64,000 nt of DNA from Octopus bimaculoides. Lineage: Eukaryota. The notes below the pieces were generated by a model. It did no database searches, was not told where the DNA came from, and worked only from the letters and a program-made list of their open reading frames with translations. The stretch spans positions 152,632,668 through 152,696,667 of the forward strand of contig NC_068981.1 of NCBI RefSeq assembly GCF_001194135.2, in the 5' to 3' direction. Shown here one piece after another: positions 1 through 64,000 of the stretch. The translations under genes were made by a program, and so were the position numbers. The stretch's first letter is position 1. The number at the start of each line of letters is the position of its first letter.

Positions 1-230
1 TTTACCATTAACCACACCTCCACCCTTGTTGCTCACTCACTATATTCACCCCTACTATCTGTCATTACCTCCTCATACTTTTATGAAATTACCCACCTCT
101 CCTTTCTCATCGATTCACTGTCAGAATTCTCTTATACTCACCTTCTTGTACCTTCAGGGTACGCTCTGGTAACATCGTTACACCATCTTTATCTTTCTTC
201 CAAAAGCTCCCACTCATCGTTATACAATGT
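1..230 (+). mobile_element. 3' UTR remnant of the same RTE LINE family
   Basis: CTTCAGGGTACGCTCTGG matches the reverse complement of about 16000-16020, which lies downstream of the RTE C-terminus at 16489. Confidence 0.45.
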
Positions 231-1149
231 GGGGTAGTCGTGTATGTCACCTCTAGCAAGACACCAGTACTTATCTGTCATAGAGACATGCACTTGGCAT
301 AACACAACCTTCCCTTCTCTCAAATAGACTACTATACAGCTGAAGAACCTTTTTAGTGTTGCAAGATACTTGGCAACCTCGCTAGTGTGATGGCGCAGAA
401 AAAAGCATCAAGCATACACTGTAAAGTGGTTGGTATCAGATGGGGAACCATGTCAAAGCGGACAAAGGAATCGATGCAGCCCTGCGGCTTATCGGATCCT
501 GTCAAATCAAATTGTCCAACCCGAATAAACGTGGAAGAAGGACGTTAAAAGGCGATCATATTTGATAATAGTTTGACTCAGCTCCACATTACTTCAAGTT
601 TCATAGGTGCGTCAATCTTGTCAGATATTCAGAGACAGAATAGAAATTTTAAAAGAAATTCAAAATGACTTCTAGGTTTTAGACCTCTTATTGGTTAGCT
701 GTGGTTACATTTTCGTAATACTATCAAAGCGACATCAAGTATTTTATTTTGAGCTCCATGTGTTGCAGTCAGGATGTTGAGGCCGCAGTTGCTTTCAGAG
801 TCATCATTTCCTTGCATTAGGTACCGCTCAAAGTCCACATCATTTTGTGGACTTTGAGCACATTATTGGTAGCAGTCAATTTACGGGAGTAACCATTTGA
901 TCGTATTGGGATACAATTGCGGGCAAGTGATCAATGAATAAACTATAGCTTATAAGGGTACCACGGATCATATAGCTTTGTGCGTCAGCAAGCTAGGCTC
1001 AGGCTGATATATTCAGGTTATCGGTGGCCAGAAGTTTGAAGTTCGTAAACAGAGCGTATCCCTAATGGCAGCAATGATGGTTTATTCTTCCTATTGCTTG
1101 ATTCTGCGGTTTCTCGCAGAGGCAGTGCTGGCAATTACAATCTCCCGAT

Positions 1150-2700
1150 AAGGAAAGACTATCAAGGATGGGGATGTAATTTCGATGATAATGGAGATTT
1201 GAGAAAGAGAGGGGGTGGAGAAACCTACAAAGACATCAAATTGTTAGATGTTATTACAAAATTAATTAGGAAGATTGGCCTAGATGCGATGCAATTTGGT
1301 TGTGCCAGGAGGAATTACCGATGCTATACCAGTGTGTGACAACTGCTGGAGAAGCACCTAAGAGTGAGACTCTATACCTAGCATTTGTAGACCCAGAGAA
1401 AGTTTTCAACAGAGACCCTCGCTCTGACATCTGATGTGTAAAGAAGCTACAGGTAGATGAATGCTTTGTGAGAACTACACAAGATATGTGTGCACAGAGG
1501 TGCAGCCAGCAAAGTATGAGTTAACAATGAATTAAGCAACAAATTCCATATGAGGAAAGAGTCCATTGAGGGCCAGTCTTCAGCTCTCGCCTGGTTGTTA
1601 TAGCTCTTCAAGCCACAACAGAGGAATTTTAGATTAGTTGTCCATAAGAAGTCCGGTATACTGATAACCCTGTCTTTATAGCAGAATCTGTGGAAAACTT
1701 GGAGAAATTCCAGACATGGAAGCAAAACCTGGGATTGAAAGTTCATAAAATTAACTTAGCCAAGACTAAAGTTATTCTTAAGAGAAAAGAATGCAAAAGA
1801 AGCTGGGACTTCTGCTCTCAGAAAGATGACCATGCTCAGTAAACATAAAAAGAGTAGGGGAGGAAGTCTGAAGTGTGTGCTTTATGTAAATCATGGATGT
1901 ACAAAATTTATAGTGGCATCGCGCTAACAACAAAGTTAGCCTTCATATATAAAAAGTATGAAGTGGCATTAAGCACAACTAGGAAATAAATTTTCTTATC
2001 TGTTCAGAATGGGTCCCTAAAATAAAAAAAAGCAATAGTTTCTGAGCACTAAGTCAATGGTGCCTATGGGAGAGGAAGATCTAGAAAAATATGTGAAGTG
2101 GTGAAAACCTGATCTCAAGATGCTGAACTTCAAAAAAAGAGATGATAAAGGAACATAACAATGGGTGACATGCCTTGCTAGAGAAAACCCACACTCTTGG
2201 GTAAGTATGGCAGAGAGTACTTTAAAGTGAGGAGTGATGGTCACTAAGAAATTCTTGCTGCATTCATCCCATTCTCTGTAATACCTTATTACATCTGCCT
2301 ACTTCTTTTTCTCTCACTGCTCAAACTACATTTATCCACTGCTGCCCAGATCTGTTTCTCACTTTTATGATCTTCCTTTCTCTGACCCTACTACACCTTT
2401 ACCATATCTCTTCTCTTTCTTTCAGACCTTCTCCTTGCTGGTACTCTGGCTCTTCATCACACTAATCTGTTTTTCATGCATTACAGTCTCCCATATATGG
2501 TTTAGCACTAGTTTCCACTTACTCAACCCACTCCATTCAACCTTACCTTCCTGACTTTTTCTCACTAATCCTTAACACCAACTCTTCCCTTTTCCACAGT
2601 CCCTTTCATGACTCCGTGTGTTACTCTCTCCACTGCTACCTTCTTAAAACAATGTGTTCCTCCCTTCAAACTTTAGTTTCTCTGAACACTTCAGGAAAAA
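1150..2700 (+). mobile_element. Decayed RTE-type LINE (reverse transcriptase, C-terminus and 3' UTR)
   Basis: Interrupted translation follows the RT motifs DIKLLD..MQFG, LYLAFVD.EK.F, YADD-like (TATACTGATAAC), NLAKTKV and the C-terminal GRGR.RK.W..VVK.DL; many stops and frameshifts. Confidence 0.8.
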
Positions 2701-2719
2701 AAAAAAGACACCCAATACA

Positions 2720-2990
2720 CACTGAAAAGAGATTGGTAAATTGAACAGAGACAATGCAGGTTCAAGAGAATTTGTTAGTCTTACCAAAGACAAGACAACC
2801 TCTTAAGTACTCTAAAGTGCCATGAAAATTGAACTGATACTTTGTAGAAGACATAATCTAAGAGTCTACCTGCTTGAGAAACTGCATATTCTGAAGTAGC
2901 CCAAGATATCTCTTAGCAAGAAATCTGAGTTGATTCACAAGTGCCATCACAGTTGATTATTTCTCCTTAGTAGAGAAACACTAGAGGAAA
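2720..2990 (+). mobile_element. Penelope-like element GIY-YIG C-terminal remnant
   Basis: LLEKLHILK*PKISLSKKSELIHKCHH resembles the PLE C-terminal CL.EK..IL....LNKRSEL...CRH motif. Confidence 0.5.
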
Positions 2991-3399
2991 TCAAGAAGTA
3001 GACACCGATGCTAATGAAAGATAAGCTTGATCAAACTGCTTTACATTCTAGCAACACTGATTAGTATCTTACAGCAGCAGCCTGTAATAATTTCTAAGTT
3101 TGTCAATGACCAAGAAAAGCCTGCCTTTTAGGTTGCATGCAACTAAAACTTTACTCAGGGTAGACTTTTGAAAGAGAGGCTAACAACAAAGTTAGCTCTC
3201 ATATGTAACAGATATGCAATGGCCCTGAGTAATGGATGCTTAAGTAAACAAATGTCCATCAATACACATCCATCCACAATCATACAACTACTCCTTCCAA
3301 TACATAATATATAACAACTTACATTACATAACACATAAAAAGTACTGGCACTTATTCTATCAGTCACTTATGCTGCACCACTAAATTAGGGGGTCATAA

Positions 3400-3645
3400 A
3401 CCAACACTAGTTGTAAAGTGGTGGTGGGGGACAAAGACGAACACATCTATATGTGTGTGTGTGTGTATATACATACACACACACAAGATGGGTTTCTTTC
3501 AGCTTCCATCTATCAAATCCACTCAAAAGGCTTTGGTCAGCCTCAGCCTATAGGAGAAAACACTTGCCCATGATGCCATGCAGTGTGACTGAACCCCAAA
3601 CCATGGGGTTGGGAAGTAAACTTCTTACCACACAACCATATCTGC
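3400..3645 (-). mobile_element. tRNA-derived SINE (GGCTGTGTGGTAAG-headed family)
   Basis: Matches the reverse complement of the copy at 57595-57915. Confidence 0.75.
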
Positions 3646-4496
3646 TATCATCAATTTTATGACACTTAGGTGAAATTTTTAGGTTTATGTCAAAGATTTA
3701 ATGTGAAAATAATTTTAGCATAATTCACCAACATAAAATGAAATATCACCTAAAATTCTACATCGACTGTTTTGTTTGTTCCAGTGACACATCAAAGTAA
3801 TATTTTTGAAGGGAATTATAGATGAATACAGCCAAGTATTTTACTAGTGCACATTTTAACTGATCTCTTTTACCTCTTCAATTTAATCCTTAGCATTCAG
3901 ATTATCCTATCAAATGTAATGCTTATTTATTCATATTGTTTTTAATTTATCATGTATTATGGTGTAGCTTAAAGATTTCAATGACATGATTGTTTATTTT
4001 TAGAATGACATTGTAGGGTAGGTGTGAAAGGCTAGAAGTGGCCAATCTGAACAAAAAACAGGTAAAATATTTGTGCCAGATATGGCCAGTTTAAATGCTG
4101 ACAAATTCATTGAAGGAAAATTCATACATGAATTATATACGAGAAATATAAACAAATATTCAATTAACAATGTTGTCTTAGACTTACAAAATTAGGTATA
4201 AAACAATTTACTTCAACTTACTATACTTAAAAGCTATTCTACAAGCTTCTGCCTAGAATGCTGCTTCAATTCTGTTCTTTTGTCTCAACCAGAATTAGAG
4301 TTAGACATCACCAAATATTTTGGGGACAATGGATAGCTCACTGTTATTTATAAGCACTAACCTGTGCAACTGCAACCCTGCTCTGTGGAATGTTACACTT
4401 CTAGTGAATTTTCTTTTCTTTTCTTTTTAATAATTTACAGCATGTCTCACATGTAGCTATTTTCAAGCTAAAATTTTAGTTTTTTAGGGCTGGCAT

Positions 4497-5083
4497 ACAC
4501 CGATAGGGCTGCCAAAAATTATGCGTGTTAACAAAGAAAACAACGAACGTATTATACTAGAAACTGGTGAACTAGAGGATGTAGCCGTGTTTATGTATTT
4601 AGGTATTAAGATAACGCCTTCAGGCGGCACCAACGAAGATATTAAGATGAGAATAAGTAAGGCAAGGACCGCTTTTCACCTGTTAAAAAAAGTATGGAGC
4701 GCAAGTGTAATTTCAATAAAGAACAAAATAAGAATTTTTAACACTAACGTAAAAGCGGTGTTATTGTATGGGGCTGAGACATGGCGAACAACAGTTAAGT
4801 CAAATAAGCAAATACAATCATTCATCAACAGATGCTTGCGTAGTATACTTAAAGACACACCAAATGTGCTTTACAGTGGAATCCAGATGGAGATAGAAAA
4901 AAAGGTAGGCCTAAGAACTTGTGGCGTAGATCAACACAAAAGGAACTAGAGAAAGAGGGACATTCATGGCAGAGTATAAGTACAGAAACGAAAAATTATG
5001 CGACATGGAATTCAATTATAAGTGGCCTATACTCCATGTTGGAGGGTTAAAGGAAAAAAAATAAATAAATAAAAAAATAAAAA
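4497..5083 (+). mobile_element. 5'-truncated RTE/BovB-like LINE with A-rich tail and 11-bp TSD
   Basis: ORF 4521-4949 (F.YLG..I...G....DI..RI.KAR.AF..L..VW....LLYGAETW); A-rich tail about 5053-5083; AGGGCTGGCAT at 4486-4496 and 5084-5094. Confidence 0.85.
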
Positions 5084-5084
5084 A

Positions 5085-5230
5085 GGGCTGGCATTAGGAA
5101 GGGCATCCTGTGTAGAAAACCAAGCCAAATCAGACTGGAGTCTGGTGCAGCCTTCCAGCTTATTAACCCCAGTCAAACGTCCAACCCATGCCAGCATGGA
5201 CAATGGGTGTTAAACGATGATGATGATGAT
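5085..5230 (+). mobile_element. SINE/LINE 3' end with (GAT)n tail
   Basis: GGCATTAGGAAGGGCATCC...GTCCAACCCATGCCAGCATGG...TTAAACGATGATGATGAT; an inverted copy lies at about 15160-15510. Confidence 0.7.
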
Positions 5231-5774
5231 TTGTTGTATCACTGTGTGTATGTGCCATGTCTCCACACCTTGTAAGCAGAAAGTTATTTTCAATAATGAC
5301 AATAACTAGAAAATTAAATAATAGCAACTACATTTCCATTAAATCACACTCTACTGTCTTATAAATGATATATAAGACTACATTTGATAATAGATAAATG
5401 TAATATTGGATACATTATACCTGACAAGACAGGATGTTTATGGTTAGAAAGTTTTTGGTCATAGGTTTCTTCAATCAAAGTTGATATGAAGCCACCAACA
5501 ACTAAACAGTTAACAAAGTTTAGTTTTTAATTGATTTATTAACCTGTAAATGCATGGTGCTTTACGACTGTTATGTATCTTCTTTGTTCTTTTTGTCCAA
5601 ATTTTAATTATGCTTTATTGTTCATGTTATGATAATTGATCTTGGAAGGATGAAATACAAAATTAACTTTGGTGGGGTTTGAACTCAGAACACAAAGAAA
5701 TATAACTAAATACTGTTAACATGTTATCCAGCACTCTAACAATTCTGCTAATCCACTGCCTCTATTTCTTTTCT

Positions 5775-6200
5775 TTTTCCACCAACAGAGCAGAAACCTT
5801 TGTTATGCCAAGCTCAGTGTGCAGTATGTTCTCAACTCTCTTATGGAATACACTAATAGCATTAGCTATTTGATTTATAGTCAATCACTTGTCATCCACA
5901 CGGTCAATGTTTTTGTTAGTGGTGGCAGTTGCAGGCCTATCAGACCTTGGCTCATCTTCAATATTCTTCCTTTCTCTCCTAAATTCAGCTGTCCACTCTT
6001 GCACTGTTGATAAAGCTGGAGCATCATCCCCTAATGTAGCAGCCATGTCAGCATGAATCTCTTTGGGGTTTAAACTCTTTTTCTGCAGGTACTTGATAAC
6101 ACTGCGATGTCAAATTTCATCCATTTTCAAAAGGAGTTGCTACTAGCTACTTTTGAAGCCTTCTTGGAACAGTCAGTCAGATGTCAGTTTACCTAAAAAG
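5775..6200 (-). mobile_element. Mariner transposase N-terminal remnant (HTH region)
   Basis: From ATG 6124: MDEI*HRSVIKYLQKKSLNPKEIHADMAATLGDDAPALSTVQEWTAEFRR...EDEPRSDRPATA, a typical mariner N-terminus with stops. Confidence 0.85.
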
Positions 6201-6680
6201 AAACAATACAGTTATTAAGAAGTTATTAAGAAGTGTTAAAATTAATGAATGCAAGATTTCACAGCCCTATCATCACTCCGTCATAGCCAACCTATGAACT
6301 TTTCAGCCCACCTTTGTAGATATATCAAAATATTTTGAGTTAATGTTTTACACAAATCTAAAAAAAACAAAAAAAAAACAGAATCTATGGATAAGAAACC
6401 AAGATAGTATACATCTATCTATCTATACATATATATACTGGTAAATTAATAATGCGCTGATTACAAGTTACATTTAAATGATGAGATTCAAACTTTTCTT
6501 GTTCAAGTCCTCAGTACGAAACAATGTTTACAGATATGCAAAGAGAAAAGTTTGCAGACAGCTGAAGCTCTTATTACAGCAAAAAATTAATGTTTTTTAT
6601 ATGGGGAAAACACAAAAAATTAATTTCGTTTTTGGATTTGGTTTGCAAGATTCTTTATGTGAGTTCGTGTGTTGAAGCAT

Positions 6681-8067
6681 ATTCTGTTGTGTCTGGGGAG
6701 AGTCATTCTCTTTTGGTGCCTTATAATTTAACACATTCACTGGTAAAATTTCCACTTATTTCTTCTTTTATTTTTTAAAAATTTTCGTTGCGTCTTGCAA
6801 CCTTTTCAATAGTCGTTGACTCTGTCTGTTACTCACACTGCGTTCTTTTTTGTTTGTTTGTGTGCATGTGCATATGTATCTATCTGTGTGTATACATTTG
6901 TATGTATGTATTCTGCATATTCATGTTTGCATGACCGTGTTTTTAAGTATGTGCGTGTGTGTTTGTATATGTGTGTGTACCTGTCTTCTTGTGTGTGTGT
7001 ATGTGTTTTGCAACCATGTTTATATGTATCAATGTGCATCTCCATATGTGGACGTGTGTCTCCATATGTGTCCTTGTGTGAAGTAAAGTGTGTGTGTATA
7101 TATGGTCATGTGTTTCAGTCTTCATTTGCGTATGTGTGCTTGTTTGTTCATATAACCTATATAACTATCCGTCTGTATGTTGATCTGTTTACTTTCATAT
7201 CCATATGCTTACATACATGTGCATATACATATATATATATATATTCATACACCCACCCACACACACATACATCTATCTACATATATATGTATATACATAC
7301 ACCCACACACACATACATACATGCATCTATCTACCATAACAGCCCACTAACTATTCTACTCTACCTGTGTAAACTGTGGGTGTGGGTTATGATATCTACT
7401 ATGTATATTTCCTATTTAGTATAGGAAAAGTTTCATTTATGAGGACATAGTCTCGTATTTTTCTGAGTGTTGGGTGCTTGGATAAGATGCGGATGTCAAG
7501 TTGACCCTGGTTACCTCCATGTTGGTAGAGTATGGAGGACTGTTCTTTTTTTGTTGTGATATTGTCTCAAATGTTCATTTGGTCGTTCAGCAATGCTTCT
7601 AGATGTCTCCCCTATGTATGCCATGTTCATGCCTTTACAAGCACCTTCTATGCATCTTAAGCTGTAAACTACATTTCGAGTTCTACAGTTAATGCCCCTA
7701 GTACATACACTCAGACAGGCACACACATATACAAACACACACACATACATAAAAAACACACAAACACGGACATGCAAACACATGAAAATGCAGAATACAT
7801 ACATATGAATGTACACACAGAGATAGATACATATGCACACACACACTGACACACATACATATGCACACACACTGATCCACATACATATGCACAAACAAAA
7901 AGGAACGCAGTATGTGTAATGGACAGAGTCAACGACTATTGAAAAGGTTGCAAGATGCAACAAAAATTTTTAAAAAATAAAAAAAGAAATAAGTGGAAAT
8001 TTTACCGGTGTGTGTGTTAAATTATAAGGCACCAAAAGAGAATGACTCTCCCCAGACACAACAGAAT
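6681..8067. repeat. Inverted repeat pair (6681-about 6990 and about 7700-8067) flanking a Penelope fragment
   Basis: ATTCTGTTGTGTCTGGGGAGAGTCATT...TTTTCAATAGTCGTTGACTCTGTC appears again as its reverse complement. Confidence 0.85.
7400..7700 (-). mobile_element. Penelope-like GIY-YIG endonuclease fragment
   Basis: CRTRNVVYSLRC...C....AYIGETSRSIAER.NEH, followed by ILSKHP.LRKI..Y.LINE..P.LN. Confidence 0.8.
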
Positions 8068-8099
8068 AAAAAATTAGCCTTGAAACTTTGTATACCAGA

Positions 8100-9060
8100 G
8101 ACCAATCATCAACCATTGTAATTATTTTTTTCAAAAGAGAGTGATTTTTCTAGAAAGTTTCTCAGGATCCACAGATGGGACTTTATATTATTACATGAAT
8201 TCAAATCATTCACATATCTGGTGAAAATCAATCACCATTTACATTGATCTTCTAACATGACTAAATATGACTCACATCAGTTCTTCACAAAAACATATTT
8301 TCACATTGGTGATGATGGATTAATTTTTCTGATGCTAATACAGCTGAATATATTAAAAATAATTTTAACATTTCCAACCTTTATATTCACATAAAGAACT
8401 GAATTGCTAGAAAAAGTAGCTCCAGACCAACTCTTTTAGAACAATAACTGGAAGACTTCACAGCAGAGAATTATCCTACCTTATTGTGCAAAAATTCTCT
8501 CTATAATTTATAACACACACACAAATACTTAAGAAAGCAACAGCTTGCATTTTGTGAGTTTAATATTAGTTGAGTTTTATCATAATTTGTGACTAACATG
8601 CTAAAACCAGATTTGAGGGCACTCCTTGTACTGATAAATGGCCTGAGTAATACAGACTTGGAAAAATTACATACAGCCGGGTGATGTAAACCATGGAGAG
8701 GATATATTGATCATAGTTGACTCAGCAACTGTTCCAGTAGAAGCTAGGAAAATCAACGTGCTTATTTTTCATTAACCCCTAGATTTGAAGTTCCAATGAC
8801 AATGCTAGCATACAATGGGTTGGAATTAATTCAATTAAAGGAGTGATTAAATTGACATGATTTTAAGAAAATAGACATTATAATCCACAATTTAATGGTG
8901 CAGTGGAAAGAGTAATGAAAGCAATCAAATCTACAATGCAAGTTTTCAGTTCAGAGATATCATAGTATGTGCAAGTCATCTCCAACTGAGAAATTACTTG
9001 GTAGTCAGTTAACAAGGTTGAACAAATGGTTCATTACAAGAACAATATAATGGAATTTCC
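8100..9060 (+). mobile_element. Highly decayed Gypsy/Ty3 pol remnant (RNase H to integrase)
   Basis: Fragments TNHQPL, RIHRW..IL, IHISGEN, KPW.R..ID, IIVDS and YNPQFNGAVERV occur in pol order. Confidence 0.6.
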
Positions 9061-9909
9061 ATCAGATAAACATCATTTAATTTATGCTGGCAGAAATGAT
9101 CAGATGAACTTCATTGAAGCAGGTTTTCTATAGCAGAATGGATTTAGTTTCAAATTCTGAGAACATGACTAATTTTTTTTTTAATTCTTAGATTTGGGGA
9201 CAGGGACAGTACCCATGGTCTTCAAAGGCCCTCCAGGCATGATGAGATTCATTACATTAATATTCCTCTTAAATCTTTGTAAGTAAAATATAGAAACTGG
9301 AAATTTATGAGCAGAGAGCAAATTCCAGAGGGCCAACATTGTTAGAAAGGACGGTTTGGGCATTGTGATTATCGGTGAGCCTGAGTAGGAGTTGAACACA
9401 CCTGTACAGTAAATTCTATGATGTATATTGTAGACACATACACACAATACAAGCACAGCATGAGAGGGGTGTGAATAAAACAGCTTGCCTTTTCTATCTT
9501 GAAGTTTTTTTAGGTGTACTGCTTGGAACCCTGATGCACAGACATAACACAACTGAAGATTTGTACTTACTCCAGAAAAATAATATAATCACAATAAATA
9601 AGATAGTGTCTGTGATAAAACCCAGCCAAAGGATACAATAATCTAAGAAAACTCCCATCGAAGTTCGGTACACCATACAACAATAAAGAAGATGCTAATA
9701 GTCTAAAGATCTGAAACTACTCAGAAATAAGTGTGACTGTTATCTCTAGAAACTTCTGTTTGATTTTAATGCTAAAAATAAAAACAAAATGTTTGAGATT
9801 GAAAAGCTTTATTAAAAAAATTATTTGTAATAGAAAAAGAAGTGCATTATCCACCACAGAAGTGGGGAAAACCGATTAATTGTAAACTATTTTGTTACGA
9901 TGTTAATAA

Positions 9910-11005
9910 AGTTATGGCGATTTTCGTTTTCGATAATGTGTTTTACATGTCACGGTCATGCGATTCCCCCTAAAAAAAATTTTGGACCCAACTCCCCCCA
10001 TCCCCCACACACGGGGGGGAGGGTATTTATTATTTTATTTAGGCGATTTTCATTTTTGACATTGTGTTCTACATGTCCAGGTCGTACCCTAACCCTAACC
10101 CTAACTCCCCTTTAGGCTATGGAGATTCCGATTCTGAAAAAAAATTGTTTGAAAAATTTCAATTCTCCGCCCCACCAAGCAGGCTATTTACATGCTAGAA
10201 ATAACAGCCAAATCTGGTTAGGGTTAGGGTCAGGGTTAGGGTTAGGGTCAGAGTTAGGGTTAGGGTCAGGGTTAGGGTTAGGGTTAGGTTTACCCTAACC
10301 CCGTTTGCCAAAGCGCATTTTTTCCTTCATATTTATTTCATATAAGGTGCACTTCAACTACTACACTATTTNNNNNNNNNNNNNNNNNNNNNNNNNNNNN
10401 NNNNNNNNNNNNNNNNNNNNNNNNNNNNNNNNNNNNNNNNNNNNNNNNNNNNNNNNNNNNNNNNNNNNNNNNNNNNNNNNNNNNNNNNNNNNNNNNNNNN
10501 NNNNNNNNNNNNNNNNNNNNNNNNNNNNNNNNNNNNNNNNNNNNNNNNNNNNNNNNNNNNNNNNNNNNNNNNNNNNNNNNNNNNNNNNNNNNNNNNNNNN
10601 NNNNNNNNNNNNNNNNNNNNNNNNNNNNNNNNNNNNNNNNNNNNNNNNNNNNNNNNNNNNNNNNNNNNNNNNNNNNNNNNNNNNNNNNNNNNNNNNNNNN
10701 NNNNNNNNNNNNNNNNNNNNNNNNNNNNNNNNNNNNNNNNNNNNNNNNNNNNNNNNNNNNNNNNNNNNNNNNNNNNNNNNNNNNNNNNNNNNNNNNNNNN
10801 NNNNNNNNNNNNNNNNNNNNNNNNNNNNNNNNNNNNNNNNNNNNNNNNNNNNNNNNNNNNNNNNNNNNNNNNNNNNNNNNNNNNNNNNNNNNNNNNNNNN
10901 NNNNNNNNNNNNNNNNNNNNNNNNNNNTCTAACTTGCGAGAAGGTTATTCGTACGATCTGGACATGTAGAACACAATGTCAAAAATGAAAATCGCCAAAA
11001 TAAAA
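9910..11005. mobile_element. Foldback/MITE-like element with telomere-like (CCCTAA)n and (TTAGGG/TCAGGG)n tracts, interrupted by a gap
   Basis: GGCGATTTTCATTTTTGACATTGTGTTCTACATGTCCAG (about 10043-10081) is inverted at about 10948-10997; telomere-type repeats at 10087-10104 and 10217-10288. Confidence 0.65.
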
Positions 11006-11699
11006 AAAATAAAAAAGTTCTCCCGCCATATTGTTGATGTGCAAAAAAAAGCAATGCGCAATAATCTTAAATTCTTATATTGTTGATAAAAACAAGACTT
11101 GATGTGTATGTTTACTATATTTGTTTATTCGATATAACTTTTGAGTATTCTCTAGATAACCTAAGAGATCATCAAAATTTTATTTAGTGTGACAGTTGCG
11201 AAGATGGTTGTAGTACTACATTTGCAGCGTAATGACACAATTGAATCAGACTGGACTAATTGGGAACCTCGTTTTGAAAAGTGATTTTAAACTTGGACGC
11301 GCGCCTTTTGATTATCCAATTCGTGTTATTTTAATGGTTATTCGGTAAAAGACCATTAGAATTTTATTCTCGCTCAAGTTACAAATAAAGACAGATAGGA
11401 AATGTTCATTTGGATTGGATAATACTAAAAATTCAAATATTATTCGTTTTATGGTGGTAAATTATACTATGATTATTTTCGCTTAAAATCTTCACTTCAA
11501 ATTCCAAAATTTCATAAAATACAAGTAACTCAAAATCCGTGAGATGAGTTTCACAATTTGACTTGTGTTTTACATAACTATGAAAGCAAAAGAACCCCAA
11601 CCTCGGTGAGATTTGAAATAGGAACTAAAAAGAATAGGAATTTTGTTACTAACTTTGCTGATCTTGGAATTCTACCCACTTATTTACCTAATCCACATA

Positions 11700-11915
11700 T
11701 ATGTTGGTTTCAAATTTTGGCACGAGGCCAGCAGTTTCAGTGGAGGGATAAGTCAATTACATTGACCTCAGTGTTCTACTGGTACATATATTATCGACCT
11801 CAAAAGGGATGATCGGCAAAGTCGACCTCGGCGAAATTTGAACTCATTACGTAAAGACAGACGTAATGCCGCTAAGCATTTTCCCCGGCGTGCTAACGAT
11901 TCTGTTAGCTCACCA
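11700..11915 (-). mobile_element. tRNA-derived SINE (GAATCGTTAGCACGCC / GAGTTCAAATT family)
   Basis: A-box and B-box-like head plus the GTCGACTTTGCC..TCATCC body. Further copies at about 5640-5765, 12745-12960, 17150-17370, 29345-29545, 30478-30630, 39670-39803, 45405-45615 and 56980-57415. Confidence 0.85.
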
Positions 11916-11952
11916 CCTTATCCACCTAATAAATATTGATAAATGGAAAAAT

Positions 11953-12534
11953 GGATCTTTTTTAAAACGGGGGCCACATTTTTCATTAACGAAACACTTT
12001 GAAACTTGGAACACTGGTAGAATGTGTCATATAAAACATCTTTTTCTCTTAGTCTTCTTAAAAAAAAAAAGAAATCCCTAAGTTATTCTATGTTAAAGTT
12101 GTCGTATTTCTATAATTTCAACCAATCACTGACGTCCATTCAGCCGATATACATTAAGTGCCGACTACATAAACAAACGGTTAGGGTTAGGGTAAAACAG
12201 CAAATTTAAAAAGAAAAAAGCAAATAAAACGAAGAAAAAAAAAAGAAAATGAAAAAAGCAAATTTAAAATGAAAAAAGAAGTTATGGAGATTAAATACGC
12301 TTTACTTGGCTTAATCAGCCAAAGGAGTAAATATAAACAACTGAATACTTGTCAGTGATTGGTTGAAATTATCGAAATAAGACAATTTTTTACATGAAAT
12401 AAATTCGAATACAAAAATATTTTTCTGTTCTATAACACAAAATAGATAAGTATACGAAGTTTGAAAGTCTTTCGGTACCAAAAACACTACGTAAAACATT
12501 ATGAAAAATATGGCCCCCGTTTTAAAAAAGATCC
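11953..12534. mobile_element. Non-autonomous foldback DNA transposon (GGATC termini, 8-bp TSD)
   Basis: 24-bp perfect TIR GGATCTTTTTTAAAACGGGGGCCA; TSD GGAAAAAT at 11945-11952 and 12535-12542; internal TTAGGG repeat near 12180. Confidence 0.9.
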
Positions 12535-13000
12535 GGAAAAATTATTATTTCTAAATCTTTCAACGAGAGACATTCAGTAATAGTACTCTAAAGTAAAGAT
12601 TATTTGTCAACATAATGTGGCAGTCCTGTTTGGGACGAATGTTACTGTTATTTAGCCCCATGTAACATCGTCTCCAGCTGGATATGTGACACTGTCTGTG
12701 CCCTTATATTTTCGAACAAGGGAGTCCAGCGTCCCCTCGCTTTCTAATATAAGCACAAAGTGTGAAACTTTAGCAGAGAGGGCTTGTCGATCACATTAAC
12801 TCCGGTGTTCAACTGGTACTTATTTTATAGACTCTGAACGGATGAAAGGAAAAAGTCCACCTCGGCAGAATTTGAATTTAGAACATAAAGCCAGAAGAAA
12901 TACCCGTAAGCATTTTTTTCCTGACGCAGTGTCAGTCTAACAATTCTTTTAATTCACTGCTTTTATTTCTTTTCTTTTTCTTTCAAATTATGTTTTTCTT

Positions 13001-13500
13001 TTGTGTCTGGGGAGAGTCATTTTCTTATTGTGCCTTGAAATTTAACACACTCACCGTTAAAATTTCCACTTATTTCTTATTTTTATTTTCCTAAAATTTT
13101 CGTTGCGTCTTGCAACCTTTTCAATAGTCTTGGATCTAGTTCAAAACGGGGGCGCCAGTATTTTCAGTGTGTGTGTACACACTGAGACACACACGTGTGC
13201 AAAAACAAACAAAAGCTGCGACACACACATGCGCAAAAACAAACAAAAGCAAAAACAGAACGCAGCGTAAATAACGGACAGTCAAGACTATTGAAAAGGT
13301 TGTAAGACGCAACGAAAATTTTAGGAAAATAAAAATAAGAAATAAGTGGAAATTTTAACGGTGTGTGTGTTAAATTTCAAGGCACAATAAGAAAATGATT
13401 CTCCCCAGACACAACAGAATATGCTTCAACACACGAAATCACATAAAAAAATCTTGCAAACCAAATCCCAAAACGAAATATGTTTTTTCTTATTTTTCTC
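13001..13500. repeat. Second inverted pair of the GTGTCTGGGGAGAGTCA repeat (13001-13132 and 13283-13414)
   Basis: Same family as 6681-8067; the arms are reverse complements. Confidence 0.85.
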
Positions 13501-14199
13501 CATTAGGCTTTTATTTCTTTCTTATTTAATATAGTATTACATNNNNNNNNNNNNNNNNNNNNNNNNNNNNNNNNNNNNNNNNNNNNNNNNNNNNNNNNNN
13601 NNNNNNNNNNNNNNNNNNNNNNNNNNNNNNNNNNNNNNNNNNNNNNNNNNNNNNNNNNNNNNNNNNNNNNNNNNNNNNNNNNNNNNNNNNNNNNNNNNNN
13701 NNNNNNNNNNNNNNNNNNNNNNNNNNNNNNNNNNNNNNNNNNNNNNNNNNNNNNNNNNNNCATACAGAAATTAAAACAATTTTACGGAAATTAACGAACA
13801 ATCATATGATCCCATATATGTCGAGTTGACAACTTTGCTTCTTGAAATGAATGAATGCCATAAAATAACTTCTTTTGACACACACACGCATGTACTCACG
13901 CACACACATACACACACTCTACGTAAAACTTCTGCGCGAATTATGCTATTTCTTGCAGTGTGAATGCGTAAATTTACAGCTCAAATCCAATTGAAATGAT
14001 CTTTTTCTATTGTGTAATTTTTGTTTGTGATGAACGTATTTAAAAACAGGATCTTCGATATAAACTTAAAAGGAAGTTTTCCCAGAAATCCTGTCCCTTA
14101 CCTCTTCTTTCTGACATGTCCGAGGTGACATTTCCGTCCCCATTCGTTATTTTTTTCCTAAATTTCTTCCGATTCCTATGTTTGCGATACAGGAGATTA

Positions 14200-14760
14200 C
14201 AATTTCATCCACAAAACACGTTATCAATATTTTAATTTTCTCCTTCTCCACACCAAATTCATATTTTACTTTTTTCAAATTTTTATTCTTCGTAATCCAT
14301 GGAGAAAAAATAGAGAGTACGAATCTTTAAGAATTTACCCATCACCTCACCACTTTCAAAAAGCTACACGCTCCCAATGTTTCACTTTTAGCTTTTTGAA
14401 AAGCAGAGAAGTTTCTTCAGAAATGATGTCGTTTACCTGTTGTTTCTAGCATGTCGGGTTTTCTGGTGGTGGTCTGGTATTTTTCAAGTCTACTATTTCA
14501 GTAGAATTCTACACATGCGGGAAATATCAGACAAAAGTAAAAGATTGGGAGATTTTAGCTTTTTGAAAGATGGGTGGGCGAGGTGGGGAAGGGGCATTGA
14601 GAGTTTCTTTAAGAAAAAATAAACTATAAAAAAATATATATATTTCCCATATTCGTAATCTACGTGGATAAAAAACAAAATTTGAAAAAAGTTACAAATT
14701 AAGAAATAGCGATGGGGATAGGGGGAAATTAAAAATTTGAAAACGTGATTTCTGGACAAA
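14200..14760. mobile_element. Old degenerate foldback MITE
   Basis: Imperfect inverted blocks (TTTCAAAAAGCTA versus TAGCTTTTTGAAA; TTTTTCAAATTTT versus AAAATTTGAAAAA). Shares an ACATGCTAGAAA.AACAG motif with the 10 kb element. Confidence 0.5.
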
Positions 14761-15159
14761 ATCGCATTAACCCCCTTTTATATGATGAAAGAATACATAG
14801 TTTCTGATCCTTCTCAAGAACAGAAAGCAATTTCATGCAAACCCATGCAAATTGTATCCTCGCCCTTCACTATTAAACAAACAATAACTTCCATTATTCT
14901 ATTAACTATACATCAACTGTGCCGATTCTGCCCATAAGAAAGGAGCAAATAATACAATGTGCTTGTAGCCCATAACACCCAGGCAACGCCGGGATGCATT
15001 GCTAGTATATTATTTATTGGTGTGTGTGACATTTATAATGTTTATGCAAACAGAGAATCGTACTAGCATAATATTTTGTCCCAAAGAAACATCTCAGAGA
15101 GGCTCGTATGTTAAAAACACAAGGCTTCATTCTGAATACTGGAGGCAATCCACATTTGT

Positions 15160-15203
<44 letters not shown>

Positions 15204-15510
15204 TATAGTTGACGTCTGCCTTCCATGCTAGCATGGGTGGGACGGTTTCACAAGAGCCGGCCAGGCCGAAGCCTGCACCAGACTTCTGTGACTGTTTCAG
15301 CAGGATTTTTACAGCTGGATGCCCTTCCTAACACTAACTCCTCAGCAAAGTGGACTTAGTACTTTTTTCGTGGCACAAGCACAGGCAAGGTGAGTAGTGC
15401 TTTTTACGTGGCACAAGCACAGGCGAGGTCAGTTTTGGCAAGGTTTTTACAGCTGGATGGCCTTCCGAACACCAACCACATTACAGTGTGGACTGAGTGC
15501 TTTTAAGTGG
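15160..15510 (-). mobile_element. SINE/LINE 3' end with (TCA)n tail
   Basis: Reverse complement of the 5085-5230 family, including an internal duplication. Confidence 0.7.
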
Positions 15511-15774
15511 CACCTGCACTGACTGGATCACCAAGTACTTGTAAGACTTGGAAAAAAAAAAGATAAAAATCTTTCAAGAGAGGAGGAGGCATTGAAGGAG
15601 GTGATCTTGTGGTGGATGATGAAAAGGTTATAATGAGATAGATACAGGTGTCTTGCTATAGAGGATGTACAAGGTTACCCGGCCGGAGAGAGAAAGATCA
15701 GGAATGAAGACAGAAACAGGTGCGCTACCGCAAAGGAAATACACGGTTACTCAGCCTGTGGGAAGTGCAGGAGA

Positions 15775-15858
<84 letters not shown>

Positions 15859-15949
15859 GAGAGCGAGAGAGAGAGAGAGAGAGAGTGGGAGACAGCATGG
15901 TAGAGATGGTAAAACGCCGGGCATACTCAGAATGAACGGGGATTAGAAT

Positions 15950-16930
15950 ATAAAAGGGATGGTTGAGTAAAGGAAGAAAGAGATATAGATGATGGCAAGT
16001 GCCAGGGCGTACCCTTGAAGTTCAAACGCCATAATATAAATGGAAGGATATTGAGAAGGGAATGTGATTAAAGAGTACGAGTAAGTGGCGAAAGACCTGG
16101 CGGAGGGGGCTACTGGATAGCAATGATACAGAGGAACAGGGGTGTGAGGACAGGATTGGGGAGTGAGAGCTAGGCATAGTGTATGGAGTTACATGTCGGT
16201 GGAACACACAGATCGGGGGCTAGCAGATAGCAATAATAGAGTGAGACAGGGTTTGTGGGTAGAACACACAGGTCAGGGGGCAAGCAGAGAGCAATGATAC
16301 AGTGGCACAGGGACAAGAGAACAGGATTGGGGAGTGGGAGGTAATCAAATTACATGAAGCGGAAATGTGAGGAAGAGAAGAGATATAGAGACGTAGTTTG
16401 GTTTGTTGTGGTGAGAAGTTTTCTTGTTAAGTGTAGGTGGGACACACAGCGCTTCTAGAACTCAGTTTCGCTGACGTGAGCGGGTCTTCTAAAGAACTTC
16501 ATATCGCCAGACATCTCGATCCATTGCCATTTCCTCCGTGAGGCCCAACTTCCTGAGATCTGTCTTTACCACTTCATCCCACGTCTTTCTGGGTCTCCCT
16601 CTTTCACGAGTACCATCCACTTTCAGTGATCGGTACTTCTTTATACAGCTGTCCTCATTCATACGCGTCACATGCCCAAACTAGCGTAGTTTTCTCTCTT
16701 GCAATCTACATTTGATTCCACTTATGCCCAACTTTTCTCTCAATACATTTGCACTTTGCCGTACATGTGCACTAATGTTGCACATCTCAATGGAGCATAC
16801 TACCTTCATTTCTCTCCAGTCTACGCATGTCTTCTGCATTCAGAGCCCATGTCTCACTACCATGGACTATAGCTGTCTATACACAAGCATCATATAGTCT
16901 ACTTTCCACTCAAAGAGAGTCCTTTTGTTG
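15950..16930 (-). mobile_element. 5'-truncated RTE LINE (C-terminus and 3' UTR)
   Basis: MTRMNEDSCIKK..SLKVDGTRERGRPRKTWDEVVKTDLRKLGLTEEMAMDRDVWR at 16489-16671. Confidence 0.85.
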
Positions 16931-18603
16931 CCAACAGAGGTAATAGCTCTCTGAACTGCCTCCACCCAATTCTTATTCTAGAAGCTCTCTGAACTTCCTC
17001 CACCCATTATAAATATTGTACACACCGATGTTTTAATCTAAAGCTGTTTCAAGTGTCAGAGCAGATCAGTGTTAGAGGCATACATTGTTGCAGCATATCG
17101 CTGCATCCACCATTTCTCAGTATTTGCTTGGATCATCTCTGCAGCAAGAGTGAATATTGGTTTCAAATTTTGACACAAGGCCAGAAATTTGGAGGCCGTG
17201 GCTAAGTTGATCACGTCAACCCCAGTGCTCAATGGTACTATCTTATCGACCCTGAAAGGATGAAAAGCAAAGTTGACCTTATCGGAATTTGAACTCAGAC
17301 ATAAAGACACTTGAAATGCAGCTAAGCATTTTGCCCGGTACCGTAAAGATTCTGTCAGCTTGCCACTTTAGCAAGTGTGAATATTAATTTAGTAAAGTAT
17401 ATGATTGATTTTTATATGAATAAATTATCCCTCTAAACTATATTTAACTTTTCTGACCTCAGGATTCTAAAGTTCTTATTTATTACGTTCTCATTAGGAA
17501 TAAACATTATGAGATCAAAGAATAATTATTTTAAAAAATTGAGCATCTGAAAATTATTAAAGACAATGATAATAATTGAAATGTAATATAATGTAAGGCA
17601 TCGAATCCAAATTACTTTGATAAATAACCTATTAATTAAAGGAATATTTATCATAGGTTGTAATCTTGCCAGGAATTTAATCACTGCATATAGGAATACG
17701 TGTGGCTGCAGGGACAAGTATGCCTGTGTGGTTAAGAAGTTTGCTTTGCAATTATGTAGTTTCAGGAGCAACCTCTCAGCATGGTATCTTAACCAAGTAA
17801 CACCTACCATAACTTCAAATTGATTAAAAGTTTGTGTGAATTAGATTTGATTGTTGGAAACTATGACATGTTCTGGTTGGGACACTGAAACCATTGTCTA
17901 TTTTAACATTACTGCATGGCCCTTGGATCCCTTTGGTTGATCGCACCTATAATGGAACAGTAATATATATATATATATATATNNNNNNNNNNNNNNNNNN
18001 NNNNNNNNNNNNNNNNNNNNNNNNNNNNNNNNNNNNNNNNNNNNNNNNNNNNNNNNNNNNNNNNNNNNNNNNNNNNNNNNNNNNNNNNNNNNNNNNNNNN
18101 NNNNNNNNNNNNNNNNNNNNNNNNNNNNNNNNNNNNNNNNNNNNNNNNNNNNNNNNNNNNNNNNNNNNNNNNNNNNNNNNNNNNNNNNNNNNNNNNNNNN
18201 NNNNNNNNNNNNNNNNNNNNNNNNNNNNNNNNNNNNNNNNNNNNNNNNNNNNNNNNNNNNNNNNNNNNNNNNNNNNNNNNNNNNNNNNNNNNNNNNNNNN
18301 NNNNNNNNNNNNNNNNNNNNNNNNNNNNNNNNNNNNNNNNNNNNNNNNNNNNNNNNNNNNNNNNNNNNNNNNNNNNNNNNNNNNNNNNNNNNNNNNNNNN
18401 NNNNNNNNNNNNNNNNNNNNNNNNNNNNNNNNNNNNNNNNNNNNNNNNNNNNNNNNNNNNNNNNNNNNNNNNNNNNNNNNNNNNNNNNNNNNNNNNNNNN
18501 NNNNNNNNNNNNNNNNNNNNNNNNNNNNNNNNNNNNNNNNNNNNNNNNNNNNNNNNNNNNNNNNNNNNNNNNNNNNNNNNNNNNNNNNNNNNNNNNNNNN
18601 NNN

Positions 18604-18646
<43 letters not shown>

Positions 18647-19095
18647 TTGTGTGTGTATATACAAACACATATATATATATACATACATGTGTGTGTGTAT
18701 GTATGTGTGTATGTATGTATGTATATGACAGTATATATACATGTTTTTACATTCATCAATACATACACACACGTGCCATCTTGCATTTTGTCAACTGAAA
18801 TGATCTTGTGCGTTTTTTATCCTTTGCATCTAATGTTGAACTGGAAACGTTTTGCTAGTGACCTAGTAACTGTAATCTAAAACTTTTGCCGTAGGCCATT
18901 CATGTTATTTGATTCCTTTTAATGGTAACCTAACCATGAGTTTATTGGTTACGTATGCTCTGCAATGTATTTTAAAATTGAAGCTAAAACAACCCAATTG
19001 TTTAACAGCAGCAAAGCAAGAAAAGAAAATTTTGTAAGCTGATCTTATATATACACACATATGTACATACACACATATATGCATTTGTACACACA

Positions 19096-19134
<39 letters not shown>

Positions 19135-19934
19135 NNNNNNNNNNNNNNNNNNNNNNNNNNNNNNNNNNNNNNNNNNNNNNNNNNNNNNNNNNNNNNNNNN
19201 NNNNNNNNNNNNNNNNNNNNNNNNNNNNNNNNNNNNNNNNNNNNNNNNNNNNNNNNNNNNNNNNNNNNNNNNNNNNNNNNNNNNNNNNNNNNNNNNNNNN
19301 NNNNNNNNNNNNNNNNNNNNNNNNNNNNNNNNNNNNNNNNNNNNNNNNNNNNNNNNNNNNNNNNNNNNNNNNNNNNNNNNNNNNNNNNNNNNNNNNNNNN
19401 NNNNNNNNNNNNNNNNNNNNNNNNNNNNNNNNNNNNNNNNNNNNNNNNNNNNNNNNNNNNNNNNNNNNNNNNNNNNNNNNNNNNNNNNNNNNNNNNNNNN
19501 NNNNNNNNNNNNNNNNNNNNNNNNNNNNNNNNNNNNNNNNNNNNNNNNNNNNNNNNNNNNNNNNNNNNNNNNNNNNNNNNNNNNNNNNNNNNNNNNNNNN
19601 NNNNNNNNNNNNNNNNNNNNNNNNNNNNNNNNNNNNNNNNNNNNNNNNNNNNNNNNNNNNNNNNNNNNNNNNNNNNNNNNNNNNNNNNNNNNNNNNNNNN
19701 NNNNNNNNNNNNNNNNNNNNNNNNNNNNNNNNNNNNNNNNNNNNNNNNNNNNNNNNNNNNNNNNNNNNNNNNNNNNNNNNNNNNNNNNNNNNNNNNNNNN
19801 NNNNNNNNNNNNNNNNNNNNNNNNNNNNNNNNNNNNNNNNNNNNNNNNNNNNNNNNNNNNNNNNNNNNNNNNNNNNNNNNNNNNNNNNNNNNNNNNNNNN
19901 NNNNNNNNNNNNNNNNNNNNNNNNNNNNNNNNNN

Positions 19935-19972
<38 letters not shown>

Positions 19973-20039
19973 CAGTTGAGTGTGGTAAGCCTTATACTGA
20001 TTTCGGTGAGAAAAAAGAACCGATAGGGGTGCTCGAATG

Positions 20040-20900
20040 CTTATATCTATGGTGCAGTCGGCCAGCATTGTAGGACAAATCTGCATTCACAAGGACAGGA
20101 TCGGAAAATTCTACTCTTACAGTTAAGGCAATGAAAGGGTGGAGATAGTTCTTTAGTATGATCCTTTTCGCGGCTAAGCAGGGCCTGCCTCTCCTACAAT
20201 TGTTATCGTAAGGTTGGCACTTTTCCAATATCCTCCACTTGAGGTCGTAAATACGCAACATTTTTCCTCAACAACCATATATGCTTCGCTAGAGATGTAA
20301 CGTTCCCCCTCTCTTGGATGGTAAAAAGGAGGATTTGTGGTTGTTGAGTCTGGCTGTAAAGGGATCTTCTGTCGCACCCATATATTTTCACACGTCCGTC
20401 ACTCCATGTGGATCCTTTGATATCATCGCAACCTCATACAGGACGGTTTCTACATTGCAATGGCCGTTAAGTGGATATACAGTGTTATCCCTGGATCGGC
20501 AGCCTCCCCCTATTTTAGATTTGAGCCTACTTGTTAATATTTTCTTCTAAGAGGGACCCTCAAGCTGTGCTTATTAAATATTTTTTATACTAATGTGTTT
20601 GGGAAAAGAGTTTATGGACTAAATTAAGACAGATACTGCTTACACAATTCTTTCGTTCAGAGAAAATGGGGTTGTAGACTATATGACTTGACGGTGGGAT
20701 TTTCTCTTGGAGAGGTCAGGGTCGAGTACCTCAGAAAGTGGTGTTACCCTGTTGATGCTCCCTTGATAGTATTATTTACTTATAGCATTGTTTATTGGTT
20801 TATTAGATACCCTGGAATAGTGTAACCCTACAATAATCAAGAAATGTTCATGGTGCTGTTTCGAATTTTGTATACATAATATAGTGGACAAAATAAACTG
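20040..20900 (-). mobile_element. Penelope-like element remnant (RT C-terminus and GIY-YIG endonuclease)
   Basis: Across frameshifts: IVYNPIFS...LNLVHKLF; YPLNGHCNVETVLY; KYMGATEDPFTARLNNHKSSF; TSLAKHIWLL; YDLKWRILEKCQPY...C...KRIIL. Confidence 0.85.
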
Positions 20901-21437
20901 TATCGATTGAAAGGGAATAGGGAACGATTAATCGTTAATAATCGGTAAAAGATATCAATAATTGATAATAAAGGGTATTCGTAAAATGCAGTTGATTTAT
21001 TTTAATAGTTCTGTTTTTTGTTTTTAAAACTTATTTATACGAACGTTTCATGGCAGAAAATAAAATAGAAATAAAACTTACGAAATCAATTTTGGTATAA
21101 AACATGAGCGCGCGCGTACTCACACACACACACAGCTATACAAACCGCATTTAGGTACACATACATGCACTATGACAGTACCATCATTTCACTTTCAGTT
21201 GGTGCACTTAGATTCTTATTGTCCGTCATATTCTATTACATAAGCCCGAATGGTTGCTCAGTTTATTCTACCCACCATTATTATTTGGAATATACATTAA
21301 CAAAAGGTTCAAATACGAACACTCTAAAACGAACTACTCGTATCATAGAACCAGTGTCTCATTATTGCTAAGTTGATATTTGGAATATACGCTAACAAAC
21401 GATTCTCTCTCACGCGTTGACGTCAAGACAAATAAAA

Positions 21438-21620
21438 CAGTTCTATATTTAAGAGATGCCGAATTATGTACATTATTTACATTATTTGCATTATTTACAC
21501 TCGACGGAAGAAGGCTGGAGGGTATATCAACCGAAACGTTGTGCTAACAACAAACAAGATGAGGACAAATATCCGTCGAATGTAAATAATGTAAAAACAA
21601 ATAAACTTCCTCATTTTCAC
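21438..21620. repeat. Foldback junction of a small dispersed repeat
   Basis: 22-nt arms at 21487-21508 and 21572-21593 (2 mismatches) enclose GAAGAAGGCTGG...CAACCGAAACG. Confidence 0.6.
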
Positions 21621-22189
21621 TATCGTAATATCATCAATATCATTAAAAAGGATGATGACACATTATTTCCGATTAAGTGTTAAATACTTGTTTTCTCTTC
21701 TTAGATACAAAAGTTCATGTTTAGTTCTGACTGTGTGGCAAGAAATTTTGCTTCCCAACCGCCTGGTTCTGTGCTCAGTCTCATGGAGAAGCACTCTGGA
21801 CGAACGTCTTCTATAGAGCCTCAAGACGTCCTAAGCCTCGTAAATAGATTTCGTAGACAGAAACTGAAAAAAACCCGTAGTGTGTATATATATATTTAAT
21901 TTTCAAGGAAAGATCCGTAGAAATAGTTACTAGAGTAGCCAAATGTCACATAAACACTTTTAAGGTATTAGTAACCACACGTATATATATATAAACATGT
22001 AATTATGTGTGTGTGAGTTTGTCCTTCACCATTGCTTGACAATCAGTATTGGCGTGTTTACGTCTTCGAAACTTAGCAGTTCAGCAAAAGAGTACCAGGC
22101 TTTGAAAAAATAAGTACTGAGGCTGATTTATTTGTCTGAAATTCTTCAAGACAGTGCCTCAACATTGACGCAGACTGAAACAAGTAAAG

Positions 22190-22232
<43 letters not shown>

Positions 22233-23215
22233 NNNNNNNNNNNNNNNNNNNNNNNNNNNNNNNNNNNNNNNNNNNNNNNNNNNNNNNNNNNNNNNNNNNN
22301 NNNNNNNNNNNNNNNNNNNNNNNNNNNNNNNNNNNNNNNNNNNNNNNNNNNNNNNNNNNNNNNNNNNNNNNNNNNNNNNNNNNNNNNNNNNNNNNNNNNN
22401 NNNNNNNNNNNNNNNNNNNNNNNNNNNNNNNNNNNNNNNNNNNNNNNNNNNNNNNNNNNNNNNNNNNNNNNNNNNNNNNNNNNNNNNNNNNNNNNNNNNN
22501 NNNNNNNNNNNNNNNNNNNNNNNNNNNNNNNNNNNNNNNNNNNNNNNNNNNNNNNNNNNNNNNNNNNNNNNNNNNNNNNNNNNNNNNNNNNNNNNNNNNN
22601 NNNNNNNNNNNNNNNNNNNNNNNNNNNNNNNNNNNNNNNNNNNNNNNNNNNNNNNNNNNNNNNNNNNNNNNNNNNNNNNNNNNNNNNNNNNNNNNNNNTT
22701 TTTAGTGTACTAAATCTACTAAACCCATTGGCATCTCTCGGTGTTGAGCATTTGATTCTATAAAATCAAGTATCTGTGATCTCAGATGGCAGTATAAGTG
22801 TTTTTGAACTCAAAGAACGGGGACATGAGAACTGCAGCGCAATAGGAAGTTTATTAATACTTATATTAACAGTATCAATTCAGTGAGCTTTCATCAAGTG
22901 ACATAAACTTTTTACTTGATTATATTCTGTTTTCTATGAAATATACTATTTCTATGAGAAAAACAAGGTTTTATAAATGAGCCGACGACCTGGTAGAAAT
23001 AGTAGCTAAATTTCTCTCTCAAACTACACTTGATAATCTTAGAAAAACATCCATGTATAAATGTAGTCAGAAGCGCATTAATGTTACTCCACCCACCAAA
23101 AAACAAACAAAAAAAAACAAACAAACAAATAAATAAACAAACAAAAACGGGATGATTATAGCTGGGATGTTTTTTATCATAGGTTTGTTGAGTCAGGGCC
23201 GGTCAAAGGCTAAAG

Positions 23216-23344
23216 AAGACGAAGAAAGCGAAGCAAAAGACGACGACGACGTCGACGACGACGACGACGAAGAAGAAGAAGAAGAAGAAGAAGAAGAAGA
23301 AGAAGAAGAAGAAGAAGAAGAAGAAGAAGAAGAAGAAGAAGAAG

Positions 23345-23381
<37 letters not shown>

Positions 23382-23420
23382 ACGACGACGACGACGACAA
23401 CAACAACAACAACAACAACA
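23216..23420 (+). repeat. Compound trinucleotide microsatellite (GAC)n(GAA)n(CAA)n(GAC)n(CAA)n
   Basis: Directly visible; it explains the poly-D/E/Q ORF. Confidence 0.95.
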
Positions 23421-24519
23421 CCAAAAACAACAAACAGTATGATTATACAATCACTTCAATGACTGAAACAAAGTAAAAGATACAATCTCATTATTTTGGT
23501 TGTACGCAACATACAAAGTTATTCTTTTTTTGTTTCTGAAATTTTCCATTTTAAAGGTAATTTATGTATACGCCTGTGCTTATACATTTATAGTTTTAAT
23601 TAGCATTTAACTATTCATTGTTCATGCAGAAGGCACCCCTGAGAAATTCATCTATGTCGTTAAGAAATATAACCCTTCTCTTAAATATATTCTTTATACA
23701 TACGCCATGATGATAAGAGTATCATCATGTAGCTGGTAATATCACTGTAGCTGGTAATATAGATATGTTGGAGTATCCTGTAATATATTTCAAGTTTGTA
23801 TTTTGTTTTTAATGTACCCTAAAATTTCCTTAAGGAGACAATATTGTACTCCTTTCGTTCAGCTTATGTATGCGCAACCAGACAAGGTGTAGCCAGAACT
23901 ATGCTATACAGAAAAAAAAAAATAGTGTGTAACTTGAGAGAGATTCGACAGCTGTTTCTAGAGGATTAATCAACTGAAGAAAAGTTCCCTCCGTTGAGGA
24001 AGGCGATTGAGACTGATATCGTAGAACATCTGATTAAATATTTAATACGATGTAGTTTCTCCAGATTATGCCTGATTTGAAATCCTACTGGAGTCGTTTT
24101 TTAGCTCTTCGTATTTTCGAAATCAATTGAATATATTAACTTTGTTTCTTCCCTAAAGGTATACCTAGATGGAATCTAACATACTTAATGTAGGGAGCAA
24201 AGAAAGAAGTTTTAATCAATTGGCAGAATGAGAAGAATGTAAAAGGTTGATAGTAACAATAGAGACATTAATCTCTCTCTCACATTTTAACAAAATTATT
24301 CATTAGGAAACAGTAGAACAATTAACAACATAATAAAAATAAGTTTTATTTTGGTGATGCTTGGCTTTACAAATCCTGTGTCATACAGCCTGGTAGACGC
24401 TGGTTAACCTGTAATCAGCATCTTGAGATTAAGAGCTTCGTTGAGGAGCAAGTTGTTGTCACATAGAAGGCACCATGCTAAAGAGGCTTAGAAAACGTGC
24501 GAAGCGCTTTAAATACTGG

Positions 24520-24605
24520 TTTACTACGCATGCGCACTCGAGGGGCTTCCGGGAAGGCAAGTCCCTTGCGCATGCGTAGATTGAACTTCCTTAATGGCGG
24601 CCATA
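24520..24605. promoter_or_regulatory. Candidate housekeeping-type promoter (two NRF1-type sites, ETS-type CTTCCGG, YY1-type ATGGCGGCC)
   Basis: CTACGCATGCGCA at 24524-24536 and its exact reverse complement at 24567-24579; CTTCCGG at 24546; ATGGCGGCC at 24594; CpG-rich island in AT-rich DNA. Confidence 0.5.
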
Positions 24606-25329
24606 ATTTCGCGCCACTACAAGAATAACCATTAGTATTTATGAGAGTTCTCGTGGACTGAGATAGAAGAAAAAACCTGAAAATATTTTTAATTAAAACT
24701 TGAATGGAGAAATGCAGTGGGGGCTGAGTTTGATATTTGGTTCAGGCAGTAGCATTCTCGGATACGTTTCGGTCTTATTATACCTCCTCAGCAAAGCATT
24801 ACCTAGAGGATACTTATCAGGCATTAAAATGACTGAGAACATAGCAATTTTGGCGTAAAACATTCACAGATGAAGTAGTTTAAATAATGATAGTTGTCTC
24901 TTGTATTTTTTACATTAAGTGGTGATTAACATAGCGGTCAACTCATTGCTTTAAATCAATTTTTAATCAATAAAACACACACACACACACACACGCACAA
25001 AATTGTTTTGTAGTATCTAGTGACAAGCAACGTAGAGTAGCAGGACTTTCTTATTGTGGTGAGCCCAATTTCATTGTGAATCGCTTTCAAAAGTTACACG
25101 TGACAAGGATTTAATTGTTCTCATATTACTAATGCCCTCGAAAAAGATATAAAATTTATCTTCTATCGCGTCTATAAATCTGAGGCTTTGTGGCTATTAA
25201 AAATAAATTTGTATTCTAAAATATCAGTAGGATCTGTTATTGTTGTGAAGCATAATCTATCCGTGAGACGATATTTGATGTTATTCCTCTGGTTTCTTTT
25301 AAAAAAGCAATCTATTACAGTTATTTGTA

Positions 25330-25355
25330 ATCTATCTATCGGTCTGTCTGTCTGT

Positions 25356-25409
<54 letters not shown>

Positions 25410-25413
25410 GTCA

Positions 25414-25449
<36 letters not shown>

Positions 25450-25960
25450 GTATGTATGTATGTCTACACCAGCGCAGCCACACACACTCCACCTCACCCT
25501 CTCTCCATCTCACGCATGCTCACACGCACGCGCACACACGCACGCACGCTCACACACATGAATGTACTTATATCTTCACTCACTCTCTCTCTCTCTCTCT
25601 CTCTCTTTCACACACACACTTAACACATACACCTGCACATATACACGCACGTACATACACTTCCACACATACACGCGCGCGCACATAGACACACATCTCC
25701 ACACGCTCACACGTAGACACACACATATATATACAGAGGGAGAGCGACAGAGTAACACAGACTCACACACACGCACCCATACACATGTGCACACGCATAC
25801 ACATTCCCACTCTGTCTACGTACATATGCCAATACACACGCATACACACTATCACGCACACACACACGCAGTTCCTGCCACACACAAACACACATGTGCT
25901 ACCGTATCTACACACGCCCCCCCCCCCACGCAAACACATACCGACCATTTTTACACTCTT
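25330..25960. repeat. Compound microsatellite block (TCTG, TATC, CA, CT)
   Basis: Directly visible. Confidence 0.9.
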
Positions 25961-26261
25961 CTGTCCCAAAAAGCACTTTCTCTTTGTCCTTCTACTTCCG
26001 GTCACTTCAAAAATGCGACCGCACGTAGATTATTGGCGATTTTTTTCCTGCTTCCTTTGGACTTTGCTGTTTTTCCTGCTCCCAAAGAAGAGCTATGCTC
26101 GAAACGTAAAACAACTACTCTTTTCCTTCTCCGAGCGTCATATTAATACTTTGCTACGTTCTCACGTTTTTTTACTTCTTCCCCTGTTTCTTTCTCTGTT
26201 TTTTTTTTAATTAACTATGTATATACAGAAAAGATCCATCCATCCATCCATCCATCCATCC

Positions 26262-26302
<41 letters not shown>

Positions 26303-26678
26303 TGTATATGTATATGTATAAAACAACAGGATTTCATGTCGGCAGATGTAAGAGTGAATTTCTAGAGCGACACAGAATAGATTTGCAACTTTCAGGATAT
26401 TTCTACTGCATTGGGTTCGAATATTACAAAGCTGTTACCAAGCTATGAGACACGAATGTAATTCTACTTCAACCAAGTCTAAGTCATCCGTTCACTATGC
26501 TTCCTCTATGATCACTACTTCCTAAAGTACCCTTGCCTATCATCCAATACAACACCTGTACATTCATCAGATGTACGCTGTGTAACCACTTATCTGCTAC
26601 AGTTGCTACTATATACACTAGTTCATCTTCTAAAACTCTGCTTATCTCATGCATTGCATATGTCCATCCAGACCATAG

Positions 26679-27170
26679 TTAACAATTATGACTGAATTCA
26701 TGAATCAAATTTCGCCAGCTAGAGCGATCATCAACTAGTTGATACCATTCGTGTGTGGGGATAGACAGGTATTTCAGGTTCCGCTTGACAGTGTCCTTGA
26801 GTTTCAGTATAGACTTACCAATGTTTCGATAGCTATCTGCCAGTTTCGAGAACATGATCTTCTTTGGGAGTCTCTCATCGCCAAGTCTTGTTATGTGATC
26901 TGTCCAACGGAGATTTCTTTGTATCAAGAGTTAGTGCATAGTTTGAAATCCAGTCTTCCTGAGGACTTCGGAGTTTCAGATATGTTGCCGTCATTTATGT
27001 TCATGATAGCTCTCAAATGTCGCATATATTCACTATATACAATTTCAAATGGTAATGATCTAAATGTTTCCACTGGGAAGAATAATGTCTTAAATCTTTT
27101 ATCGAAGCTATATTTGACCTTTCGGAGTTATACGTGATGTTGGTGAATTGAAACTGGAGCAACTACACCG
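26679..27170 (-). mobile_element. RTE/BovB-like LINE 3' fragment
   Basis: QRNLRWTDHITRLGDERLPKKIMF..L....R..GK..LKLKDTVKRNLK...I....W..L..DRSSWR. Confidence 0.85.
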
Positions 27171-27529
27171 TGGAAGAGTCGTTCTCGCTATTTAATAACA
27201 AACAGCAGTAAAATACACTTTAAGTATGTTACATGAGTTGCAGCAGAGATGTGTTTGTAATCAGGTCGCAGTCGTGCAACGAAAATTTTGATACTTCATT
27301 AAATAAGTTTAAATTTATAGTGAACTTAATATCTTTGCGGCATTAAATGGCTAGAATGGTTTTTTCACGATATTTTGTTGGTTATTTCTTTTATAAATAT
27401 TTAATTCAATCGTTATTTTGTGGGTTTGAAAAATTGATTTGATTTCGATAAATTATTTCTTCTTACGCTTATACCGCATTCACATACAGGCATTCATCCA
27501 ACCACTCATCCATCCATCCATCCATCCAT

Positions 27530-27576
<47 letters not shown>

Positions 27577-27989
27577 TACATACATACATACATGCATTCG
27601 TACCTACATGCATTCGTACCTACATGCATTCGTAAAGACATGTATATGGTTAGCAACCTTCTGAATTTCAAATACAACTTTCTGTTGTTCCTTCAGTTAT
27701 ACTTTAGTTATTTGAATATTTCTACAATATTTATTTTCCGTGCATTCCTACATCAAAGACGATTGAGCTAAAAAGATCTCCATTTTGGGTGAATCCAAAT
27801 CTCTTACCTTTTCTGATTTATGGATCCGCCAAAGGGAAAAACTCTGCAACTCGCGTAAAAATAAATTGCTCTTCTCGCGACTGAATGCAAATCAGGAATC
27901 ATTCTCCAAGGAAATATTATAATTCCTTATGTTTATTTTGTGAGTGTTTAGAACAAAGTGGAATACAACATTATAGAGTTACACTTTAT

Positions 27990-28450
27990 CATCTTAACTT
28001 CAATGAGTGCAGGCAACTTCTCTAGCTGTTGCTGATTTCATAAGTACAGTTGTCATTCATAAATGAAGCTGGCTTTTACAAGTGCAGCTGCCTTTGCGGC
28101 TGACTTCTACAAATGTTGTTGACATTCATAAGCAAAGGTCTCATAATGGCAGTTAGTGCAACCAATACAGAAAGCTGACTTTAATACGTGTAGTTAAGTT
28201 GTACAAACGCAGTAGACTTTTTCAAGTGCAGATGGCATGAATATGTGCTTCAGACTTTATAAGTGCAGCAGTTTATAACAAGTGTAACTGACTTATAAAA
28301 CAGCCAACTTTTACAGGTGCAGACGACTTCTACAACATGCGCAGTGGAATTTCACATCTACTATTGACTTTGATAGCATGGGAAGCAAATTTTCACCACA
28401 AAGTGATTGGCTTCTGCAAAATGTGCAGTAGACTTTCACAGTTATATCAG
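27990..28450. repeat. Degenerate minisatellite of roughly 20-21 bp (GCAGCTGACTTTTACAAGT-like)
   Basis: GACTT..ACAAGTGCAG units recur repeatedly. Confidence 0.6.
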
Positions 28451-28496
28451 CTCAAGAAGGCAAACTGCGACAGATAGACAGACAGACAGATAGACA

Positions 28497-28541
<45 letters not shown>

Positions 28542-31516
28542 ACACACAAAATTTAGTTTCATTGTTACCGTTAATATCCACCTTTTTAGAAACAGCAACA
28601 TATATTTAAGTATATGTGATTATTTTAGATACAAATTTATTTTTAGTCCTCTAAATATAACTTTGAATATCATATTTAATTCCCATGTCTTTCGCTTTGA
28701 AAACTTCATCTTTATACCAACCCTAATATTGGGTTCCTTGACTGCTGCTTAAATCGACGTTCTTCTAACACTAAGTTTATGAGAATGTACATGTTAACTT
28801 GTTAGTCTTTCACAGAAGTAAATGTTCTCACGAGTTCTTGTATCTGTTACAGTTAAACTCAGACAAATAACATAAATAGAAGTATCAAAAACATAACGAT
28901 ACGACCCTTATATATTTTTACTCATAATCCAAGAACTAGTACTTTAAAACATTTTTTGACTCAGATATTTCCTTTCTGCCGTCTGCTGAGAATGGCTGGC
29001 TGTTTTAGTTGCGCATGTAGTCTAACATAAGATACAGTGATATTCTGAAAACAAGAGTGACGCTAGCCGCTCGGCTTGTATCTTCATTCACGTCCTGTGT
29101 CTTTGAAGTTACTTGTATTTGGTCTCAAGGCGATAAATGTTTTTATTGTGGTTTAGCGCTTAGCCCCTATCGAGCAGACTTATTGAAGATACTACCATGA
29201 TCATGTCTTCTATTTCAGACACTATCTAGGTGACAGTTTAAAGTGTTCTTCCCTTCCAAGCGTAGTCATCCATTATTTGCAATATAAAGGCAAAGTTGTT
29301 ACATTTTTTTACTCATTCCATCTTAACATTTTCTTCCCATTTAAGGTGTTGAACTGAAAGAATCGTTAGCCTGCCAGGCGAAATGTTTAGCGGCATTTCG
29401 CCCGTTCTGAGTTCAAATTCCACCGGGATCGACTTTGCCTTTCATTCTTTCGAGGTCGATAAAATAAGTACCAATTGAACACTGGGTCGATTTAAGCAAC
29501 TTGGCCCCTCCCCCAAACTTGTGCCAAAATTTGAAATCAATATTTTCTTCCAAGTGAGTGACTTTCTAGGCACTCACACATTGTCGCAATTTTTATTTCA
29601 TCTATTTTTTTTTTCTATTTTGCATTTTGACTGTTTCAATCACAAATTTTGTTTATTCCACAACTATATGTAAAAATAAGTCTATATTTTATTAAATCAG
29701 TATTGTGAAGGTTTTGATAGCTTTTATATTTGACGTTTTGTTCTCATTGTGTTAATAACTGTGGCTATGAAAACAGTATTATCTTTCTTTCTGGTCAGAC
29801 TACTATATGTTTTCATTAGATGAATTCAAGTTTAATATAAAAGGAAGAAAATTGTTTTATCATGTCTTGATTATGGTACAAAAAAATCTCAATATTAATT
29901 AGCCAAGCATTATATTATGCAGTGTGTATTCTTATATGAAAAGACATTTTTTTTTTTGCTACCAGGTCAACACCACAATTACCATACTTAAACACTGTGG
30001 CTTCATACAAATACGCTACTTGTAGAAACCTATATTGTTTATGACTCTATTGATGTTTTAGTTATCATAGTGAAACAGTTTTCGGTCTCTCTTTTACCTA
30101 ACATCATACTTTGAAGATTTGTCATATTTATTTATTACCCATCCAAACTACGTTTATCCTTATCCAGTCTCAATAACAAGTAACATGACTTTCTTTCCAT
30201 ATGGTCTATTAGTGACATCAATTTATATATCTTTTAATCAATATCCAGAAGATAATCAAAGACTAAAATATCACTAAATTATTCATCGTAAAACTACTAA
30301 TTTATGGAATATAAACCAAATTTAACACTACGTTTCTATTTCATACGCCACTATATTGATATGTAACGATATGGCAATGGTATATTTCCAGACTTCATAA
30401 ATCTTGTTTGTATATTCTTTATTGTGTTGTTATTTCTACTGTTACTTCGTATTAATTACTATTATTTTTAGTTCCACCTTTAAGGCGACGAGCTAGCAGA
30501 ATCGTTAGCACGCCGGACAAAGTCTGCAGTGGTATCTCGTCTGGCTCTTTAACTTTGAGCTCAAATTCCATCGCGATCGACTTTGTCTTTTTTCCCTTTC
30601 GAAATCGATAAAGTAAGTACTGGGACCGATTTTCTTTCTTCTCTCGAAAATGTTGAGCTTCCGTCAAAATTAGAAAGAATTATTTTAGCTTCTTCTTGAA
30701 AGAACCGCTGGAGTGTCGAACAAAATGCTTTGTGATAATTAAATTTGGTTCTAGGGGGATCTGATAAAATAAGTACAAATCAAATATTAGGATCGATATA
30801 ATCGATTGTTCTCTCATTTGTGGATTTATGTCTGTGCAAGAACAGTGTAATACAGTTCCCTGTATTATCATCATTACTAAACCCTAATTCTTTTTTGTAA
30901 TTCTTGAATGACACTAACATTTTAGTATTTCATTCTGCAAAATTTATTAAGAAAGACAAGTTTATATATTTCAACGATCAGTAAACAATGTAGAAAATTT
31001 CAAATGTTGAATGTATATCATCAATTTCTAATCATAAAAAGTGTCAAAATGCATATAATCCTATGCCATCAATTTAATTACGTTACCTATTGCCCCTATT
31101 TTCTGTATCACATATAATTACTTTTTTCATACAGTGGAAACAAATAGAATATGAGAGAAGTGTTGAAGTAATTGAATTAGTATAATAATAAAGGAATGTA
31201 TATTTTCAAAGATCAATGTCAGTTGTGGAAAGGATGTTATTGCAATTCTGCTTAAATCCCCGAAAAGTAGTTATTGCTTAGGCATAACTATATATTGTAT
31301 GTTAATGACTATGAGCGACGCTACGTGATTACTCACAAAATACTATAAAACATCTTGAATTTATCAATACTAATAAAAGAGAAGAAAAATATTGCGAATG
31401 ATGATGAAAACAAAAAGTGTTACGGTTATTGTTTCATATTATTTGATGAGAAATAAAGAAATATTGTAAAGATAACTTTAAAATACAATATAAGACATCA
31501 TATGTTGCAACAAAAT

Positions 31517-31522
31517 TTTATT
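31517..31522 (-). terminator. Polyadenylation signal of reflectin A
   Basis: AATAAA on the minus strand at a homologous position in the 3' UTR shared by A, B and C. Confidence 0.7.
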
Positions 31523-31638
31523 GATATAAATTTAAATGTGTCCGAATACTGAGGACGTTAACAAAAATTTGTCAAGTTTCCAGTTAACATTAGCCAGTAG
31601 AATTTCCGAAAAGTCTTGTCGTTTGTGTGATTTCAAAA

Positions 31639-31988
31639 TTAAAATCTGTGCATGTTCATCCAGCGCCCATTGAAGTCCATCTCATAGTGAGACATATCAA
31701 AGAATCTTTCTGGGTAGTCGTAGAACCTATGTCCCCAGCTGTAGTTATGGTAGGGATAATGGTTATAGTAATGGCTCCCTCTGTGGTAATGGTTATAACC
31801 AAAGAAAGGATGGGAGTAATGATTGTACATGTCCATCCAGTTACCATCGAAATCCATTTGGTAATGGGACATATCATAGAACATGTCGTAATAGTTGTGG
31901 TACCTACGTCCCTGACTGTAACTGTGGTAAGGGTAGTAACCCGAATGATGATAACCGTGGTAGCCACTGAATGAATGGAAAGGATGAT
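31639..31988 (-). CDS. reflectin: Reflectin locus A, 3' segment (partial; 5' part lost in the N gap 31989-32482)
   Basis: Reads HPFHSFSGYHG...FYDMSHYQMDFDGNWMDMY...YPERFFDMSHYEMDFNGRWMNMHRF*, with two reflectin motifs, a TAA at 31639-31641 and AATAAA about 117 nt downstream. Confidence 0.93.
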
Positions 31989-32553
31989 NNNNNNNNNNNN
32001 NNNNNNNNNNNNNNNNNNNNNNNNNNNNNNNNNNNNNNNNNNNNNNNNNNNNNNNNNNNNNNNNNNNNNNNNNNNNNNNNNNNNNNNNNNNNNNNNNNNN
32101 NNNNNNNNNNNNNNNNNNNNNNNNNNNNNNNNNNNNNNNNNNNNNNNNNNNNNNNNNNNNNNNNNNNNNNNNNNNNNNNNNNNNNNNNNNNNNNNNNNNN
32201 NNNNNNNNNNNNNNNNNNNNNNNNNNNNNNNNNNNNNNNNNNNNNNNNNNNNNNNNNNNNNNNNNNNNNNNNNNNNNNNNNNNNNNNNNNNNNNNNNNNN
32301 NNNNNNNNNNNNNNNNNNNNNNNNNNNNNNNNNNNNNNNNNNNNNNNNNNNNNNNNNNNNNNNNNNNNNNNNNNNNNNNNNNNNNNNNNNNNNNNNNNNN
32401 NNNNNNNNNNNNNNNNNNNNNNNNNNNNNNNNNNNNNNNNNNNNNNNNNNNNNNNNNNNNNNNNNNNNNNNNNNNNNNNNNNTTTGTCAAGTTTCCAGTT
32501 AACATTAGCCAGTAGAATTTCCGAAAAGTCTTGTCGTTTGTGTGATTTCAAAA

Positions 32554-32853
32554 TTAAAATCTGTGCATGTTCATCCAGCGCCCATTGAAGTCCATCTCAT
32601 AGCCGGACATATCCATAAACATATCTGGGAAATTCATGAAATAATCAAATCTATGGAACCTATCGAAATCATGGAAATTGTGATTGTTGTACATAGATCT
32701 ACCATAGTAACTATCTTGGTCATGATATCTGCCATAGAAGCCATAGGATCTGGGATCAACCATTCTTCCATAAGAATCCATGTATCTGCCATGGAAGTCC
32801 ATTGACATCATGTGCATTGGTTCCATTCTACCGTTGTATATGTGTCCGTACAT
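32554..32853 (-). CDS. reflectin: Reflectin locus A, 5' segment; as assembled a 99-aa short reflectin (MYGHIYNGRMEPMHMMSMDFHGRYMDSYGRMVDP...FPDMFMDMSGYEMDFNGRWMNMHRF*)
   Basis: Contains the reflectin N-terminal motif MEPM..MSMDF(H/Q)GRYMDS.GRMVDP and an MDMSGY.MD repeat motif. First ATG is at 32853 (the track start at 32865 is a TTG). An in-frame TGA lies just inside the upstream acceptor, so the upstream part of the exon is UTR. Confidence 0.93.
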   Translation of the reverse strand: MYGHIYNGRMEPMHMMSMDFHGRYMDSYGRMVDPRSYGFYGRYHDQDSYYGRSMYNNHNFHDFDRFHRFDYFMNFPDMFMDMSGYEMDFNGRWMNMHRF

Positions 32854-32900
32854 GATGGAATACAAAAACTGGTTACCAATTTCTGTAAGTTCAATTCAAG

Positions 32901-33077
32901 CTGAAATTGGAAAATATGAGGGAGTTGCTGAAAAATTATACAATATATATCTGAAAAATTTTATGGTTTGCATTTTCTTCCCATTAATGTGCTCTTTACA
33001 AATCTACCTATTTATACAGGCAAACAGATAACATATAGACAACGTATAACTTCGCACACATTTATGAATGCACGTAC

Positions 33078-33108
<31 letters not shown>

Positions 33109-33469
33109 TGTATGTGTGTATGATATTTCATTGAGTTTTAAGTTCTTCTTTAGAGAGTTCAAGCCAGTCTCTAACAAAGCGACAAGACTTTTTGAGTTAA
33201 AAGAGTTCCCGCTGTTTGTAAATATGTGGTTGGGTTGGTGCATGTATTCATCTAAAGAATCTCAGCTGGAAATCTTTGGAATATCTTACAAATATTCACT
33301 GTGCCACTAATAGTTGGACTTGGAGAATCCACGGCAGCTTCTTGTGTTCTTTCTTCACAAAAAAACCTTATATTTCTTTTGGTACATAGCCTATTTCATC
33401 CATGATGAGAGGTACAAATGAAGATTTATAGTCAGAGTACAAGTGTTGTGAGTTCCTTACTAATTCACC

Positions 33470-33500
<31 letters not shown>

Positions 33501-36295
33501 TGTATGTATGTATGTATGTGCGTGTGCATATATGTCAATATTCAGTTTATTTCAAGATTTCTTGCCAATAGAGAAAGAACCGGTTTCTAACCTAGATCCA
33601 AGGCTCCTTCATTGGAATTTCATCATCAACAACAGGGTATTTATGTATGTATGTATGTGCGGTATTTTCGGTTTTAATTCTTCCCACTAAGAAGTTAGTT
33701 CTGACAAAAAAACAAAGCTTAATCGTTGGAATTGGATAACAAGAAAGGTGCTAAACGCTGAACGCTAGAAAATTCTTGCATATTTTTACTGCTCTGTTTA
33801 CAGATTGTATTTGTAAGGTGCATGGCTAATTGGTTACTTTGTTTAACAGAAAATGATAGCCTTCAAGAATGAAACATTTACTAACATAGCCAAATGCACC
33901 AATAATTATAATTATACTATGTAAATGTGAATTTATAATAAGGTTTGAGAAGCTGCAAGTTTTGAAGCAGTTGCCTACAAATATTCTCCTTGTCACTGAG
34001 TATGGATGAGATGTTCACATGTTGATATCTACTGATATCAACGACTAAACATAATTTCTCCTTCCTGCGTATGTGTATTTATTGTGTGTATGTGTACGTG
34101 TGTGGAGGGGGATGTTAACGCGCGTGTGAATATATCAAGATGCAGCAAAAGAAAGCAAATGTGTCTAGTTCATTTTAAATAAAATTTTAAAATATCTTTT
34201 GTTCAAAATAGAAACTGCACAAATTGAAAATACAAACCAAATCATTAAAAAAAAAAAATGGATGGTTCTTTTGTGCATGAAACGTCACTCAAATTTAAAT
34301 TACTAAAATAACAATAAGCTTTGTTAAATAAATATGCACACAATATCATAACAACATAATGATTATCTATAACTGTAGCTCTAAAAATGACCGTTGCCCT
34401 ATGAAAATCGATTAAATTAATTGCAAATAATTTATATAGATTTTTTAGGCTACATTCATGGACTGGTTTACATTAGACAATATTGCCTACAATGATATAC
34501 TGAAGATCAAAGGAAATCGAAACGCGGCTCTCAAACTTATTATGTGCGGTTCCCGAGATGATTTTGTGTTCCAGTGTTACTTTTCCTAAAGCAGCCTTGA
34601 CATCCTGCCAGCTGTGGAACTGAAGAGTTGATAGAAGCCTTTGCAGTGATTCGAAGTCCAACCGCGAAAAAAGCAGTTCACGGACATGATTAAGCCACAA
34701 TCGCATCATACAAATTTCACAAGAACAACATAAAAATCGACCAATCAACTTGAAGCTATCGTGTGAACAGCATCTCGAATGTTCTCGAATGTTTTTTCCT
34801 ACTTTAGCAGGTTGGCCTATCACAGCAGAGCGCTGTTGGTATTCAGGCAGGACATATATCGGTTTTCACCTTAACGTGCGGCGGACACACATCTTTTGTC
34901 TTTGGTTTTTCAGATAACAAATAGCCGAACAAACGCAGTTAAGTCAGTTCTTACATATTATTCGAATAACCAGTGAAACTTTGATAATTTATGTATGATA
35001 CGTGCAGAATCTTCTCTTAATAAAATCTGTTGTTAAACATTCGCGAGTTTGCTTTTGTTGTAATATATGCAGCCAGCCTGATTTTACATTCAGTTAATAA
35101 AGATACAACATCAATCTTTCTCACGACAACTCGTTCCCATAAAGATTGGTGACTGAACGAAGAAAGGTCTACAACGAACAACAATGGGACCTCTTCAATG
35201 AGCAATCATTAATCAATATACTTAAGTAAGATTGTAGTCATATATATTCTTTTCCTAAATATAATTTAAAAAATATTTTTGTGGATTTTAAGCACAAGAA
35301 AATGCCACCATATGTCTCGTATCTAAAACTCGTCCGTTTCTGCTATAGATTATGATATCAACGACAATTTGAATGTCAACTGAAATATTAAAACGGCAGG
35401 AGGAATATTCTTTTTTATATTCCAATTGGTGAAAAATAGTGTCACTAGTTACATGCTTCTAACAGGATATTCACTGGGCCAATGAAATTCCGACTTTTTT
35501 GCGTATAATTATGTATGATAATAAAGTTATAATTACTTCCACGAATCACACACACACATACACATACACAGAGAAAGAAACAAAAACTCTAAAGAAAGCA
35601 TTCAATAGTACGACTTGGTCAGCTAATATGTCAATTTATTGCAATTATTTCCTAATTGTCCTCTTTGTGCTTTCTACTGTGAACGGAAAGGAAGTTTGTA
35701 AAATTAAAGAAACACAAGGAAAATGAGATTTGAAGCCAATACGAAAGTAAATACTGTTTAGCAAAATGTTCACCTCTTCTGGGTCCACACCATCAACATT
35801 GCACATTAGAAGGCAAAAATATAAAGCCCCAATACGTTAAAGAATGAATATAAAAATCACCGAACACGTTTTAAGCTTTCATTTATTTGTGTTTTTTAAA
35901 GATTAGAGATTTTACTTATTATTCTTCTAGTATGTTAAAGTGGCTAACGTGTATAATTAATGAATAGCACATAGTTATAAATTAGTAGCTATGAAATTAA
36001 TCTGAAATGAAAGTGAATTAAAATTGGAGAACAGCTATGTATGAAAAAATGCAAATTAGAAGTACTGAATATTTGCAAAATGTAAAGAATATAATAAATT
36101 TATACTGAATTATTGTAACTGAATTAATAACAAAATAAAGGAATATGCTTTATAATATAATCAAAGACAAAAGATAGATATAAACTAGCATAGAAACGGT
36201 AAAATATAGAAAATATATATCAGTTACTAAGACAAGAAACATTTGGAACAATTAGCGCAGTATCACTATTCGCAATTTTAATCAAATTGTCTCAC
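32901..36295 (-). other. Predicted 5'-UTR intron of reflectin A (about 3.4 kb)
   Basis: GT donor at 36295; acceptor TTTCCAATTTCAG ending at 32901, matching the C acceptor CCTTCAATTTCAG. Confidence 0.7.
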
Positions 36296-36760
36296 CTTAA
36301 GAAGAACTGAAGTCTCTCAATCGAGATGACGAGTAACACAGAACACTTGTTCTTGGAATAGTTTAGAAAATATATTTTCCACTTTATATACCTTTACAAC
36401 GATAATTAAAATGCTGTGGCAGATTAATTAGTTAATTATATACGAAGTATTTAACAAGTGTATGTTTAATGACTAGCTAAACTTAGTAATTTGATTAACT
36501 TTCATAAAAAAATGAAACAAAATAGTGTTTTTTTTTTTAAATATTACAAAGAATGCTGTATTTTTTGTATATGGCAAAGGTATTTTCAGTTTTTATTCTG
36601 AACGTTGAATGTTTCATATTTTATTTGGTAATCTTTATTGCTGAAATAGAGCGTTCTTATTGTTATAACTGGTTTTACAATTAGTGTCATCCACTTTAAA
36701 TATTTCACATATAAGACGAAGGGAATAATAGGTTTATTTTCCAATTTAGTAGCAATACAA
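36296..36760 (-). promoter_or_regulatory. Reflectin A core promoter, non-coding exon 1 and splice donor
   Basis: On the minus strand: distal motif ATATTTAAAGTGGATGACACTAATTG (36678-36703), TATATAAA (36383-36390) and donor TTAAG|GTGAGAC (intron begins at 36295). Homologous and co-linear with the blocks upstream of B and C. Confidence 0.8.
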
Positions 36761-37619
36761 TCATAGTATCCTAAGAAATACATTCGTCTTGCTTTTGCAA
36801 TGCATAATATTCAACATTTTATGGAAATAAATTATAGTATAGATACGATTTTTAACCACTTTATGCTTCTTCTGGATCTACTTCATTCATAGAAGAAAAA
36901 TGGTTTCAGCTGAAATTGTAACTGTTGTAACATTGTTCCAATTAATATCTGACATACAAAATATTTATGACTAGTTTGTACACCTTTATATAATAGAGTG
37001 AATTTTACATTGATAACAGATATACTTATCAGTGGTCAAGAAATAGTTGTAGGTTACCAACACAGGCAACCAAATATACTTTCAAACAAAACACAAGAAG
37101 CTTAGATATTTTACGAAATCTTATTAAATACATAAGGCAGGTCTGCATGATTTTTTTATGTTTAAATGTCTACATAACTTTTTAAAGCTATTTTTAAAGC
37201 TGATTTCAGCTCTGTTATTAGTTTTTTTTTTCCCATCACGTCTAGTTTTTCAGTGATAAAGTTTTTCTAAATTATGGTATCAGAGAATCAGATGACAGTG
37301 ACTATCTGATTTATTTTCTTCAACAAAATAGATTGCTATAAACCAATGCTGACCTAATATTAGTAAAAGTAAAATAGCAGCCAATGTAAAGTTTATTTAA
37401 CAGTTGTTGGCAACTCTGACAGACGACGTGGCCTTGAAAAGCTGTGTACACGATTGCTAACTGATGTTTTAGTGTTGTTTTAGTAGTACTAGAGGTCAGT
37501 CGTTGGTGATATTTACTTATAAACTCCATTTAAAATGAGTACATATTGATATAATCCAGACATCTTCTGCTATATTTGTGGCAGATATGTTGTCATTAAG
37601 CAGAAACAAAATATAACTG

Positions 37620-38530
37620 ATCTTGTAAAAAATCTATACTTTGCTTATTTTGGTGTAAACTCGGTGATGAAGACAAACCTTGGGATCCACACAAAGTATG
37701 TCACATTTGTGTGGAAGGGCTGAGATTCTGGAAAGCCAGTAAGAAAAGAAATGCCTTTTAGCATACCAATGGTGTGGCAAGAGCCGAGTAATCACGCTGA
37801 CGATTGTTATTTCTACATTGTTGATGTAGAAATAACAATGATGAGTATAGTGCAAAAAATAAACATAAGATAGTGTATCATAGTATTCCTTCAGTTATAC
37901 ATCCTATTGCACATGGAGTTGGCATTCCAGTTCCTCTCCTTCCCACTTGCTTTGAAGAATGTCACATCAGATAGTAATGAAGAAGAAGGTAATGACTGCA
38001 CTCCTGACAAAATCGAAAGTCCAAAGTTATATACACAGGAAGAGCTCAATGATTTGGGGAGTGATTTGAACCTACTAGACTAAAAAATGAAAAAGCTTTT
38101 TTGTTACCGGGAACCTTCTTCTCTTGGCATCATCACAGAGAACACGAGTTGTTACCATTCTTTGCTGAGGATGAATCAGCGGTGCTTTGTTATAATATTA
38201 CGAACCTGCTAAATTACTTTGAGATCGAGAGCAATCCCTCAGAACGGAGGCTGTTCATTGATTCCTCCCATGTTGCTTATGTAAATGGGATAGCAGAGCT
38301 AAAGAAAAGCACTGGATGGTTAAAAACAGGCCACAAAAGAAAAGTTTGTTACCTGGATCCCAAAACATTCAACATGAGCCCTTGATTGAACCTACAAAAG
38401 TACTGCGACCACCTTTGCACATCAAACTGGGTTTGATGAAACAGTTGGATAAATTTTTGCCTGCAGACGGACCATGTTTGCAGTATCTCTAAAAAAATTC
38501 CCAAATACAACCAGTTAGAAAATTAAAGCA
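37620..38530 (+). mobile_element. Decayed DNA-transposon transposase, Chapaev3-like (CMC superfamily)
   Basis: YFAYFG.KLGDEDKPWDPHKVCHICVEGLR, PF.IPMVW.EP.NH.DDCYF, QEELNDL..DLNL, RRLFIDSS and PPLHIKLGLMKQ occur in order with internal deletions. The superfamily name is recalled from these motifs, not searched. Confidence 0.7.
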
Positions 38531-38832
38531 GAAAAAGAGCAGTCATTAGGGCAATTATACAGGAGACGTGAGGACTGTGTAGGCTTGCAATACAAACAGT
38601 ATAATACAATCAACTGCTCAGCTATATCAAAAGATCACTTTCTGAAGACAAGCACGTATCTTTGCATTACTCATTATACAACAGTCGTCGGACACTAACA
38701 ATCTGTTTACAAGATGTAGTCATGTCCATAACATAATCCAACGATGTAGAAAGAATAAAACAGAACAAACTAAAACATCGTGACAGCTGCTACTCTGAAA
38801 AAATTTCAACATGGCACCGCCATTTACACATA

Positions 38833-39050
38833 CGAGGGGATGCTGAAAATTTCCTGGCTTTGAGTGAAAGATTATACAGGAGGATCAGTTAATTATGATT
38901 TTATTCAACATATCCCCCCCACCCAGATTCACACATTTATTGCAACGGTTTTTCCATTTTTCTAAGTCATGTGAAAGAACTCACAAAGTTGAGCCTCCAA
39001 CCAGACCTTTCGCGACACCCTTAAAGCCAGGAACTTTTCAGCACTCCTCG
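38833..39050. mobile_element. Mariner-derived MITE (about 218 bp) with TA TSD
   Basis: TA|CGAGGGGATGCTGAAAATTTCCTGGCTTT ... AAAGCCAGGAACTTTTCAGCACTCCTCG|TA. Confidence 0.9.
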
Positions 39051-39989
39051 TATTCTTTGAAAAGAACCTTGTTTATTAGCAGGTTTGATTATTTGGTTAT
39101 CGCAAAATCAAATTATTGTTATCGTGCACAGAGTTTTCAGAACATTAAATATCCAGTTGTACATATTGGGATAAAAGTAGTCTTTGCTATTTATTTATGT
39201 GGTCGTTCAAATCGAAAAATAAAATGTATTTTGGAAGACTACTCATAAATGATAATATTTATTACTCCTGAAGAATGCAGCAGTAAAGAAACGCGTCAGT
39301 TGTTACACATCAAATTTTGGTGAGTCAGAATTAATCACAAAATAGAATGAATAAATAAAGGATTACATAAATGTTTGGTTGCTGAATCTAACAATAATAT
39401 TCGCTTATATTATCTCTATTTCTGAGAGAATATTGGCTGAATGTAATAGGATTTGTTGTTATTGATTACACTTTGAGAAGTTCATGTATTTTTGCATTAA
39501 GTAATATACGCGTTGCTTTTGATTTCTCCCCAGATATTAAAACTTTAAACGGTCTTAATTTACATTTTTTCATTGTTTTCATCTGATTCATAACGGCGAG
39601 ACCAACGCGATCACTCGTTGAACACTACGTGCCATCATATACAGATTATTTGTAGAATTTGAAAATATTCTTTTCTATTCTAGGTACAAGGCCCGAAATT
39701 TTTAGGGAGGGGGCCAGTCGATTAGAGTGACCCAGTACGCAACTGGTACTTAATTTATCGACCCCAAAATGATGAAAGGCAAAGTCGATTTCGGCGGAAT
39801 TTGTTATTTTAATAGAAGTAAAAGCCTTAAGTTGTTGATAAATCAGGTATTGTTGAAGAAGAAGCTATCAATACAGATCTTGGCAGTGTGTACTGTAACA
39901 GAACTGTTGTTTTACAGAAAATTATTGAAGCGAACAACTTTATAACAGCTTTTTCAAACTGAATGCAAAAAGCTTTTCTGGTATTAGAA

Positions 39990-40249
39990 GGACAGCAATA
40001 TGCACCGCCGGAAGTTGTTGCTGACAAAACAGCGGTAATTTTATTCAACTGAATACACGTCATTGATTGGTTGAAATTACCGAAATACAACAACTTTAAC
40101 ACAAAATAACTTCGTAAATAGCAACTTTTCGCAACAACGCTAAGAGTAAAAGATGTTCTATATGACACATTCTACCAGTATACGAAGTTTCAAAGTGTTT
40201 AATTAAATAAAATTAATTAATCGAGTTGCCCATGAAAAGGAAAAGATCC
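39990..40249. mobile_element. Right arm of a GGATC-family foldback element
   Basis: CGTCATTGATTGGTTGAAATTACCGAAATACAACAAC...TATGACACATTCTACCAGTAT...AAAAGATCC matches the arms of 55464-56384 and 11953-12534. Confidence 0.75.
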
Positions 40250-40339
40250 CGAATTTGTTATCTCCTTAGAAATTTGAATATCATGTATTGTGAAAATTGA
40301 ATTTATTTCTCAGGTTGTAATGATTATGTTACAACTAAG

Positions 40340-40728
40340 GTAGAACATATTTCAAGTGGATGACACTAATTGTGAACCCAATTATATCAATAGAAAATCG
40401 TTTCGCTTCAGCAATGAAGATTGATGAAAAATTAATTAAATCATACAGAAGAAACATGAAAAGACTTTTACCATATACGTAAACAGTACATATTTTGTAA
40501 AATATAAAAAGTGAAATCTTTACTTTTTTCTCACATGAAAGTAACTAAAATTTCTGTTTAGCCAGTAATTAACTATACACTCGTTAGATATTTATATAAT
40601 TTACAAATTAGATTATCTAAGCTTCATATTTATCCGTATGAAAGTATATAAATTGAAAAATTTCCGCTGTAAAACATTGCTTTGAAGAACAACTGTTTCG
40701 ACGGTTTCAAATCTTGTTAAGGTGAGAC
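40340..40728 (+). promoter_or_regulatory. Reflectin B core promoter, non-coding exon 1 and splice donor
   Basis: ATATTTCAAGTGGATGACACTAATTG (40347-40372), TATATAAA (40645-40652), donor TTAAG|GTGAGAC (intron begins at 40722). Confidence 0.8.
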
Positions 40729-42146
40729 AATTTTATTACTTTTGTGAATAGGAATTTAGCATAAATTTGTTGCCGTAAAAATCTCTTCATTTAGTAAATG
40801 GTCGATATTTTCTTTAACTTGCTGTTACGTTGCTAGTTTATATTTCCTCTTTAATCTTCATTAATATCCTGAAACATATTTCTGTATTTTCTGATTTATC
40901 TGGTGTTACCTATTGGTCAGTATTGCAGCGTTTCCGTTAAAATATATTTTATCACATTTTGTAAGATGTATGGTCCAATATTTTTAAAAGCAACATTTTC
41001 TTCATAAATTAACTAAACTATTAGATTACTTTAGTTTTATTTGAAATATATTTCATATTCGTTAGATGATATTTGAATTCTGCTCAATAATTTTAGATTT
41101 CAGCCACCTCAACAAACAGACTTAACTGATAAAACTCGATAACTTTAAAGGTAAAAAAAAAAGGAGAATTATGTGAAAACTGAAAATATTATTTAGTAAA
41201 TATATTTAGTATATATATCAGCAAATCCTATATTTATCTTCCTAGAGAAATCTGTGGAGTGCTTTGGACAGGTGGAAAAGTTGCTGTACAGTATTTGTAT
41301 TTATAATGAATTCTAATCGTATTTTAGTGCGCGCAAGTTTACCCAAATGTAGGAAGAAAAAAATTACTGAATATTAACTGTTATTAATTAACAAAGCAAC
41401 CGACCTAGTTGTGTTAATGATGTCTTTATACCTCTTGTGCTCTACATAGACAATTGTAACTTCAAATATGTATTAAGGTAAGCTTAATGATTTTTGCCGC
41501 CGTTTCAAAGACTTTTAACTAATGTAAAAAAACTGCTACTTTTACAACTACTGCGAACAGAAAAAAAGGCCTCTGGCTTGACTTGGTTTCGAATGTTACT
41601 GGGTTCGTTTAAGTAACCGCATGATTGATTCTTCATTCCACAGAGAAATATAAGCTTGTAATTATTTATAGTTAATAAATGTGCTGAAATCAATGAATCA
41701 ATTATTTTTATTTACCTAAATAATACTTTGCTGGCTATAAATTCAATTAATTAATTGTTATTGTACTAAACAATGTATATGGATAGATTAAATGTGTAAC
41801 AAAGTAAGCTTAATTGCTTTTTCTTTTTTTTTTTTTTTNNNNNNNNNNTTTTTTTTTTTTTTTTTTTTGCAGACATCATGCAACGTTGGACAAAAATAAG
41901 CAAATGCATGCTGTTATTGATCTCTCAATGACTGAAAAATGTCATTGACTTTACTTAGTTTCAGAATTTATTGAGTTCTCGTTAGTTATTCCGTACTTGT
42001 CTCTTCTTACTACGGATAGATTATAGCTTATAGCTATTGATAACCACTAAATATGGTAGCTTTGATAAATCAAAATTTATACGCACACATACATACACAT
42101 ATATAGACATATACATTTATGTTGCTTTCTCTGTCTTCAAACATAG
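40722..42146 (+). other. Predicted 5'-UTR intron of reflectin B (about 1.4 kb)
   Basis: GT donor at 40722; pyrimidine tract plus CTTCAAACATAG ending at 42146, aligning with the C acceptor. Confidence 0.55.
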
Positions 42147-42164
42147 ATACACGCACATATATAT

Positions 42165-43828
42165 ATGTCTATGGACTTCCAAGGCAGATACATGGATTCT
42201 TATGGAAGAATGGTAGATCCCAAGTGCTATGGTTTCTATGGCAGATATTCTGACAATGAGAGATATTACAGTAGATCTATGTACAACTATTACGGTTTCT
42301 ATGATAACGATAGGTTCCATAGACACGGTTTTTTCATGGACTTCCCAGAGAGGTTTCTGGATATGTCCAGATATCAGATGGATAAGAATGGAAAGTTGAT
42401 GAACATGCAAGGGTACAACTCCAACCCCTACTGTTATATGTTCAACACTTCAAGACATGGCTACTACCCTGGCTACCGCTATGGTCGTAATTAGTTCTAT
42501 TCTGAAAAATTCATGGACATGTCTCACTATCAAATGGACATGTATGGCTGATACATGAACAGAAATAGTCGCCTCTACAACCCACATTACAACTTTTACA
42601 AGCGTTATATAAACTCTCTATTTTGGAATTACTTCTTTAAGCAGTACCTTGAGACATTATTTGACCTGTCCAGCTACCAGATGGACATGAATGACCAGTA
42701 CATGGGCAGAGATGGGTGTCACTGTAACCTATACTACAGCAGTAACAGGCGTACTAGATACTGTCCATTTCAGAATTGCTGTCTTAAGAACAATTCTGGG
42801 ACATTTACGGACATGTCCAACAACGTGATAGACATGAATATCCGATACATGGACAGAAATGGTCCCCTCTGCAATGCATATTACAACTTTTACAAGCGTT
42901 ACATAAACTGTCCGTTTTAGGATTACTTCTTTAAGCAGTATCCCGAGGCATTATTTAGCCTGTCTAACTGCCAGGTGGACATGAATGATCAATACATGGA
43001 CACAGATGGTTGTCACTGTAACTCATATTACAACAATGACAGGCGTACTAGGTACTGTCCATTTCAGAATTACTACTTTAAGAACAATTCTGGGACATTT
43101 ACGGACATGTCCAACAACGAAATGGACATGAATGGCCAATACATGAACAGAAATGGTCGTGACTACAAACCATATTACAACTACTACGGGCGTTATAAAA
43201 AATGTCCGTTTTGGACTTACTTCTTCAAGCACTATCCCGAAGCATTATTTGACCGGTCCAATTATCAGATGGACATGAATGGCTGATACATGGACAGAAA
43301 TAGTCGTCACTGCAAGCCATATTCCTTCTGCTACGGGCGCTATAAAAACTGTGCATTTCGGACTTCTTTAAGCACGAGATGGACATGAATGGCCAATACA
43401 TGGACGGAAATGAATGTCGCTGTAATCCATATTACAACAGTAAGAGGCGTAATAGAAACTGTCCATTTCGGAATTAATACTTTAAAAACAATTCTGAGAG
43501 ATTCATGAACATGTCCAACTATTGGATGAATTTTGATGGTTATTGGATGAATATGTCCTATTAACAAATGGGTTTTTATGGTAACTGAATAGACATGTAT
43601 AATCATTATTCCCATAATTTATTTGGTTATAACCATTACCACAGGGGGAGCCACTACTACAACTATTATCCCTACTATAACTACAGCTGGAGACATAGGT
43701 TCTACGTCTACCCAGTAAGACTCTTTGATATGTTTCATTACCAGGTGGCTTTCAACGGACGCTGGATGAACATGAATATATTTGTAATCACAAAAACACC
43801 AAAACTTTTCGGAAATCTTATTGGCTAA
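42165..43828 (+). pseudogene. reflectin: Reflectin locus B: internally expanded, disrupted reflectin (probable pseudogene, or a truncated 109-aa product)
   Basis: Starts MSMDFQGRYMDSYGRMVDP. Track ORFs 42165, 42555 and 42975 are in one frame, separated by stops TAG 42492, TGA 42549, TAG 42918 and TGA 43284. Deletions of 4 and 33 nt near 43365-43378 shift the frame. Further stops are TAA 43475, TAA 43562 and TGA 43586. The 3' end is homologous to A and C, but the native stop is lost. Confidence 0.9.
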
Positions 43829-43897
43829 TGTTAACTTGAAATTTATTACAAATTTTCTTTAATGTCCTCAGCATTTGGATTCATTTAAATTTATATC

Positions 43898-43903
43898 AAT
43901 AAA
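43898..43903 (+). terminator. Polyadenylation signal of reflectin B
   Basis: AATAAA in the same ATATCAATAAAA context as in A and C. Confidence 0.6.
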
Positions 43904-44516
43904 AAATCGTCGCAACGAAAGATGCCTTATACCGTATTTTATAATTTTTTATTTTTCGTAATATGCAATTGATCAATGTAATGCTGAATATTTTCATAAG
44001 CTTCTTAGAATTATACTAATTCAAAAACTTCGGCAATTCTCCACATTCACGATAAGTAAGGACAAAGATGCGGTCAACAAATTGTTCTCTATTCAGTGCA
44101 CAACGATAAGAAACAGAGTTAAATTAAACTGATGGTTTAACTTCAGTTTAAACTCTTTTCAGTTTAGAAATAGAGGACATACATTCTGGCATTTACATTT
44201 TTTAGATTATTTGCTGTCACCTGAAAGATATAAACACGTCTTTATAAATGAATTTTCTTGACTAAAATACCACAATGTTAGCGCCGTTCAAAAATGCGAC
44301 AAATAGTTGAAGCTTAGTTTTGATTGTAAGAGAAGGAACAGAAATAATAGTAAATGATAGGAAGTAAGAGCAATAGTGGAATAACATGATACTGAAGAAT
44401 TGCTGATCTGGGTGTATATACACCATTTGTTAACAAGCGAGATATATTCTCCGTGACAAAACGCAGTGAGTAGCTTGTTCCCCCAGTTTGAACGTGCATC
44501 AAGCACATTCGGACTA

Positions 44517-47068
44517 ATAATAACATATCTGATCAGTAGTTATGAAGTTTGGGAAAACCACTTTTCTCACTGTGGTATATATAATAAAAAACTAAGGGAT
44601 AAATTCGGTGTATATTTCAGGGATTGGCACTAAGGAAACTTCCCTAAGAAGGTATTTGAGAATTTTTGGTTATCGTTTTGGTATAGATTAAATTGTTGCA
44701 CATAAAACTGTGTTATTAATAGACCAAAGCTAAATAAGATGTAATGTTGGCCAATGTGGATCAACAAATGTAGCTTATATAGTAATTTCAAAATATGGAA
44801 AAGCAAGTTTCACTTTGGTGGTTATGCATATCTAATATGATAAAGATTATATAAAAAATTCCTTATTTCGATTGTGAACAGCGAGATCTGAATATTTGTA
44901 TATCTATTCTTTATACGTTTTGGCAGATTTGAATGAAAATATGTTAGTCGCTGTTGTGTACGTCTGTGATGTACACAACTCCTTCTTACAACGGCAGTGT
45001 GTTCATAACACACAGGGCTCATTGGTGCAAGACATTTCTTGAACACGGGTATTTCGGTATGTTGTGTTGTGCCAGTGAGCAGTACCCATACCATTGAGTC
45101 TTAACAAATCACTGGCTTTGTTAATAATTTCAGCTGATGAACTGATTGTTGATTCGTACTGATGTCTAGCAACCGTTATTTGCAATGTGAACAGCATGAT
45201 CTGAAATGATGGTTTCCGTTGTAATTGAAGAATAAGCATTTCAGTGATGATTTGCTGAAGCTAATGAGCGACTACCTTCATAGTCTACGTCAGGAAAATG
45301 TCGTACTGATGACCAAAATCTTTTCGTTAGATGACTTAAGCAAAAATTTCTTATACATTATACACAATCATACTTTCACTTAAGTCCGCATAGACAAGTA
45401 TGATATTGATTTCAAATTTTGGTACATGGCCAGTAATTTCAGGAGAGAGGATAAGTCGATTACATCGATCCCCAGTGCTTGACTGATACTTGTATTATCG
45501 ACCTCGATAGGATGAAAATCAATTCGGTGGAATTTGAACTCAGAATGTGAAGACGGACGAAATAGTGCTAAGTATTTCCCCCGGTATGCTAACTTATCTG
45601 TCAGCTCGCCGCCTCATGAATGTATATGATGTTGGAAATATACATGGTGAGTTTTGCTTTGTGTTAATTGCAAAAAGGTTGAAATTTCAATAGATTTAGC
45701 AATGTTTATTGTTAAATAGAGAGGAGAGGAATAATCATTCCTCTCCTGGAATTAATTCTGACGGAATTAATGCAAAACTGCAAGTAAGGATGTAGAGTTC
45801 AAAGATTTGGGGATTAAAGATTAGGAAATATGAAGAGGCAGTAATATTCGTTGATATTCTTGGTATAAATCGTCCGATTACATGACATCAAATAGAAAGA
45901 GTTGATCCACAACCCTTTGTGTATTCGCTTGATGGTCATTTCATATAAATTTTGTTTGCGGGTGAAATCCTCGAGATGAAGACGATGGCTTTTTTAGTTG
46001 TTATCTATATTATTGCTGTTTTTAGTAGTAGTCTATATTATTGATTCTTTTTTAGTTGTCTATTTTATTGCTTTTACGATAGAGATGAACTTCCAGTAAA
46101 TTATACTGCCATGTTAACCCCAGGGGGACACCTCCTCCAGCTAGTTATGCACTGCACTCTACACTTGATATATATTGCAAGCGGGAAGAGAACTCCCTAC
46201 TATTTTAGCCCCGAGACCACCAGACTGTACGGTTTTGACCTTCTTATGGTCATCCTCGGTGATGGATACTCATCCGGTAGACATAGCAGTCGTTCACTCC
46301 AGTTCGCATTATACAGAAAAATAGGTGACAAACAGACACTGATCTTGCAACAAGCAAACTAGCTAGTCAAGAAAAATTTCAATAACATATGTAAGCAGTA
46401 TTCATACTGCCAAGTAGCGTTTAACGCCACCTAAACACGGCTGTTCCCTAGGAACCGACGATACTGTGACTTTAACCTCAGGAGGTTAAAATCTGCCTGT
46501 CTGCCTGTCTGTCTGTGTCTGTGTATAAAAAATAATGATTAAACAAATCTAGGCGAATATCTGAATATATCTATAAGTATTCTATGCAAAAAGAAACCAG
46601 GCTAACGAAGTTGTTCAGTCAATATTAGTGTAATTCGTATAAGTTGTTACCTATTTCTTGTGACAGGTAGAAATTGATCATCAATTAGTTTCGGTGTATT
46701 ATTCATAGAGTTTATAAGAAAAGGCATAAAATATGAACTTGTATTATCAACGATTATTATCAATACGTGTTTCAAATAGTCTAGCAAAACATAACCGTTG
46801 CATATTGAGGTGTGTACATTTATCGATCCCGCAGATGATTGATTAATTAACCAACATTACAGAGCTATTTACTGCGAAACCATTCTTTTCAAAGCTTAAT
46901 CAATACCAAACTGATAACCAAAGATTCTCAAATACCTTCTTAGGGAAGTTTCCTTAGTGCCAATCCCTGAAATATAAACCGAATTTATCCCTTAGTTTTT
47001 TATTATATATACCACAGTGAGAAAAGTGGTTTTCCCAAACTTCATAACTACTGATCAGACATATTATT
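44517..47068. mobile_element. Element of about 2.55 kb bounded by inverted repeats of about 175 bp
   Basis: 44517-44691 is the near-exact reverse complement of 46895-47068 (CTGATCAGTAGTTATGAAGTTTGGGAAAACCACTTTTCTCACTGTGG...CCCTAAGAAGGTATTTGAGAAT). Confidence 0.75.
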
Positions 47069-47524
47069 TCTACTAAATTTCGTATAGTTTGAGATCAAGT
47101 GGAAAGGGGTTAAACAAGCTATAAATATTAGGTCTCCATCTCTGTTTTATTGCTCAGTGCCTCTTCAATAATCATTGGAGGTTTTTTTTTTTATCGGATG
47201 TTTTTAAATAAGTGACTACTATAGGCAGTTACTGACATGGTGTATGTTACTTGTGATAAAATTGTATTTTCGTTTCTGTTGTTAAATATAAACCAAGATA
47301 GAATGAACTGCAAAAATGATCATCTTTTAAGATTACTATGCAATTACATGCTTCCGACCGATGTATGTATATCGTAAAATTACATGTATATAAGTAAAAT
47401 TATATCAAATGAAATGTATCACATATATTTATGCATATGCATACATAAATACATAGAACACACACGCGCACGCACGCACACACACATATACAAACATACA
47501 TACATACATATATATGTGTATATA

Positions 47525-47577
<53 letters not shown>

Positions 47578-48126
47578 CGATTTAAATAAGAGCTAAAAGA
47601 TGATCAATTGTAAAAACTTTATTATGACCTATGATCATTTCGATGCAATATCCAGATCAATTCATGCATATTATAAAATATGGAATATTGNNNNNNNNNN
47701 NNNNNNNNNNNNNNNNNNNNNNNNNNNNNNNNNNNNNNNNNNNNNNNNNNNNNNNNNNNNNNNNNNNNNNNNNNNNNNNNNNNNNNNNNNNNNNNNNNNN
47801 NNNNNNNNNNNNNNNNNNNNNNNNNNNNNNNNNNNNNNNNNNNNNNNNNNNNNNNNNNNNNNNNNNNNNNNNNNNNNNNNNNNNNNNNNNNNNNNNNNNN
47901 NNNNNNNNNNNNNNNNNNNNNNNNNNNNNNNNNNNNNNNNNNNNNNNNNNNNNNNNNNNNNNNNNNNNNNNNNNNNNNNNNNNNNNNNNNNNNAGAAAAA
48001 ACCGTTAGGTATTTAAAATATTAAAAATATATTATTTTACATAAGTTAATGGTCAAATTAATAAGAATTTTGGTACGTTTGATAACAGATACAATATTTT
48101 TACCAAATTTTGGTATAAATCTATAA

Positions 48127-48184
<58 letters not shown>

Positions 48185-48629
48185 CGTTATTTCTCCCTGT
48201 GCCTGTGAAATCTTGTATCCTGGCTGTAAGGCCTTATTTCCATATACGCCTGCTTAAATCTATCTGTCCAGTCGAAAGACATCCTTTGTTATGTCCCGTT
48301 ATTATTCCTATTGTATTTGTGTAACATTGTTCGTTTTTTTCCGTCCTTGTTTTTGTATACATTCGCTGCTTTTCCCCAGGGAATCTAATGCTCTTAGCTT
48401 AGTTTTTCCTTGGGGCTGGCCAGATTGGAGCAATAATCGAGAATAACCAGCCGAAATTACAAAGTTATTCTGGATCTCGACTGAAGAGAGAAAACTCCGA
48501 ATGACATGTCCGTGTTTTCTTTGTATCGTCTATCTGTATGTTTTGTTCCTTTCTTGTATCACCTAACTGTCTGGATGTTTTGCGTTCTTGTCCCATTCTG
48601 TATTATATATATATATATATATAAACTTA

Positions 48630-49481
48630 TTTGGAAATGGATGCGTCTCGTTCAATTAAATAATAAATAATATATGATACAAACTATTAAATTTTAAACT
48701 GTCATATTTATTATTATTATATATTTATACTTATACATATTAACATATATGCTTAAATATATTTATATTCATAATACAATAATTATTCTACACATGTATA
48801 TATCTCTCTGANNNNNNNNNNNNNNNNNNNNNNNNNNNNNNNNNNNNNNNNNNNNNNNNNNNNNNNNNNNNNNNNNNNNNNNNNNNNNNNNNNNNNNNNN
48901 NNNNNNNNNNNNNNNNNNNNNNNNNNNNNNNNNNNNNNNNNNNNNNNNNNNNNNNNNNNNNNNNNNNNNNNNNNNNNNNNNNNNNNNNNNNTATATACAT
49001 ACACATACATGTATATATGGGTACAGGACGTCACCAACGGTGCAAATAACATGAAATACGTAAACAAACGAGTGAAATACATAAACAACGAGATAAAAAT
49101 GGAAAACAGGACAAATAAACACAGAGAAAGGACCCTTCATAAGTTGTCGGCTGTCTGTCTACTCGCCATTTCGAGCATTCAACGACAATATGAGTCTACA
49201 AAGATAGTTGCTCCCATAAATTCTAAAATAAAATTTAGGATTTATAGAGGGTAAAAGTTGGGAAAAAAAAGACAGTGGAGACATACTAAGAAACCAAACG
49301 AAAACAAACACGGAGAGTCAGAGAAAAATAGTGAATGCTGGGAGAAACATCTTTTTGAAAAGAAAAAAGATAGAAGAGAGAGAGAGAGAGAAAAAAAAAA
49401 CACGTCCGTTCTTTTAAACGTCCGTGCAGGAAAAGAAAGATGATCACGTGAGGAAAAGATGGCCGATGGTCACGTGTGAGC

Positions 49482-49516
<35 letters not shown>

Positions 49517-49526
49517 NNNNNNNNNN

Positions 49527-49566
<40 letters not shown>

Positions 49567-50110
49567 AGAGGGGAGAGAGAGACAGGTTGAAAACGGTAAA
49601 GGAGGGAGGGGAGAAAAATGAATTAGTGAAGGATGGAGGAAGAAAACAGTAAAGATTAGAGAATCGCATCAAAAAGGTGAAGATAAACTTACTTGGAAAT
49701 GGATGCGTCGCGTTCAATTAAATTATAAATAATATATAATACATACATATATATATTTATATATATATATATATACATATATACATGCACACGCACACAC
49801 ACACACACACACACATACACACATGCATATATGGGTACAGGACGTCACCAACGGTGCAAATAACATGAAATACGTAAACAAACGAGTGAAAAACGAGTGA
49901 AATACATAAACAACGAGATAAAAATGGAAAACAGGACAAGTAAACACAGAGAAAGGACCCTTCATCAGTTGTCGGCTGTCTACCTACTTCTCATTTCGAG
50001 CATTGAACGACAATATGATTCTTCAAAGACAGTTGCCCCCATAAATTCTAAAATAAAATTTTGGATTGATGGAGGGTCAAAGCTGGGAACAAAAAAACGA
50101 CAGTGGAGAC
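48630..50110. repeat. Direct duplication of a dispersed repeat (48630-49285 and 49690-50110)
   Basis: TTGGAAATGGATGCGTC.CGTTCAATTAAA and GGGTACAGGACGTCACCAACGGTGCAAATAACATG...GAAAGGACCCTTCAT each occur twice. Confidence 0.85.
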
Positions 50111-51609
50111 ATATACATAGATACATACACATATATCTACATATATTCAAAAGAGAAGTTATTAGACGGAGTAATATGTTATTTTAGTTTCGGAAAATCC
50201 GGGTCAAGATATGATCTTATAGTGAATTTCAAAAACTTTTCGGAACGGAGTGTAGTGGGCTTAATTATTAAGTAAAGCAAAGATGGGGTGGAAGAATCAA
50301 TAAAATATGATACATTATCTTAGTGTCTACTTCTAATACATGTTAATTTGTAGACGATTACGCACAATGTTATATGTTACTCGATATAACTAATAGGAAA
50401 GTAACAAAGGAAATTGAATTTATCTATTCTTATCAGGGGTACGCTAATTATGTTTATTAACCATGTTTATTTAATGAGTTAGGGTCGCATTTGAGAATCT
50501 GCAACATCTCTTTGAGCATAACGTGCATTTGGAATTCCCTCCATTATAACTTAGTGCGCCTACAAACCATTCTCTAGTATTTGATATTATTCTCTTTGAG
50601 ATTTCAAATATGCTCAGTGATCTGACGTTTTCTTTCCTTGTGTACTTAAAGGCAGGGGTATGGTTATGTTATCTTGACTTAAATTATGTGCAACAAGCAC
50701 CCATATAATAACATTTTTTTTTATGTGTTATCACGCAATATTTATAAACTATATTTTTTCTTAGGAATTGGTCTTCCAGAGTGTAGCTTTGACGGTTCCT
50801 ATAATTACGTAAGTTATCTAGTCTGTTGTCATATCAGTTTCTATTCTCGATGTTTGCGTTTGGTTTATTATCCATACGCATATAAGCATCCCCCACACCT
50901 CGAATGTATAGACTTAACCACTTTTCCATACCGCACTCCCTTTTCTCGCTTAACTAGTAGTTACTTTTAAAGGCTTTCTTGAAATTATACCACTTGTTAA
51001 TCGACCTTTGCGTCGATTACCTTACCATCCCAGAATCTGCAGAAGTTAAGTTTTCTTATATTTTCCCTCTTGTTAGCCACAACCGTGGTCTTTTATTTTA
51101 CACACGTGGTCGTTTCTGATGATGACGATGATGATGAGGTTGCTATGGATACCCTGTTATTTTGCTGCTATGTTTTTGTTTTCTAACACCCAGAACGATA
51201 GATTTCACCACTTCTCTCCACCGATACGACCACCCAGATCCTCCACTATAGGCAATTATGTGGCATTCAGATAATATTTTGAAAATCCATACTTTCTTTT
51301 CTCACGTGCCTCATATTTGCCTTATATTCGCTTCTCTACCCTCACTGTGACAAAAAGTGAGAAATCATAACGGTGGGATTAATGATGTCAAATCAATATC
51401 CATAAAACTCTCACCGTCGGCGACTAAACCGGCAATCTCATAGATTGTGAGGAGGGTATTTTACTTTCTATTTGGACATCAAGCAGGAAAAGAAAAACAA
51501 AATCTGTCAAAAGGCGGACGAACACAGGAAAGTCAACAGCCTTCCTAATAGTACTCCTATGTCAGTATTGGTGCCGATGACGCCGTCACCAGCTCATGAT
51601 AGTGACAAT

Positions 51610-52650
51610 AATCCTGTCTACAATAGGTAGGCGAGGAGTAAGTTGATCACATCGAACCCAGTACTTGACTGGTCCTTAACTTATCAACCCCGAAAGGATG
51701 AAAGGCAAAGTTGACCCCTGCGGAATTTGAACTCAGAACGTAAAGACGGGGCAAAATACCGTTAACGATTCTACCAAATGGTAATAATGATAATGACATG
51801 AAGTACAAAAACTTTTTCACTGTCACTTTTTCATTTCTGTCCTACAGATACTCCATAGATTGTGCATTTGACATAAAAGACCTAAGAATATTCATGTATT
51901 CTCCCTTCGTTGTATTCTTATTTAAAAAGATATATAATGGTCTTAAATTTTGGAACAATGCCAACAATTTCGGGGAAGGGGTTGAGTCAACCCCAGTGCT
52001 CAACTGGCACTTATTTTATTTATCCCGGAAGAATGAAAGGCAAGGTCGACCATGGCGGAATTTGAACTCAGAACATAAAGACAGACGAAATGCTGCTAAG
52101 CATTTTGCCCGGCGTGCTAACGATTCTGTCAGCTCACCACCTTAAAGCGTAGATAAATAATCCTTTCTATTATAGACACAAGGCCTAAAATTTATGGGTC
52201 GATTATTTGGATTCTAGTGCCCGACAGGCACTTATTTCATCGACTCTCAAAGGTTGAAAAACAAAATCGACAACAACGGTATTTGAACACATCTTAAAGA
52301 CAGGCAAAATACCGCTACGCAATTTTTCCGGTGTGCTAACAGCAGAATTTAGCGATGGGCGAAATACCGCGAAGCATTTCGTCCAACGTGCGAACGACTC
52401 TGCCAGCTTGTCGCCTTAACGTCGATAAATAATTGTTTCTACTCTAGGCACAAGGCCATGAAAATCTTGGGGAATGGGGATAGTCAATTACATCGACCCC
52501 AGTGCGTAACTGGTACTTATTTCATCGACCCCCAAAAGGATGAAAGGCAAAGTCGACCTCGGCAGAATTTGAACTCAGAATGTAGCAACAGACGAAATAC
52601 TGCTTAGCATTTCCCCCGGCGTGCTAACGATTCTACAAGCTCGCCGATAA
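51610..52650 (-). mobile_element. Cluster of about 5 tandem, co-oriented tRNA-SINE copies
   Basis: Repeated GAAAGGATGAAAGGCAAAGT.GACC...GAATTTGAACTCAGAA and GCTAACGATTCT motifs. Confidence 0.85.
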
Positions 52651-53204
52651 ATAATAAGAGGTTTGGTATTTTGGAACAGATGTGCATTATACTACTTAAG
52701 ATGTCCTGCAAAATAATAAACATAAAAAATAAAATTACATGCTCTATAATATTTTGTATAATATTTTGACTTTCTTTTCTTTGAAACCTTAATTTGTTTG
52801 AAAGTATATTTTGTGGTTTTGAAGACGGTGAAATAATGTTTGTGGTTAAAAAGTTATCTTAGATTTAGTTGAAATTTAGTATTTTAGCCTTGTTCTTTAT
52901 AAAATTTGATAAAAAAAAACATTGTTGTTTATATTGGTAGTCTACTATTACTTCTTGTAGATGAATAAAAATATAACTTTTAGGATATCATATACAGGTG
53001 TACTGTGGAATATATTTTATGGACTCGGATACTACAACGTGTCAGTATTTCAACAGTAAAAACTGCCACAGAAACATTTTTTCCGTGAACGAAACTAGGT
53101 CGAGAAGAAAGATAAACCGATATGAAATATCTATACGAGAATTTATCTCTTTAAAAATTAAACATTTAGTGTTGTAATAATTGAAATTATTTCCGAGTAT
53201 GCAA

Positions 53205-53671
53205 TAAGTAAGTACTAAATTAGAAAATAATCTATTTGTCTCTTCGGCATAGGTTTGAAATATTTCAAGTGGATAACACTAATTGCAAAACCAGTTATAT
53301 CAATGGAAAATAGCTTCATTCCAGCAACAGGGCAATGGTGATCATTTAATAAAGAAAGAATGATGAATCATACAGATGAAATTGAAATGACTTTTACTAT
53401 ATACGTAAATACCACATACTTAGTAATATATACAAACTAAAGATGTTTTTTGATTCCATTAAAGTAATTAAAATTACTCTGTTTCGCAATTCATTTAATA
53501 TACATTCGTTAAATACTTCTCATATAATTAACTAATTAAATTACCACACCTTGTTAATTATCATACAAAAGTATATAAAGTGGTAAGTTTCAACTGTAAA
53601 ATATTGCTTTCGAGAACAACCGTTCTTGCCTGTTCTTCGCTGGTTTCAAATCTTGTTCGTTAAGGTGAGAC
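53205..53671 (+). promoter_or_regulatory. Reflectin C core promoter, non-coding exon 1 and splice donor
   Basis: ATATTTCAAGTGGATAACACTAATTG (53260-53285), TATATAAA (53572-53579), donor TTAAG|GTGAGAC (intron begins at 53665). Confidence 0.8.
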
Positions 53672-54439
53672 TAATTTATTATTATTCTACAAAGCAATTT
53701 ATCAAAGCGTAGCTAAATTCCTTCATTTAGTAAATGATCGATGTTTTCGATATTTTATCGTTTCAATGTTAATTCATATCTATCTCTTTGCATTTGAATG
53801 TTAAATGATAAAACATATTCTTTTAATCTTTTATTGGGCGGAATTGCAAGAATTCTTTATGAATATATTTTCTTCTTTACATTTTGCAAATGTAACGTCC
53901 AGTACATCCTAATCATGCATGTTTCCTTTCATAAATTAATTTCTCTCTTACATTAGTTTGTTTTCAACTCAATTTCATAATCGCTAGTTTGTAATTAATT
54001 CCTATTCAACAATAATGCATTTTAGTGACTTTTAACACACAAATTAACAGATAATTTTGATATTATCTAAACACGTGATGCTTTCATGGACACTAATTAT
54101 TATAGTGGGGACAATTTCTTCTAGATTAAACTAAGTTGAGCCAAGTTTCAAAGTTTGGAATTTAGAGTAAAAAATAACGAAAGGGTACAGAGCATATACA
54201 TTTAATTTGTTTTCTACATATTATAAATTTCTTAAAGTATCTACTCATTGATAGCTATGTTTAGCATATTTCATCATCCTTTGGAATTGTCAACACATCA
54301 TAACATGAGACAAATAAATTAAGCTAAATTTAACATTTTACGAAGTGATGTATGTCATCGAGAAAAGATAGGTCATAGTTCAAAAGGGATTCTTGAATTT
54401 TTTTCTTCATTCTATATCGTGAATTGTTCAGCAATAGAG

Positions 54440-54502
54440 AAGAGAAGGGAAGAGAGAGAAAGAGAGAGAAATAGAGAGAGAGAGAGAGAGAGACAGAGAC
54501 AG

Positions 54503-54575
<73 letters not shown>

Positions 54576-54610
54576 CGAGAGAGAGAGAGAGAGAGCCAGA
54601 GACAGAGAGC

Positions 54611-54662
<52 letters not shown>

Positions 54663-54675
54663 GAGAGAGAGAGAT
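54440..54675 (+). repeat. (GA)n microsatellite
   Basis: Directly visible; similar tracts at about 15780-15890 and 49485-49560. Confidence 0.95.
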
Positions 54676-55002
54676 TTCTTACATGTAGGATAACATTTCC
54701 ATAGTACTTAAAAAATGGAAAACTTAAATTATTCAGCATATTTTATACTACTTCATTAATATACGACCACAAAAATATTATTTACTTTCCTGTTTGCTTC
54801 CCAACTACATGTTTCCGAGTTCAATCACAATGCTTCGCACTTTGGACAAGTGTCTGCTATTGTAGCCTCAGGCCGACAAAAGTCTTGTGAGTGGATTTGG
54901 TAGATAAAAACTGAAAGACACTTGTCGTATACATACATACATACATACATACATTAAATAAAAAGACAACAAGCTGAAAATATGACATACCTCTTTTACT
55001 CT

Positions 55003-55410
55003 TTTACTCTTTTACTCTTTTACTTGTTCCAGTCTTTTGACTGTGGCCATGCTGGAGCACCGCCTTTAGTCGAGCAAATCGACCCCAGGACTTATTCTTT
55101 AGAAGCCTAGTACTTATTCTATCGGTCTCTTTTGCCGAACCGCTAAGTTACGGGGACATAAACACACCAGCATCGGTTGTCAAGCGATGTTGGGGGGACA
55201 AACACAGACACACAAACACATACACACATACATATGTATATACATATATACGACGGGCTTATTTCAGTTTCTGTCTACCAAATCCACTCACAAGGCTTTG
55301 GTCGGCCCGAGGCTATAGTAGAAGACACTTGCCCAAGATGCCACGCAGTGGGACTGAACCCGGGACCATGTGGTTGGTAAGCAAGCTACTTACCACACAG
55401 CCACTCCTAC
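55003..55410 (-). mobile_element. Full-length tRNA-derived SINE with (GAGTAAAA)n tail
   Basis: Head GGCTGTGTGGTAAGTAGCTTGCTT..CAACCACATGGTCCCGGGTTCAGTCCC; tail seen as (CTCTTTTA)n on the plus strand. Confidence 0.9.
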
Positions 55411-55463
55411 GCCTACCTGTATATATATAATTCATAAAAACGTGTAGTAAATGAACATATGAA

Positions 55464-56384
55464 GGATCTTTCTGATTTGGCGGACGCCACTTGTTTTCTT
55501 AACGAAACACTTTCAAACTTGGGATACTGGTAGAATGTGTCATATAAAACATCTTTTACTCTTAGTGTTGTTGAGAAAAGTTTATATTTTAAATTTTATT
55601 TCGTGTTAAAATTGTCGTATTTCGGTAATTTCAACCAATCACTGACGTCTATTGAGGTGAAAACAATTACTGTCAACAAGACGTTGTGGCGGTGTAATGG
55701 GATCTTTTTCCTTGAATAAAATTAGTGCCGTTGTTTGTCAACAACAATTATCGGCGGTACTGTTATTTATGACACCGTTCGTGCGTTTGTACTGGTTTTA
55801 GCTTTAGGGTTTTAGGGTTAGCGTTCGGGCTTTAGAGTTAGGGTTAGGGTTAGGGTTAGGGTTAGGGTTAGGGTTAGGGTTTTTGGGTTAGGGTTAGGGT
55901 TATGAGTATTTTTGCCAAATTTGGTGAAAAATTTGTGGCGGTGTATTGAACAGATTTGCACCAAATTTGGCAAAAATACTCATAACCCTAACTCTAACCC
56001 TAACCCTAACTCTAAAACCCGAACACTAACCCTAAAACCCAAAAGCTAAAACCAGTACAAACGCACGAACGATGTCATAAATAACAGTACCGCCGATAGT
56101 CGTTGTTGACAAACAACGGCACTAATTCTATTCAAGGGAAAAGATCCCATTACACCGCCACAACGTCTTGTTGACAATCCACAGCAGTAATTGTTTTCAC
56201 CTCAATAGACGTCAGTGATTGGTTGAAATTACCGAAATACAACAACTTTTAATATGAAATAACTTCGAATATAAAATTTGTTCTCTGTTCTATAAGACAA
56301 AATATACAAGTATACGAAGTTTTAAAGTGTTTCGGTAGAAAACACACTAAATAAAAAATGGTGTCCGCCAAATCAGAAAGATCC
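55464..56384. mobile_element. 921-bp foldback DNA transposon with internal (TTAGGG)n/(CCCTAA)n arrays and 8-bp TSD
   Basis: 22-bp perfect TIR GGATCTTTCTGATTTGGCGGAC; TSD CATATGAA at 55456-55463 and 56385-56392; arms complementary over most of their length around a loop near 55926-55955. Confidence 0.93.
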
Positions 56385-57594
56385 CATATGAATATATACT
56401 AAATACACAGAAGGTCACTAATTCCTCTTCAGTTATCGGCCAGAGGGTCAAAGCGCAATTTCTGCCATTATCGATAATATTGCTTCCACTCTGGAAGCAG
56501 CGGCAAGAAACTTGCCGGGAATTGGACAAAAGCATAACAAGACGAGACGGGTTCGAGACGAGACTGATAGTAAACGGACGAGGGACAAAACAATAAACAG
56601 AATAGGGCCAAACGAAAGTGTGTGTGTGTGTGTGTGTCTGTGTTTGTCACCCACCACCGCTTGACAAACGGCGTCAGTGTATTTAAGTTCTTCTAAGCTA
56701 TCGGTTCGGGAAAAAAGACCGAGAAAATATTATCAGGTTTTAAAATAAGTACTTTGGTCGATTCGTTCGACTTAAAATTCGTGAAGGTGGTATCCCAGCA
56801 TGCCTGCAGTCTAGTGACTGAAACAAGTAACAGAGGAAAAAAGATAGAAAATGGTGAAGAATTTTGTGCAGATTATTTGTTTTTTGTATTGAGTTTGAAT
56901 CTAATGGAACTGATTTGCTTATCACTCGTATTTTACGCTGGAAACTAAATGTATGAAAGTAGCAAGCAATAGATAGTAAATATTCTTTTCTACTCTTGGC
57001 ACAAGGCTCAAAATTTATGGGGAGAGGGTCAGTCCATTAGATCGACCCTAATACGCAACTGGTACTTAATTTATCGACACCGAAAGGATGAAAGGCAAAG
57101 TCGACCTCGGCGGAATTTGAACTCAGAACGTAACGACAGACGAAATACTGCTAAGCATTTCGCCTGGCGTGCTAACGTTTCTAATTTCTTTACTGCCCAC
57201 AAGGGGCTACACTCAGAGGGGACAAACAAGGACAGACAAACGGATTAAGTCGATTATATCGACCCAGTGCGTAACTGGTACTTAATTTATCGGCCCCGAA
57301 AGGATGAAAGGCAAAGTCGACCTCGGCAGAATTTGAACTCAGAACGTAAAGGCAGACGAAATACCGCTAAGCATTTCGCCCGGCGTGCTAACGTTTCTGC
57401 CAGCTCGCCGCCTTATAGTTAGTGAATATTAAATACTATAAACTGGCATATCGACCAACCTAATAGTTCTAGCAACGTTTTTATAGCTTTTGTTGCTCAT
57501 AGAAAGAAACAGCTATAGCCTTAAATATCTTCTATGTGTCAGTTAAAAAAACTTGTTAAAACAAAAGATTTCAGACAAATGTAAACAAACACAG

Positions 57595-57915
57595 GCGCAG
57601 GGGTGGCTGTGTAGTAAGAAGCTTGCTTCACAACCACATGGTTCCGGGTTCAGTCCCACTGCGAAGCACGTTGGGCAAGTGTCTTCTACTATAGCCTCGG
57701 GCTATATATATATAAAAGTATATATATATAAAAGTATTTGTGTGTCTGTGTTTCTCCCTCACCATCGCTTGACAACCGATGTTGGTGTGTTTACGTCCCC
57801 GTAACAGTGGTTCAGCAAAAGAGCCCGATAGAATAAGTCCTGGGTTCGACTAATTCAACTAAAAGGCAGTGTCCCACATGGCCGCTGTCAAATGGCTGAA
57901 ACAAGTAAAAAAGTA
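57595..57915 (+). mobile_element. tRNA-derived SINE (same family as 55003-55410)
   Basis: GGCTGTGTAGTAAGAAGCTTGCTTC.CAACCACATGGTTCCGGGTTCAGTCCC...GAAACAAGTAAAA. Confidence 0.85.
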
Positions 57916-57959
57916 AAATGGTAAAACAGCTGCTGTTATCTCAATTGCAGATAGAAAAA

Positions 57960-58345
57960 GGGGAGTGACTCGTTTAGTATCACCAGGTGTTGAACTTGCA
58001 ACCTTACGATCGTAAGATCGTGAGTTCGATACCTGGCGGTGCGTTGTGTCCTTGATCAGGACACTCTATTTCACGTTACCCTAGTCCACCCAGTTGGCAA
58101 AAATGTGTAGTATTTCAAAGGGCCAGCTGTATTTCTAAGGAACCACTTGTATTTCAAAGCCAGCTGTATTTCAAAGGTCCAGCTTTGCCATATTCTGTGT
58201 CACGCTGAGTTTCTCCGAGAACAATGTTAGAGATACGCGTGTCCATGGTGTGCTCAGTGACTTGCACGTTAATTTTCCGAGTAGGCTGTTGCCTTCGGAC
58301 CAGCTGCAGCCTGTGCCGTTGTAACCGACGGAGTGCCAGTTAAAA
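57960..58345 (+). mobile_element. Third SINE family (tRNA-like head plus GTTGTGTCCTTGA.CAGGACACT core)
   Basis: B-box-like GAGTTCGATACC; a related minus-strand copy lies at about 63490-63730. Confidence 0.6.
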
Positions 58346-58884
58346 ATATGTATATGTCAGGTTACTTTTAATACGACTGGAAACGTAACTCACTACAACC
58401 TGTGTCATGGTCTGGTCGTCGCCGACTACTTGGATATCTTGCAGAACGAAAAACAAAATTACACAAAGAACAGATGAACTCAAGAGTCAACGGCCATCCA
58501 ACAGTATGAAGATTGAAATACCTTAGTCTTTGCTTAGACCTCTTTCTAGGAGAAGTAAATTCCTAAAATAACAAGCGTCTTATTGCGAGGCCGGTGATCT
58601 TGTTCATGCTTGTTTCTGGCTTTTGTAGAATCTTAGCTCTGTTATTTATTCACTTTTGATTTCAGCGCGAGTACTTGCTGACAGCCATTGTCCTAAGTAT
58701 CTAGGATAAGATAATTTCTCAGTGATGGTCATACTCGTCTGCGAAGGGACAGCCATCATGTTTGCAATTTTGTGCATGTATGTTCCCTTTCTCTTTTTTA
58801 ATTTTGAGTTAATTCTGACCGGCCACTTGCTTGGTCGCAAAGTTGTGAAGGAAAGCGTCTTGTTTTGTTCATTATCTTTAAATT

Positions 58885-59215
58885 TTAAGAAGGTTTTATA
58901 AAAATGTCATAGTCCCAGATGTTGTGATCATTTGTAGGGTATGAAGAAGTTGTGTTCTCTCCCCGAGAACTAAGTTGAGCCAAACTTTGCTCTAGATGGA
59001 TTGGTACATAAATTATTGCTCCAATAATAATAAATATAAAGCTGAAAGTATACCTTGGGTATTGGATTTGCAAATCCCTTATCAATGATTCATAGACGTC
59101 CTCTTTCTCTTGTATTTTACTAACCGCACTGGTATCCATGGGCAGCTAATTTCCAGAGCATGTTATTTCATCGTGGTCCCATACAACGATATATGTTCGG
59201 TTGTGTTTTTATTTG
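58885..59215 (-). mobile_element. R4/Dong-type non-LTR retrotransposon remnant (restriction-enzyme-like endonuclease domain)
   Basis: KHNR.YIVVWD...C..N.(C)PMD followed by KIQEKEDVYESLIRDLQIQYP.Y.F.FI.IIIGA..YVP..L. Confidence 0.7.
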
Positions 59216-59938
59216 GTGACTGTTTTAATTTTTAAGTTTCACCAATATTCTTTTAACCTATCGGTCACATTATAACCAACTTCATCTGTTGGTGTTTTCT
59301 TTTTTGTATGTGTGTGTATATGTGTGTATACATACATACATGTATGTATGTATGTATGTATGTATGTATGTANNNNNNNNNNNNNNNNNNNNNNNNNNNN
59401 NNNNNNNNNNNNNNNNNNNNNNNNNNNNNNNNNNNNNNNNNNNNNNNNNNNNNNNNNNNNNNNNNNNNNNNNGAGAGATATATATGCATACGCATACATA
59501 TGCATGAATATATATGTGTATATATTTTTCATAATATTAGAGTTGACTAGTTTATTTAACCAGTGGAGAAAGTTTCATTTCTAAAGTTTAATTAGCAGTG
59601 ATACCTTATTAAAAAGTCAGCATGATCAGGTAGTAATTTGCATTGGATGTAAAAATGACAAGAAATGAAGTTTTAATATTTAAATTTCTTGTTGGTAGAA
59701 CTCTTATAACAATCTAATGTTCAGAAAGCAAATATAATGGTAGATGGTAGCATTTGTATACGTAAGGAAATATTACAAAGTGAGGGGAAATAGTTAGGTA
59801 TTTGAACATAAGTATTATATACGTATTTAGACCCACAGAAAACCGTCAGAAAATAAATATTCTTTTGTACTTTTCACTAATTCCTGCATTTATCCTTCAA
59901 TTTCAGACACAAAGTTTGGTAACCAATTCTCTTCCGAA

Positions 59939-61136
59939 ATGTTCGGGCACAGGTACAACGGTAGAATGGAACCAATGCACATGATGTCAATGGACTTCCA
60001 TGGCAGATACATGGATTCTTATGGAAGAATGGTTGATCCCAGATCCTATGGCTTCTATGGCAGATATCATGACCAAGATAGGTACTATGGTAGATCTATG
60101 TACAACAATCACAATTCCCATGATTTCGATAGGTTCCATAGATTTGATTATTTCATGAATTTCCCAGATATGTTTATGGATATGTCCGGTTATCAGATGG
60201 ACATGTATGGAAGGTGGATGGACATGCACGGACACTACTCTAGCCCCTACTCCTANNNNNNNNNNNNNNNNNNNNNNNNNNNNNNNNNNNNNNNNNNNNN
60301 NNNNNNNNNNNNNNNNNNNNNNNNNNNNNNNNNNNNNNNNNNNNNNNNNNNNNNNNNNNNNNNNNNNNNNNNNNNNNNNNNNNNNNNNNNNNNNNNNNNN
60401 NNNNNNNNNNNNNNNNNNNNNNNNNNNNNNNNNNNNNNNNNNNNNNNNNNNNNNNNNNNNNNNNNNNNNNNNNNNNNNNNNNNNNNNNNNNNNNNNNNNN
60501 NNNNNNNNNNNNNNNNNNNNNNNNNNNNNNNNNNNNNNNNNNNNNNNNNNNNNNNNNNNNNNNNNNNNNNNNNNNNNNNNNNNNNNNNNNNNNNNNNNNN
60601 NNNNNNNNNNNNNNNNNNNNNNNNNNNNNNNNNNNNNNNNNNNNNNNNNNNNNNNNNNNNNNNNNNNNNNNNNNNNNNNNNNNNNNNNNNNNNNNNNNNN
60701 NNNNNNNNNNNNNNNNNNNNNNNNNNNNNNNNNNNNNNNNNNNNNNNNNNNNNNNNNNNNNNNNNNNNNNNNNNNNNNNNNNNNNNNNNNNNNNNNNNNN
60801 NNNNNNNNNNNNNNNNNNNNNNNNNNNNNNNNNNNNNNNNNNNNNNNNNNCAGTTACAGTCAGGGACGTAGGTACCACAACTATTACGACATGTTCTATG
60901 ATATGTCCCATTACCAAATGGATTTCGATGGTAACTGGATGGACATGTACAATCATTACTCCCATCCTTTCTTTGGTTATGACCATTACCACAGAGGGAG
61001 CCATTACTATAACCATTATCCCTACCATAACTACAGCTGGGGACATAGGTTCTACGACTACCCAGAAAGATTCTTTGATATGTCTCACTATGAGATGGAC
61101 TTCAATGGGCGCTGGATGAACATGCACAGATTTTAA
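59939..61136 (+). CDS. reflectin: Reflectin locus C (middle lost in the N gap 60256-60850)
   Basis: 5' part MFGHRYNGRMEPMHMMSMDFHGRYMDSYGRMVDP...FMDMSGYQMDMYGRWMDMHG; 3' part ...YPERFFDMSHYEMDFNGRWMNMHRF*. Acceptor TTCAATTTCAG ends at 59906; AATAAA at 61251. Confidence 0.95.
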
Positions 61137-61250
61137 TTTTGAAATCACACAAACGACAAGACTTTTCGGAAATTCTACTGGCTAATGTTAACTGGAAACT
61201 TGACAATTTTTTTAGCGTCCTCAATATTCGGACACATTGAAATTGATATC

Positions 61251-61256
61251 AATAAA
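61251..61256 (+). terminator. Polyadenylation signal of reflectin C
   Basis: AATAAA about 115 nt after the stop, in the same context as A. Confidence 0.7.
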
Positions 61257-62010
61257 ACTTTGTTGCAACATATGAATATCTTGTGTTATGTTTTAATATT
61301 TTCTTTACAATTTTGTTTAATTCGTAAAATAAAAAATAATCAATGTAAGACTGACTGTTTTCATAAACTTATTAGAATTATATTTATTAAGGTAATTCAA
61401 GAGTTCCTTCCTATTCAATTTGTTACCACTATATTTAAGTAAAGAAACTATAGTTTTATACGATATATAAATTGTATTGTTATTAGTTTGCGACTGTAGG
61501 TGACAGATTTAGATTAATTTGAAGTGTTTAATTGCTGCTTGAACTCCTTTACCTTTAGAAATTGAAGGCATACGTTGTGACTTTTTAAACTTTATAGAAC
61601 CTTTTGCTGATTATTGAAAGGTATGAACATTTTTGTTACCAATGTGTTTTAACAAATAAAATGCAGCAATTTTAGAGTCATTAAAAAAATACAACAGAGT
61701 TAAAACAATGATAATACAATGAAATGAAAAAGCAATTCTAGGAAGTAAGAATGATGGTGAGATAAAATCACAGTAAAAAATATTTGAATAAGAGTTATTG
61801 AATTTGAAAGGGCGCTCATAGTCACATCGTCGCTCTTTACTGTAGTTGTATATAAAATAGAAACGAACTGATAAATTTGGTTTATATTTGGGATAAAACT
61901 TACCAAATGTATCAAATACACTAAAATTAATTTATTTATCATCGAGCTTTTGATCATCTTCCGGATATTGACTGAAGTGATTTATATNNNNNNNNNNNNN
62001 NNNNNNNNNN

Positions 62011-62083
<73 letters not shown>

Positions 62084-63448
62084 TGTGTGTATACAAAATG
62101 GTATCATTCATAGGCCACACTTAAAATAAGTCTGTTGGTTGTGGTCGGGGCTGAACTTTGTTTATGGGAGTGAAAATATATATCATATTACTTCAAATAA
62201 TCATATTAGATAAAAGGTAAACAATAAGTTTAATTGTGTATTTAGACATATTTAGTCACACGTATTGTGTATTTGCTTTGTAATGGGGGAAAGCCAATAT
62301 TTCAGTGACCATTTCAGTTGATACAGCAGCCATCTTGATAGTCCAAAAGCTGTTGTCTTGTCTATGGGCAATTAATATAATCGGACGATTAGCAAAGGCT
62401 TTTCATATTACAATCAAAAGATTTTCTGATAATTGAAGCTTAATTATATTTTTACTGAAATCTGCAAAGGTAAGGAAGTAAAGATTTTAGCGATATATGT
62501 AGTGAATCTTGTTTTATGCTGGTCGCTAAAGTGAAAAATAGACAATCTGTTAAATTAAGATGTGTCTGATACACAAAGTACAAATGTACAGCGGTGGCTA
62601 TGATTAAAGATAATGAGCTTACAGACTTATAAGATCATTGCAATCTGTATGAAATACCGAATGGAATGTATATTTCACTTGTATTCATTGTGAGCAACCC
62701 GGATGTCAAAAATGCTGCAGAAGGTACAAAACTATCTATTTCAACTGAATGGTAATGCTGGCGAAGCAAGCCATGCAATTCAAAAGATATTACAATGTTT
62801 ATGAAATAATTCATAGCAAACAATAAGTAGAAAGCTGCGTTTTTCTACAAGAAACAATCCGCAGAAGTGTAAAGCAAGAAAGGATTTGTATGGGGGTGGA
62901 TATGTGTGTGAATCCATATAAGTGAAACCGCATAAATTGTAAGTGTGTCCGTACAAATGAGACTGTATGAACTATGTTCATATCCATAAGTGTATATTCC
63001 TGTGTAATGTCACCATTATGAAAATGAGCTGGAAACTAATGAAAGTAGGTTATCTGCTCAGATACCACAAAGAAATAAAGGGACATTAATCCCTCATTGG
63101 TTAATAAAACCCTTATCACCTTCCAATTAAATTGCTGGCAATGGTCTCTGTTCGTAATTGGAAAGGAAGCCTTCTTTGAGGATACTCCATGGCTGCGTGT
63201 CTTCTCAAAATCTCCTCTAAACCCGATTTTATTAACTAGATATATCTCAAAAGAGATGTATTCTAATGACAACCTAAATCGATCGACGAGATTCTCTGTA
63301 CTGAAGTAATCTACCCATTCCTACTATTTAGATTTTCGGTAAAATGATGGAAAATAATTTTTGAATGGTGTTCTCTGAACTTTTAAACTCGTCAACAGCG
63401 TCAAAGCGCATATTGTTAAAGAAAAACTATAACATTTCATCATCGTAA

Positions 63449-63481
<33 letters not shown>

Positions 63482-63960
63482 TCAAAGTTCCTTTACACGC
63501 CTTCGGTTCATTAGGCGGAATTCCCGGATTCTGTGACGTATATATATGACTCCTGGACAGGCCGCTAATCTGTCGCAGGATTACTCATTTTTGCCAGCTA
63601 AGTAGACTGGAGCAATGTGAAATGGTGTGTTTATATCACAACAGCCGAACGAGAATATCGCCCGCTCTAGGAATCGAAACCACAATCTTATAATCAACAC
63701 CCTAACCACTGAACCATCCGCCTTCAGTTCATCGTCATTCCAAGATACTCCAATCATACACCTTTTTAATTCAAAATAATTCCTTCAGGCGGCGATCTGG
63801 CAGAATCGTTACTGCACTTCTTTGCTCATCTACAAACGTACTTATTCATGCATACATACATTTACCCATATATAGACACACACACACACACACACACACG
63901 CACGCACGCACACACACACACACACACACACACAATACACACACACACGCACTCTCACAC

Positions 63961-64000
<40 letters not shown>

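What the first reader, a model, noticed from the sequence alone, without database searches (positions are those of the whole stretch)
42555..43540. Reflectin B grew by a higher-order tandem repeat: 147-bp (49-codon) units in an A-B-A-B-A-A(del)-B array
Seen: unit-start ATGs at 42555, 42702, 42849, 42996, 43143 and 43290 (exact 147-bp spacing), then 43400 (a 110-bp unit after 4-nt and 33-nt deletions). Alternate units are more alike (type A: M.RN.R.YNP.YNFYKRY..CPFW.YFFK.YPE.LFD.S.YQMDMN; type B: M..DGCHCN.YY...RRTRYCPFQN...KNNSGTFTDMSNN.MDMN), giving a 294-bp dimer period. Inference: unequal crossing-over amplified a two-motif cassette. This directly records how reflectin motif number, which should affect assembly and optical tuning, is generated.
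Basis: seen in the sequence. Interest (0 to 1): 0.75.

Follow-up and report, generated by a model that had tools for sequence, protein, structure and literature searches.

The report
Tandem-repeat array inside a dead reflectin gene
The 147/294-bp repeat array is real and records stepwise duplication of a reflectin domain, but it lies in a reflectin pseudogene broken by seven premature stops and a frameshift, so it shows how motif number can change without showing any effect on optics.

Summary
Tandem Repeats Finder reports a 147-bp period (5.7 copies, 68% match) and a stronger 294-bp period (2.7 copies, 81%).

- **The gene is dead.** The locus (42165-43828, + strand) has premature stops at 42492, 42549, 42918, 43284, 43475, 43562 and 43586. 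It also has a -37-nt frameshift in unit 6, no 25-codon leader, and a mutated native stop. Only 1 of 10 motif remnants fits the published reflectin motif.
- **A and B are sisters.** All seven units form one clade (bootstrap 100). They probably derive from the single 49-codon "domain 2" of intact paralogues, which show no such DNA repeat.
- **The order of events is readable.** One unit duplicated into A and B (K about 0.4-0.5). The A-B dimer then duplicated twice (K about 0.3, then 0.15-0.2), and one extra A copy arose.
- **The timing against gene death is unresolved.** No disabling lesion is shared between units, so the duplications probably came first. Substitution-pattern tests could not confirm this.

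This is an ordinary duplicated pseudogene that keeps a neat small higher-order repeat. Interest is low to moderate.

The parts
42165..43828 (+). Reflectin pseudogene, from the first base of homology to the first stop after the lost native stop.
   Evidence: 81-82% DNA identity over 42165-42688 to intact reflectin-like genes of O. bimaculoides, O. sinensis and O. vulgaris, and 79% to the Argonauta hians gene. 81-83% identity over 43551-43900 to the neighbouring reflectin genes, including their 3' flank.
42085..42164 (+). CA/TA-rich low-complexity DNA in place of the first 25 codons (MNRF...MEPM leader) and the upstream region.
   Evidence: The alignment with four intact 5' ends loses homology immediately upstream of ATGTCTATGGAC. 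TRF reports (ACACATATAT)n at 42085-42113.
42165..42224 (+). Remnant of the conserved reflectin N-terminal motif (MSMDFQGRYMDSYGRMVDPK).
   Evidence: Changes specific to the pseudogene branch over the whole 390-nt 5' region compared (42165-42554) are 12 synonymous and 13 non-synonymous, more synonymous than neutrality predicts (p=0.006), which indicates past constraint.
42399..42554 (+). Domain 1 (linker plus motif), with premature stops TAG 42492-42494 and TGA 42549-42551.
   Evidence: The paralogue codons at these two sites are TGG (Trp) and CGA (Arg). This domain groups with domain 1 of the paralogues (bootstrap 100).
42555..42701 (+). Unit 1, type A, 147 bp, open frame.
   Evidence: It lies at the position of domain 2 in the gapless alignment to the P0001 gene.
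42702..42848 (+). Unit 2, type B, 147 bp, open frame.
   Evidence: K2P to unit 4 is 0.153.
42849..42995 (+). Unit 3, type A, with premature TAG at 42918-42920; the sibling units have TGG there.
42996..43142 (+). Unit 4, type B, open frame.
43143..43289 (+). Unit 5, type A, with premature TGA at 43284-43286; the homologous boundary codons are CGA, CAA or CAG.
   Evidence: K2P to units 1 and 3 is 0.24-0.27.
43290..43399 (+). Unit 6, type A, 110 bp. Deletions of 4 nt and 33 nt give a net -37 nt, which shifts the frame.
   Evidence: Its first 76 nt are closest to unit 5 (K2P 0.21, against 0.33-0.42 to the other units).
43400..43546 (+). Unit 7, type B, the most divergent edge unit, with premature TAA at 43475-43477.
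   Evidence: K2P to units 2 and 4 is 0.29-0.35.
43547..43828 (+). Terminal domain of the same type as the neighbouring genes. It has premature TAA 43562 and TGA 43586. The native stop is replaced by GTA at 43784-43786, so reading runs on to TAA 43826.
   Evidence: compared with the C-termini of the neighbouring genes.
31639..32865 (-). Context: two neighbouring reflectin loci. One is a short ORF (32554-32865, ATG at 32853). The other is the 3' half of a second gene (31639-31988), lying behind assembly gap 31989-32482.
59939..61136 (+). Context: a neighbouring reflectin gene with an open frame on both sides of assembly gap 60256-60850.

Best explanation
The locus 42165-43828 (+) is a duplicated, non-processed pseudogene of the reflectin family, sitting in a tandem reflectin cluster of an octopod. 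Its middle holds a small higher-order tandem repeat that was built in steps.

(1) One 49-codon 'linker plus reflectin motif' unit, at the position of domain 2 in intact paralogues, duplicated in register. The two copies diverged into types A and B (K2P about 0.40-0.48).
(2) The A-B dimer (294 bp) duplicated. This left an older pair now represented by U5 and U7 (K2P about 0.24-0.35 to the others).
(3) The dimer duplicated again, giving U1-U2 and U3-U4 (K2P 0.15-0.20).
(4) One A monomer (U6) arose next to U5 (K2P 0.21) and later lost 4 nt and 33 nt.

The mechanism is inferred to be unequal crossing-over or replication slippage between in-register repeats. The exact 147-bp register and the absence of indels in the first five units fit this.

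The gene is now non-coding. It has seven nonsense mutations: three TGG to TAG/TGA, two CGA to TGA, and two read as Tyr TAC/TAT to TAA. It also has one frameshift, a lost leader and a lost stop codon. Shown directly: the array, its hierarchy and the lesions. Inferred: the recombination mechanism and the order of events. Unresolved: whether the amplification happened while the protein was still made. I lean slightly towards 'before or around inactivation', because no lesion is shared between units.
For: - **Array and hierarchy:** TRF periods 147 and 294, autocorrelation, identity matrix, and the NJ tree with bootstraps 100 (all units), 92 (A), 90 (B), 88 (U1,U3) and 100 (U2,U4). K2P ladder.
- **Lineage-specific:** the intact paralogue genes in L001 (O. 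bimaculoides) and L004 (Argonauta hians) show no 147/294-bp repeat by TRF. They carry one 49-codon domain 2.
- **Pseudogene:** stop list and frameshift, ancestral codons TGG and CGA at the first two stops, 5' truncation and lost native stop.
- **Erosion:** only 1 of 10 motif remnants fits [MF]D-x5-MD-x5-MD, against 4-6 in intact reflectins. Residues rare in reflectins (A, I, L, K, V, T, E, C) make up 22.6% of the array, against 2.5-12% in intact reflectins.
- **Duplicated at the DNA level, not retroposed:** homology continues into the 3' flank (43650-44021 at 75% and 44113-44294 at 69% to the downstream flank of gene 3).
- **No intact counterpart found:** no protein among 5.8 billion clusters or 1.84 billion representatives resembles the array more than 34-56%. 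None of the pseudogene's ORFs is on record as a called gene product.
- **Lesion count fits long neutral decay:** about 1.1 new stops are expected per 98 codons at the observed dimer divergence.
Against: - The assembly is gap-rich (13 N runs) and no reads were available, so the lesions cannot be verified independently.
- Branch-specific changes in the N-terminal region are enriched for synonymous changes (12 of 25, p=0.006). The gene was therefore under constraint for part of its separate history, and its death may be fairly recent.
- Support for 'domain 2' as the source unit is modest: bootstrap 60 plus equal length and collinearity. Pairwise identities to domains 1, 2 and 3 all fall in 62-72%.
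- The monophyly of A and B could partly reflect gene conversion rather than common descent.
Confidence: 0.8

Rival explanations
1. The array expanded only after the gene had died, as neutral satellite-like amplification of non-coding DNA. In that case it says nothing about how functional reflectins gain motifs.
For: Differences between units show no excess of synonymous changes: 14 synonymous and 31 non-synonymous, against a neutral expectation of 28% synonymous (p=0.39). NG86 dN/dS is 0.40, against a neutral simulation median of 0.48. Differences spread evenly over the three codon positions (12/18/14). The B-type motif had already lost its first Met/Phe (FTDMS) before the last dimer duplication. 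The stop count matches neutral decay over about the age of the array.
Against: The control comparison shows this test has no power. Domain 2 of two intact orthologues (O. bimaculoides against Argonauta) looks just as neutral, with 8 synonymous and 26 non-synonymous changes (p=0.40). Every stop and the frameshift are private to one unit. The two boundary TGAs sit at a CGA codon with a CpG and have CGA, CAA or CAG siblings, so they look like independent hits. If the array had grown from an already broken template, copied lesions would be expected.
Confidence: 0.4
2. The gene is intact and functional, and the stops and frameshift are sequencing or assembly errors.
For: The draft assembly has many gaps, including inside the neighbouring reflectin genes. 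Repetitive coding DNA is prone to error.
Against: Nine independent lesions in 1.66 kb would all have to be errors. They go along with motif erosion at 9 of 10 sites, composition drift, loss of the 5' leader and a mutated stop codon. At least five of the seven nonsense changes are transitions from the paralogue or sibling codon, including two at a CpG, which is typical of real decay. The other two were not checked against a paralogue codon with a tool. The array lies in an ungapped contig.
Confidence: 0.05
3. The transcript is rescued by cephalopod A-to-I RNA editing (UAG, UGA or UAA to UGG) or by read-through, and yields an unusual Cys-rich, motif-expanded reflectin.
For: In principle every premature stop can be edited to Trp. 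At three sites (42492, 42918, 43586) the paralogue or sibling codon is TGG, so editing would restore the ancestral residue. That cephalopods edit RNA heavily is general knowledge and was not tested here.
Against: The -37-nt frameshift cannot be edited away. The two TAA stops would each need two edits. At two sites the ancestral residue was Arg, and at two it is read as Tyr. There is no leader or recognisable upstream region, and no transcript-derived ORF was found in the protein collections. No expression data were available.
Confidence: 0.02
4. The A/B pattern comes mainly from gene conversion between alternate units, not from the duplication order, so the inferred history is unreliable.
For: Concerted evolution is reported for octopod reflectin clusters (Argonauta argo CDSs are 97% identical, PMC9635652). 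The three non-pseudogene copies in this window are 92-94% identical to one another. Unit 6 mixes A-like and B-like stretches.
Against: The K2P ladder is consistent between the A series and the B series: U1-U3 0.20 with U2-U4 0.15, and U5 0.24-0.27 with U7 0.29-0.35. Whole dimers copied together would give this. Conversion would still need a pre-existing tandem array.
Confidence: 0.15

Closest known systems
Reflectin genes of octopods: O. bimaculoides LOC106875838 (XP_014779614, 344 aa), its O. vulgaris/O. sinensis orthologue (CAI9716227 / XP_029640368), and Argonauta hians GAB1597764 (447 aa)
   Same: They share the N-terminal motif (MSMDFQGRYMDSYGRMVDPK), the first motif, domain 1 and a 49-codon domain 2, in the same order. 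DNA identity is 79-82% over the first 525 bp. They are single-exon genes in tandem clusters (PMC9635652).
   Different: The intact genes have one domain 2 and no DNA-level 147/294-bp repeat. They also have open frames and 4-5 strict reflectin motifs. The window locus has seven domain-2-derived units and is disabled.
The general model that reflectins were built by repeated duplication of motif-plus-linker blocks (Crookes et al. 2004; Guan et al. 2017, as summarised in PMC9779258)
   Same: The unit duplicated here is exactly one linker plus one reflectin motif. Iterated in-register duplication is the process the model invokes.
   Different: Here the duplication is young enough to see at the DNA level, and it works on a two-unit cassette. 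It is seen in a dead copy, so no consequence for function is shown.
Higher-order repeats and intragenic cassette amplification elsewhere, such as alpha-satellite dimers, involucrin, filaggrin, apolipoprotein(a) kringle IV and spidroin ensemble repeats (from general knowledge)
   Same: Two monomer types alternate. The multimer copies are more alike (81%) than neighbouring monomers (63-71%). The edge unit is the most divergent.
   Different: The array is very small (about 3 dimers, 1 kb), lies within a gene, and has stopped homogenising (15-35% divergence between copies).
Concerted evolution and tandem duplication of whole reflectin genes (Argonauta argo cluster, PMC9635652; Euprymna scolopes clusters, PMC6386654)
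   Same: The cluster setting is the same. The window holds three further reflectin copies that are 92-94% identical to one another.
   Different: Those reports concern duplication of whole genes. This finding concerns duplication of domains inside one copy.

Membership tests
Reflectin (functional family member) | Conserved N-terminal motif (MEPM..MDFQGRYMDS.GRMVDP.) | tested here: met
   MSMDFQGRYMDSYGRMVDPK is present at 42165-42224 and is nearly identical to P0001, P0002 and P0003. The preceding MEPM and leader are missing.
Reflectin (functional family member) | Several reflectin motifs fitting (M/F)D(X)5MD(X)5MD(X)3/4 (definition quoted in PMC9635652) | tested here: not met
   Only 1 of 10 remnants fits the strict pattern, and that one contains a stop. 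Intact reflectins give 4-6. Ten degenerate remnants remain; within the array they are 49 codons apart.
Reflectin (functional family member) | Uninterrupted single-exon reading frame | tested here: not met
   Seven premature stops, a -37-nt frameshift and a lost native stop.
Reflectin (functional family member) | Skewed composition: rich in Y, M, R, N, G, S, D and poor in A, I, L, K, V, T, E, C | tested here: inconclusive
   Y, M, R, N, G, S, D make up 62.5% overall, against 63-75% in intact reflectins. The normally rare residues make up 18.5% overall and 22.6% in the array, against 2.5-12%.
Reflectin (functional family member) | Expression in reflective tissues | not testable with these tools
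   No expression data. No matching ORF in the protein collections.
Reflectin-derived duplicated (non-processed) pseudogene | DNA homology to functional paralogues that extends beyond the coding region, within the gene cluster | tested here: met
   81-83% identity to neighbouring genes over 43551-43900, and 69-75% further into the 3' flank as far as 44294. The locus lies between reflectin genes at 31.6-32.9 kb and 59.9-61.1 kb.
Reflectin-derived duplicated (non-processed) pseudogene | Multiple independent disabling lesions | tested here: met
Reflectin-derived duplicated (non-processed) pseudogene | Neutral pattern of substitution | tested here: inconclusive
   The array looks neutral, but so does domain 2 of the intact orthologues. 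The N-terminal part shows past constraint.
Higher-order tandem repeat | Head-to-tail units of constant length | tested here: met
   Six starts exactly 147 bp apart. TRF reports 0% indels across 42526-43362.
Higher-order tandem repeat | Multimer copies more alike than neighbouring monomers, and monomer types forming separate clades | tested here: met
   81% at period 294 against 68% at period 147. A-A is 76-83% and B-B 73-86%, against 63-76% for A-B (63-71% without the truncated unit 6). A clade bootstrap 92, B clade 90.
Higher-order tandem repeat | At least two complete multimers | tested here: met
   U1-U2 and U3-U4 are complete. U5(+U6)-U7 is a third, disrupted dimer. TRF counts 2.7 copies.

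The most novel reading that the evidence does not exclude
The A-B cassette was amplified while the gene still encoded a protein. Intact alleles or orthologues with 2-4 cassettes, and unusually Cys-rich linkers, would then still exist in related octopods. This locus would give a natural series of reflectins that differ only in motif number, usable to test how motif number sets assembly size. A still less likely version, at about 2%, is that A-to-I editing of the stops rescues a product in this species.
Probability: 0.15. Interest if true: 0.55.

Novelty: new member of a known kind. Interest (0 to 1): 0.25.

Why it matters
Reflectins are modular proteins whose motif number and linker charge are thought to control assembly and refractive index. 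How motif number changes in evolution is usually inferred from very old, diverged repeats. In this locus the duplication steps can still be read at the DNA level: monomer to A/B dimer, then two dimer duplications, then a monomer insertion. That makes it a clean small example of in-register unequal exchange acting on reflectin domains.

Its value is limited because the copy is dead, so no link to protein assembly or optics can be drawn. It would matter more if an intact orthologue carrying the same array were found. For genome annotation, the practical point is that this locus should be called a pseudogene and not a reflectin gene.

Tried and rejected
1. **B units as domain 3 of intact reflectins.** The shared 'GCH.N' suggested this. 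I rejected it because all seven units are monophyletic (bootstrap 100). The Cys in B comes from CGT to TGT in a domain-2-like GRHCN.
2. **dN/dS and synonymous-fraction tests to date the duplication against gene death.** The array looks neutral. The control on intact orthologues looks equally neutral for domain 2, so the test is uninformative.
3. **Finding the same ORFs in other assemblies or runs by exact look-up.** None is on record.
4. **Finding an intact relative of the array.** Two word-indexed searches and one exhaustive HMMER search returned only ordinary reflectins at 34-56% identity.
5. **Walking the O. bimaculoides, O. sinensis, O. vulgaris and Argonauta hians clusters from annotated genes (L001-L005).** No synteny with the window beyond interspersed repeats, and no A/B array in those 21-kb stretches. 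The window's species was not identified.
6. **Unit 6 as an A-head/B-tail fusion.** Its 26-nt tail is one mismatch from both the A and the B versions, so this stays undecided.
7. **A displaced 5' exon or leader upstream of 42165.** None found.
8. **Pfam.** There is no reflectin family to score against.
9. **Literature searches.** Two were wasted because 'reflectin' at word start also matches 'reflecting'. The only paper in the library holding both 'reflectin' and 'pseudogene' as whole words is a bobtail-squid regulatory study that I did not open.
Full report

Yes. Reading 42300-43800 shows ATG-initiated units at 42555, 42702, 42849, 42996, 43143 and 43290, spaced exactly 147 bp apart, and a further unit start at 43400. 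Unit 6 is 110 bp and aligns to the others with one 4-nt gap and one 33-nt gap.

Tandem Repeats Finder gives two periods:
- period 147: 42526-43362, 5.7 copies, 68% matches, no indels;
- period 294: 42532-43323, 2.7 copies, 81% matches, score 1060.

Self-identity over 42400-43545 peaks at lags 294 (62%), 147 (57%), 441 and 588. The background is 26 +/- 3.7%, so these peaks have z values of 6.5-9.7. Same-type units are 73-86% identical. Units of different type are 63-76% identical, or 63-71% if the truncated unit 6 is left out.

The array lies in an ungapped contig, since the nearest N runs are 41839-41848 and 47691-47993. Its copies differ by 14-37%, so assembler collapse or inflation is unlikely. 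I had no reads to check this.

**2. What is the locus?**

The window is a low-GC (33%), gap-rich stretch of an octopod genome that holds a reflectin cluster. It contains four reflectin loci:
- a short ORF at 32554-32865 (- strand);
- the 3' half of another gene at 31639-31988 (- strand), behind a gap;
- the locus in question at 42165-43828 (+ strand);
- a gene at 59939-61136 (+ strand), interrupted by a gap.

The closest proteins to the conceptual translation are ordinary octopod reflectin-like proteins:
- O. bimaculoides XP_014779614 (P0001, 344 aa);
- its O. vulgaris/O. sinensis orthologue (P0003);
- Argonauta hians GAB1597764 (P0002, 447 aa).

Identity is only 54-56% over 44-47% of the query. 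At the DNA level, 42165-42688 aligns without gaps to those genes at 79-82%. The 3' end, 43551-43900, aligns at 81-83% to the neighbouring genes in the window and continues into their 3' flank. The locus is therefore a DNA-level duplicate inside the cluster, not a retrocopy.

**3. The reading frame is broken.

In the reflectin frame there are these lesions:
- TAG at 42492;
- TGA at 42549;
- TAG at 42918, inside unit 3;
- TGA at 43284, the next-to-last codon of unit 5;
- a net -37-nt loss in unit 6 that shifts the frame;
- in the new frame, TAA at 43475 (unit 7), TAA at 43562 and TGA at 43586.

At the first two stops the paralogue has TGG and CGA. At 42918 the sibling units have TGG.

The boundary codon is CGA in one unit, TGA in two and CAA or CAG in four. 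That is the pattern expected from CpG decay on either strand.

The first 25 codons of intact genes (MNRF...MEPM) are replaced by CA/TA low-complexity DNA. The native stop (TAA in the neighbouring genes) is GTA at 43784-43786, so reading runs on to 43826.

Only 1 of 10 motif remnants still fits the published reflectin motif (M/F)D(X)5MD(X)5MD, and that one contains a stop. Intact reflectins score 4-6 (motif definition as quoted in PMC9635652). Residues that reflectins normally avoid (A, I, L, K, V, T, E, C) make up 22.6% of the array, against 2.5-12% in intact reflectins.

No gene product matching any ORF of the locus is on record. No protein in the 5.8-billion or 1.84-billion libraries resembles the array closely. 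I conclude with about 0.8-0.85 confidence that this is a reflectin pseudogene.

**4. Where did the units come from?**

Intact paralogues have, after the N-terminal motif and the first reflectin motif:
- a 52-codon domain 1;
- a 49-codon domain 2 (YMDKSGRHCNPYY...FMDMSSYQMDIGGR);
- then other domains.

Unit 1 sits at the position of domain 2 in the gapless alignment and has the same length. TRF finds no 147/294-bp repeat in the intact O. bimaculoides or Argonauta genes, so the array is specific to this lineage.

I built a neighbour-joining tree of the seven units together with domains 1-3 of three intact genes. Its main results:
- all seven units form one clade (bootstrap 100);
- within it there is an A clade (92) and a B clade (90);
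- (U1,U3) has bootstrap 88 and (U2,U4) has 100;
- the clade sits next to domain 2, but with only 60% support.

Pairwise identities to domains 1-3 are all 62-72% and do not discriminate. So B is not a different ancestral domain, and A and B are sisters. The B-type 'GCHCN' is the domain-2 'GRHCN' with CGT changed to TGT.

**5. History read from the distances.**

| Comparison | K2P |
|---|---|
| A against B | 0.40-0.48 |
| U5 against U1/U3 | 0.24-0.27 |
| U7 against U2/U4 | 0.29-0.35 |
| U1 against U3 | 0.20 |
| U2 against U4 | 0.15 |
| U6 (first 76 nt) against U5 | 0.21 |

The A series and the B series give matching ladders, as expected if whole dimers were copied. The sequence of events is:
- a monomer became A plus B;
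- A-B became A-B plus A-B;
- the first dimer duplicated again;
- one extra A copy arose beside U5.

The perfect 147-bp register points to in-register unequal exchange or slippage. This is an inference.

For scale, O. bimaculoides and O. sinensis differ by dS 0.09 in the paralogous gene and by 6.4-8.5% in its flank. Even the youngest duplication is therefore about twice as old as that species split, if rates are similar.

**6. Did the array grow in a working gene?**

This could not be settled.

Between units, the synonymous fraction equals the neutral expectation: 31% against 28% (p=0.39). The U1-U5 and U3-U5 comparisons give similar results. NG86 dN/dS is 0.40, against a neutral simulation median of 0.48. 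Differences are spread evenly across codon positions.

That looks like duplication in dead DNA. The control removes the force of the argument, however. Domain 2 of two intact orthologues (O. bimaculoides against Argonauta) also shows no synonymous excess, with 8 synonymous and 26 non-synonymous changes (p=0.40). Domain 1 and the whole gene do show one. Domain 2 is simply under weak sequence constraint.

On the other side:
- Changes specific to the pseudogene branch in the N-terminal 390 nt are 12 synonymous and 13 non-synonymous (p=0.006 against neutrality). The gene was therefore constrained for part of its separate history.
- No disabling lesion is shared between units by descent, so the template was open when it was copied.
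- Against a very recent death, the stop count is about what neutral decay over the age of the array predicts: roughly 1.1 new stops per 98 codons at the dimer divergence.

I rate 'amplified after death' at about 0.4 and 'amplified before or around death' at about 0.6.

**7. Comparison with what is known.**

That reflectins are built of repeated motif-plus-linker blocks, and probably arose by repeated duplication, is established (summarised in PMC9779258, citing Crookes 2004 and Guan 2017). That octopod reflectins are single-exon genes in tandem clusters showing concerted evolution is reported for Argonauta argo (PMC9635652) and other cephalopods (PMC6386654).

The only paper in the searchable library that holds both 'reflectin' and 'pseudogene' as whole words is a bobtail-squid regulatory study, which I did not open. 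I therefore found no report there of a reflectin pseudogene or an intragenic higher-order repeat.

The feature is a new example of known things: a duplicated pseudogene and an intragenic higher-order repeat. It is not a new kind of element. I do not file it as a functional reflectin, because the open-frame and motif criteria were tested and not met. I file it as reflectin-derived.

**8. Verdict.**

Cassette amplification is real. 'Reflectin B grew' as a statement about a functional protein is not supported.
- Interest is 0.25. It would rise to about 0.5-0.55 if an intact orthologue with the same array exists, which I put at roughly 0.15.

The decisive checks are long reads over the locus, orthologous loci in other octopod genomes, and RNA-seq. 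None of these could be run with the tools available.

Noticed in passing
window 32554-32865 (- strand; ATG at 32853): An open 99-aa reflectin ORF made of the N-terminal part plus a single hybrid motif (FPDMFMDMSGY|EMDFNGRWMNMHRF*). The first and last reflectin motifs appear to have been joined in register, deleting all internal domains. It could be a real contraction, the reciprocal of the expansion in the pseudogene, or an assembler collapse of repeats. Its 3' end is a distinct copy, 93.8-93.9% identical to the other two.
   Followed up: partly
window 31989-32482 and 60256-60850: The assembly gaps inside the two apparently intact reflectin genes fall exactly on their internal repeat region. 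The working copies may carry internal repeats too similar for the short-read assembly to resolve. Only the diverged pseudogene array assembled through.
   Followed up: no
window 31400-31988, 32483-32950 and 59850-61400: The three non-pseudogene reflectin copies are 92-94% identical to one another, including the 3' flank, while the pseudogene is only 81-83% identical to them. This points to young tandem duplicates or concerted evolution, as reported for Argonauta argo (97%, PMC9635652).
   Followed up: partly
window 42549, 42696, 42843, 42990, 43137, 43284 and 43394 (unit-boundary codon): The homologous boundary codon is CGA once, TGA twice and CAA or CAG four times. This is the signature of CpG decay on both strands. 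The two youngest dimers differ by 38 transitions and 7 transversions.
   Followed up: partly
window 43505-43588: Read by eye from the translation, not scored with a tool. At the 3' edge of the array two motif remnants lie back to back with a 42-nt period and no linker between them (MNMSNYWMNFDGYW / MNMSY*QMGFYGN*).
   Followed up: no
window 4521-4949 (+ strand): A 142-aa ORF matches Pfam DUF6451 (E=1.3e-16). It may be a fragment of an interspersed element, but I did not check this.
   Followed up: no
window 54997-55416 (also about 56600-57900); L001 12048-12509; L002 5801-6193; L003 426-826: An interspersed repeat family is shared with the reflectin regions of O. bimaculoides (91-94% identity) and O. 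sinensis/O. vulgaris (85-90%). This suggests the window comes from an Octopus-like octopodid, but the species was not identified.
   Followed up: partly
L005 10001-11329 (O. bimaculoides CM046601.1, about 152.74 Mb): The reflectin XP_014779611 is named 'TBC1 domain family member 5 homolog A' in RefSeq, although its sequence is a seven-domain reflectin. It lies about 37 kb from XP_014779614 on the same chromosome. Name-based searches for octopus reflectins will miss it.
   Followed up: partly
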